The translations under genes were made by a program, and so were the position numbers. This document shows, piece by piece, positions 1-64,000 of a stretch of DNA of 64,000 nt (its first letter is position 1; each line of letters starts with the position of its first letter). Below the pieces are notes generated by a model. It was not told the DNA's origin. It did no database searches and saw only the letters and a program-made list of their open reading frames with translations. This DNA is from Pampinifervens diazotrophicum (GTDB lineage Bacteria > Aquificota > Aquificia > Aquificales > Aquificaceae), in NCBI RefSeq assembly GCF_033971325.1, contig NZ_CP117180.1:66041-130040 (forward strand), in the 5' to 3' direction.

Positions 1-583
<583 letters not shown>

Positions 584-599
584 TTAAGAGCATTATACA

Positions 600-1058
600 C
601 TACTTTTCAAACTTGAAAAACACAGAAAGGTAGTCCTTTCCTATCTTGTATCTGTTTATTAGGAGCTTCTCTCTAAATTGCTTGGGTATCTTTTCGTAAG
701 TTTCAGTAAGAACTACCGCAGGCATTACATCCAAACCCAAATACTCACCATTCCAGCTAAAGGCTTCTAACTTCTGTAAATCCTCAATACCATTCCTTGA
801 AAGCACCTTGAAAAAGACCCATTGCCTTGAAGTCTCCCTATCCTTTTTAACTTTACGGTCAACTTCAGAAAGTCTTATCTCCTGAGTCTTATTGAAAAAG
901 AGCACCTTCTTTCCCTTGAGAATCCTTAGGATACCGTCTCTTATGTCAAACTCAAAACCCGAGTATGCCCTACTTAGCTCTTCTGCACTTAGCTTTATTT
1001 CAAGCTCGGCGTCTATTAGGTTGCCAAAGTTCAGTAGGTCTTCAATGAATATGCCCAT
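600..1058 (-). CDS. Hypothetical protein (152 aa) upstream of ilvC on the same strand
   Basis: Intact ORF in the track. Coding-like composition. No motif I recognise. Confidence 0.45.
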   Translation of the reverse strand: MGIFIEDLLNFGNLIDAELEIKLSAEELSRAYSGFEFDIRDGILRILKGKKVLFFNKTQEIRLSEVDRKVKKDRETSRQWVFFKVLSRNGIEDLQKLEAFSWNGEYLGLDVMPAVVLTETYEKIPKQFREKLLINRYKIGKDYLSVFFKFEK

Positions 1059-1087
1059 GGATATAAAATATATCTAAGGGGGGAAAA

Positions 1088-2095
1088 ATGGATAAGTGCA
1101 AACTCTATAGAAAAATAACGAGAGGGCTACCTCTCAATGACGATGAGGTCAAGTTACTCGGGGAGATAATAAGGGAGGAGTTAAAGTTTCTTATAAGAAA
1201 TAACATACTGCCCACGCCAAGAAACTATGAAAGGTGGTTTTTGGTCTTCTGCCATCTGATTGAAAAGGGTAAACTTCCTCCAGATGCGGAGCTCGTGGAG
1301 ATATATCATACCATATACAACGGTGAAAAGATAAGCGATGTGAAGTTTGATGTGGAATTGACCCTTGAGGTGCTGAGCAAGCTAATTGAGGAATTCCATA
1401 GGCTTATAAGGGAACACAAAGAGTATGCGGATAAGAAGGAAGAGGAGCTTTCCAACATTGAAAAGAAGGCCATCGAGGGCGAGCTTACACCACTGATACT
1501 GGAACTCCTCATACACATAAGGGACATAAAGGCTCAGAATGAAAGGTTCCTTAAGAGGATAGAAGAACAACAACATATGATAGAGGAACTTAAGGAAAGA
1601 CTACAACAAGCAGAAACAGAAGCTAATATAGACTATCTTACAAATACCTTTAATAGAAGGTCCTTTGAAAGGGCACTTAGGGAAGCTTTTGAGGAGTATA
1701 AAAAAAGACAAGCCATATTTTCCCTTGTCCTTATTGACCTTGATGGATTCAAAAGGGTAAACGACCTCTACGGGCATTCCGCTGGGGATTTGGTGCTTAG
1801 ACGCGTAGCCCAACTACTGAGGCAGAGCCTCAGAGCTAAGGATATATTGGCAAGGTGGGGTGGTGATGAGTTTGCTGTGCTTATGTCTGGGACGAGGAAA
1901 GAGCAGGCGATAGCGGTAGCGGAAAGGCTCAAAAAAGCTGTAGAGGACTTAGAAATAGTTGTTGAGGGTGAAAAGGTTAGTTTATCCTTTAGCTATGGAG
2001 TGGTTGAGTCAGAGGACAGGTTTTCCAGCTTGGAAGAAATGATAAAAGAGGTGGACTACCTTATGTATCAGCGAAAGAAAAGCAAAAACTCATAA
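1088..2095 (+). CDS. GGDEF-domain diguanylate cyclase with a coiled-coil N-terminal region
   Basis: FNRRSFERAL...LIDLDGFKRVNDLYGHSAGDLVLRRVA...WGGDEFAVLM is a canonical GGDEF active-site region. RBS aagggggg lies upstream. Confidence 0.85.
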   Translation: MDKCKLYRKITRGLPLNDDEVKLLGEIIREELKFLIRNNILPTPRNYERWFLVFCHLIEKGKLPPDAELVEIYHTIYNGEKISDVKFDVELTLEVLSKLIEEFHRLIREHKEYADKKEEELSNIEKKAIEGELTPLILELLIHIRDIKAQNERFLKRIEEQQHMIEELKERLQQAETEANIDYLTNTFNRRSFERALREAFEEYKKRQAIFSLVLIDLDGFKRVNDLYGHSAGDLVLRRVAQLLRQSLRAKDILARWGGDEFAVLMSGTRKEQAIAVAERLKKAVEDLEIVVEGEKVSLSFSYGVVESEDRFSSLEEMIKEVDYLMYQRKKSKNS

Positions 2096-3430
2096 GTTTT
2101 TCTTTATCTCTCTCTTGTAAGCCCAGTAGAAGATTATAGCTCTGAGGGTAGTTTCAATACTCATGAACACCCAAAGGATTATTGGGCTGGGTAGCAATTT
2201 CAGAAATATAATAGAGGGGATTATTCTAAAGAACCAGAAGGAAGATAGGTTTATCACGAGGGGTATGTGGGTTTTACCCATGCCTTTTAGAGAGCCTGAG
2301 AATATGCTGGCGTAAGCCATCTGAGGTTGAGAGAGGGCTACTATAACAAGATAGTAAACCGCATAGCTTATCACCTCTTTGTCTCTTGTAAATATGAGGG
2401 AAAAATACTGAGGAAACAGGGCTATCAGAAGTCCTATAAGCCCCATTATAAGGGCGGTAGTGTGTGCACTTACTTTAACTCCATAGTCAAGCCCCTTAAA
2501 GTTCTTTGCACCGTAGTTCTGTCCTGCTAAGGTGGTGGAAGCTATCATCATACCAAACCCTATCATAAAAGAAACGCTTTCTACTCTTAGTCCTACTTGA
2601 TGAGCTGCAAGAGCCTTGTCTCCAAACTGGGCAACAAGACCCACAAAGATGTTAAAGGAAAGGCTTGTAAAGCCTCTCTCTATGGCTGTAGGTGTGCCTA
2701 TGCGGAGCATCTGAAGAAGTATGTCTTTTCTTAGGCTTAATTTGACAGGAAAGGGTTTTCTATGCTTTGCGTAAAGGTAAATATAGAACATAAGACCCAC
2801 TACTTCTGATAAGGCTATACCCCAGCCTGCACCTGCAACTTCAAGTCTTGGAAAGCCAAACTTACCGTATATGAGAAGGTAAGCAGAGCTTATGTTTACC
2901 ACGTTCATAAGAAGGGCAACCTTGAAGGGTGTTTTTGTGTCTCCGTATCCGTTATAGCCTGCATATATGGCGTTGGTGATAAAGCCAACGGTTATAAAGA
3001 GAAAAATAGGTTCTAAATATTCCCTCGCAAGGTCTACTACATTCTGAGATGCTCCAAAGGTAAGCATAAGATAGGAAACCAAGTCCTTACCCCAGAAGGT
3101 AAGAGGGAGTGCTATAAGGAAGGAAAGGATAATGCCCCAAAGGAGTGCAGGTGATGGGTCTTTGCCAGCTCCAACCCTTTGGGCTACAAGCACAGATGTC
3201 CCTGTATAGGCAAGGGACATAAGGGAGTATATGAACCAGAGCATGCTGGAGGAATACCCAACTGCAGCGACCGCAGAGGCGGATAGTCCGGAAACCAAAA
3301 TTACAGAGAAGGCACTCTCTACTGTGTATAGCAAGTTTGACAAAATTATGGGGAATGCCAGCTTTAGAACTTTACGTGCGACCTTTAACTTACCTTCTGA
3401 AGGGTCTATGAGCACTCTGTTATGGGACAT
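2090..3430 (-). CDS. MATE-family multidrug efflux transporter (NorM-like)
   Basis: 446 aa, about 12 predicted TM helices, typical MATE layout. Overlaps neighbouring genes by a few nt, as in an operon. Confidence 0.75.
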   Translation of the reverse strand: MSHNRVLIDPSEGKLKVARKVLKLAFPIILSNLLYTVESAFSVILVSGLSASAVAAVGYSSSMLWFIYSLMSLAYTGTSVLVAQRVGAGKDPSPALLWGIILSFLIALPLTFWGKDLVSYLMLTFGASQNVVDLAREYLEPIFLFITVGFITNAIYAGYNGYGDTKTPFKVALLMNVVNISSAYLLIYGKFGFPRLEVAGAGWGIALSEVVGLMFYIYLYAKHRKPFPVKLSLRKDILLQMLRIGTPTAIERGFTSLSFNIFVGLVAQFGDKALAAHQVGLRVESVSFMIGFGMMIASTTLAGQNYGAKNFKGLDYGVKVSAHTTALIMGLIGLLIALFPQYFSLIFTRDKEVISYAVYYLVIVALSQPQMAYASIFSGSLKGMGKTHIPLVINLSSFWFFRIIPSIIFLKLLPSPIILWVFMSIETTLRAIIFYWAYKREIKKNL

Positions 3431-4166
3431 AGGTTCTCATTACCTGCATGGTTTTTTCGTAGCCAAGCTTATATAGCTCATCCGCTTTCAAAAGGCTAAG
3501 TGGCGAATAAGAGTATAGTTCAGGCTCTATTAAAACATTACATAGCTCCTTTCTTTTGTCTGCGTTAGACCTAACCGCCAAAAGGAAACTCCGCACAAGA
3601 ACTTGAAAGATATTTCCCACCTTTTCCAGTGGCGTATTTGGGTTCACATCAACACCCACGAGCAACCCTTCCATCCCAAGAAGAGGTTCAACAGGTAAGT
3701 TGTTGGTTATGCCACCATCTACGAGAAGGTAATTCTTATACCTTATAGGTTCAAATATGCCAGGTAAAGCACAGCTACCTAACAAAACTGGAAACAGGCT
3801 CCCACTTTTAAAATACAAGGTTTTACCACTCTTGAGGTCTACCGCACCGATAAAGAGCCTTTTCTTTAACCCTTCTATACTGTCTGTAGAAAGCATATTT
3901 CTAAGATACTTTTCCGCATCCCTAAGGGATATTAGCCCAAGCCTCGGCACAGTGGGTCTAAGGTATCTGAGCCAGTCCCTTGACTTTACAACCCTTAGCA
4001 TTTCTTCTGGAGTGTATCCATCGCAGTAAAAGGCACCCACCAAAGCTCCAGCACTTACACCGCTCACCGCAGATATCTCAAAGCCCAGCTCCTCAAGAGC
4101 CTTTATTACGCCTATATGTGCTATGCCACGAGATGCTCCACCAGAAAGTGCAAGGTTAACCTTCAT
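3420..4166 (-). CDS. Patatin-like phospholipase (RssA family)
   Basis: N-terminal GGASRG oxyanion motif and GVSAG (GxSxG) serine nucleophile motif. DGG near the C-terminus. Confidence 0.8.
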   Translation of the reverse strand: MKVNLALSGGASRGIAHIGVIKALEELGFEISAVSGVSAGALVGAFYCDGYTPEEMLRVVKSRDWLRYLRPTVPRLGLISLRDAEKYLRNMLSTDSIEGLKKRLFIGAVDLKSGKTLYFKSGSLFPVLLGSCALPGIFEPIRYKNYLLVDGGITNNLPVEPLLGMEGLLVGVDVNPNTPLEKVGNIFQVLVRSFLLAVRSNADKRKELCNVLIEPELYSYSPLSLLKADELYKLGYEKTMQVMRTYVP

Positions 4167-4629
4167 GTATTAAAAGGATAGTGCAAAAACAGGCAATCCC
4201 GTCTTCTCTACAAAACCCTTCTCTTGTCTTTCCCTTTATTGAAATGTTCTCCGGTGCTATTTCCAGCATCCTTGAGAGGTTTTCCTTTATGGCATTCTTG
4301 TAAGGTGCTATCTTAGGTTTGTCCGCCACAATAACACAGTCAAGGTTTATAAGGCGATAACCTTTTTGCCTCATTCTATTTATAGCCTCTTGGAGAAAAA
4401 CCTTAGAATCCGCCTTTTTCCACCTTGGGTCCTTATTGGAGAATATCTGCCCTATGTCGGGTTCACCCAATGCACCAAGTATGGCGTCAGTTATAGCGTG
4501 GAGCAAAACATCTGCGTCTGAATGTCCCTTTAGTCCAAGAGGGAAATCAATAACTACACCACCGAGCTTTAATGGTTTGCCTTCTTCAAAAGCATGTGAG
4601 TCAAAGCCAAGTCCTATTCTTATGTTCAT
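4156..4629 (-). CDS. ispF: 2-C-methyl-D-erythritol 2,4-cyclodiphosphate synthase
   Basis: MNIRIGLGFDSHAFEEGKPLKLGGV...GHSDADVLLHAITDAILGA matches the IspF signature. Confidence 0.9.
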   Translation of the reverse strand: MNIRIGLGFDSHAFEEGKPLKLGGVVIDFPLGLKGHSDADVLLHAITDAILGALGEPDIGQIFSNKDPRWKKADSKVFLQEAINRMRQKGYRLINLDCVIVADKPKIAPYKNAIKENLSRMLEIAPENISIKGKTREGFCREDGIACFCTILLIHEG

Positions 4630-5054
4630 CGGTTAAGGAACTGCATAAAGTAGAAGATAAGCCAACCCGTCACAGCCACGTATATCCAAACGAAAGCGGT
4701 TATAGGAGCAATTTTCTTGTGCCTCTCAAACAGCCCCTTAAAGGCATATCTAAGGGTTATAACCGCAAGAGGAAAGTTTACTATAGCGAGGGCGGTATGA
4801 GACCAGAGAATAAAAAGAAACAGCTCTTTGTACGGACCTTCGTACTTTCCAATGGGCACAAGCCCTTGAGCCTGAAGCATATTTCTGAGGATATAGAGGA
4901 AAACAAATATAAGGGCAAATACTGAAGCGGTTATCATAGCCTTTTTGTGAGCTTCTCTTTTGCCAGACTTTATGAGAAATATGCCAAGAACTATGGCAAC
5001 TCCACTTACAGATATGGTAAGCATACTCAAAAGAGTTATAAAAGTGGTAAGCAT
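4626..5054 (-). CDS. Small integral membrane protein, DUF420-like (4 TM)
   Basis: 142 aa with four hydrophobic helices. It resembles the DUF420 proteins found with haem-copper oxidase genes. The family assignment is from memory and is not verified. Confidence 0.45.
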   Translation of the reverse strand: MLTTFITLLSMLTISVSGVAIVLGIFLIKSGKREAHKKAMITASVFALIFVFLYILRNMLQAQGLVPIGKYEGPYKELFLFILWSHTALAIVNFPLAVITLRYAFKGLFERHKKIAPITAFVWIYVAVTGWLIFYFMQFLNR

Positions 5055-5109
5055 GGTTTCTATTATACAACTACTTGGTGCTTTCTTCAGCTTATGTTAA
5101 AATCTTAGC

Positions 5110-5859
5110 ATGTTTCATATAGAGCTAAACGGTAAGACCGCCCTTATAACTGGTTCTACTCGTGGAATAGGAAAAGCCATAGCCCAGTATCTTGCAAAGG
5201 CAGGTGCAAGGGTAATAATAACAGGGAGAGACCAAGGCAGAGCGGAAGAGGTAGCTAAGGAGATAGCACAAACTTACAGAGTAGAAACTCTTGGTGTTGC
5301 CATGGATATGTCCGAAAAGGACTCCATAACCTCTGCCTACGAAAGGATAGAGTCCCTTTTTGGTGGAGTAGACATACTCGTAAACAACGCAGGCATAACA
5401 AAGGATAAGCTCTTTTTGAGAATGTCCCTTGAGGACTGGGAAGAAGTCCTTAGAGTAAACCTTACGGGAACTTTTCTTATAACCTCCCTTGCGATAAAGG
5501 GTATGCTTAAGAAAAGATGGGGTAGGATAGTAAACATATCCTCTGTGGTAGGCTTTACCGGCAACATAGGGCAGGTAAACTACTCCTCTACAAAATCTGC
5601 ACTTATTGGGTTTACCAAAAGCCTTGCCAAGGAGCTGGCAAGCAGGAACATAACTGTCAATGCGGTAGCACCAGGCTTTATAGAAACGGACATGACTTCA
5701 GTGTTAAACGATGAGCTAAAGCAAGCCTATCTAAAGAGCATACCACTTGGCAGGTTTGGAAAGCCAGAGGATGTGGCGGGTGCGGTGGTGTTTCTGTGTT
5801 CAGACTATGCCAGCTATATTACCGGTGAAGTTCTGCACGTAAATGGTGGTATGTATTAA
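5110..5859 (+). CDS. fabG: 3-oxoacyl-[ACP] reductase (short-chain dehydrogenase/reductase)
   Basis: GKTALITGSTRGIGKAIA Rossmann motif, NNAG, and the catalytic YSSTKSA (YxxxK) motif. Confidence 0.85.
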   Translation: MFHIELNGKTALITGSTRGIGKAIAQYLAKAGARVIITGRDQGRAEEVAKEIAQTYRVETLGVAMDMSEKDSITSAYERIESLFGGVDILVNNAGITKDKLFLRMSLEDWEEVLRVNLTGTFLITSLAIKGMLKKRWGRIVNISSVVGFTGNIGQVNYSSTKSALIGFTKSLAKELASRNITVNAVAPGFIETDMTSVLNDELKQAYLKSIPLGRFGKPEDVAGAVVFLCSDYASYITGEVLHVNGGMY

Positions 5860-5868
5860 CCTTTTTTT

Positions 5869-6357
5869 ATGCCTTTATGCTATATAGCCTTTGGGAGCAA
5901 CGTAGAGGACAGGGTCAATCACATAATAAAAGCCTTGGAGCTTCTAAAGGGCTATGGCTCAATAAAAAAGGTCTCCACACTATACCTTAGCCAGCCATGG
6001 GGCAAGACAGACCAGCCAGTTTTTATAAATGGCGTCCTTGAGTTTGAAACAGAGCTTAACCCTATAAGGCTTCTTGAGGTTTTGAAAAACATAGAAAGAC
6101 AGGCTGGTAGGAAACCAAGAGAAAGGTGGGGACCAAGAGAGATAGACCTTGATATATTACTCTATGAAAACCATATTTTGATGCTTAGCTTTCTCCGTAT
6201 CCCGCACCTCTACCTTACAGAAAGAGACTTCTTCCTATTTCCACTTCTTGAGCTAAAACACGACCTTATACATCCCGTAAGCAAGGTCAAACTTCAAGAA
6301 TACGCAAGTAGGCTTGAAAACAACCTTACTCCCTTTGCCTGCCTTTTACCATTTTAA
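5869..6357 (+). CDS. folK: 2-amino-4-hydroxy-6-hydroxymethyldihydropteridine pyrophosphokinase (HPPK)
   Basis: IAFGSN...YLSQPWG...REIDLDILLYE are conserved HPPK motifs. Confidence 0.85.
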   Translation: MPLCYIAFGSNVEDRVNHIIKALELLKGYGSIKKVSTLYLSQPWGKTDQPVFINGVLEFETELNPIRLLEVLKNIERQAGRKPRERWGPREIDLDILLYENHILMLSFLRIPHLYLTERDFFLFPLLELKHDLIHPVSKVKLQEYASRLENNLTPFACLLPF

Positions 6358-7374
6358 TTCACTCCTTTTGGCATAAGTCTGAGGTTTTGCTTGGAAAAAG
6401 TCCGTCTTTGTGTCATTTATAGTCCTAAACTGGTCTATCCATTTCATAGGGTTTTCTGTAACTTCGGGATAGAGTGGCTTGTAGCCAAGTTGAGTAAGCC
6501 TAAGGTTAGAGAGATACTTTATATACCTGTCTATAAGATAGTCATTAAGACCCAGTATCTGGTTCTGGGTGACATACTTACCCCACTCTATTTCCTTCTC
6601 TGTGGCAAACTTGAAAAACTCATAGACCCACTTTTCAATCTCTGGAGTGAAAAGCTCAGGCTGTTCTTCTTTGAGGGTTAATATGATATTCCTAAAGAGG
6701 GTCACATGGGTTAGCTCGTCTCTGTTTATATACTTTATCTGCTGAACGGTGTTTCTTACCTTTCCCTGTCTTCCAAGGGTATAGAAAAAGGCAAAGCCAG
6801 AGTAAAAGTATAGGCTCTCAAGCACATAGTTGCCAAAAACCGCCTTTATAAAGTTTTCCTCATTGGGTTTTTTTATAAACTCGTTATAAAGCTCTGCGAC
6901 TACACTATTTCTCTCCATAAGAACCTTGTCCTGTCTCCAGTAGTTGTATATCTCGTCTGCAACCCTTGGGTCCACAACGCTTTCGAGGATAAACTGGTAT
7001 GAATAGCTATGCAGTGCCTCCTGAAACTCTTGAGAGGTGAGAGCCATAACGAGCTCTGGTGCGGTAATATAGCGTGCAAACTCCTTTAACATGTTTACCT
7101 GATAGGAGTCAAGAGCTATCAGAAAGGACAATACCATTTCGTAGGCTCTCCTTTCATACTCAGAGAGCTCTTTTTCATACTGCTTCCTATCCTCGTGCAT
7201 AGGAATCTCTTCTGGTATCCAGAAGTTGGTAAAGCCCATGGTCTTATAAAGGTCAAAAGCCCACTGATACTTGACGCTGTTTAGTTCCATTATGTTGGTA
7301 GGGTTTCCAAAGACCATTTTCCTTCTTGATGGTTCTCTGTCACCTTCAGGGTTGAAGATTATAGTCCTCTCCAT
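6346..7374 (-). CDS. nrdB: Class I ribonucleotide reductase small (beta/R2) subunit
   Basis: 342 aa ferritin-like di-iron protein with conserved E/H ligands, e.g. FLIALDSYQVNMLKEF...EALHSYSY. Lies immediately downstream of nrdA. Confidence 0.88.
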   Translation of the reverse strand: MERTIIFNPEGDREPSRRKMVFGNPTNIMELNSVKYQWAFDLYKTMGFTNFWIPEEIPMHEDRKQYEKELSEYERRAYEMVLSFLIALDSYQVNMLKEFARYITAPELVMALTSQEFQEALHSYSYQFILESVVDPRVADEIYNYWRQDKVLMERNSVVAELYNEFIKKPNEENFIKAVFGNYVLESLYFYSGFAFFYTLGRQGKVRNTVQQIKYINRDELTHVTLFRNIILTLKEEQPELFTPEIEKWVYEFFKFATEKEIEWGKYVTQNQILGLNDYLIDRYIKYLSNLRLTQLGYKPLYPEVTENPMKWIDQFRTINDTKTDFFQAKPQTYAKRSELKW

Positions 7375-7386
7375 TTTTTTACCTCC

Positions 7387-9678
7387 TTAGGTGGAACAGC
7401 TTTCGCACTCTTCTATATCGGTCATAGACTTGCTCCTTGTGTAATAAAGGGTTTTCAAACCCAGCTCCCATGCAAGCTCGTAAAGTTTAGAGAGCTTAGG
7501 ACCATCTATGTTCTCTGGGTCAATGAAGAGGTTAAGAGATTGTGCTTGGTCTATCCACTTCTGCCTTACCGCACCAGCTCTTATGACCCACTCCTGGTCT
7601 ATGTTGTAGGCACTTTTGTAGTGCCAGAAGTACTTATCTATCTCTGGTGGCACCTGAGGAAGTATTCCAGACATGTTCTCTTCCTTGTAATACTTGGCGA
7701 ATATGGGGTCTACCGATGGTGTTGCTCCCACGATGAGGGAGGTAGAGCCTGTGGGCATCACCGCAATAAGGTAGGCGTTTCTCATACCGTAGCTTTTGAC
7801 CTCCTGTGCAAGACCTACCCAATCAAAGCCATTCTTAGAAATCCTTGTATTTTCCTCCGCACTCCTGCCAAAGAACACTCCTTTACTCCATTCTGAGCCT
7901 TCAAAAAGCTCATACCTTCCTCTTTCCTTTGCCAACTGCATTGAACCCTTTATAGCATAATAAGCCAACCTTTCAAATAGGGTATCTGCAAACTCAAGGT
8001 GCTCCTCTGACTCCCATTGTATGCCATGCTTTACAAGACAGTAATGGTAGTTGCTTACCCCTATGCCTATTGACCTGTATCTTTTATTTGTCCATTCCGC
8101 CTCTTTTATGGCGTAGAAGTTCATACTTATCACATTATCTAACATCCTCACAAGCAGTGGCACAACCCTTTCCATGTCCTCCTTTGTGTAGACCTTGCCA
8201 AGATTAACAGACCCAAGATTACAAACTACCACATCTCCAGCCTTTTTCTTGTGAACTATAATTCCATCCTCTGTAAGCGTATCCTCTATGTGGATAGTTG
8301 TGGACATGTTTTGCACTATCTCATGGCACAGGTTAGAGCTGTATACCATACCACAATGCTTGTTGGGGTTTAGCCTATTTGCAGTATCTCTAAAGAATAT
8401 GTATGGCTCACCAGTTTCAAAAATCACCGTCAAAAGCCTTTTCCAAAGTTCAAAGGCGTCCACTTCCTTCTTTGCATGTGCTGGCAGTTCCCTTTCTAAT
8501 TTCTCGTAAAGCCTTTCAAATTCCTCTCCATAAAAGTCCTCAAGATTTTTCCCATCCTTTACATTTTTACAGTAATAGGGGTCAAGTAAGGTCCAATTTT
8601 GCCTGCTTTTAAGCCTTTTCATAAAAAGGTCTGGTATTGAAATGGCAGGATGTATATCGTGAGCCTTTTTCCTCTCATCCCCTACGTTGGTCTTCACCTC
8701 AAGGAAATCCAAAACATCCTTATGCCATATATCAAGGGTTATGGAGGCAGAGCCCTTCCTCATACCAAGCTGGTCTACATATATCATCACATCGTTTAGA
8801 ATCTTCACCACAGGAAGCACTCCAGAGCTTGCACCTTTGAACTTTCTAATAGGAGCACCCGTTGCCCTTATTTTGCCCAGGTATATACCAAGACCGCCTG
8901 CAAACTTGGATATCTGCCCCGCCTTTTGCACATTGTCAAAGATATCATAAAGGTCATCGTCTACAGTTAACACAAAGCAAGAGCTAAGCTGTGTATGTGT
9001 CCTGCGTGCATTCATAAGAGTAGGAGTTGCCAGAGATATCTCATGCTTACTCATAAGGTCATAAAAGAGCTTTGCATACTTTAGCCTTTCCTCCTTCTTC
9101 TCCGGTATAGCCAAGGTCATAGCCACAAGCATATACATTTCCTGAGGAAGCTCCACTATGTTTCCCTCCTCGTCCCTTACCAAATACCTGTCTGCGAGCA
9201 CCTTTATGCCCGTGTAGTTGAAAAGCAGGTCTCTATCAGGGTCTATATACCTTGCAAGTTGATTGAAGTCTTCTTCTGTGTATTCTCTTAGGAGATAATC
9301 TCCGTATATACCCCTATCCGCATAGGTCTTAACAAGCCTGTAAAAGCTATCTGGGTTATAGGGTTTGTATTTACCGTTTATCTTGTCCTTTACCTTATAA
9401 CCTCTGAGATGCCCCACGTCTTTGTAAAGGTCGTAAAGAAGTAGCCTTGCCGCTACATATTGCCACTGCGGTGTTTGAGGTGAAACCTTTTCTGCTGCAG
9501 TCCTTATAAGGAGCTGTTGTATCTCCTTTGTGCTTATTCCATCTCTGAACTGTATCTGTGCATCCAGTTCAAGCTCCATAGGGTCTACATCTATCTCCTT
9601 GCAAGCAAAGTCAATAACTATGCGTATCTTGGATATGTCCAAGGATTCCTTCTTTCCGCTCCTTTTGAGGACGTACAT
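7387..9678 (-). CDS. nrdA: Class I ribonucleotide reductase large (alpha) subunit; no intein
   Basis: 763 aa. N-terminal ATP-cone-like region, conserved catalytic Cys/Asn/Glu region, C-terminal CxxC tail (ECESCST). Confidence 0.9.
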
Positions 9679-9833
9679 GAGTTTACCTCCTTTCCTTGTA
9701 TTCTTCGGATAGCAAAGGTCTTAGTTTACGACCAAGGATAACACATGGCAAGCTCAGAGGTCCTTGAAAAGTCATAACCTCCTTTTCCACGCTCTTAGTA
9801 TGGGTTCTTCCATAAAAACGTTTCCAAGGTGCT

Positions 9834-11084
9834 TCATTCCAGCCTAAGGTAAGCTATAGCCTCAATATGGTAGGTATTGGGAAAATTATCCACCATCCTT
9901 ACACCAAGCAGGTTATAACCACCTTTTACCAAAACCTTTAGGTCTCTTGCCAAGGTCGTAGGTTCACAGGAGACGTAAACCATCTCCTTAGGTTTATTCT
10001 TCAAAATAATCTTTGCCTCGCCTTCAGAAAGACCCGACCTTGGAGGGTCAAGAAAGAGCAAATCTATAGGCTCTCCCGCATGCTTTTTTAAGGCTTCAAG
10101 ACCGCTTTCGTGCTGAAAGCTCACATTACCTACGGAGTTTATCTTTGCGTTGTATTCCGCATCTCTTATAGCAGATCTGTTAGTGTCGTAAGCAAGAAGG
10201 AAGTTAGACCTTTCAGACAAGAAAAAGCTAAAAAATCCTATACCGCAGTGTAATTCAAGCACATGGTTATATCTTTCTTTTGGCACTGCAGAGCTAACAA
10301 AGGCTTCCCAAAGAAAGTGGTTAACCTGAATAAAGGAATCCATACTTACCCTATACTTGTATGGACCTACCTTTACAAAGGTAAAATCCCTACCAAGGCT
10401 GTAGAGTCTATTCTCTATATACACACCTACACCTACCACTCTTTTAGGAAGGATGTTATCTGTGAGCTTTTTTAGTTTTTCCTTTGGAAAGGGCTTTTCT
10501 AAGAGGAGTTTTATCAGAAATTCTCCTTCATGAGGAGAGTAAAAAACGTGTATCTCCTTTAGACCATCCACTTTCTTCACGAGCTCTTTGAGAGAAGGGA
10601 CAAGGTCATTTATGGCAGGATGAGCAACAAGGCATTCTTTTATCTCCACTATATTATGGCTTCTCCTTTCAAAGAATCCCAACTTCCCCTCAGAAACCTT
10701 AAACTGAACCCTTACCCTATAGCCAAACTCCTCAGAAAATAGAGAGGGTTCAAGCCTCTTTAGCTCCAGTTTGCCTATTCTGTTTAGAGTCTCAAGAAGT
10801 ATGTCTTCTTTTGACCTTACCTGAGCTGGATATTCCATATGTTGAAGTTGACAACCTCCACAGACTCCAAAATAGGGACATGGCGGTTCTCTTCTTGTGG
10901 AAGACTGGAGTATTACCCTCTTTGCCTTTGCAAGAAGATAGTCCTTCTTTTCCTGAAGGGTTTGAATTTCCACTATCTCACCAGGAAGGGCATAGTCCAC
11001 GAAAATGGTTTTTCCTTCCTTTTGTGCAAGACCATAACCGCCATAAACAAGCTTCTTTATGTAGAGGCTTTCCTGTAGGTTCAT
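9834..11084 (-). CDS. rlmD: 23S rRNA (uracil-5)-methyltransferase, RumA/RlmD family (TRAM domain plus Fe-S plus SAM methyltransferase)
   Basis: N-terminal TRAM-like region, Cys cluster CPYFGVCGGCQLQH, C-terminal class I methyltransferase motifs (LDPPRSG). Confidence 0.8.
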   Translation of the reverse strand: MNLQESLYIKKLVYGGYGLAQKEGKTIFVDYALPGEIVEIQTLQEKKDYLLAKAKRVILQSSTRREPPCPYFGVCGGCQLQHMEYPAQVRSKEDILLETLNRIGKLELKRLEPSLFSEEFGYRVRVQFKVSEGKLGFFERRSHNIVEIKECLVAHPAINDLVPSLKELVKKVDGLKEIHVFYSPHEGEFLIKLLLEKPFPKEKLKKLTDNILPKRVVGVGVYIENRLYSLGRDFTFVKVGPYKYRVSMDSFIQVNHFLWEAFVSSAVPKERYNHVLELHCGIGFFSFFLSERSNFLLAYDTNRSAIRDAEYNAKINSVGNVSFQHESGLEALKKHAGEPIDLLFLDPPRSGLSEGEAKIILKNKPKEMVYVSCEPTTLARDLKVLVKGGYNLLGVRMVDNFPNTYHIEAIAYLRLE

Positions 11085-12064
11085 TAGAGTCTCATGAGGG
11101 CTTCAAAGTCTTCCTCAGACATAACATCTATATGCCAGCCTGTAATCCTGTTTGCCAATTTCACATTTACACCATGCCTACCTATAGCAAGAGAGAGCTT
11201 TTCTTTTGGCACTGCTACCTCAGCTTTCTTATTCCTTCTGTCAAGCCTTATCTTTGACACAGGGGCAGGAGAAATACTTCTTCTTATTAGCTCTTCATCG
11301 TCTGAGGTCCACTTTATCACATCTATTCTCTCACCAGAAAGCTCTTCGGAAATAGGAACTATCCTTGAACCTCGTATACCCACCACCACACCCACAGGGT
11401 CTATCTTGGAGTCCTCAGAATGTACAAGCACCTTTGCCCTCTCTCCTGGCTCTCTTACTATGGCTTTTATTACCACATCACCTCTTGCAACCTCTGGAAC
11501 CTCATGCTCTATGAGCTTTTTTAGAAACTTAGGATGGGTTCTGGAAAGTATTATCTCGTATTTACCCTTTCTTCTACTTACGCTTAGAAGCAAAGCTTTA
11601 AGCCTACTTCCTTGCTTGTATTCTTCCTTTCTAATTTGCTCCCTCTTGGGTAATATTCCTAAAACCTTGCCAAGGTCTACTATTACATCTCCTTCTTCTG
11701 TTATTTTTCTCACTATACCAAATACTATCTCTCCTTCTCTTTCTAAATATTCAAGGTATCCCCTCTCTTCCTCTGCCTTTTCCAACTCCCTTAAGAATTC
11801 TTCCTTAGCTGCATAAGCTGCTATTCTGTTTACATCTTCTGTTGATATATCCAAGGGGAGTTTTACTATCTCACCGTTTTTCTTTCTCACTATGCACACT
11901 CTTATGTGGTCATCTTCAAGGTGCACCTCAAGGTCTTCCCTTACTCTTCTATCCTTTTTTATTGCGAGGGCTATGGCGTTTTTGAGAGACTTTTCCACAA
12001 CCCACTCTGGAAGGTTCTTGTCCTTTGCCACCTGTTCTATGAGTTTCTTGAGGCTCTTTACCAT
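11084..12064 (-). CDS. nusA: Transcription termination/antitermination factor NusA (short form lacking C-terminal acidic repeats)
   Basis: N-terminal NusA domain, then S1 and two KH domains (GxxG in IGRHGVNVKLA). Directly follows rimP, the conserved rimP-nusA arrangement. Confidence 0.85.
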   Translation of the reverse strand: MVKSLKKLIEQVAKDKNLPEWVVEKSLKNAIALAIKKDRRVREDLEVHLEDDHIRVCIVRKKNGEIVKLPLDISTEDVNRIAAYAAKEEFLRELEKAEEERGYLEYLEREGEIVFGIVRKITEEGDVIVDLGKVLGILPKREQIRKEEYKQGSRLKALLLSVSRRKGKYEIILSRTHPKFLKKLIEHEVPEVARGDVVIKAIVREPGERAKVLVHSEDSKIDPVGVVVGIRGSRIVPISEELSGERIDVIKWTSDDEELIRRSISPAPVSKIRLDRRNKKAEVAVPKEKLSLAIGRHGVNVKLANRITGWHIDVMSEEDFEALMRL

Positions 12065-12531
12065 CTTTCTATCTCCAAGTTAGCCCTTGCAATTAGGGAA
12101 AGAGGAATATAATATTCCTTACCCGTTTCCTTTTCTCTAAGTTGAAGAATGCCTTCTTTAATACCCTGTATGTATCCCTTCATATCCCTATTACCTTCTA
12201 TAGGCTCTCTTAGGATAACCCTTATAAGCCTTCCTTGGAAAAACTCAAAGTGAGAGGGCTTGGTAAGCTCCCTAGTGAGCCCAGGCGAAGATACTTCAAG
12301 CACGTAAGACACAGGTATTATATCCTCCACGTCCAGCAAGGCACTTATTCTCTTGCTCACTTCCTCGCAATCCCCGAGGGTTATGCCGCCTTCTTTGTCC
12401 AGGATTACCCTTAACACCCATCCCCTTTCAGACTTGAACTCTACATCAAACAGTTTATAACCCATGTTTTTCACTATAGGCTCTATCATCTCCTTCACCT
12501 TTCCCGCTATGAGCTTTTCTTGTAAATGCAT
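12058..12531 (-). CDS. rimP: Ribosome maturation factor RimP
   Basis: 157 aa with YVLEVSSPGLTREL RimP signature. Lies upstream of nusA. Confidence 0.85.
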   Translation of the reverse strand: MHLQEKLIAGKVKEMIEPIVKNMGYKLFDVEFKSERGWVLRVILDKEGGITLGDCEEVSKRISALLDVEDIIPVSYVLEVSSPGLTRELTKPSHFEFFQGRLIRVILREPIEGNRDMKGYIQGIKEGILQLREKETGKEYYIPLSLIARANLEIERW

Positions 12532-12567
12532 GATTCTACAATTATAGCACTGTATAATGTTCTTAGT

Positions 12568-13479
12568 ATGGAAGTTGAAGCAGTTATATCAGAAGTAAGG
12601 AGGGTGCTCAAGGGGAAGGACGAAATAGTAAAATACTCTCTGGTATGCCTTCTCTCTGGTGGACACCTTTTGTTGGAAGATGTGCCGGGCGTTGGAAAAA
12701 CCACCCTTACCCTTTCTATAGCAAAAGTCTTAGGCTTGTCCTTTGCAAGAATTCAATTTACAAGTGACCTACTACCCTCAGACATACTCGGCGTGAGCCT
12801 TTACGATCAGTCAAAGAAGTCCTTTGTTTTCAAAAAGGGACCAATATTTAACAACCTCATACTTGCGGATGAGATAAACAGAGCTACACCTAAAACACAG
12901 AGTGCATTGCTTGAGGCAATGGCGGAAGGAAAGGTTTCTGTTGATGGAATAACTTACGAGCTTCCTCAGCCCTTCTTCGTAATAGCTACCCAAAACCCCG
13001 TGGAACAGCATGGCACGTATCCCCTACCCGAGTCTCAGCTGGACAGATTCAGCATGAGGCTTAGCCTCGGATACCCAGACATGGAAACGGAAGCCCAGAT
13101 ACTTAGAGGAGAAAACCCTCTTGAAAGAGTTGAAAGGCTAAAAACGATGATAAAGACAAATGAACTTATATCTTTTATGGAAAACATAAGAAACTGTTAT
13201 GTATCTCCAGAAGTGGCCTATCTTGCAGTAGAAATAGCCTATAATACTAGACATCATCCAAATATACTTCTCGGCGTTTCCACAAGGGGTCTGATACACC
13301 TAATAAACTGTGCCAAAGCACTGGCTTATACCAAAGATAGGGATTTTGTAGTTCCAGAGGACATCTTTGAGCTTGCACCTTTCTGTCTTTCTCATAGGAT
13401 AGTGACAAGGGACGGACAGCAGGCAGACCAAATCATAAGGAGTATAGTTGAAAGCCTCAAAGCAAGGTTTAAACCTTAA
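12568..13479 (+). CDS. MoxR-like AAA+ ATPase
   Basis: Walker A GVGKTTL, Walker B LILADEINRATP, sensor motifs. The ORF in the track starts at 12526, which overlaps the divergent rimP start. The internal Met at 12568 (MEVEAV...) is the more plausible start. Confidence 0.8.
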   Translation: MEVEAVISEVRRVLKGKDEIVKYSLVCLLSGGHLLLEDVPGVGKTTLTLSIAKVLGLSFARIQFTSDLLPSDILGVSLYDQSKKSFVFKKGPIFNNLILADEINRATPKTQSALLEAMAEGKVSVDGITYELPQPFFVIATQNPVEQHGTYPLPESQLDRFSMRLSLGYPDMETEAQILRGENPLERVERLKTMIKTNELISFMENIRNCYVSPEVAYLAVEIAYNTRHHPNILLGVSTRGLIHLINCAKALAYTKDRDFVVPEDIFELAPFCLSHRIVTRDGQQADQIIRSIVESLKARFKP

Positions 13480-13536
13480 CAATTTTTTCATGAAAAACGA
13501 TGTATAATATAAACATCAAGAAAAGGAGGTGGCGAC

Positions 13537-14202
13537 ATGAGGAAAATTGCACTTGCTATGGCATTAGCTTCAGGCTTTGTAATGGCTCAAGACAAGCAAA
13601 AGCCCATGGACCCCTGTGGAAGTCCAAAAGAGGTGTTCAGCAAGTATATGTTGGACAAGTGCTATAAGAACTATTTTGATGCCATAGTGGAGAGTAAGAG
13701 GCTGGCAGAAGATGCAAGCAAGAAGGTTAATGACCTTGAAGGAAGGGTTAAAAAGCTTGAAAACACTGCAGAAGACCACGAGAGACGTCTAAGGGCTCTT
13801 GAAGGCAGAGCATCACCAACACCCGCACCAGCACCTGCTCCTAGGAAAGAAGATGGTGTCGGTCCATATAAGTGGCAACTTGAAGAAGTAGGTGTTGTTT
13901 TCTTTGACTTTGACAGGTTCAACATAAGACCTTCTGAGGCAAGAAAACTTGATGATATGGTTGGAAAACTAACAGGAGATAACCGAGAAATACTAATAGT
14001 AGGCTTTGCGGATACAAGAGGAAGTAGCAGATACAACTTCAACCTCTCCATGTGGAGAGCACAGATGGTTGCCAGCTATTTAGCAAGGAAGGGTGTGGAT
14101 ATAGGAAGAATAAGGATAGCAGCTTACGGTAAGGAAGTTGCGGACCTTCTTGGTCCAAGCCATGCACAACAGAGAGCTGTAAGGATTTATCTCATAAAGT
14201 AA
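13537..14202 (+). CDS. OmpA/MotB-domain peptidoglycan-associated protein with signal peptide, coiled-coil and PAPAPA linker
   Basis: Signal peptide MRKIALAMALASGFVMAQ. Pro-Ala linker. C-terminal OmpA-like domain (FDFDRFNIRP...GFADTRGSSRYNFNLSMWRAQ). Strong RBS aaggaggtg upstream. Confidence 0.75.
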   Translation: MRKIALAMALASGFVMAQDKQKPMDPCGSPKEVFSKYMLDKCYKNYFDAIVESKRLAEDASKKVNDLEGRVKKLENTAEDHERRLRALEGRASPTPAPAPAPRKEDGVGPYKWQLEEVGVVFFDFDRFNIRPSEARKLDDMVGKLTGDNREILIVGFADTRGSSRYNFNLSMWRAQMVASYLARKGVDIGRIRIAAYGKEVADLLGPSHAQQRAVRIYLIK

Positions 14203-15308
14203 TCTCTTATCCTTCTGGCACCCTCTTGCAGGGTGCCCCCATCTTTTGCAAAGGATATTCTTATAAATTTATCTGTATTGTTATTCCCGAAATCTACGCC
14301 AGGTGTAACAGCAACTTTAGCTTCCTTTAAAAGTTTCTGTGATAGACTATAGCCATCAAGACCATACCTTTCTACCCTTGCCCAAAGATAGAAGGCTCCC
14401 TCCGGATATGCGTCAATATCAAAAATATCCTTCAGCTTTTGGTATAGAAGGTCTCTTCTTCTTCTGTAGGTTTTCCTAACCTTTTCAAGGTATTCGTAGT
14501 CAAAGGCTCCAAGGGCAGAGTATTGACTTAGCGTGGGTGCGGATATGAAGAGGTTTTGTATAATGAGCTCTGCCCTTCTTACCATACCTTCATCTGGAAG
14601 TATAACCCAGCCAAGCCTAAAGCCTGGCATACAAAAGGCTTTTGAAAAGCCATTTATAACTATAGCCCTATCACTGAACTCAAGAGCGGTTCTTTCTTTT
14701 CTATCGTAAACAAGCCCGTGGTATATTTCATCGGATATAAAGTATTTACCTCTCTCCTCGCAGTATTCTATCAAGGACTTTAGGTTTTCATCGCTATAAA
14801 GAGTGCCTGTAGGGTTCGCAGGAGATGATATATGAACTGTGGTAAAGTCTCCGACTTCTCTAAGATGGTCTACAGTTATCTGATATCCTGTGCTTTTGTC
14901 TACCCTTATAAAGACTGGTTCTGTGTTAAGCAAATAGGCGAAGTTTTTATAGCACGGATAGGAAGGGTCAGAGAGCACAACCTTTTGCCCTGCGTCCATC
15001 AATATGGCATAGACTACGAGGAAAGCCCCCGATGTTCCAGTAGTTATAACAACCCGAGAGGGTGAGACATTTACTCCATAATACTGGTAATAGTGCTGTG
15101 CTATACGCTCTCTTAGCTCCCATATACCAAGACTGGGTGTGTAGTAGAACCTCTTTTCTTTGATAGCTCTCTCTAAGGCTTCCATAACTGAGGGTGGAGG
15201 CTCAAGGTCTGGTTCACCTATCTCCATGTGAACCACATCGCCCATGACTTGGGCTTCTTTAAGAATGTCCATAACTATAAACGGGCTCACTCTATCAAGT
15301 CTTCCCAT
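14187..15308 (-). CDS. PLP-dependent aminotransferase, class I/II
   Basis: 373 aa. SFSKAFCMPGFRLGW lysine-containing PLP motif and an overall AspC-like layout. Confidence 0.8.
   Translation of the reverse strand: MGRLDRVSPFIVMDILKEAQVMGDVVHMEIGEPDLEPPPSVMEALERAIKEKRFYYTPSLGIWELRERIAQHYYQYYGVNVSPSRVVITTGTSGAFLVVYAILMDAGQKVVLSDPSYPCYKNFAYLLNTEPVFIRVDKSTGYQITVDHLREVGDFTTVHISSPANPTGTLYSDENLKSLIEYCEERGKYFISDEIYHGLVYDRKERTALEFSDRAIVINGFSKAFCMPGFRLGWVILPDEGMVRRAELIIQNLFISAPTLSQYSALGAFDYEYLEKVRKTYRRRRDLLYQKLKDIFDIDAYPEGAFYLWARVERYGLDGYSLSQKLLKEAKVAVTPGVDFGNNNTDKFIRISFAKDGGTLQEGARRIRDYFMR
14217..14247 (+). terminator. Hairpin GGCACCCT-CTTGC-AGGGTGCC followed by CCCATCTTTT; candidate intrinsic terminator for the OmpA-like gene
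   Basis: 8-bp perfect stem 15 nt after the OmpA-like stop. It lies inside the 3' end of the convergent aminotransferase gene. Confidence 0.3.
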
Positions 15309-15570
15309 CTCTCACATTATCAAGTATAAACTTTGCTATACCCATACCTCCAGCCTCTGCCAGTTTCCTGCTAATGTTTTCAAGGAATATATCGTAGTAT
15401 AGCTTAGTATCAAAGGTTTTCCCTTCAAGCATAGGTCTAAAGGCTTCTTTCAGAACTTCTTTTAGAAGTATCGCCTCAAACTCAACTGCGACAGCCTTCT
15501 TGTCTCTTTTTATAGTATCTATGTAATTCATCCCTTGAGTAGAAAATAGTACCTTTTTGTCAAGCCCCAT
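15295..15570 (-). CDS. Small protein resembling the FlgJ N-terminal Rod-binding domain (flagellar rod assembly)
   Basis: EFEAILLKEVLKEAFRP...YYDIFLENISRKLAEAGGMGIAKFI resembles the Rod_binding family consensus (FE..fL.qMLKsM ... GGlGLa). Its stop overlaps the start of the downstream aminotransferase. Confidence 0.45.
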   Translation of the reverse strand: MGLDKKVLFSTQGMNYIDTIKRDKKAVAVEFEAILLKEVLKEAFRPMLEGKTFDTKLYYDIFLENISRKLAEAGGMGIAKFILDNVRDGKT

Positions 15571-15585
15571 TGCTAAAATTATACT

Positions 15586-18189
15586 ATGCTCTTACTTATT
15601 CTTTTCCTCTTTTTACCACTAAGCCTCTCCGCACAGGTTTTTATAACGTCCAACTACCCGTTGAGGAAGAGCAATATGGAAAAGGTCATTAACGAGCAAA
15701 ATTACAGGGAAATGGTGGATATCATAAGAAATATAGAGGATGTGAAGGATGTCTACCTTATGGAAAGTGAAGAAGGAATATACATCTACGTGGAAAGATT
15801 TCCTATAATGAGGTCTATACGCGTAGAGGGAAATGTGGCACTTATCAGAGATGAGATACTATCTTATCTTGGCTTTTATGAGGGAATGCCGGTGAGAGGT
15901 CCAGAGTTCAATGAATTGGATGTAGAAGAAAGGGTCAAAAGGTTATACATGGATAGAGGCTTTCTTGACGCGTCTGTAAGGGTTACATTAATAAGGGATG
16001 AAGATGGCTACATAGACCTATATATGGGAATAGATGAAGGACCTGTCTACTTTACAGATGGAGGGGTATATAGAGGATCAAGCTATCCATATTCCATCTT
16101 GGATGAAGCTATAGGACTTGTAAGAGGTAGGGTAATAAAGGAGAGTTTTTTCAGAGAAAGCGTGTTTCAGCTTCAGGACTTCTACATTGAGGAGGGCTTC
16201 TGGGACAGCTTTGTGTATTACGAAGGGCTGGAAAAGTTAAGACTAAACAGACCCTTCTACCGTGTCCTTATGCCTATGGATGGGAGGATAAAAAGAAGCC
16301 CCTTTAGGCTTCTTGGTTCTCTCTCTGAGGGTATTTCAAACCTTTTCAGTCATCCCATTGCCACCTTCAGAGCCATAACGGGAAGGGGCTTTGTTGCGAG
16401 ACCTGTATTTCAGATAATTGAAGGCAGGAGATACAAAATTAACCAGGAAGGAGCAAATTTCTTTACAGAAAAAGAGCTTACCGCTATAAGCGGTCTACAA
16501 AGCAAGGGCGTTGACCCCTTTTCCCTTGAGGAGGCAAGAGAAAACATAATAAGAGCGTATCATAAAAAGGGTTTCTTTGATGTGAAAGTTGAATACGAAA
16601 GGATAGGAGAGGTTATAAATTTCAAAATACATGAAGGATATAGATATAAAATCCTCGGAGAAGGCTTTGAGGAAGAGTTTTATGATGAGGATATGTTAGA
16701 AAGCCTCCTTAAGTCTAAACTGGAAAAGTTATACAAAGAAGGCTATACACTTGTGGATGGTAGATTAAAAAAGGAGGTCCTTAGGGACAAAAAAGAGGTA
16801 AAGGTAGAGTTTGATATAAATCCGGGAAAAAGACAGATACTAAAAGATGTAAAGTATGAAGGGGAAAACAAGGATATAAAGAAACTATTTAGCAAACATA
16901 AAGATAAACTGCCTGCTATATTTAATACAAACCTGATTGAGGACCTAAACATAGACTTACAAAACTACTTCCTCAAAAAGGGTTTAATGGATGGCAATTT
17001 TGACATAGATGTTAAGGTTCAAGAGGACGAAGAAAACATCCTTTACACATACATATACAGAGTGGAAGAGGGACAGGTCTACAAGCTTGGTGATACTATT
17101 TACTACGGCTATGAAAAGACGTCGTCCAGAGAGCTTTCTTATATGACAAAAAAGGCACAGAATTACTCACAGAATCTTGATGATGAAACATTACACAACA
17201 TGTTGACAAGTGGTATATTTAACGGTGTATCCATAGATACCTTTGTTGACAAGGAAGAGAAAGTGGTCCACCGTCTAATTCAGTTATCAGAAGATAAAAG
17301 AGGCATTCTTGACCTCTCTATTGGATACAACACGGAAGAAAACATATCTCTCGAAGGTTTTATCGGTTTAAAGAATTTGTTTGGAGTAGGTCTTTCTTCT
17401 GGCTTAAAATATAGAAAAACTGGTAAAAGAGAGCTCTATGAACTTAGCCTTTCTGATAACTTCTTGTTTTCAAGCAAATACTGGTTCAAATCTAATCTGT
17501 TTAAAACCTACGAGGAGCATAAAAGCTATAGCCTTGATTCATATGGCTCTAACCTTCAATTAGGCTATAGGATAACGAGGAATACATCTGTAGGTCCTGT
17601 TTTTAGCTTGCTCAGAAACGAAGTTGATGGGCAAAAGTATAACATCAGAAAATATGGAGTTTTTCTGCTTAGAGAGTTCAAGGATGACATCTTCTCACCG
17701 AGCAGAATACATTACGATAGCGTGAACTTTAGCCTCGCAGAAGGCGATGCGCGTTATTCTAAGTTTGACCTGTCTACCTTTTATCTCATACCATTGCCAA
17801 AAGATTTCAAGCTTAGCTTCAAGGTAGCAGGAGGTGCAGTTTGGGGCGATGCACCTATATTTGACAGGTTTTTCTTAGGTGGTCTTAGAGACCTAAGGGG
17901 CTACTCCTACGAAGAAATAGGTCAGCCCAATGGTGGTAAATACTATACCTTTGGAAGGCTTGAGTTCATATTCTCTTTAAGAGAGTCCTTTGTGGGAGCT
18001 TTTTTTGGAGATGCTGGAAGTGTTGCTAATAAACCCAAGGACTTATTCAAGGATGTTAAAGCTAACGCAGGTGTAGCATTAGGCGTAAACACACCAATAG
18101 GGCCTATAAGAATTGATGTAGCCTTTCCCTTTGAGAATAATTGGCTAAGTAGATTTAAAGTGTATTTGTCTGTAGGCTACTATTATTGA
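15586..18189 (+). CDS. bamA: Outer membrane protein assembly factor BamA/Omp85 family
   Basis: 867 aa. Signal peptide, repeated POTRA-like modules, C-terminal beta-barrel ending in an aromatic residue (...VGYYY). Confidence 0.8.
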   Translation: MLLLILFLFLPLSLSAQVFITSNYPLRKSNMEKVINEQNYREMVDIIRNIEDVKDVYLMESEEGIYIYVERFPIMRSIRVEGNVALIRDEILSYLGFYEGMPVRGPEFNELDVEERVKRLYMDRGFLDASVRVTLIRDEDGYIDLYMGIDEGPVYFTDGGVYRGSSYPYSILDEAIGLVRGRVIKESFFRESVFQLQDFYIEEGFWDSFVYYEGLEKLRLNRPFYRVLMPMDGRIKRSPFRLLGSLSEGISNLFSHPIATFRAITGRGFVARPVFQIIEGRRYKINQEGANFFTEKELTAISGLQSKGVDPFSLEEARENIIRAYHKKGFFDVKVEYERIGEVINFKIHEGYRYKILGEGFEEEFYDEDMLESLLKSKLEKLYKEGYTLVDGRLKKEVLRDKKEVKVEFDINPGKRQILKDVKYEGENKDIKKLFSKHKDKLPAIFNTNLIEDLNIDLQNYFLKKGLMDGNFDIDVKVQEDEENILYTYIYRVEEGQVYKLGDTIYYGYEKTSSRELSYMTKKAQNYSQNLDDETLHNMLTSGIFNGVSIDTFVDKEEKVVHRLIQLSEDKRGILDLSIGYNTEENISLEGFIGLKNLFGVGLSSGLKYRKTGKRELYELSLSDNFLFSSKYWFKSNLFKTYEEHKSYSLDSYGSNLQLGYRITRNTSVGPVFSLLRNEVDGQKYNIRKYGVFLLREFKDDIFSPSRIHYDSVNFSLAEGDARYSKFDLSTFYLIPLPKDFKLSFKVAGGAVWGDAPIFDRFFLGGLRDLRGYSYEEIGQPNGGKYYTFGRLEFIFSLRESFVGAFFGDAGSVANKPKDLFKDVKANAGVALGVNTPIGPIRIDVAFPFENNWLSRFKVYLSVGYYY

Positions 18190-18329
18190 GGTCTTCTCTT
18201 TTCAATTTTATGCTTGTATTGGTCTATCTTCTCCTTTCTGTATTGAGGGTTTGTAAAGTAGAGGGCACTTATAAGAAAGGAGGCAACCGCGAGTAAAAAA
18301 AGTGCTAAAAGGGCTACTGTTTTTTTCAT
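18183..18329 (-). CDS. Possible 48-aa single-TM protein immediately downstream of coxA. Not in the ORF track because it is under 60 aa
   Basis: My own translation is MKKTVALLALFLLAVASFLISALYFTNPQYRKEKIDQYKHKIEKRRPQ. It lies just after the coxA stop and a hairpin. It could be a small oxidase subunit or spurious. Confidence 0.25.
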   Translation of the reverse strand: MKKTVALLALFLLAVASFLISALYFTNPQYRKEKIDQYKHKIEKRRPQ

Positions 18330-18334
18330 GTTTT

Positions 18335-18353
18335 TAAAAGGGGCGAAAGCCCC
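18335..18353 (-). terminator. GC hairpin (GGGGC-GAAA-GCCCC on the plus strand) followed on the minus strand by UUUUAAAAA. Candidate intrinsic terminator or attenuator after coxA
   Basis: Perfect 5-bp GC stem with a tetraloop 10 nt after the coxA stop. On the minus strand a T-run follows. Confidence 0.35.
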
Positions 18354-18362
18354 CATAAGATT

Positions 18363-19982
18363 TTATTGTTTTTTGTGCTGTTTTTCAAGCCACTCGTAGT
18401 TGTAGGGGTCCCAGTCTTCTGGCATGTGAGGTGTCTTGTCAAAGTTGTGAGGCGGTGGAGGAGAAGGAATAAGCCACTCAAGAGATGGAGACTGCCAAGG
18501 GTTGTCTTCTGCCTTCTTGCCAAATTTTGTAGAAAAAACCAAGTTTAGAACAGCCACTGCTATGCCTATACCAAGAATCATAGCACCTACGGTTTGGAGC
18601 TCATGCAGTCTCACCCAGCTTTCTATTGCAGGATAGTCCGCATATCTTCTTGGCATACCCTCAAGACCTACTATAAACTGAAGGAAATAGAAGAGGTTCG
18701 AACCTATCATTATGAGCACAAGAGCAACCTTTGCCCAGAGCTCGCTATACATCCTACCTGTATACTTGGGATACCAGTAGTAAAAGCCTCCAAAGGCTGC
18801 AAGGGTAAGAGCCATACCAAGCACATAGTGGAAGTGTGCTACAACAAAGTGGGAGTCATGAACTGCAATATCAAAGGCAGGAAGACCAAGAGGTATACCA
18901 GTAAGACCACCTATGAGGAACATGAATATGGCACTTAGGATATATAGCATTGGTGTAGTAAACCTAATAGAACCCTTATACAAGGTAAATATCCAGTTGA
19001 ATATCTTTATACCTGTTGGCACACCTATGAGAACTGTAGTGTAAGAGAAGACTATTCTTATCCAATCTGGCACACCGCTGGTAAACATATGATGTATCCA
19101 AACCATAAAACCGAGAATAGCAATTCCCCATATGGCAAATATCATAGATGTTCTTCCGAATATCTCCCGTCTTGAGAAGGTTGCCACTATCTCAGATATA
19201 ACACCAAAGGCAGGCAGGATCATAACATAAACCACAGGATGAGAATAAAACCAGAAAAGGTTTTGATACAGAAGGGGGTCTCCTCCCCTTGTGGGGTCAA
19301 AGAAAGCTGTGTGGAAGTATTTATCCATAAGGAGCATAGTTACCGCACCTGCAAGGGCAGGCACGCCCAAGATTTGAATTACGTTCATTGCCAAGAAGGA
19401 ATGCAAAAAGAGGTTCATCTTCTTAAGGGTTATACCCGGTGCCCTCATAGTAAGGTTTGTTACCACCAAGTTTATAGCACCCGCCAAAGAAGAAGCACCA
19501 AGAAGGTGGATTATAAGAGCGTAAAAGGCTACAGGTCCAGCGTTTTCATTGAGGGAGAAGGGTGGATAACCCGTCCATAGCATTCTTATGTGATTGCCCG
19601 GGAGGAGTGTTATAAGGGCTAAAACGCTCGCAGCAAAGAAAAACCAATAGCTAAGAGCATTAAGCCTTGGAAAAGCCACATCTCTTGCTCCTATCATTAA
19701 AGGCAGAAGATAGTTTCCAAAGGAACTCCATATGCCCACCGCCCACCAAAATTGCATGAGAACGCCATGAATAGTAAGAGCCTTATTGTAGGTGTCTTCT
19801 CCCATATATTGAAGCCCGGGCTGGTAGAGCTCCATCCTTATGGCAAGAGCGGAAAGACCGGCTATAAGGAAGAACACAAGGCTGGTCACTCCATACATAA
19901 TGCCTATCTTTTTGTGGTCTGTGGTGAATATCCATTCCTTAAGACCGGCACTGAAATACGGCCTATAGCTTATAGCGGCCAT
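18363..19982 (-). CDS. coxA: Cytochrome c oxidase subunit I (haem-copper oxidase, aa3-type)
   Basis: 539 aa, 12 TM helices, conserved His ligands (e.g. HHMF, WAHHMF-like region). Confidence 0.92.
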   Translation of the reverse strand: MAAISYRPYFSAGLKEWIFTTDHKKIGIMYGVTSLVFFLIAGLSALAIRMELYQPGLQYMGEDTYNKALTIHGVLMQFWWAVGIWSSFGNYLLPLMIGARDVAFPRLNALSYWFFFAASVLALITLLPGNHIRMLWTGYPPFSLNENAGPVAFYALIIHLLGASSLAGAINLVVTNLTMRAPGITLKKMNLFLHSFLAMNVIQILGVPALAGAVTMLLMDKYFHTAFFDPTRGGDPLLYQNLFWFYSHPVVYVMILPAFGVISEIVATFSRREIFGRTSMIFAIWGIAILGFMVWIHHMFTSGVPDWIRIVFSYTTVLIGVPTGIKIFNWIFTLYKGSIRFTTPMLYILSAIFMFLIGGLTGIPLGLPAFDIAVHDSHFVVAHFHYVLGMALTLAAFGGFYYWYPKYTGRMYSELWAKVALVLIMIGSNLFYFLQFIVGLEGMPRRYADYPAIESWVRLHELQTVGAMILGIGIAVAVLNLVFSTKFGKKAEDNPWQSPSLEWLIPSPPPPHNFDKTPHMPEDWDPYNYEWLEKQHKKQ

Positions 19983-19997
19983 GGTGATGCACCTCCT

Positions 19998-20714
19998 TTA
20001 AAGGTTTTGTTTATATGAAGTGTTGTTTGTTTGCATACCTTCGTTAAGCCACTTTTCAAATTCTTCCTTTGGAACTACCTTTAGCACTGCGGCCATTTTT
20101 GAATGCTGCGTTCCGCAGTATTCTCTACAAAATGCCCAGTATTCCCCGGGTTTGTTTATCTGAAACCACATATGGGTTATCCTACCTGGGACACAGTCTT
20201 CTGTAACCTTTGCCGGGTGCACGTAGAAGGAGTGTATCACATCCCTTGAGGTACAGAGAACTTTAATAGGCGTGTCCGCAGGTATGTATGCCTTAAACAT
20301 ATCGTTCACCTCTTCTGGCTTAAGATATGCATTAGTCTCTGGGTTTATCACACTGTTGAAGAAGGAAAATACTTTTTTACCATTTGGATACTCAAACTCC
20401 CAACCCCACATGAAAGCTGTGACCTTTATTTCCATGGCATTTTCAGGAGCATTTCTTTGGATTCTATAAAAGGCAAAGCTCTGTGTTGCTAAGTATATGA
20501 CAACTATTGTGGGTATTATAGTCCAGAGAACTTCAAGAGCTTTGCTTTCGTGCACATGCTGTGCCTTTTCGTTAACACCTTTTCTGTAGCGGTATTTAAC
20601 GAGAAAATATGCTCCGGGTATGAAAACCACAAGGTAGATAACCACCGCTATAAACAGCCATATCTCATACATGGTCTGCCAATAGTTGGCAGGATAGGCA
20701 AGCACTTCTTTCAT
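19998..20714 (-). CDS. coxB: Cytochrome c oxidase subunit II (CuA centre)
   Basis: Two N-terminal TM helices and the CuA motif H...CREYCGTQHSKM. Confidence 0.9.
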   Translation of the reverse strand: MKEVLAYPANYWQTMYEIWLFIAVVIYLVVFIPGAYFLVKYRYRKGVNEKAQHVHESKALEVLWTIIPTIVVIYLATQSFAFYRIQRNAPENAMEIKVTAFMWGWEFEYPNGKKVFSFFNSVINPETNAYLKPEEVNDMFKAYIPADTPIKVLCTSRDVIHSFYVHPAKVTEDCVPGRITHMWFQINKPGEYWAFCREYCGTQHSKMAAVLKVVPKEEFEKWLNEGMQTNNTSYKQNL

Positions 20715-21508
20715 GGGTGCACCTCCTTTTTATTTCTACTATAAAAATATGCAAGAGTAAAAGTCCCTATAACACCAAGTATACCAATGCCTGCAAATAT
20801 TAGCGTTGGGTCTATAACATACCTACTTCTCGTATGGTCATATCTATAGCATGCAAGTATAGCAAGGTCTACGATATTGTTAACAGAAGGCTTTTCTCTC
20901 TGAGCGTCCACAAAGGCAAGGCTTATGTCCTTGTCTCTAAGGAAAGCACCGTAGAGGTAACGCATGACCTTTCCATCTGGAGATAGGAATATGGTGACGT
21001 TTGGATGTATGAAGATTCTGTCCCTGTCTATGTAGTAGAACTTATAACCTACAGACTGGGTTATTTTCCTTATGTCTTCTTTGGAAAGCATTCCTACAAG
21101 CCAGTTATCGGGTAAGTTAGTCGTGCCAAAGTTCTTTTGCACAAAATCCTTCATGGTGTTAAGGTTATCCTTCTCGTCAAAGGAGAGAATCACATACCTG
21201 TAGTCTTTGGAGAGATTTTTTGATTGTTTATAGAGATTTTCCGCAGTTATGGGGCAAACCGTATCACAGGTATAATAGGCAAAGAGCAGAGCAGTGGGCT
21301 TGCCTTTTATGAATTCCTTGAGCTGAGTCTCCCCATTGAGGGTTTTTACCCTAACATCCGCAACTTCCTTACCGATGAACAACTCCTCTTGAATTTTTAC
21401 CACGCTAACGTCCTGCTCTCCATAATAGCTTGTATATCTACCATATTCGTAAGGCTCTCTTGCAAAAATCATAGAAAGAATCATCATGGAAAGCAAAAGC
21501 AGACTCAT
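20711..21508 (-). CDS. SCO1/SenC copper chaperone for CuA assembly
   Basis: Thioredoxin-like fold with the CDTVCP (CxxxCP) motif. Encoded between coxB and coxC. Confidence 0.78.
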   Translation of the reverse strand: MSLLLLSMMILSMIFAREPYEYGRYTSYYGEQDVSVVKIQEELFIGKEVADVRVKTLNGETQLKEFIKGKPTALLFAYYTCDTVCPITAENLYKQSKNLSKDYRYVILSFDEKDNLNTMKDFVQKNFGTTNLPDNWLVGMLSKEDIRKITQSVGYKFYYIDRDRIFIHPNVTIFLSPDGKVMRYLYGAFLRDKDISLAFVDAQREKPSVNNIVDLAILACYRYDHTRSRYVIDPTLIFAGIGILGVIGTFTLAYFYSRNKKEVHP

Positions 21509-22287
21509 GCTAAGCTACCGATAAGATATGCACTGCTTGCCACGAGAAGCCACATGATGTCCACAAAATGCCAATACATGGTTATGGCTTTGATGTAAGT
21601 ATGACCCTTGTGTTCGTTCGCTTTACCACTTAGGAGCAAAAATACCGCAACCAGCATAGTAAGTAGACCAACCACTATGTGAGAAGTGTGTATACCAGTA
21701 AGCATATAAAAGCCAGTACCATACATGTTGGAGCTTAGGGTAAAGCCTTCATGCCATAGATGTAGCCACTCCATAATGTGTATGACCATAAAGGCAGAGC
21801 CCAAAGCTATTGTAAGTAAAACGAAGATAGCGGATAGCCCATTCTTACCCTTCTCAAAAAACTTCTCTGCAAGGGCTATTGTGGCACTTGAAGCCCAGAG
21901 GATAAAGGTAAGTATTACGGGTATTGTTAGGTTCATACCCTTTGGAACCCACTGGGACCATACATCTGCATGGGTCACCCTTGCCATGTAAAACCCAGCA
22001 AAGATCGTCCCGAATATAACTACCTCAGACACTATGAAAAACATCATGGCAGGCATACCAAGCCCTTCTTCGTGACCCTTGGAGAAGAACTCATGAACCC
22101 AGCCAGCTATACCAAGCACAAAAAGGACAAGACTTACACCCCCAAAGATAAGAGCCAACATGGGCTTTTGCCAAACGAAAAAGGCTATAAAGGTAAGAGG
22201 GACAAGAAGCACTGCAAGACCCACAGGCAGGGGCCAGTAGCTATACTCGTGCTCTCCTAAATGGTGGTGCACCTCGTGCTGTGCCAT
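21505..22287 (-). CDS. coxC: Cytochrome c oxidase subunit III
   Basis: 260 aa, 7 TM helices, typical subunit III layout. Encoded in the cox operon. Confidence 0.85.
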   Translation of the reverse strand: MAQHEVHHHLGEHEYSYWPLPVGLAVLLVPLTFIAFFVWQKPMLALIFGGVSLVLFVLGIAGWVHEFFSKGHEEGLGMPAMMFFIVSEVVIFGTIFAGFYMARVTHADVWSQWVPKGMNLTIPVILTFILWASSATIALAEKFFEKGKNGLSAIFVLLTIALGSAFMVIHIMEWLHLWHEGFTLSSNMYGTGFYMLTGIHTSHIVVGLLTMLVAVFLLLSGKANEHKGHTYIKAITMYWHFVDIMWLLVASSAYLIGSLA

Positions 22288-22392
22288 TATTTACCTCCTC
22301 TTATGCTTCATAAGAATAAGAAGAAAATTTAATAATTCTGGAGGGGTGAAATCAATAAACAACTGCTTATATGATTATAAGAAAAATTTATA

Positions 22393-23292
22393 CTATTTGA
22401 GCGTCATCTCCTTTATCTTCTCCCTTTCCTCTTTCCAGCTTAGCTTCCTTTGAATGCTTAGTTTTAAGCTCTTGACCTCATGCCAAGGAAGTTCAATGTA
22501 AGTGGGGACTCCATATACTAGAGCATTCCTTGCCTGATAGGACAATACTCTGACTATTTTAGAGGACTCTCCATTGGGCAATTCTGCATCTACTATGATA
22601 TATAGCTTGGGGTCTCCTTGGTCGGCGGTGGGGAGGTTGTGAGGAATTCCTATGTTGGTTACTTTTAACCTGAGGTTCTCTTCCCTTTCCAGCTCAATTT
22701 TTATGTCTTCTGATTTTGCTATGCCTACTGGAAAGCTGTGGTCATGTCTTGGCTTTTTACTGTGGAAGTATTCAAAGGGAAACTTCTGGACAAGCCTTTT
22801 ATCTCCCATAGAGGGCATATGGCAATCCTGACAGGACTTTTGAACCTTCGTCAAATGCCATTCTTTGTATGTTTCCTGATGGCATCCAGCACAGAAAAAG
22901 GATTTCGTATAGTTAAAGTCTTGCTTTGAAGGATGGGGTGGAGACCATACCTTGTGTGGTCCGTGCATGGCTTTTGTTTGTTCCTTAAAGTGGCATGCGA
23001 CACAAGAAACTCCATCTTCTCTAAACTCAACTCTAAGTGATGGTTTTATTTCTGGGTCAACCTGATGTGGAGCATGACAGGAGAGACATTTTGTCTTGGT
23101 GTATTCCTCACTTTCAAGCTTGAACTTTTCGCTCTTCCACGCCATAGCATGCCTACTCTTTTCCCACTCCTTGAATATCTCCGCATGGCAGTCGGAACAC
23201 CGTTTCGCTTGTGGCCTTTCAAGCAAGTCCTTTTCCACAAACACATCTCCACAGGAGCTTATAAAGGCAAAGAGGACAAAAAGAATTATCAT
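22393..23292 (-). CDS. Pentaheme c-type cytochrome, probable lipoprotein
   Basis: Five CxxCH motifs (CSDCH, CLSCH, CVACH, CAGCH, CQDCH). Signal peptide with lipobox-like ISSC. Confidence 0.8.
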   Translation of the reverse strand: MIILFVLFAFISSCGDVFVEKDLLERPQAKRCSDCHAEIFKEWEKSRHAMAWKSEKFKLESEEYTKTKCLSCHAPHQVDPEIKPSLRVEFREDGVSCVACHFKEQTKAMHGPHKVWSPPHPSKQDFNYTKSFFCAGCHQETYKEWHLTKVQKSCQDCHMPSMGDKRLVQKFPFEYFHSKKPRHDHSFPVGIAKSEDIKIELEREENLRLKVTNIGIPHNLPTADQGDPKLYIIVDAELPNGESSKIVRVLSYQARNALVYGVPTYIELPWHEVKSLKLSIQRKLSWKEEREKIKEMTLK

Positions 23293-23309
23293 TTTTCCCT
23301 CCTTGGATA

Positions 23310-23315
23310 TATAAT
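23310..23315 (+). promoter_or_regulatory. TATAAT -10-like hexamer 12 nt upstream of the tRNA-Phe 5' end
   Basis: Exact tataat in an AT-rich divergent intergenic region. The -35 element is not obvious. Confidence 0.3.
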
Positions 23316-23327
23316 ATTATCTTCATA

Positions 23328-23400
23328 GGCCCGGTAGCTCAGTTGGTAGAGCACCCGGCTGAAAACCGGGGTGTCGGCGGTTCGAATCCGCCCTGGGCCA
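23328..23400 (+). tRNA. tRNA-Phe (anticodon GAA)
   Basis: 73-nt cloverleaf by hand folding: acceptor GGCCCGG/CTGGGCC, D-arm GCTCAGTTGGTAGAGC, anticodon stem CCCGG/CCGGG with loop CTGAAAA, T-arm GGCGGTTCGAATCCGCC. The CCA tail is not encoded. Confidence 0.9.
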
Positions 23401-24352
23401 CTTTCAAAAGCTCAACCCTTATCCTGTAGTCTATGAGTATATCCAAGGGTTTGCTTTTGAGTGTGGGGTCAAGAAAGGGTATGGCATAGGGAGAGGTGCT
23501 TAGCTTTCTTTTCTCTTCTTCTGATAGGCTCTCCTCACACAGAAGGCAGGCTTTTGTTCCACCTCTTTTCCTTCCCACACTTTTAGTGGTGCGTATTCTA
23601 AAGCCGAGCTCCTTTAAGGCTTTTCTCACAGGCAGTGATGAGGTGTAAGAGACCCAAACGCCCTCTGGGCTGATAAGCCTCTTTATCTGAGACAGAAAGT
23701 CAAAGGTCCAAAGCTCGGGGTTTCTGTAGGGAGAAAAGCCATCGTGAAAAACCGCATGTGCAGAAAACTCAGAAATCTCTAATATGCTTTGCCTTGCATC
23801 TCCAAGGTATAGCCTAAAGCGTATGCCATCCCTTTCAAACTCTGGAAGACTGTCCCACAGAAGCCTGTGATACTTGGTAAACTCCTCTGGGAGGGGTGGG
23901 AGGCTTTGAGGAAGTTCTCTTTCAAAGGAAAGAACCTTTATTTCCACAGATGGGTTTATGTCTTTTAACCTCTTTATGGCTACTGCCACGTTGTAGCCAA
24001 GTCCAAAGCCTATGTCAAGAATACGAACCTTTTTGAGGTTTTCTGCCCTTTGCAGTAGACCAGAGGGCTCAAGGAACTTTTCAAGACATTCTCTAACAGC
24101 ACCTGCGGATATGCTATGGTAGGGCTCTCCATATAGAGGGTGAACAAGCGTATAGTCACCAGAACTGGTCTGAACTACACCCTTTTCCTCAACAGAGGGC
24201 TGTAGCCAAGCCTTTAGCTCAAGGACTATGTGCCTTATGTTATCCTGAGATAGACCAACTGCCCTTAGTCTTATACGCTCCTCTAAGAGGTCATTCAGAT
24301 CCACAGTATAAAATTTAAGGTAAGCATGCGAGGTTTTGAATGGACGCCTCAC
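23339..24352 (-). CDS. tRNA mnm5s2U34 methyltransferase-like protein (MnmC methyltransferase domain/DUF752-like). The ORF's last 19 codons run antisense through tRNA-Phe
   Basis: SAM-dependent methyltransferase motif (ILDIGFGLGYN) plus a DUF752-like region. The stop lies at 23339-23341, inside the tRNA gene on the opposite strand. Confidence 0.55.
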   Translation of the reverse strand: MRRPFKTSHAYLKFYTVDLNDLLEERIRLRAVGLSQDNIRHIVLELKAWLQPSVEEKGVVQTSSGDYTLVHPLYGEPYHSISAGAVRECLEKFLEPSGLLQRAENLKKVRILDIGFGLGYNVAVAIKRLKDINPSVEIKVLSFERELPQSLPPLPEEFTKYHRLLWDSLPEFERDGIRFRLYLGDARQSILEISEFSAHAVFHDGFSPYRNPELWTFDFLSQIKRLISPEGVWVSYTSSLPVRKALKELGFRIRTTKSVGRKRGGTKACLLCEESLSEEEKRKLSTSPYAIPFLDPTLKSKPLDILIDYRIRVELLKVAQGGFEPPTPRFSAGCSTN

Positions 24353-25654
24353 AGAATACTCCTCGTTTCCTACCTTGGGGTCATACTCGTTGGGTCTTTC
24401 CTCTTATACCTTCCACCTTCTACCACAAGAGATATAAGCTATCTTGATGCTCTGTTTACCGCAACCTCAGCTACTACGGTCACAGGACTTGTTGTTTTAG
24501 ATACAGAAAAGGATTTCACCCTTTCGGGAAAGTTCATTATCTTTCTTCTCGTACAGCTTGGTGGGTTAGGTTATATGACCTTTACTACCTACTTTCTCAT
24601 AGCACTAAGGAAAAAATTAGGGTTGAGGGAGAGGCTTATATTAGCCGAATCCTTTAACTATCCTGGTATGCACGGGCTTGTAAGGTTTGTAAAGAGGATG
24701 ATTCCTGTAGTTTTCCTCATTGAATTTCTTGGTGCTCTTGCCCTGTTTCCTTCCTTTCTTTTTAAACTAAAAGACCCTGTGGATGCTCTCTTTGCCAGTG
24801 TTTTTCATGCCATTTCCGCCTTTAACAACGCTGGCTTTTCTACTTTCTCGGAAAACCTTATGAGCTTTAGGAGAGACCTCTGGGTCAATATGGTAATAAG
24901 CCTTCTTATTGTAATTGGAGGTATAGGCTTTTATACTATCTATGAGCTAATACTTTACAAAAAAGGAGAGGTCAAAAGACTCTCCACCCACACAAAGCTC
25001 GTCTTTTTATCCTCCACAGTGCTTATAGTCCTTGGGTTTATGGTGCTCCTTTTTGATATATGGAGGTTTAAAGATTTACCGATGGAGGAGAAAATATTGG
25101 CAAGTTTGTTTCGTAGCATATCTGCAAGGACTGCAGGCTTTAACACCATAGACATAAGCAAACTGTCGGAAGCTTCCCAGTTTGTGCTTGTAAACTTAAT
25201 GTTCGTGGGTGCATCACCCGGTGGGACAGGAGGTGGTATAAAGACCATAACCGCAGTGGTTGTATTTCTTGCTGTTCTCTCTTACGTTAGGGGTAGACCA
25301 GATGTGGTGGTCTTTGGTAGGAGGCTTATAGATGCACAGGTGCACAGGGCGATGGTGGTGCTCAGTCTTGCCTTTGCTTACAACACCTTAATGGCAACAC
25401 TTTTGGCTGAGCTTGAAAACATAAGGCTTCTCCCAGCTCTTTTTGAGACGGTTTCTGCCTTCTCCACCGTTGGGTTTTCCCTCGGTAATCCCAAGGGACT
25501 TAGTCTCTCCGCAGACTTTTCACCGCTTGGTAAATTCCTTATAATTCTAACCATGATAGCAGGAAGGGTGGGCGTGCTTGGCTTTATGCTTGCACTTGTT
25601 GGTAAAGAAAAGCCAAGTCATGTGAAACTTCCCGAGACGAGGCTCTTGCTATGA
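24326..25654 (+). CDS. trkH: Trk/Ktr-type potassium uptake membrane subunit
   Basis: 442 aa, multiple TM helices with repeated pore-loop (GxG-like) regions. Confidence 0.85.
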   Translation: MRGFEWTPHRILLVSYLGVILVGSFLLYLPPSTTRDISYLDALFTATSATTVTGLVVLDTEKDFTLSGKFIIFLLVQLGGLGYMTFTTYFLIALRKKLGLRERLILAESFNYPGMHGLVRFVKRMIPVVFLIEFLGALALFPSFLFKLKDPVDALFASVFHAISAFNNAGFSTFSENLMSFRRDLWVNMVISLLIVIGGIGFYTIYELILYKKGEVKRLSTHTKLVFLSSTVLIVLGFMVLLFDIWRFKDLPMEEKILASLFRSISARTAGFNTIDISKLSEASQFVLVNLMFVGASPGGTGGGIKTITAVVVFLAVLSYVRGRPDVVVFGRRLIDAQVHRAMVVLSLAFAYNTLMATLLAELENIRLLPALFETVSAFSTVGFSLGNPKGLSLSADFSPLGKFLIILTMIAGRVGVLGFMLALVGKEKPSHVKLPETRLLL

Positions 25655-26292
25655 AAAAGGTCTTTGGAGTTATAGGGCTCGGTAGGTTTGGTTTTAATGT
25701 GGCAAAAACCCTTGCAGAAGGCGGTGCGGAAGTTATAGCTTGTGATATAGATGAGGAGAAAGTCAAACAAATATCGGAGCTTGTTCATCAAGCCTTTATA
25801 TTAGATGCAACCGATGAGAAAGCCCTCAAGGAGTCTGGTATTGCCAATGCAGACACGGTGATAGTGAGCATCGGAGAGAATATAGAAGCGAGCATATTGG
25901 TGGTAGTCCAGCTTATGGAGTTAGGAGTAAGGGAGATAATAGCCAAGGCGGTAAACCCTCTACATGGAAGAATACTTGAAAGGCTTGGAGTAAGCAGAGT
26001 TATACACCCTGAAAGGGATATGGCTGTAAGACTTGCCCATTCCCTTCTTGTGGGCGGGTTTATAGAGGAGATACCCATAGCGGAAAACTACAGTATATTT
26101 GAGATGAAACCTCCACAGAGATTGCATAACAAAAGCCTTAGAGAGCTTGACTTAAGAAGAAAATACGACATGACAGTCCTCGCCATAAAGAGAGGAGACA
26201 AGTTCATAGTAAACCCATCAGCGGAAGAGGTGATAGCTCAAGACGACATTTCAGTGGTGTTAGGCAGAAGAAAAAAGATAGGAGTTTTATGA
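25651..26292 (+). CDS. trkA: Trk/Ktr K+ uptake regulatory subunit (RCK N and C domains)
   Basis: GVIGLGRFGFNVAKTL Rossmann (TrkA-N) followed by a TrkA-C domain. Its start overlaps the trkH stop. Confidence 0.85.
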   Translation: MKKVFGVIGLGRFGFNVAKTLAEGGAEVIACDIDEEKVKQISELVHQAFILDATDEKALKESGIANADTVIVSIGENIEASILVVVQLMELGVREIIAKAVNPLHGRILERLGVSRVIHPERDMAVRLAHSLLVGGFIEEIPIAENYSIFEMKPPQRLHNKSLRELDLRRKYDMTVLAIKRGDKFIVNPSAEEVIAQDDISVVLGRRKKIGVL

Positions 26293-26305
26293 TAATATAA
26301 CAAGC

Positions 26306-27412
26306 ATGAAAAAAGTTCTCATGGCTCTTCCTTTTATTTTTGGTGCGGTGTTAGTGCTTTATTTTGCGGTAAGGGTAAATAAAGAAAATTATGCGGTGGT
26401 TAAAGAAGAGGAGGTTAAAACCCTTGTGTATGGCTCTGGCTATGCAAAAGCGGAAAACTACGTGGTAGTAAGGGCGGAGGTCTCTGGCTACATAAAAGAA
26501 GTCTTCGTAAAAGAGGGGGATTTTGTAAGAAAAGGACAACCCCTCACCACTATTGATTCAAAAACCATAGACGCAAGCATAAAAGAAGTGTCCGAGAGGA
26601 TAAACCTTGTGCGTGAAAGGTTAAGAGAAGGCTCTCCATACCTAAAAAGCCTTGAAAGTGGTATTGAATCTGCAAGGATAAACATGGAAAACAGCAAAAG
26701 CCTTTTTGAAAGAAGAGAAAGGCTTTTCTCTCAGGGTCTTATACCAAAAGAAGCATACGAGCAGAGTAAAACTCAGTATGAGGTAAGCAGGAGAGAATAT
26801 GAAAGATTAAAGAGCAACTATCAGGATGTCATAGTTTCTCTTAGGTCTGAGGAAAGGGTGCTGTTGGCGGAAAGGGAAAAACTATTGAGAGAAAAGGAAA
26901 AGTATGTTATAAGAAGCCCTGTAGAGGGATATGTCCTCAAAAAGTTTGTAAACCCAGGGGACTACATAAACCACATGAGCCAAGAAAACAGGCTTTTCTC
27001 AGTAGGCTCAAAAGGTTGGGAGGTTTGGCTTGAGGTGGACGAAGAGTATGCAGGCATGCTAAGGGAGGGACAAAGGGTTATCCTTAGAGTAGACGCTTAC
27101 CCTAATGAGAGGTTTGAGGGGAAAGTCCTTCAAGTAATAAGGGAAGTGGACAGAAATAGAAAACTTATTACTGTGAAAGTTTATGCTGAGCTACCTGAAG
27201 GCCTTCCCAACGGCTCAACGGTGGACGGTCAGATAGAAGTAGAAAGCAAGAAAGCAGTCCTTATCCCAGCAAGTGCTTACCAAGATGGTCATGTGCTTTT
27301 GTATGATGGTGTTAGAAGAGTCAAAGTCCCTGTAAAGGTTGGCAGAAGATACGGAGAATATCTTGAAGTCTTGGAGGGGCTAAAGCCCGGAGACAAAGTA
27401 GTAATGCCATGA
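26306..27412 (+). CDS. HlyD/MacA-type membrane fusion protein
   Basis: N-terminal TM, long coiled-coil, lipoyl/beta-barrel regions typical of periplasmic adaptor proteins. Confidence 0.78.
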   Translation: MKKVLMALPFIFGAVLVLYFAVRVNKENYAVVKEEEVKTLVYGSGYAKAENYVVVRAEVSGYIKEVFVKEGDFVRKGQPLTTIDSKTIDASIKEVSERINLVRERLREGSPYLKSLESGIESARINMENSKSLFERRERLFSQGLIPKEAYEQSKTQYEVSRREYERLKSNYQDVIVSLRSEERVLLAEREKLLREKEKYVIRSPVEGYVLKKFVNPGDYINHMSQENRLFSVGSKGWEVWLEVDEEYAGMLREGQRVILRVDAYPNERFEGKVLQVIREVDRNRKLITVKVYAELPEGLPNGSTVDGQIEVESKKAVLIPASAYQDGHVLLYDGVRRVKVPVKVGRRYGEYLEVLEGLKPGDKVVMP

Positions 27413-28629
27413 CGCATGTGCTTTTTGTGGCTTTTAATCTTCTACTTCAGAGGAAAAGGCAGACCCTCGTTTCTGTGCTTGGCGTTTCCATAGGTGTCTC
27501 TGCCTTTATAGTTATGAGTTCTCTCATGCTTGGCTTTCAAAACTACTTTATACAACAAGTGATAGACCTTGAGCCACACATAAAGATAAAGCCAAGAGAA
27601 GAGACACAGCAGGTAGAAGCCAAGGCAGTTTTACTTGGAGAAAAGCCAAAGGAAAAGGACAGGATACTGGGCTGGCAGGATATAGTGCAGGAGGTAGAAA
27701 AACATCCAGAGGTCTTAGGTGTATCACCAAGACTTGTAAGCAGAGGCATCCTAAAGTATGGAGTAAAGGACAAGCCAGTAACCCTTTTGGGCATTGACCC
27801 TCAGAGAGAGCCAAAGGCATCCATAATAGAGAAGTTTTTGGTGCATAAAAACCTACACAGACTGGAGACAAACAGAACGGGAGTTATCATAGGAGTCCTC
27901 GTGGCAAAAAGTCTTGGTATAAAGGAGCTTGGCAAAAAACTTCTCTTAGTGGCACCCAACGGACAGACTCTTTTAGTTACAGTAGAGGACTTTTTTGAAT
28001 CTGGCATAACCAACATAGATGACGCAAGGGTATACATAAACATAAAGACCCTACAGAGCCTTTTGGAAAAGCAAGGGGAGGTCAACGAAATAGTGATAAA
28101 AATAGTAGATGTAAACCATGCGGAAAAACTCTCAAGAGAACTCCAAGAGTCTATACCCTACGAGGTAGAAAGCTGGCAGAGGGCATACAGGAACTTCCTA
28201 AGCATCTTCAAAATACAAAACACTATAACCTACATGATAGTCTTTGCCATATTGACCGTGTCCGCCTTTGGTATCTTTAACATAATAATGATGACAGTTT
28301 TGGAGAAGAAAAGGGACATCGCCATTCTGATGGCTATGGGTTTTTTGAGGAGAGATATCCTTTTTATCTTTATGGTAGAGGGCTTTGTAATAGGTATTCT
28401 TGGGGCTATAATTGGGTCTTTGCTGGGCTTTGGGCTTCAGGAATACCTTGAGTCCATAAGGCTTGATGTGGAGGGGCTTGTAAGGACAAAGGGCTTTGTG
28501 CTTGACAGAAGTCCCATATTTTATGTGTATGCCTTGGTCTTTTCTCTCTTCTTTTCCCTTCTGGCAAGCCTATACCCATCCTATAGGGCAAGTAGACTAA
28601 ACCCTGTGGACATCTTTAGAAGCCAATGA
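27409..28629 (+). CDS. ABC transporter permease, FtsX/MacB/LolE family
   Basis: 406 aa. One N-terminal TM, large periplasmic domain, C-terminal 3-TM FtsX domain. Confidence 0.8.
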   Translation: MTHVLFVAFNLLLQRKRQTLVSVLGVSIGVSAFIVMSSLMLGFQNYFIQQVIDLEPHIKIKPREETQQVEAKAVLLGEKPKEKDRILGWQDIVQEVEKHPEVLGVSPRLVSRGILKYGVKDKPVTLLGIDPQREPKASIIEKFLVHKNLHRLETNRTGVIIGVLVAKSLGIKELGKKLLLVAPNGQTLLVTVEDFFESGITNIDDARVYINIKTLQSLLEKQGEVNEIVIKIVDVNHAEKLSRELQESIPYEVESWQRAYRNFLSIFKIQNTITYMIVFAILTVSAFGIFNIIMMTVLEKKRDIAILMAMGFLRRDILFIFMVEGFVIGILGAIIGSLLGFGLQEYLESIRLDVEGLVRTKGFVLDRSPIFYVYALVFSLFFSLLASLYPSYRASRLNPVDIFRSQ

Positions 28630-29288
28630 GGATAATAGAGTTAAGAGGTGTAAAAAAGTCTATAGGTCAAGAACAGATACTTAAGGGCATAGACCTTGAG
28701 GTATACAGTGGAGAGTTTGTTGCCATAATAGGGGCAAGTGGCTCTGGAAAAAGCTCCATGCTTTACATTATGGGGCTTCTTGATAAACCTACAGAGGGAG
28801 AGGTCTTATTTGAGGGTCAAGTGGTTGACTTTTCCAACGAAAGAAAGCTATCAGAAATAAGAAACAGAAGGATAGGCTTTGTTTTTCAGTTTCATTATCT
28901 CCTTCCTGAGTTTACCCTTATGGAAAACGTCATACTACCTGCCATAAAGATGGGCATGGAAAGAAAGGAAGCGGAAGAGAGGGCTTATGAGCTTTTGAAG
29001 GCTTTGGGGCTTGGTGGAAAGGAAAGGAGAAGGATTTTTCAGATATCTGGCGGTGAGATGCAAAGGGTTGCCATAGCAAGGGCTCTTATAAACAAGCCTT
29101 CTGTAATACTTGCGGACGAGCCGACGGGAAACTTAGACAGCAAAAACACTCAAGCGGTTATGGAGATATTCAAGGAGATAAACTCTCAGGGCACTACCAT
29201 AGTGATGGTAACCCACGAGCTTGAATTGGCAGAGCAAGCTCATAGGATAATAGAGGTAAAGGATGGGCTTATTCTAAAATATTCTTGA
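28626..29288 (+). CDS. ABC transporter ATP-binding protein (MacB/LolD-type)
   Basis: Walker A GASGSGKSS, signature ISGGEMQRVAIARAL, Walker B ILADEPTGNLD. Confidence 0.88.
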   Translation: MRIIELRGVKKSIGQEQILKGIDLEVYSGEFVAIIGASGSGKSSMLYIMGLLDKPTEGEVLFEGQVVDFSNERKLSEIRNRRIGFVFQFHYLLPEFTLMENVILPAIKMGMERKEAEERAYELLKALGLGGKERRRIFQISGGEMQRVAIARALINKPSVILADEPTGNLDSKNTQAVMEIFKEINSQGTTIVMVTHELELAEQAHRIIEVKDGLILKYS

Positions 29289-29692
29289 GTAAGCAAGGTA
29301 AGGTGAGGTCAAGCATGAGAGGATTGATAGCTATGGCGGGATTGGTGTTTGTTGTGGGTTGCGGAGCGGTAGCAGACAGTCCAGAGGATGTAAGGTCAAT
29401 AGCAGGAGGCTTAGGCACAATAGCGGGAGAGGCTGCAGGAGACAGGGATAAGGGTGCTGCCCTTGGTAAAGCGACAGGAGAGGTAGCCTATGGCACTGCT
29501 AAATTGTCAAAACAATTAGAGCTATCAAGGGTAAAAACGATATTCTACTACGATGGCAACTATATGGAAATAGTGCCCACAGGTAAGCCCAGTGACAACT
29601 GTGTTTCTGTGGAGCTTTTTCACTACAACCTCAAGGGGGAGCTTGTAAAGAGAGAGCAAGCGATGGAGTGTTTTATGACTAAAGGGAAGTAG
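29285..29692 (+). CDS. Putative lipoprotein, last gene of the ABC efflux operon
   Basis: Lipobox LVFVVGC near the N-terminus. No recognisable domain. The real start may be the internal Met (MRGLIAMAGL) at about 29315. Confidence 0.45.
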   Translation: MSKQGKVRSSMRGLIAMAGLVFVVGCGAVADSPEDVRSIAGGLGTIAGEAAGDRDKGAALGKATGEVAYGTAKLSKQLELSRVKTIFYYDGNYMEIVPTGKPSDNCVSVELFHYNLKGELVKREQAMECFMTKGK

Positions 29693-29859
29693 GGTGAGCC
29701 GAGTTTGACCAGAGTGGTGCATTTATTCTAAAGCAGGTTCGTTAATTCTTGAAGGGGAAGTTTCAACTCCACACGGTAGATTAGCAACCCGATAATGCAA
29801 AATTCAGTGTGCCATTGTCAAGTTTAAATCTTTGAGAGACAAGGCTTTAAAGTACCCAT

Positions 29860-29907
29860 CATCAAAACATCAGAGCATCAAAGCATCTTGATGCCAAAAC
29901 ATCAAAG
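29860..29907. repeat. Six tandem 8-nt units of consensus CATCARAG, with an embedded inverted repeat GCATCAA-n6-TTGATGC
   Basis: Read directly: CATCAAAA CATCAGAG CATCAAAG CATCTTGA TGCCAAAA CATCAAAG. Lies inside a 509-nt ORF-free gap between convergent genes. Confidence 0.6.
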
Positions 29908-30201
29908 TATAATGGCATTAAAAATAACTCAAGCAAACTATCATATCTCCACTTTACAACCTTTGGGAGAGCCTACAGATAGAGAGCATAAAGGAAAACA
30001 CCTCAATGGGTGAGCTGATAGCAAGTAAGCTAAGAGAAAATACCACCGTAATGGAAGTTGAGGATGATTGGCTTCTCAAGCCTCTTGAGTGAATACTGCC
30101 CTCTTAACTTCAAGAAGTAAAAACCCTATTCAGTTGCCAAGATGTCATGGGAGCAAGAGCTCCCCAAAAACCTCTATATGCATTATAGCATACTGCAGGT
30201 T

Positions 30202-31578
30202 CTATTCAAAAAGTGCAACCGCACTCTTTATTAGTCTTTCCAGATCTGCCTGTGTAGGCATTTCTGCGTAGACCCTTATGAGTGGCTCTGTCCCAGATGC
30301 TCTAAGAAGTAGCCAACCGTCATTTTCAAATATCAGCTTAAGACCGTCAAGAGTTATAACCTTTGAAACTTTTAGGTCTCCCACCTTATCTGGTGGGTTT
30401 TCTGTAAGTTCTTTCAGTCTTTGCTTTTTGTCCTCCTCCGCATGAAAGTCTACTCTCTTGAAGTGTGCTTCTCCGTATTCCTTGTATATCTCTGAAATTA
30501 TCTTAGAAATAGGTTTGTCCATAAGGAGCATAAGCTCAAGTATGTTAAGACCTGCAAAAAGCCCATCCCTTTCCGGCAAAAAGTCCACAATGCCATAGCC
30601 TCCGCTCTCTTCTCCTCCAAAGATCACCTTTTCCCTTAAGATAACCTCGTTTATGTTCTTAAAGCCCACAGCCACCTCTCTTAGCTCAACGCCTTCTTTC
30701 CTGCATATCCTGTCCGCCAGGTATGTGGTGGACACGGTCTTTACTACCACGCCATCCCTTTTGCCCTTGTTTTTCAAAAGGTGATAGAGCAAAAGCACAT
30801 AAATAAGTTGTGAGTTTATAAAGTTCCCTTTTTCGTCCACCAAGGCTATACGGTCTCCATCTCCGTCATTGGCTATGCCAAGGTTTGCACCCACAGCCCT
30901 AACTTTCATAATGAGAGGTTCAAGGTGTTTTTCCACTGGCTCTGGTGCATGTCCTCCAAAGAGTGGGTCTCTATAGCTTCTTATACCGCTTACTGAAACT
31001 TTTGTTCCAGATAGCACATGTGAGTATGTGCCAAGAGCAGAGCCATACATGGCATCGTGCACCAGAGAGAGGTCTTTTTGACTAAAAAGCTCCATACTTA
31101 CCCTTCTCTTTATCTCTCTCATATACTCTCCCCAGATGTTTACATACTCTGGTTCAAACTTCTCTGGTTTTATATCCTCTGACCTTTTTATCTCATCCTC
31201 TACCTGTGCTATAAACTCTGGAGTAGCAGAGCCACCAAAGGAGTCCTTTATCTTATATCCGTTATATTCTGGTGGATTATGCGACGCAGTTATCATAACT
31301 CCGTTTTCAAAGCCCATATACTTAACCGCAAAGGAGACCATAGGAGTGGTGCAGGACTTTATGCTAAGATAACACTCAAAGCCAAGGGTTTTAAAAACCC
31401 TGTAGACCTCAAGAGCAAACCTTTCAGACATAAAACGATTATCGTATCCCACTACCACCTTCTTTTTCCCTTGCCTTTCTAAAACCTTTGCATGTGCGTA
31501 GGCTACCTTTCTTACGTTTTCAAAGGTAAAAGCATCACCTATTATGGCTCTCCATCCGTCTGTGCCAAACTTTATCAT
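30202..31578 (-). CDS. Phosphoglucomutase/phosphomannomutase (alpha-D-phosphohexomutase family)
   Basis: Active-site TASHNPPEYNGYK. The ORF track extends to 31695, but the likely start is MIKFGTDGWRA at 31578, which forms an ATGA overlap with the upstream SPFH gene's stop. Confidence 0.85.
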   Translation of the reverse strand: MIKFGTDGWRAIIGDAFTFENVRKVAYAHAKVLERQGKKKVVVGYDNRFMSERFALEVYRVFKTLGFECYLSIKSCTTPMVSFAVKYMGFENGVMITASHNPPEYNGYKIKDSFGGSATPEFIAQVEDEIKRSEDIKPEKFEPEYVNIWGEYMREIKRRVSMELFSQKDLSLVHDAMYGSALGTYSHVLSGTKVSVSGIRSYRDPLFGGHAPEPVEKHLEPLIMKVRAVGANLGIANDGDGDRIALVDEKGNFINSQLIYVLLLYHLLKNKGKRDGVVVKTVSTTYLADRICRKEGVELREVAVGFKNINEVILREKVIFGGEESGGYGIVDFLPERDGLFAGLNILELMLLMDKPISKIISEIYKEYGEAHFKRVDFHAEEDKKQRLKELTENPPDKVGDLKVSKVITLDGLKLIFENDGWLLLRASGTEPLIRVYAEMPTQADLERLIKSAVALFE

Positions 31579-32426
31579 CTTTGACCTCCCTGAGGGACAT
31601 TTATTATAGGCGTCATTCTCGTATCGTAAGGTAGGAGTATTATAGTGTTGTTCTGGCTTCTGGCGTATTCTTGGATGTTTTCTATAAACTTCCACATGAG
31701 GTATTCCCTTGTTAGCGAGCCTGCTATTATTCTGTTGGCTTCCGCTATGCCTTGAGCCTCTACCTTTTTCCTCTCCGCTTCAAGCTTTTCCTTCTCTAAA
31801 AGAAACTGCATCCTTTGAGCTTCCTCATAAGCCTTTCGCTTTTCCTCTATTGCCCTAACCACGCTTTCTGGAAGCCTTATATCCCTTATAAGCACATCCT
31901 CAAGTATTAAGTATCTTCTTGTAAGTTGCTCGCTCACCTCCCTTTTTATCTTCTCTTGCAGTTTTTGTCTTTCTTGATAAACCACAGAGCTTTCCATCTC
32001 CGCTATAGCGTCCCTGACCGCAGTCCTAACTACTTGCTTTATTATCTTCTCCTCATAGTCTGGTCCATATTCTCTTATAAGCTCTGGAGCTTTGTTAGCA
32101 TCCACCCTGTAGAGAATTGCCACATCCATGCTAACAGGCAAGCCGTCCTTAGAAAGACTGCTTATGGGGTTTTGCTTTTCTTTTGTGAACTCCACAGCCC
32201 TTGTCCTTATCTCTATCTTTTCCACTGTCTGCAAAAGAGGAATTCTAAGGTGCAGACCCTCCCTTAGTGGCACTGGGTCAATTTTTCCTAAGGTTCTCTT
32301 TACACCCACAAAGCCAGACTGGACTATCACTAAAGGGTTGCCAGCGAGAATGAGAAAAAAAAGAACTCCAAGGAAAACCGCAAAGTATCCCAAGGACTTA
32401 AGTCCTTCAAGTTGTGAGCTTTTCAT
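31575..32426 (-). CDS. SPFH/band-7 (prohibitin/HflC-like) membrane protein
   Basis: N-terminal TM, SPFH domain, C-terminal coiled-coil rich in E/K/A. Confidence 0.8.
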   Translation of the reverse strand: MKSSQLEGLKSLGYFAVFLGVLFFLILAGNPLVIVQSGFVGVKRTLGKIDPVPLREGLHLRIPLLQTVEKIEIRTRAVEFTKEKQNPISSLSKDGLPVSMDVAILYRVDANKAPELIREYGPDYEEKIIKQVVRTAVRDAIAEMESSVVYQERQKLQEKIKREVSEQLTRRYLILEDVLIRDIRLPESVVRAIEEKRKAYEEAQRMQFLLEKEKLEAERKKVEAQGIAEANRIIAGSLTREYLMWKFIENIQEYARSQNNTIILLPYDTRMTPIINVPQGGQR

Positions 32427-32469
32427 CTTCAGCCTCCTCCTGAAAAGAAATTATAATTTAAGTTCATAT

Positions 32470-33567
32470 ATGATTGCACAAGACAGCTTAAAGGAAGCAT
32501 TACGGAAAAACAAGCTAAAAAGCGAGATCTTCGGAAATCTTGAATACTTAAGGTTTACCGACGACTTTAAGGATATCCCACGAGGCACCGCTCTTTTCAA
32601 AGACATGGTAATGTGGGGCTATCCTCATATAGGTAGGATATTTCAGCTTTCCACTGGCATTCCTGAGCAGTTTTCTGCTCCCTTTTGGGTTGAAGAGAAG
32701 GTTGATGGATACAATGTGAGAGTTTTTATGCACCAGGGAGAAATTTATGCTCTCACGAGAGGCGGATATGTTTGTGCTTTTACTACAGATAGGGTTCTTG
32801 ATTTTGTAGAGCCTGCCTTTTTTGAAGACAATCCCGACCTTGTGCTATGCATGGAAGTGGCAGGACCTGAAAACCCTTACGTGGAAGAGAGCCCTCCCTA
32901 TGTAAAGGAAGATGTGAAGTTCTTCCTTTTTGATATAATGCGGAAAAACCATCAAGGCTTTCTGCCCTACAGGGAGAAGTTGAGGCTTATTGAAAAATAC
33001 AACCTTCCCAGCGTAGAGCGGTATGGACTATACACTCCAGAGCAGATAGAGGACCTAAAGGCTCTTCTCAGGAAGCTAAATGAGGAAAGAAGGGAAGGTG
33101 TGGTTTTAAAGGAAGATTCAGAGAGGGATAAGAGAGTGAAGTATATTACAAGCTACGCCAATCTTAACGATATAAGGATAACATCTCTCAATATGCTTGG
33201 ACTTCCTGCGGACTATTACACCAACAGACTCTTACGACTTGCTCTGTTTATAGAAGAGGAAGAGTTGGAAAAAACTCAAGAACTTTTCAGAGAGCTTGGA
33301 GAAGCCTTTTTGAGTGGTCTATTTGAAGCATGCAAAATGGCAAGGGAAGAAGGCAAAGTCCGTAGGGTATTTAGGTGTAGGTTCAGAAGAAAGGACAATG
33401 CTCTTATATTCATGGAGCAGATGAAACATGCATCCGTTCACATACAGGTAAACCAGCTATCACTAAGGCAAGAAGGAGAGTTTTGGCTTTTGGAGTTTGA
33501 AAAGGTTTTCCTTAATATGACAGGGCTTCTGGGACACCTTTTAAAAGGTGGCTCTCTTATAGATTAG
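32470..33567 (+). CDS. ATP-dependent RNA ligase, Rnl3 (Pab1020/MthRnl-like) family
   Basis: Nucleotidyltransferase motif [12 protein letters not shown] (KxDG lysine), motif III FLFDI, motif IV EGVVLK. The ORF-track entry starts at 32128 but that overlaps the upstream gene. The Met at 32470 (MIAQDSL) is the likely start. Confidence 0.7.
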
Positions 33568-34145
33568 GTTCTAAGAGTGTAGCTTTCAAGTATTACTCTA
33601 AAACTCCTTGGGTCTATGAGCTTTATGCCCACTTTGTCCGCCCAGTTTCTAAGACCCTCATCACCAGAAACTAACACACCATCAAGCTCGTAAGCCAAGA
33701 GCAAAACATCAAGGTCTTCTTTACTGTCTATTATACCTGTTCTGAGAGCTTCTCTGTATTTTTCTCTTAGCTTGTTTATGAGTTTTCCCACATCTTCTTG
33801 GGTTAGCCTACCTGCTTCCTTTGTGTGCTCCTCTGCAATACGCAGACCCTTGTTTATCCTATAACGCACTTCCTCTATAAACTCGTAAAGAAACTCCGCA
33901 GGAACCATAAGGTTATATCTTCTTGGAGAGCGAATCCTCACCGTAAGCTCAAACCTTGGCTTTAGGCTTCCAAGCTCTACCATTTTGTTAAACTCTTCAT
34001 AAACAGAAGTGGGCATAAAAAACTTTGCCCTACTGTGAGATGCAAGTGTTATAAAATTTTCTATAGCACCGAGCTGGTCTTTCTCAAACTGTGAGTATAC
34101 GTCTGGATTGGTAAATACGCTTGTATCTAAAACAAAAGATTCCAT
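33564..34145 (-). CDS. RNA ligase partner protein, MJ_0950 family (PIN-like)
   Basis: 193 aa starting [11 protein letters not shown], with acidic residues consistent with a PIN-like fold. Members of this family are characteristically encoded next to Rnl3-type RNA ligases. Its 3' end overlaps the ligase 3' end by 4 nt. Confidence 0.6.
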
Positions 34146-34149
34146 CCTT

Positions 34150-34962
34150 TCATATTATATATTCAAGCACAGAGTCTTTCACCACCTCATAAGGCACATC
34201 ATAGCCCGTCCATATCCTAAAGCTCTCCATACCCTGATATAAGAGCATGTCAAGACCATCCTTGTAAAGACATCCCTTTTCCTTGGCAGACCTTAAAAGT
34301 GGAGTTTCTCTGTAGATGATGTCCATCACCTTATGTCTTGGCTTTAGCTCCTTGTAATCAAATATGGGTGGGTCTTCTTCCTTTAAACCGAGAGATGTGG
34401 TATTGACGATAAGCTCTGCTTCCTCTAAGGCTTCCTCTGGCTTTTTTACATGTATGCACTTAAACTCCTCGCAGAGCCTTTTGGCTTTTCCCTGTGTCCT
34501 GTTCCAAAGGAATACCCTTGCACCTTCAAGTTTTAGGGCGTATAGCACTGCCTTAGCAGAGCCACCTGCACCAAGGACTAAAACCTTAAGGTCTCTGAGG
34601 TTGGGCGTTAGCTCCCTTACTGCCTTGAGAAAACCAATCCAGTCCGTATTATACGCATACACGCCATCCTCTGTAAACTTCAGAGTATTGGCAGACCCTA
34701 TAGCTTGTGCGTGGCTGTCTTTGAAATCCGCAAGTTCAAGGGCTTTTTCCTTGTGAGGCAAGGTTATGTTAACACCCTTTACACCAAGGGCTTTTAAACC
34801 TCTAAGGGCTGTCTCAAAGTCTTCTGGTTTTACTTCAAAGGGAACGTAGACTGCATTTAGTGAGAAATATCTAAAAGCTCTGTTTTGGAAAACTGGAGAT
34901 AGGGAATGTTTTACAGGATAGCCCAGAATACCGTAAACCTGGGTCTTTCCGTCAATGGTCAT
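34150..34962 (-). CDS. aroE: Shikimate dehydrogenase
   Basis: [14 protein letters not shown]-terminal motif and [12 protein letters not shown]-binding motif. Confidence 0.9.
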
Positions 34963-35210
34963 CCAATCTGATACTTGGGTTGAAGTATCTCTACCCTTTT
35001 GACCCAGCTAAGGTTACCCTTTATTGCCATATCCACCACGTTTTTGACGCTCACGTCCGCTATTGGGCAATCAGTGCAACCACCCTCAAACTGAAGATAG
35101 ACCTCACCCTCTCTTATGTCCACAACTTTTAGGTCTCCATGATGCTCTTTTAGGGCTGGTCTTATCCTCTCTAATATTTCTTCCACTTCCTTTAGCTCCT
35201 TTTCTTTCAT
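34959..35210 (-). CDS. NifU-like (Nfu C-terminal domain) Fe-S cluster carrier
   Basis: 83 aa with the GGCTDCP CxxC motif typical of Nfu domains. Confidence 0.75.
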   Translation of the reverse strand: MKEKELKEVEEILERIRPALKEHHGDLKVVDIREGEVYLQFEGGCTDCPIADVSVKNVVDMAIKGNLSWVKRVEILQPKYQIG

Positions 35211-35449
35211 GTTATATCCTCCAGCTGCCTGTATAAATCTTGTATCTCCTGCCAGAGATTTCCCTGAGCTTCGTCATCTAAATCCATCAACCTGCAAAAG
35301 CCCTTGAGAGTTAGCTTGTCCGCAACCACATCCTCTATATCCTCCTCAATGAGGACTCTGTAGCCATACCTCATTAGTATTTCCCTTGCCTGAGGAAAGT
35401 TTTTTAGAAGCTCCATAAGATTTGTGTCTAAAGTTATCCTCTCCTTCAT
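35207..35449 (-). CDS. DUF1858-like small protein
   Basis: ITLDTNLMELLKNFPQAREILMRYG resembles the DUF1858 N-terminal consensus. The domain assignment is from memory. Confidence 0.45.
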   Translation of the reverse strand: MKERITLDTNLMELLKNFPQAREILMRYGYRVLIEEDIEDVVADKLTLKGFCRLMDLDDEAQGNLWQEIQDLYRQLEDIT

Positions 35450-35697
35450 GTTTCCTTTACCTTTTTAACAAAGAGATGGTATTCACCTTCTTCCTCATAA
35501 AGCCCCAAAAACTCCTGACCTGTAGCCTTACACCACGCAGGTATGTCCTCTACCACACCGGGGTCATCCGCCACCAATTCAAGCACCTGTCCCACTTGCA
35601 TTGTCTTTATCATCTTTGCAGTCTCGGCCACTGGCACAGGACAAAAAGTGCCTACCACATCGTGAACCACATCTGGCTTTATATCCTCAATTTCCAT
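35446..35697 (-). CDS. TusA-like sulfurtransferase (SirA/YedF/YeeD family)
   Basis: 83 aa with the conserved CPxP motif (GTFCPVPV). Confidence 0.75.
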   Translation of the reverse strand: MEIEDIKPDVVHDVVGTFCPVPVAETAKMIKTMQVGQVLELVADDPGVVEDIPAWCKATGQEFLGLYEEEGEYHLFVKKVKET

Positions 35698-36733
35698 GAT
35701 TTACCCCCTGTCTATTGTATATTTTAAGAGACTCCACAAGCTCTTCCGCTGGAGGCTCTCCCAAAAGGCTATATTCCACGCCTCCAAGGTTTAGCACAAC
35801 CTCGCAGGGTTCGTTTTTTGAATACCTTGCTATAAGGTCTGCGACAAGTTTTTTCTCCTCTCGACTTAGGCTACCCTTTATTATGGCAAAAGTGCCTTTT
35901 AGGTCTTTTCTATAGGCATAATCGTATCTGCTTTTAAATCCCTGAAGAAACCTCACTTCTCCCTCATTCCTTGCCATTATTAGCTTTGCACCAGAAGGAA
36001 GTCTAAAGTGTCTACCCACAGAGAAAAGCACCAGGTCATCCCTCGTTATAACACCTTCCACTGCAAAGGCTTCTTTAAACCTATAGGCATAATTTTCGTC
36101 TGTAAGATAACAACATCCACCTGCAGGTTGTTCGTAGTCAATACCATACTTCTTTACCAGTGCTATCTGCTTTTTCCTACCTCTTCCACTTATGGCTAAA
36201 AGCCTTTCCCTGTCTACCCACCCAAGCCTTTCAGGTATAGTTTCAGGGAGCAGTTTTGCAGAAAGGGGTCTGAGTATATATCCCTCAAGCCCAGACTCCT
36301 TTTCTATAAGCATAAGCCTTTCGTAGGTCTGGCTCATAGGTCTTTGACCGAGCACCTCACCGGTTATAACGAAGTGATAATCTTCTTTTTCCATAATCTC
36401 CTTAGCTTTTTTGAGCATAAATATTCTACAATCTACACAAGGGTTTACGTTTTTGCCGTAGCCATGTCTTGGATTGAGAATTATCTCAAAGTATTCTTCA
36501 GATATATCCACTATTTCTATAGGAATTTTAAGATGGGCTGCTGCCCTAAGAGCAGGGTTAACATAGTGCGACCCGTCTTCTCTCCTCAGTCCAAGGCGTC
36601 TTTTATGCTCAGTGATGCAAAAGCCAGTATAAAAGTGCAGTGCCTTAACCTCAACGCCTTGGTCCTGAAGGAGGCGGACCGCTAAAGAGCTGTCCAGCCC
36701 TCCAGAGAAAAGAGCAACAGCCCGCACTTTCAT
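35687..36733 (-). CDS. PP-loop ATP pyrophosphatase of the tRNA 2-thiouridylase (MnmA-like) family; CxxC variant suggests the Fe-S-dependent type
   Basis: PP-loop SGGLDSS. NPCVDCRIFMLKKAKE aligns with the MnmA NPDILCNKEIKFK region, with Asp replaced by Cys (CxxC). Further Cys residues downstream. The neighbours are Fe-S and sulfur-relay genes. Confidence 0.55.
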   Translation of the reverse strand: MKVRAVALFSGGLDSSLAVRLLQDQGVEVKALHFYTGFCITEHKRRLGLRREDGSHYVNPALRAAAHLKIPIEIVDISEEYFEIILNPRHGYGKNVNPCVDCRIFMLKKAKEIMEKEDYHFVITGEVLGQRPMSQTYERLMLIEKESGLEGYILRPLSAKLLPETIPERLGWVDRERLLAISGRGRKKQIALVKKYGIDYEQPAGGCCYLTDENYAYRFKEAFAVEGVITRDDLVLFSVGRHFRLPSGAKLIMARNEGEVRFLQGFKSRYDYAYRKDLKGTFAIIKGSLSREEKKLVADLIARYSKNEPCEVVLNLGGVEYSLLGEPPAEELVESLKIYNRQGVNHGN

Positions 36734-37191
36734 GTGGATAGGAATTCAAACTCTCTGCTTTCTTCCTCTTCCTCTTCGTAGCAGTCAGGTATACGCGTAG
36801 CCTCTTCTATTCTTCCCTGCTTGAGAAGGTAGTCCTTTATAGCCACATGCAGTGTTTCAAGCCCAAGATTTGTGCAGTGTATCTTCTGTGGAGGAAGACC
36901 GCCAAGCTCGTCAAAGATGTCCTTGTATGTGAGGTTTAGAGCGTAGCTTATAGGCTTCCCTTTTATCATCTCTGTAAGTTGAGAGGAGACCGCTATGGCG
37001 GAGCCACATCCAAAGGTCTTAAATCTCACATCCTCTATAATATCGTTTTCTGGATTGACCTTGAGGGTAAAAAGCATGGCATCACCACAGGCTGGATTGC
37101 CACACTGCCCTATGGCGTTGGCATCCTCAAGCACGCCCACATTCCGTGGGTTCAAAAAGTGGTCAAGCACCTTCTCGCTGTATTCAAACAT
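36730..37191 (-). CDS. iscU: IscU/NifU N-terminal-type Fe-S cluster scaffold
   Basis: Conserved Cys-containing motifs GNPACGD, FGCGSAIA, HCTNL (about the LPPVK region), with an acidic tail. Confidence 0.85.
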   Translation of the reverse strand: MFEYSEKVLDHFLNPRNVGVLEDANAIGQCGNPACGDAMLFTLKVNPENDIIEDVRFKTFGCGSAIAVSSQLTEMIKGKPISYALNLTYKDIFDELGGLPPQKIHCTNLGLETLHVAIKDYLLKQGRIEEATRIPDCYEEEEEESREFEFLST

Positions 37192-37271
37192 CTTAACACC
37201 TCCTTAACATTGATGAAATAAAATATGACAGTTTTGACCGAAGTTGCTATGACCTTTATCAAAGATATGGC

Positions 37272-37955
37272 TTACATATATTTTTCCACAAGCCACTTGA
37301 AAGTCTTGCTAAGCCTATGGTCATCCTCAAGCTCAAGAAACTCTTTAACCTTCACCTTGCTTATAAAAAGCTTTGAGTGTTCTATTGGCACCGTGCTGTC
37401 TTGCCTGCCGTGGAATACATAAATCTCATAAGGAACTTCTGAGGGAAAGTCTACATGGCTGTCTCTTAGTATTTCATAACCCTTTTTGAGTATATCTACC
37501 GCAAACTCTTTGTTTATGGTAAGTTCAAGACCAGTTTCGCACTCTGTAAAGTTCAGGTCTTCCTTACCCTCCAGCCAATTTTTGCACCTTGCCTCTCCCA
37601 CCTCCTTTACAGTAAGAGCAAGTGTTGAGTAAGAAGGGGCAAAGAGGAAAACCCTTTTGACCTTTTCTGGTTTGTAAAACTTGAGATAGTTTAGAGAGGT
37701 ATATCCACCGTGAGAACTTCCAGAGAGCCAAACTTGGGAAAACTTTTGAGAAAAGCCCTTTACAAGGGCATCCAATACCTCCAAGACCCTGCTCGTGGTA
37801 GTAGTCTGATAGTCCATATCCATAGCAAAGAGGGAAAACCTGCCTTGCAAACTCCTCTCCCTTAGAATGCTTACCTTAGTGCCTTTGATATCGCTGGCAA
37901 ATCCATGAAGGTGTATTAAAATAACCTCAGGGTTGGTAGACTCATAAATGAACAT
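37272..37955 (-). CDS. Alpha/beta hydrolase fold protein (esterase/lipase-like)
   Basis: GSSHGG nucleophile-elbow motif. HGxxD-like and His near the C-terminus. Confidence 0.6.
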   Translation of the reverse strand: MFIYESTNPEVILIHLHGFASDIKGTKVSILRERSLQGRFSLFAMDMDYQTTTTSRVLEVLDALVKGFSQKFSQVWLSGSSHGGYTSLNYLKFYKPEKVKRVFLFAPSYSTLALTVKEVGEARCKNWLEGKEDLNFTECETGLELTINKEFAVDILKKGYEILRDSHVDFPSEVPYEIYVFHGRQDSTVPIEHSKLFISKVKVKEFLELEDDHRLSKTFKWLVEKYM

Positions 37956-38520
37956 AAGAGAAATTATAGAGGATTTAGAGACCAGAAGAAAGGTCTTTCA
38001 TCTTTTTGCACTACTCCTTTGGCTTTTACCTTTGAACTATCTTCCAAGCATTATAACTCTACTGGTTTTTTCCCTTGTGATAGGGTTAAACCTGCTAACT
38101 GTCCTGGGCGTTGGCAAGGAAAGGCTGACTTTTTACTATAGGTTTGTTTACAAACTTGAAAGAGAGAAAAACTACTCAAGACCAGGAATACAGGCTCTGT
38201 GGGCAAACCTTGGAATATTTTCTGTATTTCTACTCTTTGGAAAAGAGCCTGCTATGGTATCTGTGGTAGTGCTTGCAGTAGGAGACGCCTTTGCCAGCGT
38301 GGTAGGAATGAGATACGGTAGAACAAGGATGGGAAGTAAAAGCCTTGAGGGAAGTATAGCCTTTTTCCTTTCAACCTTTCTGGTCCTTTTGCCCTTCTTA
38401 GGTTTGTGGAAGGCTTTTTTGATATGTATATTTTCTGCAATTGTTGAGGCTTTACCAATTAGTGTGGATGACAACTTTAGCGTGCCACTCGTAGCTGGTG
38501 TTTTATACTATATGTTATGA
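37948..38520 (+). CDS. Membrane protein of the CTP-dependent polyprenol (dolichol/phytol) kinase / CdsA-like cytidylyltransferase superfamily
   Basis: 190 aa, 5-6 TM helices, with the motif VLAVGDAFASVVGMRYGRTRMGSKSLEGSIAFF typical of this superfamily. Confidence 0.55.
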   Translation: MNIREIIEDLETRRKVFHLFALLLWLLPLNYLPSIITLLVFSLVIGLNLLTVLGVGKERLTFYYRFVYKLEREKNYSRPGIQALWANLGIFSVFLLFGKEPAMVSVVVLAVGDAFASVVGMRYGRTRMGSKSLEGSIAFFLSTFLVLLPFLGLWKAFLICIFSAIVEALPISVDDNFSVPLVAGVLYYML

Positions 38521-39701
38521 AGATAAAAGTAGAAAACTTAGCAAGAATAAGGTCTGCAGAAATAGAAATAAAGCCTCTAACTGTATTTCTTGGAAAAAAT
38601 AACACTAATAAGAGTTATCTATCTTATGTGGTTTATGGTGTTTATAGATATATGGCGGAAGTATTGATGGAGTTTTTAAAAGGACAAGATGCGAGAAAAT
38701 TGGATAAGATAGGTGTCAAGCATCCAGATTTAGTTAGAATACTACAAGAAAGGATAGAGAAAATGTTTAGAAGTGAAAGTTTTAGCTCATTTAAACTTGA
38801 CATAGAATTTTCAGAGGAAGAAAGTGAGATGATAAACAAGATTATAGATAATATGTTAGTCATAAGAAAACAGGAGGGAAATGATAAATCTTTATCTATG
38901 ACTTTAATTAGGAACTTTTTAGAGTTAATAAACACTTGGGTAGATGTTTTTTATTTTCCTGCAAGTAGAACTGGATTTGTCTTGGCTTTGGATGCTCTTG
39001 TAATAGGTGTTCTCAGAGAAAGGTATGAAGGGAAGTATTATGAAAAACTAACTGAGCCAGTAGTGGACTTTATCGCTGATTTTTATAGAATAAAGTCTCA
39101 ATCTGAAGACCTTAGAGGCTTGAGTAGGGAAAAGGAATTACTCAGAAAATTAAGTGATATGATAGATGGAGAAATATGGATAGATAAAAACACAAAACAA
39201 CTACTATGCCACCCAAAAGGCATTAGGGGACAGAAAAAGATAGAAATGCATCTCGTTTCTTCTTCTATTGCGGAGTTAGCTCCGATATATGTTTTCCTTG
39301 CAAACATTGAAAAACTTGAAAACCACATTTTTATAATAGAAGAGCCTGAAGCACACTTGCATGTGGAGAATCAAATCAAGATAACAGAACTAATAGTTAG
39401 CATGGTAAATTCTGGTGCTAAGGTGCTTATAACTACTCACAGTGATTATATAATCAACGCTTTAAATATATGCTTGGGAAGATATTGGGTAGGAGACTAT
39501 GAGAAAGAAAGTTTAGACCCTAATAAAATTGCGGTATATCTTTTTAAGGAAGAGGGTAGACATATAAAGGTTTTACCCATACCTATAGAAGAGCATGAAG
39601 GAATATCCTTTGAAAACTTCTATACTGCAACAGATAGACTTATGGAAGAGGAAGAAAGAATAAGAGATTTATTGAAAAGCAAAGTAAAGGCAAATGTGTA
39701 A
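38517..39701 (+). CDS. AAA_15/AAA_21-type ABC ATPase with atypical Walker A; predicted defence-system ATPase
   Basis: N-terminal IKVENLARIRSAEIEIKPLTVFLGKNNTNKS (P-loop GKNNTNKS instead of GPNGSGKS). Q-loop-like YFPASRTG. Signature-like HLVSSSIAELAPIYVFL. Walker B/D-loop HIFIIEEPEAHLH. H-loop VLITTHS. About 30% GC. Confidence 0.7.
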   Translation: MKIKVENLARIRSAEIEIKPLTVFLGKNNTNKSYLSYVVYGVYRYMAEVLMEFLKGQDARKLDKIGVKHPDLVRILQERIEKMFRSESFSSFKLDIEFSEEESEMINKIIDNMLVIRKQEGNDKSLSMTLIRNFLELINTWVDVFYFPASRTGFVLALDALVIGVLRERYEGKYYEKLTEPVVDFIADFYRIKSQSEDLRGLSREKELLRKLSDMIDGEIWIDKNTKQLLCHPKGIRGQKKIEMHLVSSSIAELAPIYVFLANIEKLENHIFIIEEPEAHLHVENQIKITELIVSMVNSGAKVLITTHSDYIINALNICLGRYWVGDYEKESLDPNKIAVYLFKEEGRHIKVLPIPIEEHEGISFENFYTATDRLMEEEERIRDLLKSKVKANV

Positions 39702-40107
39702 GAAACTTTTACCTTGCAATAAGCAAAGTGGACAAGATTGTAAAGAATGCTACAAATACTGGAAAAAAGTTCTTTCGCCCGAAGCCTCTTTCCAACCAAT
39801 TAAGGGAAAACTTTGTGATTGTATCATTCAATGTGATGGTTCTTATATAATTGTAGAGATCAAAAACTGCAAAGTTACCTCTGGAGAAGCTAAGGATGTT
39901 ATAGAGCAGTTAAAGAATTGTGAAGACGGACTTAGAGGGAAATGTGGTGCAAACTCACAATATAGTAAGGTTTTATTGTATGAAAAGTTTGATATACCTC
40001 CAGCTAAGAGTGAGCAAATTAAAAGTCTACTAAAAAAGGAACGCATAGAATACTACTCTATCAAGAACCTTAAAGGGAAGAAGATATGTCAATACAAAAA
40101 AGCGTAA
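39694..40107 (+). CDS. 137-aa Cys-rich protein with a PD-(D/E)xK-like motif; candidate effector partner of the ATPase
   Basis: Start ATG overlaps the ATPase stop by 8 nt (atgtgtaa). N-terminal C-x7-C-x2-C. Core LCDCIIQCDGSYIIVEIKNCK has D-x12-E-x-K spacing compatible with a minimal restriction-endonuclease-like fold. Low GC. Confidence 0.45.
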   Translation: MCKKLLPCNKQSGQDCKECYKYWKKVLSPEASFQPIKGKLCDCIIQCDGSYIIVEIKNCKVTSGEAKDVIEQLKNCEDGLRGKCGANSQYSKVLLYEKFDIPPAKSEQIKSLLKKERIEYYSIKNLKGKKICQYKKA

Positions 40108-40979
40108 AGCTCTCACCTTTTACCACCATAAAAGTTGGTGGTATTGCAAAATATTTTAGCCAACCTACGGATGAAGAAGAGCTAAAGCGTGTGATATTCT
40201 TTGTACAGGATAAGAGTCTTGAGGTTTTTCCTCTTGGTAGAGGAGCAAACACTATTTTTGGAGACTTTGAGGGTTTAGTCTTGAGCACTGTTAATTTTAG
40301 AGGAATTGAGGTAGAGAAAAAGGAGCAATACTTTTTAATAAGGGCTAAAGCTGGCACGCCTTTGTCTGAGCTTGTTAAATTTTCCCTTGAAGAGAACCTT
40401 GAAGGTTTTTATAGGCTTGGGGGCTTTCCAGCTACAGTGGGCGGTGCGGTTGCCATGAACGCTGGAGCTTTTGGATACGAAATAAGCCAGCATCTTGTGG
40501 AGGTGGTCTTTATAGATTGGGAGGGAAGGCTTCAGATTGCAAAGAAGGAAGACCTGCACTTTTCTTATAGAAAATCTCCCTTTCCTGAGCTTGGAATAGT
40601 GCTTATGGCTACCTTTGAAGTGCCAACTGCTAAGCACAAAGTAGAGGAGGAGTTTGAGAGAATAAGGAAGAAAAGAAAACAGACCCAGCCTATAAACATG
40701 CCAACGAGTGGCTCTACCTTTAAGAACCCTCAAGGCGAATATGCGGGAAGGCTCTTAGAGAAGGTAGGAATGAGGGGCTATAGAATGGGCAATATTGCCT
40801 TTTCTGAATTGCATGCTAACTTTCTGGTGAACTTAGGTGGTGGCACTTACCAGGAAGTTGTTAGAATAGTACAAGAGGCAAAGAGAAGGGTGTTTGAGAA
40901 TTTTGGTATAGTCTTGGAAGAGGAGGTAAAGCTCGTTGAGGGTTGTAGTGCTTATGGGCGGAAGGTCTGCGGAGCGTGA
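40086..40979 (+). CDS. murB: UDP-N-acetylenolpyruvoylglucosamine reductase
   Basis: FAD-binding N-terminal region (TIKVGG...GRGANT) and MurB C-terminal domain. Heads the murB-ddl-ftsQAZ cluster. Confidence 0.85.
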   Translation: MSIQKSVKLSPFTTIKVGGIAKYFSQPTDEEELKRVIFFVQDKSLEVFPLGRGANTIFGDFEGLVLSTVNFRGIEVEKKEQYFLIRAKAGTPLSELVKFSLEENLEGFYRLGGFPATVGGAVAMNAGAFGYEISQHLVEVVFIDWEGRLQIAKKEDLHFSYRKSPFPELGIVLMATFEVPTAKHKVEEEFERIRKKRKQTQPINMPTSGSTFKNPQGEYAGRLLEKVGMRGYRMGNIAFSELHANFLVNLGGGTYQEVVRIVQEAKRRVFENFGIVLEEEVKLVEGCSAYGRKVCGA

Positions 40980-41805
40980 AATATCTCTCAAAAGTGGTCA
41001 GGCGGTATTAAGGGCACTCCAAGAGCTCGGACACGAAGCCATAGCCTTAGACCTAACAGAAGACCTTTGCGAAAAGCTGAGAGAAATAAAGCCTGATAAG
41101 GTATTTATAGCTCTTCATGGTCCTTATGGAGAGGACGGAAGGGTGCAAGGGATTCTTGACATGCTTGGAATTCCTTATGTGGGTTCTGGTGTTCTTGGAA
41201 GCAGTATAGCCATGGATAAGGATATAACAAAAAAGGTCCTTTCCTTTCATGGTATAAAAGTGCCTAAGTGGGTATGCATAAGAGATGAAAAGGAGGAGCT
41301 AAGCTGGGACACTTATCCTGCGGTTGTAAAACCTGCGGACCAGGGTTCAAGCGTCGGTCTCTTCGTAGTATGTGGTGAAGAGGAAGCAGAGGAAGCCATA
41401 AAAAAATGCTTTGAAATCTCAAAAAAGGTTATGGTAGAAGAATACATTGAAGGTAGGGACATTACGGTGGGAATCTTAAAAGGAAAGCCACTTCCACCTA
41501 TAGAGATAAAGCCCAAGAAGGGAATTTATGACTACGAAAGTAAGTATACAAAAGGTATGACGGAATATGTCTTTTTAGAAGACAAAGAACTTGTTGAAAA
41601 ACTCCAAGAAATTGCATTTCTCACTCATAAGTTTCTCGAACTCAAAGACCTTTCAAGAGTAGACTTTAGAGTAGACAAGGATGGGACTCCATACCTCTTA
41701 GAGGTTAACACTATACCTGGCTTGACGGAATTGAGCCTTTTTCCCATGGCTTGTAGAAAGATAGGACTTGATTTTAAGGAAATGATAGATATGTTATTAT
41801 TTTAA
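40936..41805 (+). CDS. ddl: D-alanine--D-alanine ligase
   Basis: VLMGGRSAEREISLKSG N-terminus and ATP-grasp motifs. Confidence 0.9.
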   Translation: MRVVVLMGGRSAEREISLKSGQAVLRALQELGHEAIALDLTEDLCEKLREIKPDKVFIALHGPYGEDGRVQGILDMLGIPYVGSGVLGSSIAMDKDITKKVLSFHGIKVPKWVCIRDEKEELSWDTYPAVVKPADQGSSVGLFVVCGEEEAEEAIKKCFEISKKVMVEEYIEGRDITVGILKGKPLPPIEIKPKKGIYDYESKYTKGMTEYVFLEDKELVEKLQEIAFLTHKFLELKDLSRVDFRVDKDGTPYLLEVNTIPGLTELSLFPMACRKIGLDFKEMIDMLLF

Positions 41806-41807
41806 CC

Positions 41808-42527
41808 ATGCAAAAGGTTGGGAGACGGGGAAAATGGCTCAATTATATTCTTTCCGCTCTATGGATTTTTTCAATGGCTCTTTCTGGGTTCTTTTTCCCT
41901 TATTTCACCGACAAGATAGACTTTTTCAAAATAAAGGCTCTACACATAGAGGGTCTAGAAACCATTCCATCTGAAGTTGTGGTTAATGAAATTAAAAGGT
42001 TTAAAAATAATTGGTTATTCATTAACAACACAAATCTATTAAAAAACCTTAATAGTGTAACCGGAAATGCAATTGGTAGAGTGAAAATAGACAGAATTTT
42101 TAGCAACGGAGGAGTGACATTAAAAGTATCTATCGAGGAAAGGAAGCCAATCTTCACAGTAATTAAGGATGATGCAGTATACTTCTTTGACAAAGATGGG
42201 ATTATATTCCAATCACAATATATGAAATTTGTCAAACCTCTGGTATATACACATGATATTGAACTTGTAAGGAGAAACTTTAATAAATTAACTATGCTAA
42301 TTAATTCACTGGGGAAAGGCTTGGGAGAAATCTACGTAACAAATCTTAATACGGTGGTTTACACTGGAGAGGGCATAAAGATAACTATGCCTCCCATATT
42401 TCTTTTGAACGAGCAGGTTGTGGAAAATGTGATCAATACCTTTAAAGTTTATAATATTGATATGAACACAAAAGAGTTAGATTTAAACATAGAGGGTTTA
42501 GTAATAATAAGAGAGGTGAAAAGGTAA
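41808..42527 (+). CDS. ftsQ: Cell division protein FtsQ/DivIB (POTRA domain)
   Basis: N-terminal TM then POTRA (IKALHIEGLETIPSEVV). Sits between ddl and ftsA. Confidence 0.7.
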   Translation: MQKVGRRGKWLNYILSALWIFSMALSGFFFPYFTDKIDFFKIKALHIEGLETIPSEVVVNEIKRFKNNWLFINNTNLLKNLNSVTGNAIGRVKIDRIFSNGGVTLKVSIEERKPIFTVIKDDAVYFFDKDGIIFQSQYMKFVKPLVYTHDIELVRRNFNKLTMLINSLGKGLGEIYVTNLNTVVYTGEGIKITMPPIFLLNEQVVENVINTFKVYNIDMNTKELDLNIEGLVIIREVKR

Positions 42528-42528
42528 G

Positions 42529-43782
42529 ATGAAGCTCATAACAGCCCTTGACATAGGAACCAGTAAAGTAGTAGCCCTCGTGGGCGAGATGGATAGCTAC
42601 GGAGATGTTCATATTATTGGCATAGGGGAGAGTCCCTCAAAGGGCATAGACAGGGGATATGTTACGAGGCTTGACCTTGCTGTAAACTCTGTCCTTAGTG
42701 CAGTTAAAGAAGCTCAAGAAATGGCTGGTGTAAAGCTCTCAAAAGTTGTGCTGGGTATTTCTGGTCCGACTCTGAAAAGCCAAAACGAGAAGGATACGGT
42801 AAGCATATCCTCTCAGTCCGTAGAGATAGACTATACGCACATAGAAAGGTTGATAGAGAGAGCAATAATGCGTTCAAGGGAGGAGGGCTATGAGATAATT
42901 AGTGCTATACCAAGAAGGTTTGTTTTGGACGAGCAAGAGGGCGTTATAGACCCAGTGGGACTTCTTGGTTCAAAAATTTCCGCAGAAGTGCATGTGGTGA
43001 AGATAGGGACAAGTCTTTTGAAAAATACAGAAAAGGTAGTAACGAATGCTGGCATGGAAATAGTGGGTAGATTTTTGTCTCCTCTTGCTTCAGCGGAAGC
43101 GGTGCTTAGCCACGAAGAGAAAGAGGAGGGGGTGCTTATGATGGATATGGGTGCAGGGCTTACCAATTTTGTGGTTTTTTCTGAGGGTTCTATACTTGTT
43201 ACTGGCTGCATTCCTATGGGCGGTGTTAATATAACAAAGGACATTGCACATTTTATGAAGATAAATATAGAACAGGCTGAAAGAATAAAGATAGAAAATG
43301 GTTATGCCTTAGCGGATGCAGTAAACGAGACAGAAAGGATAAAGATAAAGCCCAGGGGTGAAGAAAAGGAAGTTACGGTAAGTAGAAGACAACTCGCTGA
43401 GGTTATACAAATAAGACTTGAAGAGATTATGGAAAAGGTGGCGGATTATCTGAACGCTCAGGGAGTAAACTTAGACTCACTTCATGCGGGCGTAGTTATA
43501 ACAGGTGGTTCTGCAAAGTTGGCAGGCATGCGAGAATTTCTTGAGAGATACTTTGACCTTCCTGTAAGGATAGGCTATCCTATGGGTGTAATAGGTCTAA
43601 AGGAAAAGGTGCAAGACCCAGCTTATGCGGTAGCGGTGGGGCTTGTTAAGTTGGCTCACAGGGAGTTTGCTCTTGAAAAGAGAGGAACATTGCAGAAGGG
43701 ACAGGAGAAAACCACAGAGAATAACTTTAACCTTTCAAGCCTTATAACAAGGTTCAAAGCCTTTTTTAAGGATATAATGTGA
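42529..43782 (+). CDS. ftsA: Cell division protein FtsA
   Basis: Actin-like ATPase motifs (ALDIGTSKV, DMGAGLTNF, ITGGSAKLAG). Confidence 0.9.
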   Translation: MKLITALDIGTSKVVALVGEMDSYGDVHIIGIGESPSKGIDRGYVTRLDLAVNSVLSAVKEAQEMAGVKLSKVVLGISGPTLKSQNEKDTVSISSQSVEIDYTHIERLIERAIMRSREEGYEIISAIPRRFVLDEQEGVIDPVGLLGSKISAEVHVVKIGTSLLKNTEKVVTNAGMEIVGRFLSPLASAEAVLSHEEKEEGVLMMDMGAGLTNFVVFSEGSILVTGCIPMGGVNITKDIAHFMKINIEQAERIKIENGYALADAVNETERIKIKPRGEEKEVTVSRRQLAEVIQIRLEEIMEKVADYLNAQGVNLDSLHAGVVITGGSAKLAGMREFLERYFDLPVRIGYPMGVIGLKEKVQDPAYAVAVGLVKLAHREFALEKRGTLQKGQEKTTENNFNLSSLITRFKAFFKDIM

Positions 43783-43798
43783 ACTAAGGAGGAGATGA

Positions 43799-44884
43799 AT
43801 GGAGACGTTAAATCCTACCAGAATAAAGGTCTTTGGAGTCGGGGGTGGTGGCTCCAATGCGGTAAACAGGATGTATCTTGAGGGTATAGAGGGTGTGGAC
43901 CTTTTTGTGATAAACACAGATGTCCAACATCTCGCTTCTCTTGCAGTTCCCAACAAAATACAGATAGGGGAAAAGGTCACAAAAGGTCTGGGTGCTGGTG
44001 CAAAGCCAGAGATAGGAGAGCAGGCAGCACTTGAAGATGCGGATAAGATAAGAGAGATCCTAAGAAACACGGACATGCTCTTTATAGCCAGTGGTCTTGG
44101 TGGAGGAACGGGGACAGGTGCCGCGCCCATAATTGCAGAGATCGCCAAGGACATGGGTATACTCACGGTGGCAGTGGTTACAAAACCCTTTAACTTTGAA
44201 GGACCAAAGAGGATGCAGGTAGCCAATGAAGGTTTGGAAAAGCTTAGGGATGTGGTGGATACCTACATAGTGGTGAACAATCAAAAACTGGTAGAGATGG
44301 CGGATAGAAACTTTAGCATAAGGGATGCCTTTAAGATGGTGGATGATGTGCTCTCTAAGGCGGTAATGGGTATAACCAGCATAGTGGTTACTCCAGCTCT
44401 TATAAATGTGGACTTTGCGGATGTGAAAACGGTTATGGAAAAGGGTGGTCTGGCTCTTATAGGTATGGGTGAAGGCAAAGGAGACGGAAGGAGAGACTAC
44501 GCAGTAGAGCAAGCCATAAGCAGTCCTCTGCTCGAAGGAAACAGCATACAGGGGGCGAGGAGACTTCTTGTAACCCTTTGGGTAAGTGAAGATGTACCTT
44601 TCAGAGAGGTAGAAGAAACTATAGGCAAGATAAGAGAGACCGCTCATGAGGATGCTCTAATAATCTTTGGTGCTATGCTTGAAAACAGCAAGGAGAACTT
44701 TATGAGGGTGGCTGTGGTTGCCACAGATTTTGAAAACGCCCAAAGCCTTGGACAGCTCAAGGTGGTAAAAAAACCTGAGTTCAAAGAACCTATAAAGAAG
44801 GCAGTCTCAGAAACCACAATAGAACCCGTCCAGCCAGAAATTGAGGAAATACCAGCCTACCTTAGGAGAAAGAAGAAAATATAA
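43799..44884 (+). CDS. ftsZ: Cell division GTPase FtsZ
   Basis: Tubulin signature GGGTGTGAAP and the T7 loop NVDFADV. Confidence 0.95.
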   Translation: METLNPTRIKVFGVGGGGSNAVNRMYLEGIEGVDLFVINTDVQHLASLAVPNKIQIGEKVTKGLGAGAKPEIGEQAALEDADKIREILRNTDMLFIASGLGGGTGTGAAPIIAEIAKDMGILTVAVVTKPFNFEGPKRMQVANEGLEKLRDVVDTYIVVNNQKLVEMADRNFSIRDAFKMVDDVLSKAVMGITSIVVTPALINVDFADVKTVMEKGGLALIGMGEGKGDGRRDYAVEQAISSPLLEGNSIQGARRLLVTLWVSEDVPFREVEETIGKIRETAHEDALIIFGAMLENSKENFMRVAVVATDFENAQSLGQLKVVKKPEFKEPIKKAVSETTIEPVQPEIEEIPAYLRRKKKI

Positions 44885-44886
44885 GC

Positions 44887-45159
44887 ATGCAAAGAGTAGA
44901 CACAAAGGGCGATAAGTCCATCGCCTTTATCCTTGGGCTTGTTTACGGATACAGAAACGCACAGTTTGAACTAAAGGTTTTTGATATCAAAGAGTTTTGC
45001 AAAGAAGATCACGCTAAGGATAAGGTTTATTACATAAACAGAAAAAAGGGAGAGGTCTATGAATACTACACGGAGGATACTACGCATATATGTGTTTTAA
45101 AAGAGGATAAAGTTAACGGTAAAGTTGTGCTTTTTGTATACAAAAATAAAGTGAAATAA
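44887..45159 (+). CDS. Hypothetical small protein (90 aa) immediately after ftsZ
   Basis: Intact ORF, no recognisable motif. Confidence 0.4.
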   Translation: MQRVDTKGDKSIAFILGLVYGYRNAQFELKVFDIKEFCKEDHAKDKVYYINRKKGEVYEYYTEDTTHICVLKEDKVNGKVVLFVYKNKVK

Positions 45160-45200
45160 AAGTCTTGAATTAAAATATTCTCAAGCCTATAATACCAAAC

Positions 45201-46382
45201 ATGCTTTTAATGATATTCACTCTCCTTATTATTTCCTTATCCAGAGCGGGAGAGCTTGAAGAACTTATAAAACATGCCCTTGAGGATTCACCAATACTAA
45301 AAACTTATAAACATATGAAAAGGTCTTCAGAATACAGAGAAGTATACTCAAAGAGCCTTCCAAACCCGTCTATTTCTCTTGGCTTTAACAACATCCCTAT
45401 AAATAGACCCTATCCAAGCAAGTATGAGCCCATGAGTAGTTTTTCTATAGGAATAAGCCAGATGTATATACTTCCTGTAAAAAGGGAGAGAGAATCTTTT
45501 ACTGCAAGGATGGAGGGTGAGGTTTTCAAACTTCAGGAGGAGCTGGCGAGAAGAGAGCTTATAAGGGATATAAAGTTGAAATACCTTGAATGGCTATACG
45601 CAAAAAAGAAAGAAGACCTTTTAAGGAACATACTTTCTGAGATAAGGTCTATTGAAAAACTTACTGAGGAAAACTACAAGCTCGGCAGGGCGAGCCTCTC
45701 TGACCTTCTTTCTCTAAAGGCGGAAGCTCTCAGAGTTGAAAGGGAAATAAAAAATCTGATGGAAGAAAGGAGGCTTATAAAAACGGAAATTGATAGCCTT
45801 GTGGGGAAAAATATAGAGCTTAGAGGCGAAGAACCTAAGATTGAAGAGATTGACCTGAAAGAAATTGATGAAGATAAAAGCCCTTACCTAAGAGTAATAT
45901 GGGCTGAGATGGAAAGGCTTAAGGCTGAGGTGGAAAGGAGGAAGGTGGAATATTTGCCAGACTTAGAGCTTATGGCGGAATACATGATAAGACCGAGGCT
46001 TGACAATATGTTCAGTCTCAAGGCGAGCGTGAGCCTTCCTCTTAGAAGGTCTCGAAGGGAGAACCTTATGGTGCTTGAGAAGTTAGAAGACCTCAAGGCA
46101 AAGGAGCAAGAGCTGGGGAAGGTAAGACTTCAAGTCAAAAGGGATATAAACTCGCTAAGGATTGAGGAAGAAAGGATAAGGGAGTTGCAATCCTTAACAG
46201 AAGAGTTAAGGAGAGAAAAGGAAAGAGAACTCAAAGCCCTTCAGATTTCCTATTCCTTTGGAAAGGCGGACTTTAGGGACATACTCAGGCTCTACAGAGA
46301 ACTGTGGGAGCTTAGGATGAACCTTATTGAGCTTGAACTTTCTAAAAAAAGTCTATACATAAGGGCGGAGGTTTACCGATGA
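45201..46382 (+). CDS. Outer membrane efflux protein (TolC/CusC-like OMF)
   Basis: Signal peptide and the two repeated coiled-coil halves typical of OMF proteins. First gene of the metal efflux cluster. Confidence 0.72.
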   Translation: MLLMIFTLLIISLSRAGELEELIKHALEDSPILKTYKHMKRSSEYREVYSKSLPNPSISLGFNNIPINRPYPSKYEPMSSFSIGISQMYILPVKRERESFTARMEGEVFKLQEELARRELIRDIKLKYLEWLYAKKKEDLLRNILSEIRSIEKLTEENYKLGRASLSDLLSLKAEALRVEREIKNLMEERRLIKTEIDSLVGKNIELRGEEPKIEEIDLKEIDEDKSPYLRVIWAEMERLKAEVERRKVEYLPDLELMAEYMIRPRLDNMFSLKASVSLPLRRSRRENLMVLEKLEDLKAKEQELGKVRLQVKRDINSLRIEEERIRELQSLTEELRREKERELKALQISYSFGKADFRDILRLYRELWELRMNLIELELSKKSLYIRAEVYR

Positions 46383-47737
46383 AGAAGGCACTTTTACTTA
46401 TATTTTTTGTGAGCTTCTTGATAATACCCATTTTTCTATATCTAAAGAAAAGCTCTGGAGACCACAGACATGAAGTAAATGTGGCTTTGCTTAGCCTTGA
46501 GTCAGAGGGGATAAGGCTTACGCTTTATTCAAAGGATGGCACTCTCAGAGTAGGCAAGAACCACCTAACCCTTGAGGTCAGTCCAGAGGGGAAACTCCAG
46601 AGCCTTTATTTTTATATGCCACCCATGCCTGGAATGGGTGAGATGAGGGAGGATGCTATTCTTAAGGAGGTTGGAAAGGGAAGGTATGAGGGCACTGTAA
46701 ACATAAGCATGGCTGGTTCATGGCAGATAGTCGCTCAAGTTGAGGGAAGGCTTCTAAAGAAGGAAGTTTCCATACCTCTTTATGGAGGAGAAGGAAGTGG
46801 AACTTCTGCTGAGGATGGCATAAGGATAAGCCCAGAAAAACTTCAGCTGATTGGAGTGCAAACAGAGGAAGTGAGAAAGGTTGACCTTATGGAGAGCTTT
46901 AGCACCATTGGGTATGTGTCCTACGACCTTTCAAGGACTTATGAGATTACTCTTAGGTCTGACGCATGGGTCTTAGATACCTTTGGAAGGTTTGAGGGAG
47001 AGCTTATAGGAGTAGGCACACCTCTCATGAAGGTCTTGAGTCCAGAGGTAGAGATAGCAAGGGAGGAGCTAAAGCTTGCAAAGGAGATGGGAAAGGGTGA
47101 GCTTGAAGGGATTGTAAAGGAAAGGCTTTCTTACCTAAAGGCAGGTGAAGTGATAACCTCTCCTCACTCTGGAGTAATCATAGAAAGAAAGGTTTCACCT
47201 GGAGGGTTTGTAAAGGCTGGTGATACCGCATACCTAATAGCGGATATATCAAAGGTATGGGTAATTGCGGAAGTGCCTCAACAATACGCAGGAAGCGTAA
47301 AGAGAGGTATGAGGGTTATACTAAGCCCTGTGGGAAGCAATGAAACCTTCTATGGTAGGGTGGAATACATCTTTCCGGAGGCGGATAAGGAAGCAAGAAC
47401 GCTGAAGGTTAGAATAGACCTTCCAAGAAGAGACTTGAAGATAAATCAACTTCTTGAAGTTTACTTTGAAAAGCCCTTAGGAAACATTCTTGCAGTGCCA
47501 GAAAGTGCTGTGGTGGATACGGGAAGAAGGCAGGTGGTCTTTGTGGAAAAGGAGCCAGGGCTCTACGAGCCAAGAAGGGTAAGGCTTGGAAAGAAAGCGG
47601 AAGGCTACTATGAGGTGCTTGAGGGTCTTAAAGAAGGTGAGAAGGTGGTGGTCAAGGGAACCTTTCTTTTAGACTCAGAAGCACAACTAAGGGGCTTTTA
47701 CGGACAGGAGGTAAGAGGTCATGAACACCATCATTGA
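46379..47737 (+). CDS. Heavy-metal efflux membrane fusion protein (CusB/CzcB-like) with Met-rich and His-rich segments
   Basis: MFP architecture. N-terminal YFYMPPMPGMGEM Met-rich motif. C-terminal HEHHH. Confidence 0.8.
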   Translation: MKKALLLIFFVSFLIIPIFLYLKKSSGDHRHEVNVALLSLESEGIRLTLYSKDGTLRVGKNHLTLEVSPEGKLQSLYFYMPPMPGMGEMREDAILKEVGKGRYEGTVNISMAGSWQIVAQVEGRLLKKEVSIPLYGGEGSGTSAEDGIRISPEKLQLIGVQTEEVRKVDLMESFSTIGYVSYDLSRTYEITLRSDAWVLDTFGRFEGELIGVGTPLMKVLSPEVEIAREELKLAKEMGKGELEGIVKERLSYLKAGEVITSPHSGVIIERKVSPGGFVKAGDTAYLIADISKVWVIAEVPQQYAGSVKRGMRVILSPVGSNETFYGRVEYIFPEADKEARTLKVRIDLPRRDLKINQLLEVYFEKPLGNILAVPESAVVDTGRRQVVFVEKEPGLYEPRRVRLGKKAEGYYEVLEGLKEGEKVVVKGTFLLDSEAQLRGFYGQEVRGHEHHH

Positions 47738-47846
47738 GCTACTTTTTACCCATAAACCTACCATAGAGGAGGAGAAGGTATATCATCAAAAGGGTCACGA
47801 AAAAAAGCCCAAGAAAATACAGAAAAACATCCATAAGAAAAATTAT

Positions 47847-47854
47847 AAGGAGGT
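47847..47854 (+). promoter_or_regulatory. Shine-Dalgarno AAGGAGGT 6 nt upstream of the DUF411 gene start
   Basis: Perfect anti-SD complement read directly from the sequence. Confidence 0.6.
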
Positions 47855-47860
47855 TCTGCC

Positions 47861-48235
47861 ATGAAAAAATCCATGTCTTTGCTACTTGCCCTTAGCTTTT
47901 GTGCCTTTGCTTCTGAAATAACCGCCTACTATAGCCCAAGTTGTGGCTGTTGCAGTAAATATTTTTCAAAGCTGGAAAGAGATGGCTTTAAGGTCAAAAG
48001 GGTAGAGGTAAGCCCAGAAAGGCTTATGGAAATTAAAAGTCAACTTTCCGTTCCACCACAGCTCAGGTCATGCCACACAATGGTTTACGAAGGTAGGTTC
48101 ATAGAAGGTCATGTGCCTCCAGAGGGTATAAAAAGGGTCTTAAGGGACAAAAACCTGAGAGGTGTAGCTTCTACTCATGGCAAAGCCAGTGCTATAGGAG
48201 ATTACGAAAAACAGTATGAAATTGTAAGGAGGTAG
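47861..48235 (+). CDS. DUF411 (CopG-like) periplasmic metal-binding protein
   Basis: Signal peptide and the CGCC motif (SPSCGCCSKY) characteristic of DUF411/CopG Cu-binding proteins. Confidence 0.72.
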   Translation: MKKSMSLLLALSFCAFASEITAYYSPSCGCCSKYFSKLERDGFKVKRVEVSPERLMEIKSQLSVPPQLRSCHTMVYEGRFIEGHVPPEGIKRVLRDKNLRGVASTHGKASAIGDYEKQYEIVRR

Positions 48236-48318
48236 AGACATGAAGAAGTTTTTGCTGTCAGCTACTTTGAAGTGAAAAGGCAGATGGAGTAAATACTAAA
48301 ATGATAGGAGGTCAAGCC

Positions 48319-48765
48319 ATGAAAGTTTTGGTTCTTTTACTTTTCATCTTAAACCTTTCCGCCTTTTCACAGCCTAAGGAACCGCCAAAGGGTGAAAGGT
48401 GTGTAGTCTGCGGTATGGATGTCAACATTGACCCAAAACTAACATCGCAGGTAAAGCTCAAGGATGGGTCATACAAGTATGCAGAGTCTCCTAAGCACAT
48501 AATTAGATACTACTTGGATAACAAAGATAAGGTGGCAGAGCTTTGGGTAAAGGACTATAAAAGTGGCAGATGGATAGAAGGCACAAGAGCCTTTTATGTT
48601 CCTATAAAAGAAGGACCTATGGGTTATGACCTTGTGCCTTTTAGAAGCAGGATTGACGCTCAGGAGTTTGCCAAAAGTCCAAGGTCTGCAAAAAACAGAG
48701 TTTATCAATTTAGGGAGATAGATAGGACTTTCCTTGAGCATCTTGACACTGGACATGTTCATTAA
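48319..48765 (+). CDS. NosL-like copper-binding protein, periplasmic
   Basis: Signal peptide MKVLVLLLFILNLSAFS. CVVCGMDV (CxxCGM) followed by a DPKLTSQV...DG...region matching my recollection of the NosL family N-terminus. Real start is probably 48319 (RBS taggaggt), not the 48301 of the ORF track. Confidence 0.55.
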   Translation: MKVLVLLLFILNLSAFSQPKEPPKGERCVVCGMDVNIDPKLTSQVKLKDGSYKYAESPKHIIRYYLDNKDKVAELWVKDYKSGRWIEGTRAFYVPIKEGPMGYDLVPFRSRIDAQEFAKSPRSAKNRVYQFREIDRTFLEHLDTGHVH

Positions 48766-48774
48766 GGATGTTAA

Positions 48775-51700
48775 ATGAGTAGATTTGTAGAGCTCCTGCT
48801 GAAATACAGATTGGCAATTCTAATACTCATCGCCTTTATCTTAGTATACGGCTTTTATGCAATAAGGAAAACTCCCATAGACGCACTTCCTGACCTAACA
48901 GATACACAGGTAATCCTTTACTCCGAGTGGATGGGGCAATCTCCGCAGGTCATTGAAAACCAGCTCACTTATCCCCTTAGCTCCGCCATGCTGGGGCTTC
49001 CAAGGGTGAAGGCGGTAAGAGGCTACTCGGTGCCTAACTACTCGCTTGTGTATGTGATATTTGAAGATGGCACAGACCTCTATTGGGCTCGCTCAAGGGT
49101 TCTTGAAAAGCTGTCCTCCATAAGAAGTCAGCTACCATATCAGGCAAGGGTAGAACTTGGTCCTGATGCCACTGGTCTTGGCTGGATATATCAGTATGTG
49201 GTCTACTCGGAAAAAAGAAGTCTCGATGAGCTTTGGAGTTTGCAGAACTTCTACATAAAGTATGCCCTCCTTTCAGTGCCTAATGTGGCGGAGGTAGCCA
49301 GTGTAGGCGGTTTTGAAAGAGAATACAGAGTTACCCTAAAGCCTGAGCTTCTCACATACTACGGGCTCTCTCTACAAGATGTAGCAAAAGCGGTAGCAGG
49401 CTCTAATCTTGAAACAGGTGGTAAGTATTTAGAGCTAAATGGAAGGGAATTTATCATAAGGGCAGGGGGTTATGTGCGGGAAAAGGAGGATATAGAAAGG
49501 GCTGTTATAAAGGAAGTGGGAGGCATACCCATAAGGGTGGGGGACGTGGCTAAGGTGGTGGAAACTCCAGCCTTTAGGATGGGGACTGCGGACTACAACG
49601 GGATGGGTAATGTGGTGGGTGGCATAGTGGTAATGCGATATGGTGCGGATGCCTACAAAACCATACAGGAAGTTAAAGAAAAGCTAAAAGATATAAAAAG
49701 AGGACTACCAGAGGATGTAAATATAGTCCCAGTTTACGACCGGTCAGAGCTAATAGAGAGTGCGATAAAGCACCTTTGGAGAGTTCTCATTGAAGAGTCC
49801 GTTGTGGTAGTTCTTGTTATAGCGGTCTTCCTTCTAAACCTACCCCTTAGCTTTGCGGTGGTGGTCTTTTTGGTGATTTCCCTTCTTGGAACTTTTATAC
49901 TCATGAACCACATGGGCGTCAATTCTAACATTATGTCCCTTGGTGGAATAGCCATAGCCATCGGGACTATGGTGGATGCGGGTATAGTGCTTGTGGAAGC
50001 CTTTTCAAGAAAGAGAGAAGAGGGCAAGGCTTTAAAGACAGCCATAGTTGAATCTGTCTCTGAGGTAGGGAAACCCATATTCTTTGCTTTGCTTGTAGTT
50101 GCGGTTTCCTTTGTCCCTATGTTAGCTCTAAAGGGTCAGGCGGGAAGGCTCTTTGAACCTCTTGTGATAACAAAAACCTTAGCCATGCTCGTGGCTTCTT
50201 TTCTCACTATTCTACTCTTTCCTGTCTTTCTTTATTACCTTGGGCGGTGGAAGGTTTTACCCGAAGAAAAAAACCCAGTGGTAAGGCTCCTCATAAGACT
50301 TTATACACCCCTTTTCCATCTCTCTATTAGGCTTAGGTATGCTCTTTTAATAGTTGCCCTTCTTTCAATACCAGCCACTTATCTGCTCTACAAAAACATA
50401 GGCAGGGAGTTTATGCCAGACCTAAGAGAGGGCACACTTCTTTATATGCCCATAACCGCACCGGGCATTTCCATACAAGAAGCTCAAAGGCTACTAATTC
50501 TTCAGGACAGGATAATAAAGAGCTTTCCCGAAGTGGAAAGCGTCTTTGGTAAGGTAGGAAGGGCAAACACCGCCACAGACCCAGCTCCCCTCTCTATGGT
50601 AGAGACCACCATAGTGCTAAAGCCTCAAAGCCAGTGGAGAGAGGGAATGACCTACGAAAGGCTTATATCTGAGCTTGATAAGGCTCTTCAGTTTCCTGGA
50701 GTAGTGAACAGCTGGACTATGCCCATAAAGGGTAGGATAGATATGATAACCACAGGCATAAGGACGCCCCTTGGTATAAAAGTCTACGGGAAAGACATTG
50801 ATGAGCTTTCAAGACTTCTTGAGGAGCTGGAAAATGCCCTTCAAGGCATGGAAGGCGTTATGAGCCTCTATGCGGAAAGACTAAGCGGTGCCACATACAT
50901 AGAGATAATTCCCCTCAGAGACAAGCTCGGCTTGTATGGGCTTAGCCTTGAAGAGCTAACCTCTGCGGTGGAAACCCTCTTAGCCAATAGTCCAGTGTCT
51001 GTCTATGTATCTGGCAGAGAAAGATACAACATAACCCTTGGAGTCCCAAGGGACTACAGAGAAAACCTTGAAAGCCTCGTCCTACCCTTAAAGGATAAAC
51101 TCATTCCCCTTAAGGCGGTCGCAGAGCTCAGAAAGGTTGAAGGTCCTATGGAAATAAAGTCGGAGAAGGGCTTGCTGGTAGCCTATATTTACATATCACC
51201 AAAACCCGGTTCAGACCTTTTAAAGATAATAGAGGAAGGCAATAGACGAATACAAGAAAGCGTAAGCTTGCCTGCAGGCTACTATTACGAATGGAGCGGT
51301 CAGTTTGAATACTACAAAAAGGCTATGGAAGACCTCAAGGTAATAATTCCTCTTGTGCTTTTGAGCATAGTGCTTCTGGTCTATCTAAGTCTTGGAAGGC
51401 TCTTTGAAACCCTCTTGGTTCTCTTCATACTACCCTCTTCCCTATTTGGTGGCTTTTTTCTTATGTATCTTCTTGACTACAAACTGTCTGTGGCTTCCAT
51501 AGCAGGCTTTCTGGCACTTCTTGGCATATCCGCAGAGATGGGTATAGTAATGGTAGTCTATATAATGAAAGCTCTTGAAGAAGACAAAGGGAAGAACCTC
51601 TACCAAGCCATATACGAAGGTGCGGTAAAGAGGATTAGACCAAAGAGTATGACCATGCTTACTATAGTAGCCGGCTTGCTACCAGCGGTATATCTTCAGG

Positions 51701-51813
51701 GAACGGGTGCGGAGGTGATATCACGCATAGCCCTTCCCATGCTTGGAGGCGTTATATCCTCCTTCTTCACTGCTCTTTTTATAGTGCCAGCACTGTATAC
51801 TTTTAAAAGATGA
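48775..51813 (+). CDS. Heavy-metal efflux RND pump (CusA/CzcA family)
   Basis: 1012 aa with 12 TM helices and two large periplasmic loops, HME-RND layout. Confidence 0.9.
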   Translation: MSRFVELLLKYRLAILILIAFILVYGFYAIRKTPIDALPDLTDTQVILYSEWMGQSPQVIENQLTYPLSSAMLGLPRVKAVRGYSVPNYSLVYVIFEDGTDLYWARSRVLEKLSSIRSQLPYQARVELGPDATGLGWIYQYVVYSEKRSLDELWSLQNFYIKYALLSVPNVAEVASVGGFEREYRVTLKPELLTYYGLSLQDVAKAVAGSNLETGGKYLELNGREFIIRAGGYVREKEDIERAVIKEVGGIPIRVGDVAKVVETPAFRMGTADYNGMGNVVGGIVVMRYGADAYKTIQEVKEKLKDIKRGLPEDVNIVPVYDRSELIESAIKHLWRVLIEESVVVVLVIAVFLLNLPLSFAVVVFLVISLLGTFILMNHMGVNSNIMSLGGIAIAIGTMVDAGIVLVEAFSRKREEGKALKTAIVESVSEVGKPIFFALLVVAVSFVPMLALKGQAGRLFEPLVITKTLAMLVASFLTILLFPVFLYYLGRWKVLPEEKNPVVRLLIRLYTPLFHLSIRLRYALLIVALLSIPATYLLYKNIGREFMPDLREGTLLYMPITAPGISIQEAQRLLILQDRIIKSFPEVESVFGKVGRANTATDPAPLSMVETTIVLKPQSQWREGMTYERLISELDKALQFPGVVNSWTMPIKGRIDMITTGIRTPLGIKVYGKDIDELSRLLEELENALQGMEGVMSLYAERLSGATYIEIIPLRDKLGLYGLSLEELTSAVETLLANSPVSVYVSGRERYNITLGVPRDYRENLESLVLPLKDKLIPLKAVAELRKVEGPMEIKSEKGLLVAYIYISPKPGSDLLKIIEEGNRRIQESVSLPAGYYYEWSGQFEYYKKAMEDLKVIIPLVLLSIVLLVYLSLGRLFETLLVLFILPSSLFGGFFLMYLLDYKLSVASIAGFLALLGISAEMGIVMVVYIMKALEEDKGKNLYQAIYEGAVKRIRPKSMTMLTIVAGLLPAVYLQGTGAEVISRIALPMLGGVISSFFTALFIVPALYTFKR

Positions 51814-52022
51814 AAGGTAAGGACTTTCTCGCACTCAATGTGGGTTTTAACCTTCTTGGTGGGATAATTGCTGGTCTTTTAGTGGGCTATGCCTTTGACA
51901 AGTGGCTTATGGAGAGCCTCTTTGGGCTAAAAACCTTTCCCTTCGGAATGCTCTTTTTCTTCTTTGTAGGCATAATCTCAGGCTTTAGGAATGCTTACAG
52001 GGATTTGAAAAGAATTGAATGA
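51810..52022 (+). CDS. AtpZ/AtpI-like small membrane protein (ATPase_gene1 family)
   Basis: 70 aa with two TM helices. LGGIIAGLLVGYAFDKWL...GIISGFRNAYRD matches the family consensus (G..G..lGy.lD.wlgt...G...G...v). Confidence 0.5.
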   Translation: MKGKDFLALNVGFNLLGGIIAGLLVGYAFDKWLMESLFGLKTFPFGMLFFFFVGIISGFRNAYRDLKRIE

Positions 52023-52395
52023 GCCTTTCTTTGACTTGTGTAGGTATGGAGCATATCTTCCCTCCCTTTACGGTGCAGTGCTTTGTGCTACCCTTTGCCT
52101 TTATCGTTTCTGAAGACCTAAGAAGGTATTGAAAAGAAAAGGTAAAGCGGTCTAAATGTGAAAGCGTGATCTCAATCTCAAACTCCTCATCATAACGCAA
52201 AGGTTTTATAAAGTCGCAGTTTGCAGAAAGCAAGACCACATCTATGCCTTCCTCTCTTAGCTTTGAGTAAGGATAGCCCAAAGACCTCAGGAGCTCTCCT
52301 CGTGCTTCTTCAAAGTATCTAAAGTGGTTAGAGTGGTGCACTATCCCTTGGGCGTCTGTTTCGTAAAACTGAACCCTTCTGCGGTATATAAACAC
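51985..52395 (-). CDS. Acyl-CoA thioesterase, 4HBT/YbgC-like hotdog fold
   Basis: VQFYETDAQGIVHHSNHFRYFEEAR conserved N-terminal catalytic region. Confidence 0.75.
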   Translation of the reverse strand: MFIYRRRVQFYETDAQGIVHHSNHFRYFEEARGELLRSLGYPYSKLREEGIDVVLLSANCDFIKPLRYDEEFEIEITLSHLDRFTFSFQYLLRSSETIKAKGSTKHCTVKGGKICSIPTQVKERLIQFFSNPCKHS

Positions 52396-52404
52396 AAAGA
52401 TATT

Positions 52405-53223
52405 TTATCCAAACCTTCCTGTTATGTAGTCTTCTGTGAGTTTCTTCTCAGGCTTTGTGAAAATCTTCTCTGTGGGTCCAAACTCCACAAGCTCTCCAAG
52501 ATACATAAAGGCAGTGTAGTCCGATATCCTCGCAGCCTGTTGCATGTTATGGGTCACTATCACTATGGTAACCCTCTGCTTTAGCTCCACTATAAGGTCC
52601 TCTATTTTGGCGGTGGATATTGGGTCAAGGGCTGAGGTGGGCTCGTCAAAGAGAAGGACTTCGGGCTCTACCGCTATGGCTCTGGCTATACAAAGCCTTT
52701 GCTGTTGACCTCCAGAAAGGGAATAGGCGTTTGTATGAAGCCTATCCTTTACTTCATCCCAGAGAGCTGAACCTACAAGAGCCTTTTCTACCGCTTCGTC
52801 AAGTAGCTTTTTGTTCTTTATACCCCTTATCTTAAGACCATAAGCGACGTTTTCGTATATGCTCTTGGGAAAAGGGTTAGGCTTCTGGAAAACCATACCT
52901 ATACGCATTCTAACCCTTAGTGGGTCTGTCTTTGAGTCTACAAGGTTCACACCGTCAGGATGTATTATTATCTCACCCTCATAACGAGCTCCCGGATATA
53001 GGTCGTGCATACGGTTAAAGGCTCTCAGAAGGGTAGTTTTGCCACAGCCAGAGGGTCCTATTATGGCAGTTACTTTCTTTTCATATATGGGAAAGTTTAT
53101 GTTCTTTAGAGCGTGAAAACTACCGTAGTAGAAGTTAAAGTTTTTCGCTTCAAGTTTAACCTTAGCTGGTCCTGCACTTTGCACCGCTTTCCGCTCCTCT
53201 AACATTTTAGCAGGATTTACCAT
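52405..53223 (-). CDS. pstB: Phosphate ABC transporter ATP-binding protein
   Basis: Walker [10 protein letters not shown], signature [14 protein letters not shown], Walker [12 protein letters not shown]. PstB-specific N-terminal region. Confidence 0.9.
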
Positions 53224-54161
53224 TGGTATTTCCTCCTTACTTTAAACCTTAAATAGAAGGCTATGGAGTTCATTAAAAGGGCTATCACAAGCAGGATAAA
53301 GCCTGCGGCAGCTGCGTTGGTGTGAAAGGCAGCCTGAGGTCTTGAAACCCAGTTGAACATTTGTATGGGTAAAACCGTAAAGGGAGACTTAAGCATTCCA
53401 ATGAAGTCTTCCCAAGGTGCTGGTGGCAGGAAGGCTATAAAGGTTAGAGCTCCTATGGTTATGAGTGGTGCGGTCTCTCCTATAGCCCTTGAAGCTGCGA
53501 TTATAAGCCCAGTGAGTATTCCACCAATTGAGTAGGGCAGTATATGGTGGAAAAGGGTTTCCCATCTTGTAGCTCCTAAGGCGTAGGCGGCTTCCCTTAT
53601 GGAACGCGGAATTCTCCTAATAGACTCTCTTGTGGAGACCACCACAACGGGTAACATGAGAAGACCAAGAGTAAGACCTGCGGTAAGTATGCTTTCTCCG
53701 AACTCAAACCTGTATACGAATATTCCTAAAGCTAATAGACCGTATACTATAGAAGGCACTGCGGCGAGGTTTGATATGTTTGCCTCTATTATTCTTGCTA
53801 TCTTTCCCTTACCTCCATACTCCTCAAGGTATATGCCCGCTGGAATGCCTATAAGGACAGCCCAAAAGATTGCCCCTGCCATGACTAAAACCGTTCCAAC
53901 CCAAGCGGAGAGTATTCCCGCCTGGTCTGGAAACCTTGAGGGAAAAGAGGTGTAGAAGTTAGGGTCTTTTATTCTCACCCATCCGTCAATGAGAAGGTCT
54001 ACAGCTATAGCAAAGAGGAAGAGTAGAACCAGAAAGGTTGCAATAAGTCCAAGTATTTCAAAAAGCTTATCCCTCTTCTTTACGCCCTTTGTGTAGCCTT
54101 CTATGTCAAACTCTTTTAGCCTTGTCTCTAACTCTCCTCTAACTTCGATACCCTGTTCCAT
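53217..54161 (-). CDS. pstA: Phosphate ABC transporter permease PstA
   Basis: 6-TM permease with the EAA-like motif. Operon position after pstC. Confidence 0.85.
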
Positions 54162-54162
54162 C

Positions 54163-55086
54163 TTAATACCCCACTGTTTTGGATTTTAAGTAAACCGCTA
54201 TGGAGTTTAGTATCAGGGTTATACCAAAGAGCATAAAGCCTGCAGCAAATATGGATAGATACTCAAAAGAGCCAAAGGGCAAGTCTCCAAGAGCTACTTG
54301 AACTATGTATCCTGTTATAGTCTGAACTGGCTCAAGAGGGTTAGCGGTTATTTGAGGATACATACCAGCTGCTACTGCCACCACCATAGTTTCACCTATC
54401 GCCCTCGAAAACCCAAGAAGGTACGCGGAAAGCACTCCGGACTTTGCAGCAGGAAGAACTACAAACAGAGCGGTTCTGAGCTTAGAAGCTCCAAGGGAAT
54501 AGGATGCCTCCCTTAGGTATTGGGGGACACCCTTAAAGGCGTCCTCTATCATGGATGCGGTGTAGGGAAGTATCATTATACCTATGACTATGCCAGGGGA
54601 TAGGGCATTCATACCTTCCACGTATATACCGAAGGGCGCAAGAAGTTTGCTAAGTATGGGGGTGACGAACAATAGGGCAAAGTAACCATAAACCACTGTG
54701 GGAACTGCCTCAAGAAAGTCAAGCCAGGGCTTTACCGTTTCTCTAACCTTCCAACTTGCGTATTCGCTCAAGTATATGGCTACTACTATCCCAAGAGGAA
54801 TAGAAATCAACATTGATATAAAAGCAATAATAAAGGTACCGTTAACCAAAGGCCATATACCTATCTGCTTATAGTAGAATGTGGGAGTCCATTGAGTTTC
54901 CGTAAAGAACCTTATAAGTGAAGTGGGAAAGCCACCCCCTTCGGGGTGGGTGAAGAACCTTACGGTGTCTACCAACAAAACCCAGACTATGGCAAAGGTT
55001 ATGAAGATGGACACAGCCCCCATAAGCATCAAGAAAAGATACAGGGCTATGTCTATTGACTTTTTAACTCCTATGGAGAGTGTCAT
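54163..55086 (-). CDS. pstC: Phosphate ABC transporter permease PstC
   Basis: 6-TM permease. Operon position between pstS and pstA. Confidence 0.85.
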   Translation of the reverse strand: MTLSIGVKKSIDIALYLFLMLMGAVSIFITFAIVWVLLVDTVRFFTHPEGGGFPTSLIRFFTETQWTPTFYYKQIGIWPLVNGTFIIAFISMLISIPLGIVVAIYLSEYASWKVRETVKPWLDFLEAVPTVVYGYFALLFVTPILSKLLAPFGIYVEGMNALSPGIVIGIMILPYTASMIEDAFKGVPQYLREASYSLGASKLRTALFVVLPAAKSGVLSAYLLGFSRAIGETMVVAVAAGMYPQITANPLEPVQTITGYIVQVALGDLPFGSFEYLSIFAAGFMLFGITLILNSIAVYLKSKTVGY

Positions 55087-56087
55087 TGCTTGGCTTCCCT
55101 CTTAAGAAGTTCATCTATGGTAAGACCAACCTCTGGCTCACCACCAAAGACGGTGCCGAGCACTCTCTTGTTGAACCTTTCTTCTGCCATCTTGTAAGCC
55201 CTGTCAGGAAGGGCTATGTATCCCACTTGTCTGGCTATCTTGCCTGCGTTTTTGAGATAAAACTCTACAAACTCTCTTACCTCAGGTCTTTCTTGCACAG
55301 CCTTTGCGTTTACATATATAAAGAGTGGTCTGGAGAGGGGTTGGTATGTGCCGTTTTGGACTGTTTGGTATGTGGGTGCTACACACTGACCAGTCTTAGG
55401 GTTTCTTATCTGTATAGCCTTTACCTTACCCTTGTTTTCTTCCACATAGGCAAGTCCAAAGTAGCAGAGAGCACCCCTTTCTCTTTGGGCAAACTGCACA
55501 AGCACATTGTCGTCTTCAGATGCAAGGTAGTCACCTCTTGAAGACTTTGCCTTACCCACTATTGCTTCGGTAAAGTAGTCAAAGGTTCCAGAGTCAGAAC
55601 CAGGTCCACAGAGCTTTATTTCCTGTCTGGGCCAATTGGGGTCAAGGTCTGACCACATCATCCTTTTGCCCTGAGATTCAGGCTTCCATACTTCTTTGAG
55701 CTGATCTACTGTCATGCAGGTTGCCCAGTTGTTTCTTGGGTTTACAACCACCGCAAGACCGTCGTAGGCTACAGGAAGTTCAATATACTGAACGCCGTTC
55801 CTTCTGCACTCTTCCATTTCCCTTGCAAGTATGGGTCTTGAGGCGTTGGATATGTCCGTTTCGCCTCTGCAGAACTTCTTAAAGCCACCACCTGTGCCAG
55901 ATATACCCACGGTGACCTTTACCGCACCCCTCTTTGCCTTTTGGAACTCTTCCGCTACACCCTCTGTTAAGGGATAAACGGTGGAAGAACCGTCAACCCT
56001 GATTATCTGCTGTGCCTTTGCGGGCACGGACAAGAGAGCCAAAGCTCCCATTGAGAGGACAGCACTTTTTAGCATCCTCTTTCTCAT
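55083..56087 (-). CDS. pstS: Phosphate-binding periplasmic protein PstS
   Basis: Signal peptide and periplasmic binding-protein fold (GSSTVYP..., GTGGGF). Confidence 0.85.
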
Positions 56088-56119
56088 TTTACCACCTCCT
56101 TAAGGATTTTGCTATAAGT

Positions 56120-57877
56120 TTACAGGTTAATTGTTAAGATTTCGTTAAGAAACTCCACCAATAGCACGCTTCCTCTGTAGGACTTTGCCTTTTTCTTCAG
56201 TTGTGCGGACCTCTTGGATACATCGAGAGGGTCCTTAGACCCCTTTAAAAGAACCGCAGAGACTGAAGCCACCGGAAACTCCTTAAGCTCATCATCCCTG
56301 CCTCTTGCAAGATAGTAGCCTCTTTCTCTATCCTCGGGACTATAAAACTCAAGAAGCTTTTCCTGAATTTCTCTTATTAGTCCCAGAAGCTTTTCCTTTG
56401 CGGTTTCCAAACTCATATCCCACAGAAGAATTACAAAGTCATCACCCCCTATATGACCTACGAATACACGATCTGTGTTTAACCTGCGCAAGTCTTCCAA
56501 TAGAAAACCAACCCTCTTTATCATCTGGTCTCCAGCATAGAAGCCGTAGGCATCATTAAAAGCCTTAAAGTTATCAAGGTCCATGTAGCAAACCCAAAAC
56601 TCTTCTTTAGAGCCGAGCTCTTTTATCTTCTCTTCTATAAGCCTGTTGCCAGGAAGATAGGTAAGGGGGTTTACATCCGCAAGCTCTTTTGCAAGGGTTC
56701 TATAAAAGTAGTCAAGAAGGTTGTTTCGCTCAACAACCTTTATATGGTCGCTCTCTTCCAAGAGGAACAGCTGGTATTTTGAATTTATTATAAGGTCAAA
56801 GAGGTTTTTCGTATCTGCCTTCTCTGGTCTAAGTATGGGAAGGCTTTGAAAACTCAAGAAAAGGTCTTTTTCTTTTTCTATGACCTCTATTAGGTCTTTG
56901 TAGTGATAAAGGTTTCTTTTTTTTGTGTCTACTTGGCTTTTGAGCCTCCAGAGGTCTACCATGTATCTATCTTCTCCTACCTGTAAAATTACATACCTAT
57001 CTACACTATTCTCCACACTTTCCATGAAAATGTGAAACTTTTCCGTAGGCTGAAACCTTAGGCTATTAAGTCTTCTACCATTTAGGCAATTGCCATTGCA
57101 TATCTTAGCTAATTTTACATTGGGTGTAAAATCTCTTGCCTTGGAGGCTGTAAGAGGCTCTGAAAAGTAAAAGCCCTGGACAAGTTGAACACTAAAGTCG
57201 TGGTATATGGTCATAAGGTCTTCTTCCTTTTCCAGTCCTTCGTATATGGGTTTTGCGCCTATGTTTGTGCATACTTCAGAAAGAACTTTTATAAGGTTGT
57301 ATTTTATCTTGCTTTTCGAGACACCGTCCACCAATTCTCTGGGTATTTTTACATAATCCAAGAGACCTTCAAGCTCCAAAAGCTGGTTTATGGAGTTAAA
57401 GCCCGTGCCTATGTCATCTATGGCTATTCCGAAACCAAGTTCTCTGTAGTATTTTATAGCCTTTTGGAGAAGGCTCATATCCTGTACCCTGACCGCCTCA
57501 TTAAGCTCAAGAACCACCCTTGAGGGGCTAAGACCTGCATTTGAGAGATATGAAAGCGTATGCCCCTTTCCTATGTATTCGGAAACCAAATAATCAGGGA
57601 ACACGTTGATGAATAAATACCCTTTCATACCTGAAAAACTTTCTATAGCCAACTTCCTGCACATGAGGTCAAGCTCTGGTAGAAAGCCAATGTTCTCAGC
57701 CATTTTGAATACTTTGATAGGCTTTACTGGAACATTTTCCAATCTAAATCTACTCAAAGCCTCATAGGCAAATACATCAGACTCCACAAGGTCCACAATT
57801 GGCTGGTAATAGGGTTCTATGCTTAGCTGTGAAAGAAACTCCCTTTTTGCGTAGGTTTTTAGCTCATTCTGAAGCAT
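56120..57877 (-). CDS. EAL-domain phosphodiesterase fused to a C-terminal GGDEF-like domain with a degenerate GGDDF motif
   Basis: N-terminal EAL signature (YQPIVDL...YEALSRF, DDIGTG, EGLEKEED). C-terminal GGDEF-like region (DLDNFKAFNDAYGFYAGD...HIGGDDFVIL). Confidence 0.8.
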   Translation of the reverse strand: MLQNELKTYAKREFLSQLSIEPYYQPIVDLVESDVFAYEALSRFRLENVPVKPIKVFKMAENIGFLPELDLMCRKLAIESFSGMKGYLFINVFPDYLVSEYIGKGHTLSYLSNAGLSPSRVVLELNEAVRVQDMSLLQKAIKYYRELGFGIAIDDIGTGFNSINQLLELEGLLDYVKIPRELVDGVSKSKIKYNLIKVLSEVCTNIGAKPIYEGLEKEEDLMTIYHDFSVQLVQGFYFSEPLTASKARDFTPNVKLAKICNGNCLNGRRLNSLRFQPTEKFHIFMESVENSVDRYVILQVGEDRYMVDLWRLKSQVDTKKRNLYHYKDLIEVIEKEKDLFLSFQSLPILRPEKADTKNLFDLIINSKYQLFLLEESDHIKVVERNNLLDYFYRTLAKELADVNPLTYLPGNRLIEEKIKELGSKEEFWVCYMDLDNFKAFNDAYGFYAGDQMIKRVGFLLEDLRRLNTDRVFVGHIGGDDFVILLWDMSLETAKEKLLGLIREIQEKLLEFYSPEDRERGYYLARGRDDELKEFPVASVSAVLLKGSKDPLDVSKRSAQLKKKAKSYRGSVLLVEFLNEILTINL

Positions 57878-59108
57878 CTCTTAGCCTTTTATGAAGATGC
57901 ATATTGGCCCTTGACCTAACCACGGGATAGCGGTGTTTGGCAAGCTCTCTGAGAAGCCTCACTGCTTCTGGCGAGCTCATCCTTGAGAGGGCATCCGCTA
58001 TCTCCATAAGGATTATAGGATCTGTTTCTCTGTTTATCATAATTTCAAGGTGGGGCAAAGCCATCTCTAAGTCCTTCCTGCCTACGGTATATATGACGTT
58101 CTTTTTCATATCCTTGACGGGATGTTCCAAAGCCATGATGAGTTTGTATTCGTAAGGAAGCTCATGAAATTCTGTGAGGTCATAAGCACAGTTGGGGCAG
58201 ACCTTGTCATCCTTTGAAACCACGCTCCAGCAAGCGGGACAAAAGTATAGAATTGGATGGTCTGGGTCGTATTTTACAACCTTGAGCTTGTTTTTTTCTT
58301 CTATGATAGAAAGCACATCAATGGGTTCTAAGTTGGTATTTCCAAAGGATACCACATAAAGCTCGTAGAAGGGTGAATCCTTCTCAAAACCTTCTGAGTA
58401 GACCTCCTCTTCCTGCATGAGGACCTTATAGCCATATTTTTCTGCGGAGACGCTTACGAGCAGAAGTGTGGAGTTTAAGGCTCTTAAGGGGACTGCCTGA
58501 TATTCTTCGTAAACACCTGCAAGCTCTGGCTCAAGAATCATTAAAGACAATAGCTCCTCAGAAAGCTCGTAAACTCTCAATATGCATGTATCTTTACTTA
58601 GGTCTTCAATGAGGGTTTTGAGGGCGTCCAAACCCTTTAGACCTGCATAGTCCACATAAAGCACAAATCCCTTTTGGAGAAGCACTATACCTTTTATGAG
58701 TTTTACCCTGTTTTCCACCACCATGTAACCTGTTACCTCAAAGTCTATGAGCTTTTTGAAAAACTCCCTTATGTTGAAGTTTATACTTTCAAGGTTTATC
58801 CAAAGAGGTCTGTCGCTGTAGAGGGGTATTCTATGTCTTTCATACATTCCGAAGGCATGTATAAGGAAGTTCTCTGTAGCTTGATAGAAACTTATAAGCT
58901 CAAAATCCTCAGGCAGTTCTCCATAGGGCTTTCCCTCAAGCACAGGCAAGAAGCCAAGGTCTTGTAGCTTTTGCACCATAAAATAACCGCTTTTGAGAGA
59001 GCTTCTAACAGACTCCAAGAGCCAAGAGAGGTTTAGCATATCCCTATGAAAGGGCCCATATAGAGGCTTGAGCCTAAGGCTTTGGTCAGCCAGCAGTAGC
59101 TTTTGCAT
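57864..59108 (-). CDS. Hypothetical protein with C-terminal Zn-ribbon (CPACW...CPNC) and HEAT/PBS-lyase-like repeats; gene follows mglA-like
   Basis: 414 aa. CxxC-x13-CxxC and HEAT-like repeat (SPEAVRLLRELAKHRYPVVRSRA). The N-terminal 290 aa are unrecognised. Confidence 0.5.
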   Translation of the reverse strand: MQKLLLADQSLRLKPLYGPFHRDMLNLSWLLESVRSSLKSGYFMVQKLQDLGFLPVLEGKPYGELPEDFELISFYQATENFLIHAFGMYERHRIPLYSDRPLWINLESINFNIREFFKKLIDFEVTGYMVVENRVKLIKGIVLLQKGFVLYVDYAGLKGLDALKTLIEDLSKDTCILRVYELSEELLSLMILEPELAGVYEEYQAVPLRALNSTLLLVSVSAEKYGYKVLMQEEEVYSEGFEKDSPFYELYVVSFGNTNLEPIDVLSIIEEKNKLKVVKYDPDHPILYFCPACWSVVSKDDKVCPNCAYDLTEFHELPYEYKLIMALEHPVKDMKKNVIYTVGRKDLEMALPHLEIMINRETDPIILMEIADALSRMSSPEAVRLLRELAKHRYPVVRSRANMHLHKRLRDASE

Positions 59109-59613
59109 TCAAAGCCTCCTTAAGGACTGCCCTGAAGGTCTCCGCCACACCCATGCCCGCTGTAGCAACCGCTTCCACAATGGGAAGGTTGCCAAAAGCC
59201 ACCATTACCTCTTCTGGACTTAGCTTTCCTATGTCTCGTTTATTTAGCTGAAGCACCATTGGCACACCGTTTAGTCCGTATTCTTTGACTTCTTCATAAG
59301 CCCTAAGGTTTTCCTCAAGGCTTCTTGTGGAGTCCAGCACAAGCACCAGCCCGTTCACATAGCCAAATATCCATTTCCTAAGAATCTTAAACCTCTCTTG
59401 ACCTGGGGTGGTAAAAACCTCCACACTTAATTCCTTTCCTCCTGACTTTGTCTTTATCTTGAGAGATAGTATGTCAAGGTATACTGTCCTGCCTTCAGAG
59501 GTCTGCTGATGGATTCTGTCTAAAACATAATTGGAATATATCTCACGCAGTTTTTCAAGGTTTGTGGTCTTTCCCGCCATACCAAGCCCGTGGTATAGGA
59601 TGCGTAATGTCAT
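59086..59613 (-). CDS. mglA: MglA-like small Ras-family GTPase
   Basis: Close motif-by-motif similarity to Myxococcus MglA: YHGLGMAGKTTNL (P-loop), TTPGQERF (switch II), NKRD, AVATAGMGVAETFRAV. Confidence 0.8.
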   Translation of the reverse strand: MTLRILYHGLGMAGKTTNLEKLREIYSNYVLDRIHQQTSEGRTVYLDILSLKIKTKSGGKELSVEVFTTPGQERFKILRKWIFGYVNGLVLVLDSTRSLEENLRAYEEVKEYGLNGVPMVLQLNKRDIGKLSPEEVMVAFGNLPIVEAVATAGMGVAETFRAVLKEALNAKATAG

Positions 59614-60104
59614 AGAGCCAGGTCCTCAAACCTTACTACCCTGTTTTCACCTCTTGCGAGGGCGTTTTCCAAAAGTGTGGTCAACTCCCTTGATAGCTTT
59701 TCCTTAAAGAGCTTTACACTTCCCAGGGGGACCTTATGATTAAACACCGAGGCTAACATAAACTTGTGGCTTAACATATGCACATACATATTCTTTTCCT
59801 GTCCTGAGAAAAACATGCTTCTCTTTGAAGAAATAATGTTTTCAAGCTGGTCTACCGCACCCACCACCGCAGCACCGATAAGGGCAACTCTCTGAGCAAC
59901 AGACTTGTAAGTGTCTACAAAGGGAGCAAAGCTCACAAGCCTTCCTCCGTCATCCATAAGCACCACAAGGTCTAAAAGCAGGGAGTTCTTAAAGTCCTGA
60001 AGTTTCTTGCTTATTTCCTCCAACTCCTGTTCCTTGAGGCTGTAACCAATAAGGTCCATCTTCTTCACCTCCAAAAGTGAATTGACAGCGACCCTCCACC
60101 TCAC
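59610..60104 (-). CDS. mglB: Roadblock/LC7-domain protein (MglB-like GTPase-activating partner)
   Basis: Roadblock fold features (LLDLVVLMDDGGRLVSF...). Lies immediately upstream of the GTPase with a 4-nt overlap. The real start may be the internal Met at 60059. Confidence 0.65.
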   Translation of the reverse strand: MRWRVAVNSLLEVKKMDLIGYSLKEQELEEISKKLQDFKNSLLLDLVVLMDDGGRLVSFAPFVDTYKSVAQRVALIGAAVVGAVDQLENIISSKRSMFFSGQEKNMYVHMLSHKFMLASVFNHKVPLGSVKLFKEKLSRELTTLLENALARGENRVVRFEDLAL

Positions 60105-60498
60105 CCACTCCCTTTAGCTTTCCAATCCCTATAAAGTTAGCAATGCCGTCTATATATCCCTTGCAAAAGGAACATACTATAGATTGCGTAGGCTTTAGCT
60201 CGGGGATATCCCAAAGGGGACAAGCGGAGACCTCGATAACCGCCTTACCATCGGGCAGGTTTATACTGTTTAAGTTTAACTGTCTTTCCCTTGCATACCT
60301 CCTGCCTATGTGGTTCATAAGAATATGTCCAGATTGGTCAAAGGCATAGCTCACAGCCCGTTCTACCGCCAAAAGAGCATTGCGGTTCTTTAACTCATCC
60401 ACTAACCTGCTAAAGGTTTTGTAAGCTCTTTCACCACCCACTTCCGCAATACCCTGAGCCAAAGCTCTCAAAAGCTCTTCTTCCTCAATAAACCACAT
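59989..60498 (-). CDS. V4R-domain protein (Bet3/4-vinyl-reductase-like), first gene of the GTPase module
   Basis: C-terminal half EVSACPL...SIVCSFCKGYIDGIANFIG matches the V4R Cys pattern (C...C.FC.G...G). Overlaps the mglB-like ORF by 70-115 nt. Confidence 0.5.
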   Translation of the reverse strand: MWFIEEEELLRALAQGIAEVGGERAYKTFSRLVDELKNRNALLAVERAVSYAFDQSGHILMNHIGRRYARERQLNLNSINLPDGKAVIEVSACPLWDIPELKPTQSIVCSFCKGYIDGIANFIGIGKLKGVGEVEGRCQFTFGGEEDGPYWLQPQGTGVGGNKQETSGL

Positions 60499-60580
60499 GG
60501 CTCACCTCCTAAGGGAGAAATATAACGAGTTTGTGTTAAGAATTTGTTAAGGAGAGACCTATGAGATAAATTCTTATACT

Positions 60581-62110
60581 ATGCAGGAGCTTATCTTTGA
60601 GAAAGGTATAAAGCATACCGCGCACGGACTTAACTTTTATATGACCTACTTTGACGATATTGCAAGGGTTCTACCGAGGGAAGCCTACTGTTTTATAGTG
60701 GGTGGTTGGGTAAGAGATAGGTTTCTGGGTGAGCCTGTGGGATACCATATAGATGTAGACCTTTTGGTAACCTGCGACCCAAGAGAAACCGCCAAAAAGC
60801 TCGCAGAGAGGATAGGTGGCTCTTACTTTGAATTTGAGAAAAAGGGACTGCTTAGGAGACCTACCATAGCGACAGTGGTTCTGAGACTTCCACCCTACAA
60901 GTATCGTTTTGACTTTGCTCAGATAAAGGGTAGAGACTTAGAAAAGGCTCTGGTGGAAGACCTGCTTTCAAGGGACTTTACCGCCAACGCTATGGCGGTT
61001 AGCATAGATGATGTGCTTAGCATAGGTGCAAAGCAAACCCTAATCTACGACCCAGCTCATGGCGTAGAGGACTTAGAGCAGGGGCTTTTGAGACCTGTTT
61101 CTTTCAAAAACCTTGAGGAAGACCCAGTAAGGATACTACGGGGCTTTCGCCTTGCGGTAGAAAAGGGGCTTGAGCTTACCGAAGATTTTTACGAGTTTGT
61201 AAAGAAAAAGAAGCATCTTGTAAAGAAGGCACCAGCCGAGAGGATAAATCTTGAGCTTTTCAAAATCCTTAGACATCCTAAAAGCTATAGGGTGCTCAAA
61301 GACCTATACGCACATGGAGTTTTGCAGGAGCTTTTCCCAGACACAGACCGTTGGAAGGAGATAAGAGACCAGGGGGAGCATCACATATACCCTCTTGAAG
61401 AGCATGTCTTTAGGGTGCTTGAAGCCCTTGAAGGGGTTATACAGGAGAGGGACATATACCTGCCTGCGGAGCTTTTGGAAAACTTTGGGGAAATGGAAGT
61501 GCATGGTGAGTTCTCTGACATTGAGCTACTTAAACTTTCCGCACTCTTTCATGACATTGCCAAGCCTCATACCTTTGAGGTGAGAGAAGGTAAGATAACC
61601 TTTTACAACCACGATAAGCTGGGTGCGGAGCTGGTAAGGGGCTATGGCAAAGCCTACAAATGGGGTGAGCTAGCAACAGAGTTTGTGGCAAGGCTTGTGA
61701 GAGAGCACCTAAGACCCTTCTACCTGAGGGAGTCCCTCTCTAAAGGACAGCTTACGGACAGAGGAAGGGCGAACTTTTGGAGAGAGTGTGGAGACATAGC
61801 AGGTCATCTCTTTTTGCATGCCATTGCGGACGCTATAGGTAGTGGTGACCAAGAGGTGGAGATAAAGAAACTTCTTGAGACTATACATGACTTGGTGAGC
61901 TTTAAAAGAGAAAAACTTTCAAAAGTCTCAATAGAAGCCCTGCTTGATGGAAGGGAGATAATGCAGACCCTTGGTATAGCTCAGGGTCCTCTTGTGGGAA
62001 AGCTCAAGAAAGCTCTTGAGGAAGCACAGTTGGAGGGTAAGGTAAAGACCAAAGAGGAAGCCCTTGAGTTTATAAAGGCTTACTATAAAAGCCTAAAAGA
62101 AGAAGCATAG
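60581..62110 (+). CDS. tRNA nucleotidyltransferase / poly(A) polymerase family protein with C-terminal HD domain (CCA-, CC- or A-adding enzyme)
   Basis: Pol-beta-like head ([10 protein letters not shown]...DVDL). [10 protein letters not shown] motif. HD motif (LFHDIAKP). Confidence 0.8.
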
Positions 62111-62762
62111 CCTTGTGGATAAGAAGAGGTTCGTATATGCCAAGCTCCTCGAAGAGCCATCCGTCGCCACCAGTTAGCACAAGACTAAGGCTCTTGCCAT
62201 AGGCTTTTTGCCATTCTCTCAAACATCCCTCAAGGAAATAAAAATACTGCTTATAAAACCCACCGAGAATTGCAGTCTCTGTATCTTTACCTATGGTGGC
62301 TATGGTCTTTTTTAACTCTAACTTTGGAATTAACTCCGCCCTTTGAGAAAGGCATTCAAGCCCAGTGCCCACACCAAGAGTTATAAAGCCACCTTGAAAT
62401 ACACCATCTATCGCCAAGTCTAAGACTACCGCAGTGCCAAAGCTGGCTACCACTACGTCCTTTGAAAAGAGCTGGACCGCTCCGTAAAGGTTGAGCAATC
62501 TGTCTATGCCCACTCTCTCCTTTCCCTCAAAGGCACTTTGAAGTGGCACATCCTCCGCCCTTATAAACCTCGCATGGGGGTATTTTTCAAGGATGATATT
62601 GTTCGCTGAGGGTTTAACAGAGGACACGAGCACAAGGTCTGCACTCAAGAGTGGCACGTCCTTATGGCTGTGTTTACCCACATACTTCAAAGAACCCTCA
62701 AAGAGGCACACGTCCACTGAGGTATTTCCCACATCAAGGGTTAAAACTCTCACATCTTGCAC
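62070..62762 (-). CDS. coaX: Type III pantothenate kinase
   Basis: [13 protein letters not shown]-terminal motif and GGD...actin-fold motifs typical of CoaX (Bvg accessory factor family). Confidence 0.85.
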
Positions 62763-63633
62763 CCTCTTTGGAGGCTCGGAGCGTTATATACCTTGAGTTT
62801 ATACCCTCCTCTTTGAAGGCTTGAACCATGGCAGAGCCCACCTTTTCCGCCTCGTCAATACACAGACTTGCCACAGAAGGACCCGCACCGCTCAGAAAGA
62901 CCGCCAAAGCACCAGCCTCGTAAGCCTTCTGGAGCACTTTCCAAAAGCCTGGTATTAGCTCAGACCTGTAGGGTTGATGAAGTTTGTCCTTAACTGCCTC
63001 TTTCAAAAGTTCAAAGCTCCTCGTAAGAATTGCACCCACAAAAAGAGCAGACCTTTGCAGGTTAAAGACCGCATCCTTTAAAGAGACCTCTTTTCTTAGC
63101 ACCTCCCTTGCCCTCTGGGTGGAAAGCTCAAAGTCTGGCACACATACCACCACCTTTAGCTCCTCTGGGAAGTCAAGCCTTAGAAACCTAACACCCTCCT
63201 CAGAGCTTGCACAGACCACAAAGCCACCAAGAAAGGCAGGAAGCAGGTTGTCCGGATGTGGCTCAAACTCAAAAGCAACCCTTAGCTTTTCCTCAAGACT
63301 TAGACTAATGCCATGTAAAGACTCGCAGGCTAAGATGCCACCCACTATGGCAGTGGCAGAAGAGCCAAGCCCTCTTGCGGTAGGGACTCGGTTTACCTGC
63401 CTGAGTTTAAAAGGCTTTTCCTCAAGAGCAAACACCTCACAGACTCTTTTGTAAACTCTTACAAACAGATTGCTCTCGTCTTTTGGCAGACTTACACCCT
63501 CACCCTCTATATCTATCGTATATACCTTAGAAGGCTCTATATAGAACTCGTTGTATAGGCTGAGGGCAAGACCAAAGGCATCAAAACCAGAACCAAAGTT
63601 GCTGGTGCTTGCAGGGACAAGAAGGCGTAGCAT
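62734..63633 (-). CDS. thrB: Homoserine kinase (GHMP kinase)
   Basis: PASTSNFGSGFDAFGLAL N-terminal motif and GHMP motif II PTARGLGSSA. Confidence 0.9.
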   Translation of the reverse strand: MLRLLVPASTSNFGSGFDAFGLALSLYNEFYIEPSKVYTIDIEGEGVSLPKDESNLFVRVYKRVCEVFALEEKPFKLRQVNRVPTARGLGSSATAIVGGILACESLHGISLSLEEKLRVAFEFEPHPDNLLPAFLGGFVVCASSEEGVRFLRLDFPEELKVVVCVPDFELSTQRAREVLRKEVSLKDAVFNLQRSALFVGAILTRSFELLKEAVKDKLHQPYRSELIPGFWKVLQKAYEAGALAVFLSGAGPSVASLCIDEAEKVGSAMVQAFKEEGINSRYITLRASKEGARCESFNP

Positions 63634-63866
63634 GAGAAAGATTATAATCCTATACCTGAAGTGTTAGGGTCAAAGATTAAGTGTAAACATTTTCACATAT
63701 TTGTCAACAATTTTACCTACATTGCAAAACAGAGGAACGGCAGAAAGTCTTAATTATCAGGCTTTTATTTAGCTTCTCCTTATGGCACCTTTTTTGCAAA
63801 AGAGTATTCATGGCTTTTGTAAACAACTTGAAACCTACGAAAGGTATGTGCTATTTTTACGGAGGA

Positions 63867-64000
63867 GAGGCATAGCATGGTAGACGTGAGATTTTACATG
63901 GCTCAGCACGAGCTTTATATCAAGAGGCTAAAAAGGGCTATAGAGTCAAGAGGAGATTTCGCCCACAAGGAGTGTTGTAGGGATACAAAGGAAAACTGCT
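63867..64000 (+). CDS. Partial ORF, possibly hemerythrin-like; runs off the window end
   Basis: MVDVRFYMAQHELYIKRLKRAIESRGDFAHKECC... is only 44 codons. Weak resemblance to a hemerythrin HHE N-terminus. Confidence 0.25.

Follow-up and report, generated by a model that had tools for sequence, protein, structure and literature searches.

A horizontally acquired ABC-type ATPase and nuclease cassette in the murB-ddl-ftsQAZ operon of an Aquificota bacterium, probably an anti-phage module of the PD-T4-4/WonAB type

In the window, by which we mean the whole stretch of 64,000 nucleotides that was analysed, two small genes are set between a gene for a kinase-like membrane protein and murB, with all four genes on the same strand:

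37948..38520, + strand: SEC59/DGK1/VTE5-type polyprenol/diacylglycerol kinase-like membrane protein, 100% identical to a protein that NCBI assigns to Hydrogenobacter sp. T-2 (T-2 hereafter)
38517..39701, + strand: ABC-type (AAA_15/AAA_21) ATPase, 394 aa, related to PD-T4-4_A / PDC-M47A
39694..40107, + strand: small Cys-rich PD-(D/E)xK (restriction-endonuclease-fold) protein, 137 aa, 11 Cys
40086..40979, + strand: murB, at the head of a murB-ddl-ftsQ-ftsA-ftsZ block (ORF table; Pfam FAD_binding_4/MurB_C on the L089/L093 orthologue)

The stop codon of the kinase-like gene overlaps the start of the ATPase gene by 4 nt (ATGA), the stop of the ATPase gene overlaps the start of the small gene downstream of it by 8 nt (atgtgtaa), and the 3' end of the small gene overlaps the start of murB (40086) by 22 nt. 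The last of these overlaps is absent from the initial annotation, whose ORF coordinates, motifs and overlaps were otherwise all found in place in the translations and the ORF table, and its description of the pair as a translationally coupled, AT-rich cassette also held, the GC content of the two genes being 0.33, whereas the window as a whole has 0.427 (about 0.43), murB 0.43 and the kinase-like gene 0.40. Judged by their conservation, both cassette ORFs are real genes and not chance ORFs, because the ATPase has 746 homologues and the homologues of the small protein (26-77% identity) keep the same motifs. The setting is atypical for defence genes, lying within a housekeeping operon and overlapping both flanking genes. 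Scans for promoters and terminators around the cassette returned signals at chance level, alignment of the junctions revealed neither a target-site duplication nor repeats at the cassette borders, and the locus carries no integrase, repeats or adjoining defence genes. Elsewhere in the window there are further low-GC stretches (at ~16-18 kb and ~45-46 kb), where envelope-type ORFs and one large ORF whose N-terminus resembles a signal peptide are found.

The initial annotation had placed the 394-aa protein in the AAA_15/AAA_21 class of ATPases that is found in anti-phage systems, and profile searches agreed. Against Pfam it matched AAA_15 (PF13175) with 77 bits (gathering 32.1; E 2.9e-21) and AAA_21 (PF13304) with 38.2 bits (gathering 27), and among the 86 PADLOC families that matched, PD-T4-4_A ranked at the top (1.1e-47), with PDC-M47A at 4.6e-36, AriA at 1.3e-23 and weaker matches to GajA (~1e-10) and Old (4.5e-9). 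The best PD-T4-4_A model (PDLC04033) matched in two stretches, the better of which covered profile positions 241-451 of 460. The best housekeeping ABC model in NCBIfam, by comparison, reached an E-value of only 6e-4, and the alternative that the annotation had itself allowed for, a housekeeping SMC/RecF-like ATPase, is disfavoured in that the defence models outscore any housekeeping ABC model by far. An AlphaFold2 model of the ATPase (pLDDT 85) had as its best PDB folds the retron/Septu PtuA proteins and Rad50/SMC heads, and a sequence search of the PDB returned OLD and PtuA as relatives. The protein is 25-28% identical to bona fide PD-T4-4_A/PDC-M47A sequences (those of E. coli, E. marmotae and Annamia plasmids), with all motifs aligned, and is short for its family (394 aa, as against a median of 483). 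Its motifs are as follows:

38592..38615, + strand: deviant Walker A / P-loop G26-K-N-N-T-N-K32-S33, within FLGKNNTNKS (residues 24-33), the second Gly replaced by Asn
38952..38975, + strand: YFPASRTG loop, residues 146-153, at the Q-loop position, with Arg151
39252..39278, + strand: ABC signature-like LVSSSIAEL, residues 246-254
39327..39362, + strand: Walker B / D-loop IFIIEEPEAHLH, residues 271-282, with E276 as the presumed catalytic Glu
39432..39446, + strand: H-loop TTHSD, residues 306-310, invariant in both ATPase alignments

The canonical order of ABC motifs is kept, and the deviations are a Walker A lacking its second Gly, a Walker B of IIEE rather than hhhDE, and Arg151 at the Q-loop. 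Across 25 relatives G26, N28, T30 and K32 of the Walker A are invariant, while position 31 is N, H or Q in this clade as opposed to the canonical G of 67 more distant relatives and of bona fide PD-T4-4_A/PDC-M47A; given the loss of this Gly, normal ATPase activity is not guaranteed. In the same 25-sequence alignment S248, S249 and E253 of the signature-like motif are invariant, and the R151-T-G triplet is invariant across the ATPase family, the E. coli PD-T4-4_A included. The segment I274-E-E-P-E-x-H-L-H is likewise invariant in the 25 sequences and aligns with the (I/V)DEPE of PD-T4-4_A; as the loci were collected with the pattern IEEPEAHL, the frequency of EEPE across them is biased and is no evidence.

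The small protein proved more elusive in searches. Pfam and NCBIfam held no match to it, a PDB sequence search with its profile gave nothing meaningful, and in Foldseek searches of the PDB the best match was not significant (E 0.015), with all of the weak matches being PD-(D/E)xK nucleases (the alignment used for structure prediction comprised 15 rows). The family is also rare: among 1.8 billion proteins it has 13 cluster representatives. Two features stand out in the sequence:

39715..39750, + strand: N-terminal Cys knuckle C8-x7-C16-x2-C19, a possible metal-binding element
39811..39864, + strand: putative catalytic core LCDCIIQCDGSYIIVEIK, residues 40-57, with D42-x12-E55-x-K57 flanked by C41, C43 and C47

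When 70 partner proteins were aligned, D42 was conserved in 69, E55 in all 70 and K57 in 59, which bore out the PD-(D/E)xK fold and D-x12-E-x-K core that had first been read from the T-2 sequence. An acidic residue (D/E) at position 30 was kept in 61 of 64 partners and Q72 in 43, with Lys in its place in 23 more; members of the close subfamily frequently have another residue in place of K57 but retain G-K/R60. We conclude that the small protein has a PD-(D/E)xK fold with the conserved site E/D30, D42, E55-x-K57 and Q72, and it would serve as the nuclease effector of the pair. Eight of its cysteines (C8, C16, C19, C41, C43, C47, C76 and C132) are conserved in the subfamily; of those in the knuckle, C16 never varies among subfamily members and C19 is conserved to at least 90%, and 55 of the 70 aligned partners also have C16. 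The eight cysteines could serve as ligands for Zn or for an Fe-S cluster. Nucleases of the Cas4/AddB-like 'iron staple' type are Fe-S- or Zn-containing PD-(D/E)xK enzymes; the small protein matches neither Cas4 nor AddB in sequence.

Placing the small protein among known B components required an intermediate. In PADLOC its sole match was PDC-M29B (E 1e-3; 5e-5 for the best member of the subfamily, a sister sequence), the PDC-M47B models gave no direct match to it, and the PD-T4-4_B models matched neither it nor its five closest relatives at E<=1. Compared directly with single bona fide sequences by hhalign, the subfamily profile scored weakly, both for E. marmotae PD-T4-4_B (probability 2.7%, E 0.017) and for PDC-M47B (38%, E 3e-4). 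Aligned with a profile of 35 distant partners, however, it gave a probability of 97.6% (E 4.7e-12), and the HMM of those distant partners in turn matched bona fide PDC-M47B at 6.5e-15 and PD-T4-4_B at 6e-8 and 6e-7. The partners of related ATPases match PDC-M47B (18), PD-T4-4_B (7) and PDC-M29B (7). The small protein is thereby linked to PD-T4-4_B/PDC-M47B transitively, through the intermediate profile.

The two genes also keep company elsewhere. A tightly coupled ORF on the same strand lies downstream of 86 of 91 ATPase ORFs, and 70 of 84 partners join one profile. Conversely, an HMM of the small protein run over 4,888 ORFs found 38 matches, every one of them (38/38) directly 3' of an ATPase, and each of two independently found small-protein representatives lies just 3' of an AAA_15 ATPase. 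A survey of gene neighbourhoods had been proposed with the initial annotation as a check on the pairing, and co-occurrence proved near-exceptionless in both directions.

The distribution of the cassette is patchy. T-2 carries the cassette, and so do relatives in which the kinase-like protein shows 92% identity. It is absent at the same synteny, with the kinase-like gene abutting murB, from relatives at 82% and 72% identity, and present again in a relative at 71%. Its GC content is below that of the flanks in 4 of 5 hosts compared. In other genomes the homologues stand in unrelated gene contexts; relatives occur in 36 plasmid records, very small Klebsiella (4.3-7.9 kb) and E. coli (4.8 kb) plasmids among them, and at 13 loci on viral contigs, all 13 with the partner gene. 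The T-2 pair is a horizontally acquired cassette in which an ABC-type ATPase is joined by a small nuclease of the restriction-endonuclease fold.

At the level of sequence, both T-2 proteins are homologous to components of the PD-T4-4 / PDC-M47 / WonAB type, the relationship to WonA (AWB73975.1) and WonB (AWB73976.1) being drawn via PD-T4-4 only. The cassette is a divergent, unannotated subfamily of a described kind and not a new system, and it is probably an accessory two-gene anti-phage module of this type. It had initially been held that no described system pairs this class of ATPase with such a partner; PD-T4-4, PDC-M47, PDC-M29 and WonAB all have that architecture, and since both components are homologous to those of described systems, the phrase 'undescribed defence module' overstates the novelty. 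The Hydrogenobacter pair belongs to a compact, thermophile- and vent-associated subfamily with a Walker A of the form GxNxT[N/H/Q]KS.

By analogy with these systems, we infer that the most likely function is that of an ATPase-gated nuclease in abortive anti-phage defence, with the ATPase as sensor and regulator subunit. From the homology to WonAB/PD-T4-4 and the general biology of ABC ATPases, the ATPase would dimerise around ATP and bind the small nuclease, keeping it in an unstable or inactive state for as long as no phage-derived cue is sensed. Binding or hydrolysis of ATP would then license the nuclease to cut nucleic acid, perhaps RNA, tRNA or rRNA rather than bulk DNA, and this cutting would stop translation and so abort the infection.

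Other accounts of the pair were considered. One is that the thermophile/vent clade is a mechanistically distinct variant, which has Cys-ligated metal centre(s), an ATPase that binds nucleotide, and expression coupled to murB-ddl-ftsQAZ. In such a variant one or two Cys-ligated Zn or Fe-S centres might flank the catalytic Asp in C41-D42-C43, the altered P-loop (GxNxT[N/H/Q]KS) might bind nucleotide without hydrolysing it, and the pair would be hard-wired into the murB-ddl-ftsQAZ transcript, which would tie its expression, and possibly also what triggers it, to cell-wall synthesis and division; we regard this as unlikely. A selfish toxin-antitoxin or addiction cassette, in which a nuclease toxin and an ATPase antitoxin bring about post-segregational killing with no benefit in defence, strikes us as quite improbable. 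It would fit the Pfam label of AAA_21 ('putative AbiEii toxin, Type IV TA system'), the toxicity of overproduced WonB (PMC12137116) and the very small Klebsiella and E. coli plasmids that carry relatives, yet PD-T4-4 and WonAB give measurable phage defence, simple sequestration is excluded for WonAB since WonB shows no toxicity unless active WonA is present (PMC12137116), and addiction modules should resist loss whereas this cassette has been cleanly lost in relatives.

It is very unlikely that the pair is a truly new system, in which an AAA_15 ATPase was independently joined to a Cys-rich minimal nuclease unrelated to the described ATPase-REase systems. The blank results for the small protein in Pfam and NCBIfam, its rarity, its lack of any direct match other than the marginal one to PDC-M29B, and the clade-specific Cys knuckle and Walker A deviation could all be read in that way. 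However, the best model for the ATPase is PD-T4-4_A, a continuous chain of positional orthologues carries the KxCD...ExK...QL core, the profile-profile match leads to wider partners that themselves match bona fide PDC-M47B and PD-T4-4_B, the described systems have the same gene order and coupling, and the pairing has already been published (PMC10952713, PMC12137116); the proposal is already largely refuted. We consider highly improbable the further proposal that an SMC/RecF/Rad50-like ATPase and a nuclease have been domesticated for housekeeping, being co-expressed with murB-ddl-ftsQAZ for division-linked DNA repair or chromosome processing. The overlaps with both flanking genes, promoter and terminator signals of its own that do not exceed chance, the lack of mobile-element genes or repeats at the locus, the Rad50 and SMC heads among the fold matches, and the finding of the cassette at one and the same site in two lineages that share only 71% and 51% identity in their flanking proteins would agree with such a role. 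Against it, the cassette is missing from syntenic relatives and is therefore dispensable, its GC content is strongly deviant in several hosts, its homologues lie elsewhere in unrelated contexts, on plasmids and on viral contigs, and defence models far outscore the housekeeping ones.

With this probable defence module, the known range of the PD-T4-4 / WonAB-type ATPase-nuclease family comes to include Aquificota and hydrothermal-vent bacteria. The PADLOC HMMs for B components overlook the entire Cys-rich subfamily, and such systems are therefore probably under-counted. At 394 and 137 aa the thermophile pair is among the most compact versions found and could suit structural and biochemical work, and its clean presence or absence inside a cell-division operon indicates that defence genes need not be located in defence islands.

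Among known systems, PD-T4-4 was recovered in E. coli by functional anti-phage selection (Vassallo et al. 2022; PMC9519451) and is catalogued as AAA_15 plus a PD-(D/E)xK nuclease (PMC9519451, PMC10952713); the EcPD-T4-4 proteins form higher-order complexes and do not cut DNA in vitro (bioRxiv 10.1101/2025.07.10.664194). The T-2 pair resembles it in having an AAA_15 ABC ATPase followed, on the same strand and in the same order, by a tightly coupled small PD-(D/E)xK protein, and in sharing the ATPase motifs GxNN..K[ST]Y, RTG, SS[SA], [DE]EPE.[HN]LH and TTHSDY and the nuclease core KxCD...[ED]xK...QL. It differs in that the T-2 ATPase is 25% identical, ~70-90 aa shorter and covers the model in part, scoring 1.1e-47 where true PD-T4-4_A members score 1e-109 to 1e-262 over their full length, in the Walker A (Gly to Asn) and Walker B (Asp to Glu) substitutions, and in a small protein of 137 aa with 11 Cys as opposed to 198-209 aa with 1 Cys in E. 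marmotae PD-T4-4_B. PDC-M47 and PDC-M29 are likewise pairs of an ATPase (A) and a small partner (B), with PDC-M47A matching the T-2 ATPase and PDC-M29B its small protein, but a pair on an Annamia plasmid matches PDC-M47A at 1.5e-231 and PDC-M47B at 2.8e-61, and the T-2 scores are far lower; no publication on PDC-M29 was found in the literature searched.

WonAB, from the WASA-1 prophage of Vibrio cholerae, combines an OLD-type ABC ATPase with a 16 kDa PD-(D/E)xK variant and is related by its authors to PD-T4-4 (PMC12137116); they also tie it to the 'OLD-ABC ATPase + novel REase' operon in the ABC-ATPase survey of Krishnan et al. 2020 (PMC12137116). Its defence is abortive, translation being inhibited without degradation of the chromosome, and requires the ATPase motifs and the nuclease Lys (PMC12137116). 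The essential residues K34, R182, E300 and H333 of WonA have apparent counterparts, by residue spacing in unaligned sequences, in K32, R151, E276 and H308 of T-2, and R151 would be the equivalent of WonA R182, whose replacement in R182A abolishes defence (PMC12137116). The systems differ in that WonAB is carried by a prophage, and the T-2 cassette by a housekeeping operon on the chromosome of a thermophile. Septu (PtuAB), retron-associated PtuA, PARIS (AriAB) and OLD/Gabija share with it the AAA_15/AAA_21 class of ATPase and the logic of an ATPase sensor with a nuclease effector, but the nucleases of Septu, PARIS, OLD and Gabija are of the HNH (PtuB) or TOPRIM (AriB, OLD, GajA) type, and not PD-(D/E)xK as in the T-2 pair.

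The cassette lies in an unbroken run of overlapping ORFs made up of the kinase-like gene, the ATPase, the nuclease and murB, the chain being closed by the 3' end of the small gene, whose last 22 nt (40086-40107) contain the murB start (40086).

37948-38520 (+), polyprenol/diacylglycerol kinase-like ORF, ending in ATGA, a 4-nt overlap with the start of the ATPase
38517-39701 (+), ATPase ORF, 394 aa
39694-40107 (+), small-protein ORF, 137 aa

The small ORF starts 8 nt ahead of the ATPase stop (atgtgtaa). The ORF placement and both overlaps (ATGA, atgtgtaa) in the initial annotation match the translation and ORF table exactly, and all the quoted motifs are present in the translation (FLGKNNTNKS, YFPASRTG, LVSSSIAEL, IFIIEEPEAHLH, TTHSD, C8-x7-C16-x2-C19 and LCDCIIQCDGSYIIVEIK). 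The GC content of the cassette is 0.33, compared with 0.427 over the whole window and 0.40-0.43 in the genes on either side, and a sequence scan found no promoter or terminator signals above chance around it. The sole Rfam match at the gathering threshold in the 64-kb window is one tRNA gene (23328-23400, +).

The neighbourhood is a housekeeping one, with PIN_5, aroE, NifU, DUF1858, TusA, ThiI, NifU_N, a hydrolase and then the kinase-like gene upstream, and murB, ddl, ftsQ, ftsA and ftsZ downstream. The 193-aa ORF at 33564-34145 (-), some 4.4 kb upstream of the cassette, has in relatives an orthologue with a Pfam PIN_5 match, and is conserved in relatives with and without the cassette. Downstream of ddl the region is rearranged between very close relatives, since locus L089 (a MAG, ATPase 99% identical) carries DUF420, YgbB, patatin and MatE from 3501 onward where the window has ftsQ-ftsA-ftsZ (41808 onward). 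Presence of the cassette at this one site is patchy among relatives, given here by the identity of their kinase-like protein to that of T-2, the genome of the window.

92% identical: cassette present, ATPase 97% identical
82% identical, same synteny: cassette absent, murB abutting the kinase-like gene
72% identical, same synteny: cassette absent, murB overlapped by the kinase-like gene
71% identical: cassette found in the same position, identity 55% for the ATPase and 49% for the nuclease

In the alignment of relatives the junctions are those of a clean indel, and no repeats were found in the junction alignments. The insertion site is common to lineages, either because the cassette was there ancestrally and was lost from some of them, or because it was inserted there more than once.

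Related cassettes are also richer in AT than their hosts, with GC contents of 0.37 against 0.58 for the rest of the contig at L003 (3232-4984), 0.30 against 0.56 at L007 (502-2296), and 0.41 against a host value of 0.49-0.52 at L002. The anomaly at L003 and L007 is much stronger than that in the window and suggests that these cassettes came recently from donors of low GC content. Thirty-six plasmids carry family members, among them a conjugative IncX4 plasmid and some very small ones of the Col type, as do 13 viral contigs, all 13 with the partner gene. Given the patchy presence at one locus, the GC shift, and the plasmid and viral relatives, the module is accessory and horizontally mobile, which fits a role in defence and argues against an essential one in division or repair.

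The ATPase exceeds the thresholds of both Pfam AAA_15 (77 bits against 32.1) and AAA_21 (38 bits against 27), and its best PADLOC models are defence models, so that its assignment to this class was right. PD-T4-4_A ranks highest (1.1e-47), followed by PDC-M47A (4.6e-36), a second PD-T4-4_A model, NsnB and AriA (1.3e-23), with weaker matches to GajA, Old and PtuA-type models; NCBIfam housekeeping ABC models gave E-values no better than about 1e-3. Among PDB sequences a profile of 25 relatives retrieved a class-2 OLD protein and retron PtuA and nothing else, and the folds nearest to the AF2 model (pLDDT 85) are retron/Septu PtuA, retron Eco8 and Rad50/SMC heads. Its identity to bona fide PD-T4-4_A proteins from E. 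coli pSCU-105-5 and an E. marmotae IncX4 plasmid, and to PDC-M47A from an Annamia plasmid, is 25-28%, and in the alignment it has every motif in common with them. Two departures are specific to its clade: its length of only 394 aa, where the median of 90 relatives is 483, and its Walker A (38592-38615), which reads G-x-N-x-T-[N/H/Q]-K-S, the second glycine being gone. This altered form is confined to ATPases paired with the Cys-rich subfamily (L001-L013) and to L050 (Persephonella); GK[ST] is kept in 67 other relatives and in bona fide PD-T4-4_A and PDC-M47A.

The Cys-rich subfamily, by which we mean the small protein and its closest homologues, is rare at the sequence level: a word-based search returned the protein itself and a single relative (77% identity), and HMMER, run exhaustively over 1.84 billion representatives, only 13 cluster representatives at E <= 1e-3. 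The AF2 model is confident (pLDDT 88, pTM 0.84), with topology alpha-alpha-beta-beta-alpha-beta-alpha-beta in which D42 opens the first strand and E55-x-K57 lies in the second, and it therefore supports the proposed PD-(D/E)xK-like fold and D-x12-E-x-K core. C16, C41, D42, E55 and C76 are invariant in the subfamily alignment, C19, C43 and Q72 nearly so, and C8, C47 and C132 common. About half of the close subfamily have another residue in place of K57, whereas G-K/R60 is kept, so that either K57 or K60 may be the catalytic lysine. The small protein has 11 cysteines in 137 residues (partner median 6), and the eight conserved in the subfamily may be ligands of a Zn or Fe-S cluster. In close relatives the protein stops 5 residues sooner (132 aa). 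At L093 (5747-6127) and L094, the relatives with the 92% identical kinase-like protein, it has 126 aa and an altered, truncated C-terminus (...KKGTHRILLYQEP) from which the conserved C-terminal Cys is gone; the effector may have suffered a frameshift or be in the first stages of decay.

The initial annotation had proposed a neighbourhood survey of the pairing, and this bore it out in both directions. All close ATPase homologues looked up have an overlapping downstream gene of the same Cys-rich family (132-163 aa). Scanning genomes with the ATPase alignment yielded a best 80 loci from highly diverse bacteria and archaea, and six-frame analysis of all of these placed a same-strand ORF, mostly of 130-210 aa, starting -150 to +200 nt from the ATPase stop for 86 of 91 ATPase ORFs. 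The subfamily HMM matched 38 of 4,888 ORFs, all 38 directly downstream of an ATPase; conversely, two independently found small-protein representatives (P0131, P0133) each lie immediately 3' of an AAA_15/AAA_21 ATPase. By iterative search one profile takes in 70 of 84 non-redundant partners, with D42 in 69/70, E55 in 70/70, K57 in 59/70, Asp or Glu at position 30 in 61/64, Q (43) or K (23) at position 72, C16 in 55 and C41 in 49. Of these 80 loci, 14 come from Poribacteria MAGs, with several copies in some genomes, suggesting expansion of the family in sponge symbionts; L076, from a Candidatus Poribacteria MAG, has two tandem ATPase-plus-partner modules (3805-5758 and 5962-7921).

Among partners of related ATPases, PADLOC recognized 18 members as PDC-M47B, 7 as PD-T4-4_B and 7 as PDC-M29B, while the window's small protein matches PDC-M29B only (E 1e-3; sister sequence 5e-5). 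The subfamily aligned with 35 more distant partners (hhalign, probability 97.6%, E 4.7e-12; KxCD, ExK and QL aligned), whose profile in turn matched a bona fide PDC-M47B (6.5e-15) and, among PD-T4-4_B proteins, two bona fide ones (6e-8, 6e-7), these being single-comparison E-values and the identities of all three proteins having been confirmed. Because direct matches of the subfamily to single PD-T4-4_B or PDC-M47B sequences are weak and the chain of profiles through the distant partners is strong, strict PD-T4-4 membership as defined by the PADLOC models fails at the B component, whereas homology within a wider family of ABC ATPases with small REase partners is well supported.

The observation, fold and class assignments of the initial annotation thus stand, but it was incorrect in claiming that such a pairing is absent from described systems, since the architecture is already in the literature. 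PD-T4-4, which a functional selection yielded in E. coli (PMC9519451), is catalogued as an AAA_15 protein together with a PD-(D/E)xK nuclease (PMC10952713), and Vibrio cholerae WonAB consists of an ABC ATPase of the OLD type and a PD-(D/E)xK variant of 16 kDa (PMC12137116). WonAB is abortive and depends on the nuclease Lys as well as on the motifs of the ATPase; it blocks translation, but the chromosomal DNA stays intact (PMC12137116). Its authors link it to PD-T4-4 and to an 'OLD-ABC ATPase + novel REase' operon of a 2020 ABC-ATPase survey (PMC12137116). Purified EcPD-T4-4 forms higher-order complexes and cut none of the DNAs tested (bioRxiv 10.1101/2025.07.10.664194).

To the folds, motifs, coupling, co-occurrence and accessory status established here, the biology of WonAB, PD-T4-4 and ABC ATPases adds a plausible course of action. 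By analogy, an ATPase dimer would bind and gate the nuclease; a phage cue with ATP binding or hydrolysis would release nuclease activity, possibly against RNA, and translation arrest and abortive infection would then follow. A variant in which a metal-cluster nuclease and a nucleotide sensor are wired into the division operon strikes us as quite improbable.

The cassette is, then, a divergent example, unannotated at present, of a type of defence system that has already been described, and is chiefly useful as a compact thermophilic representative. In architecture, an ABC ATPase with a small PD-(D/E)xK protein, it is like WonAB as published; it differs from the PD-T4-4_B of E. marmotae in having 11 cysteines in the small protein rather than one.
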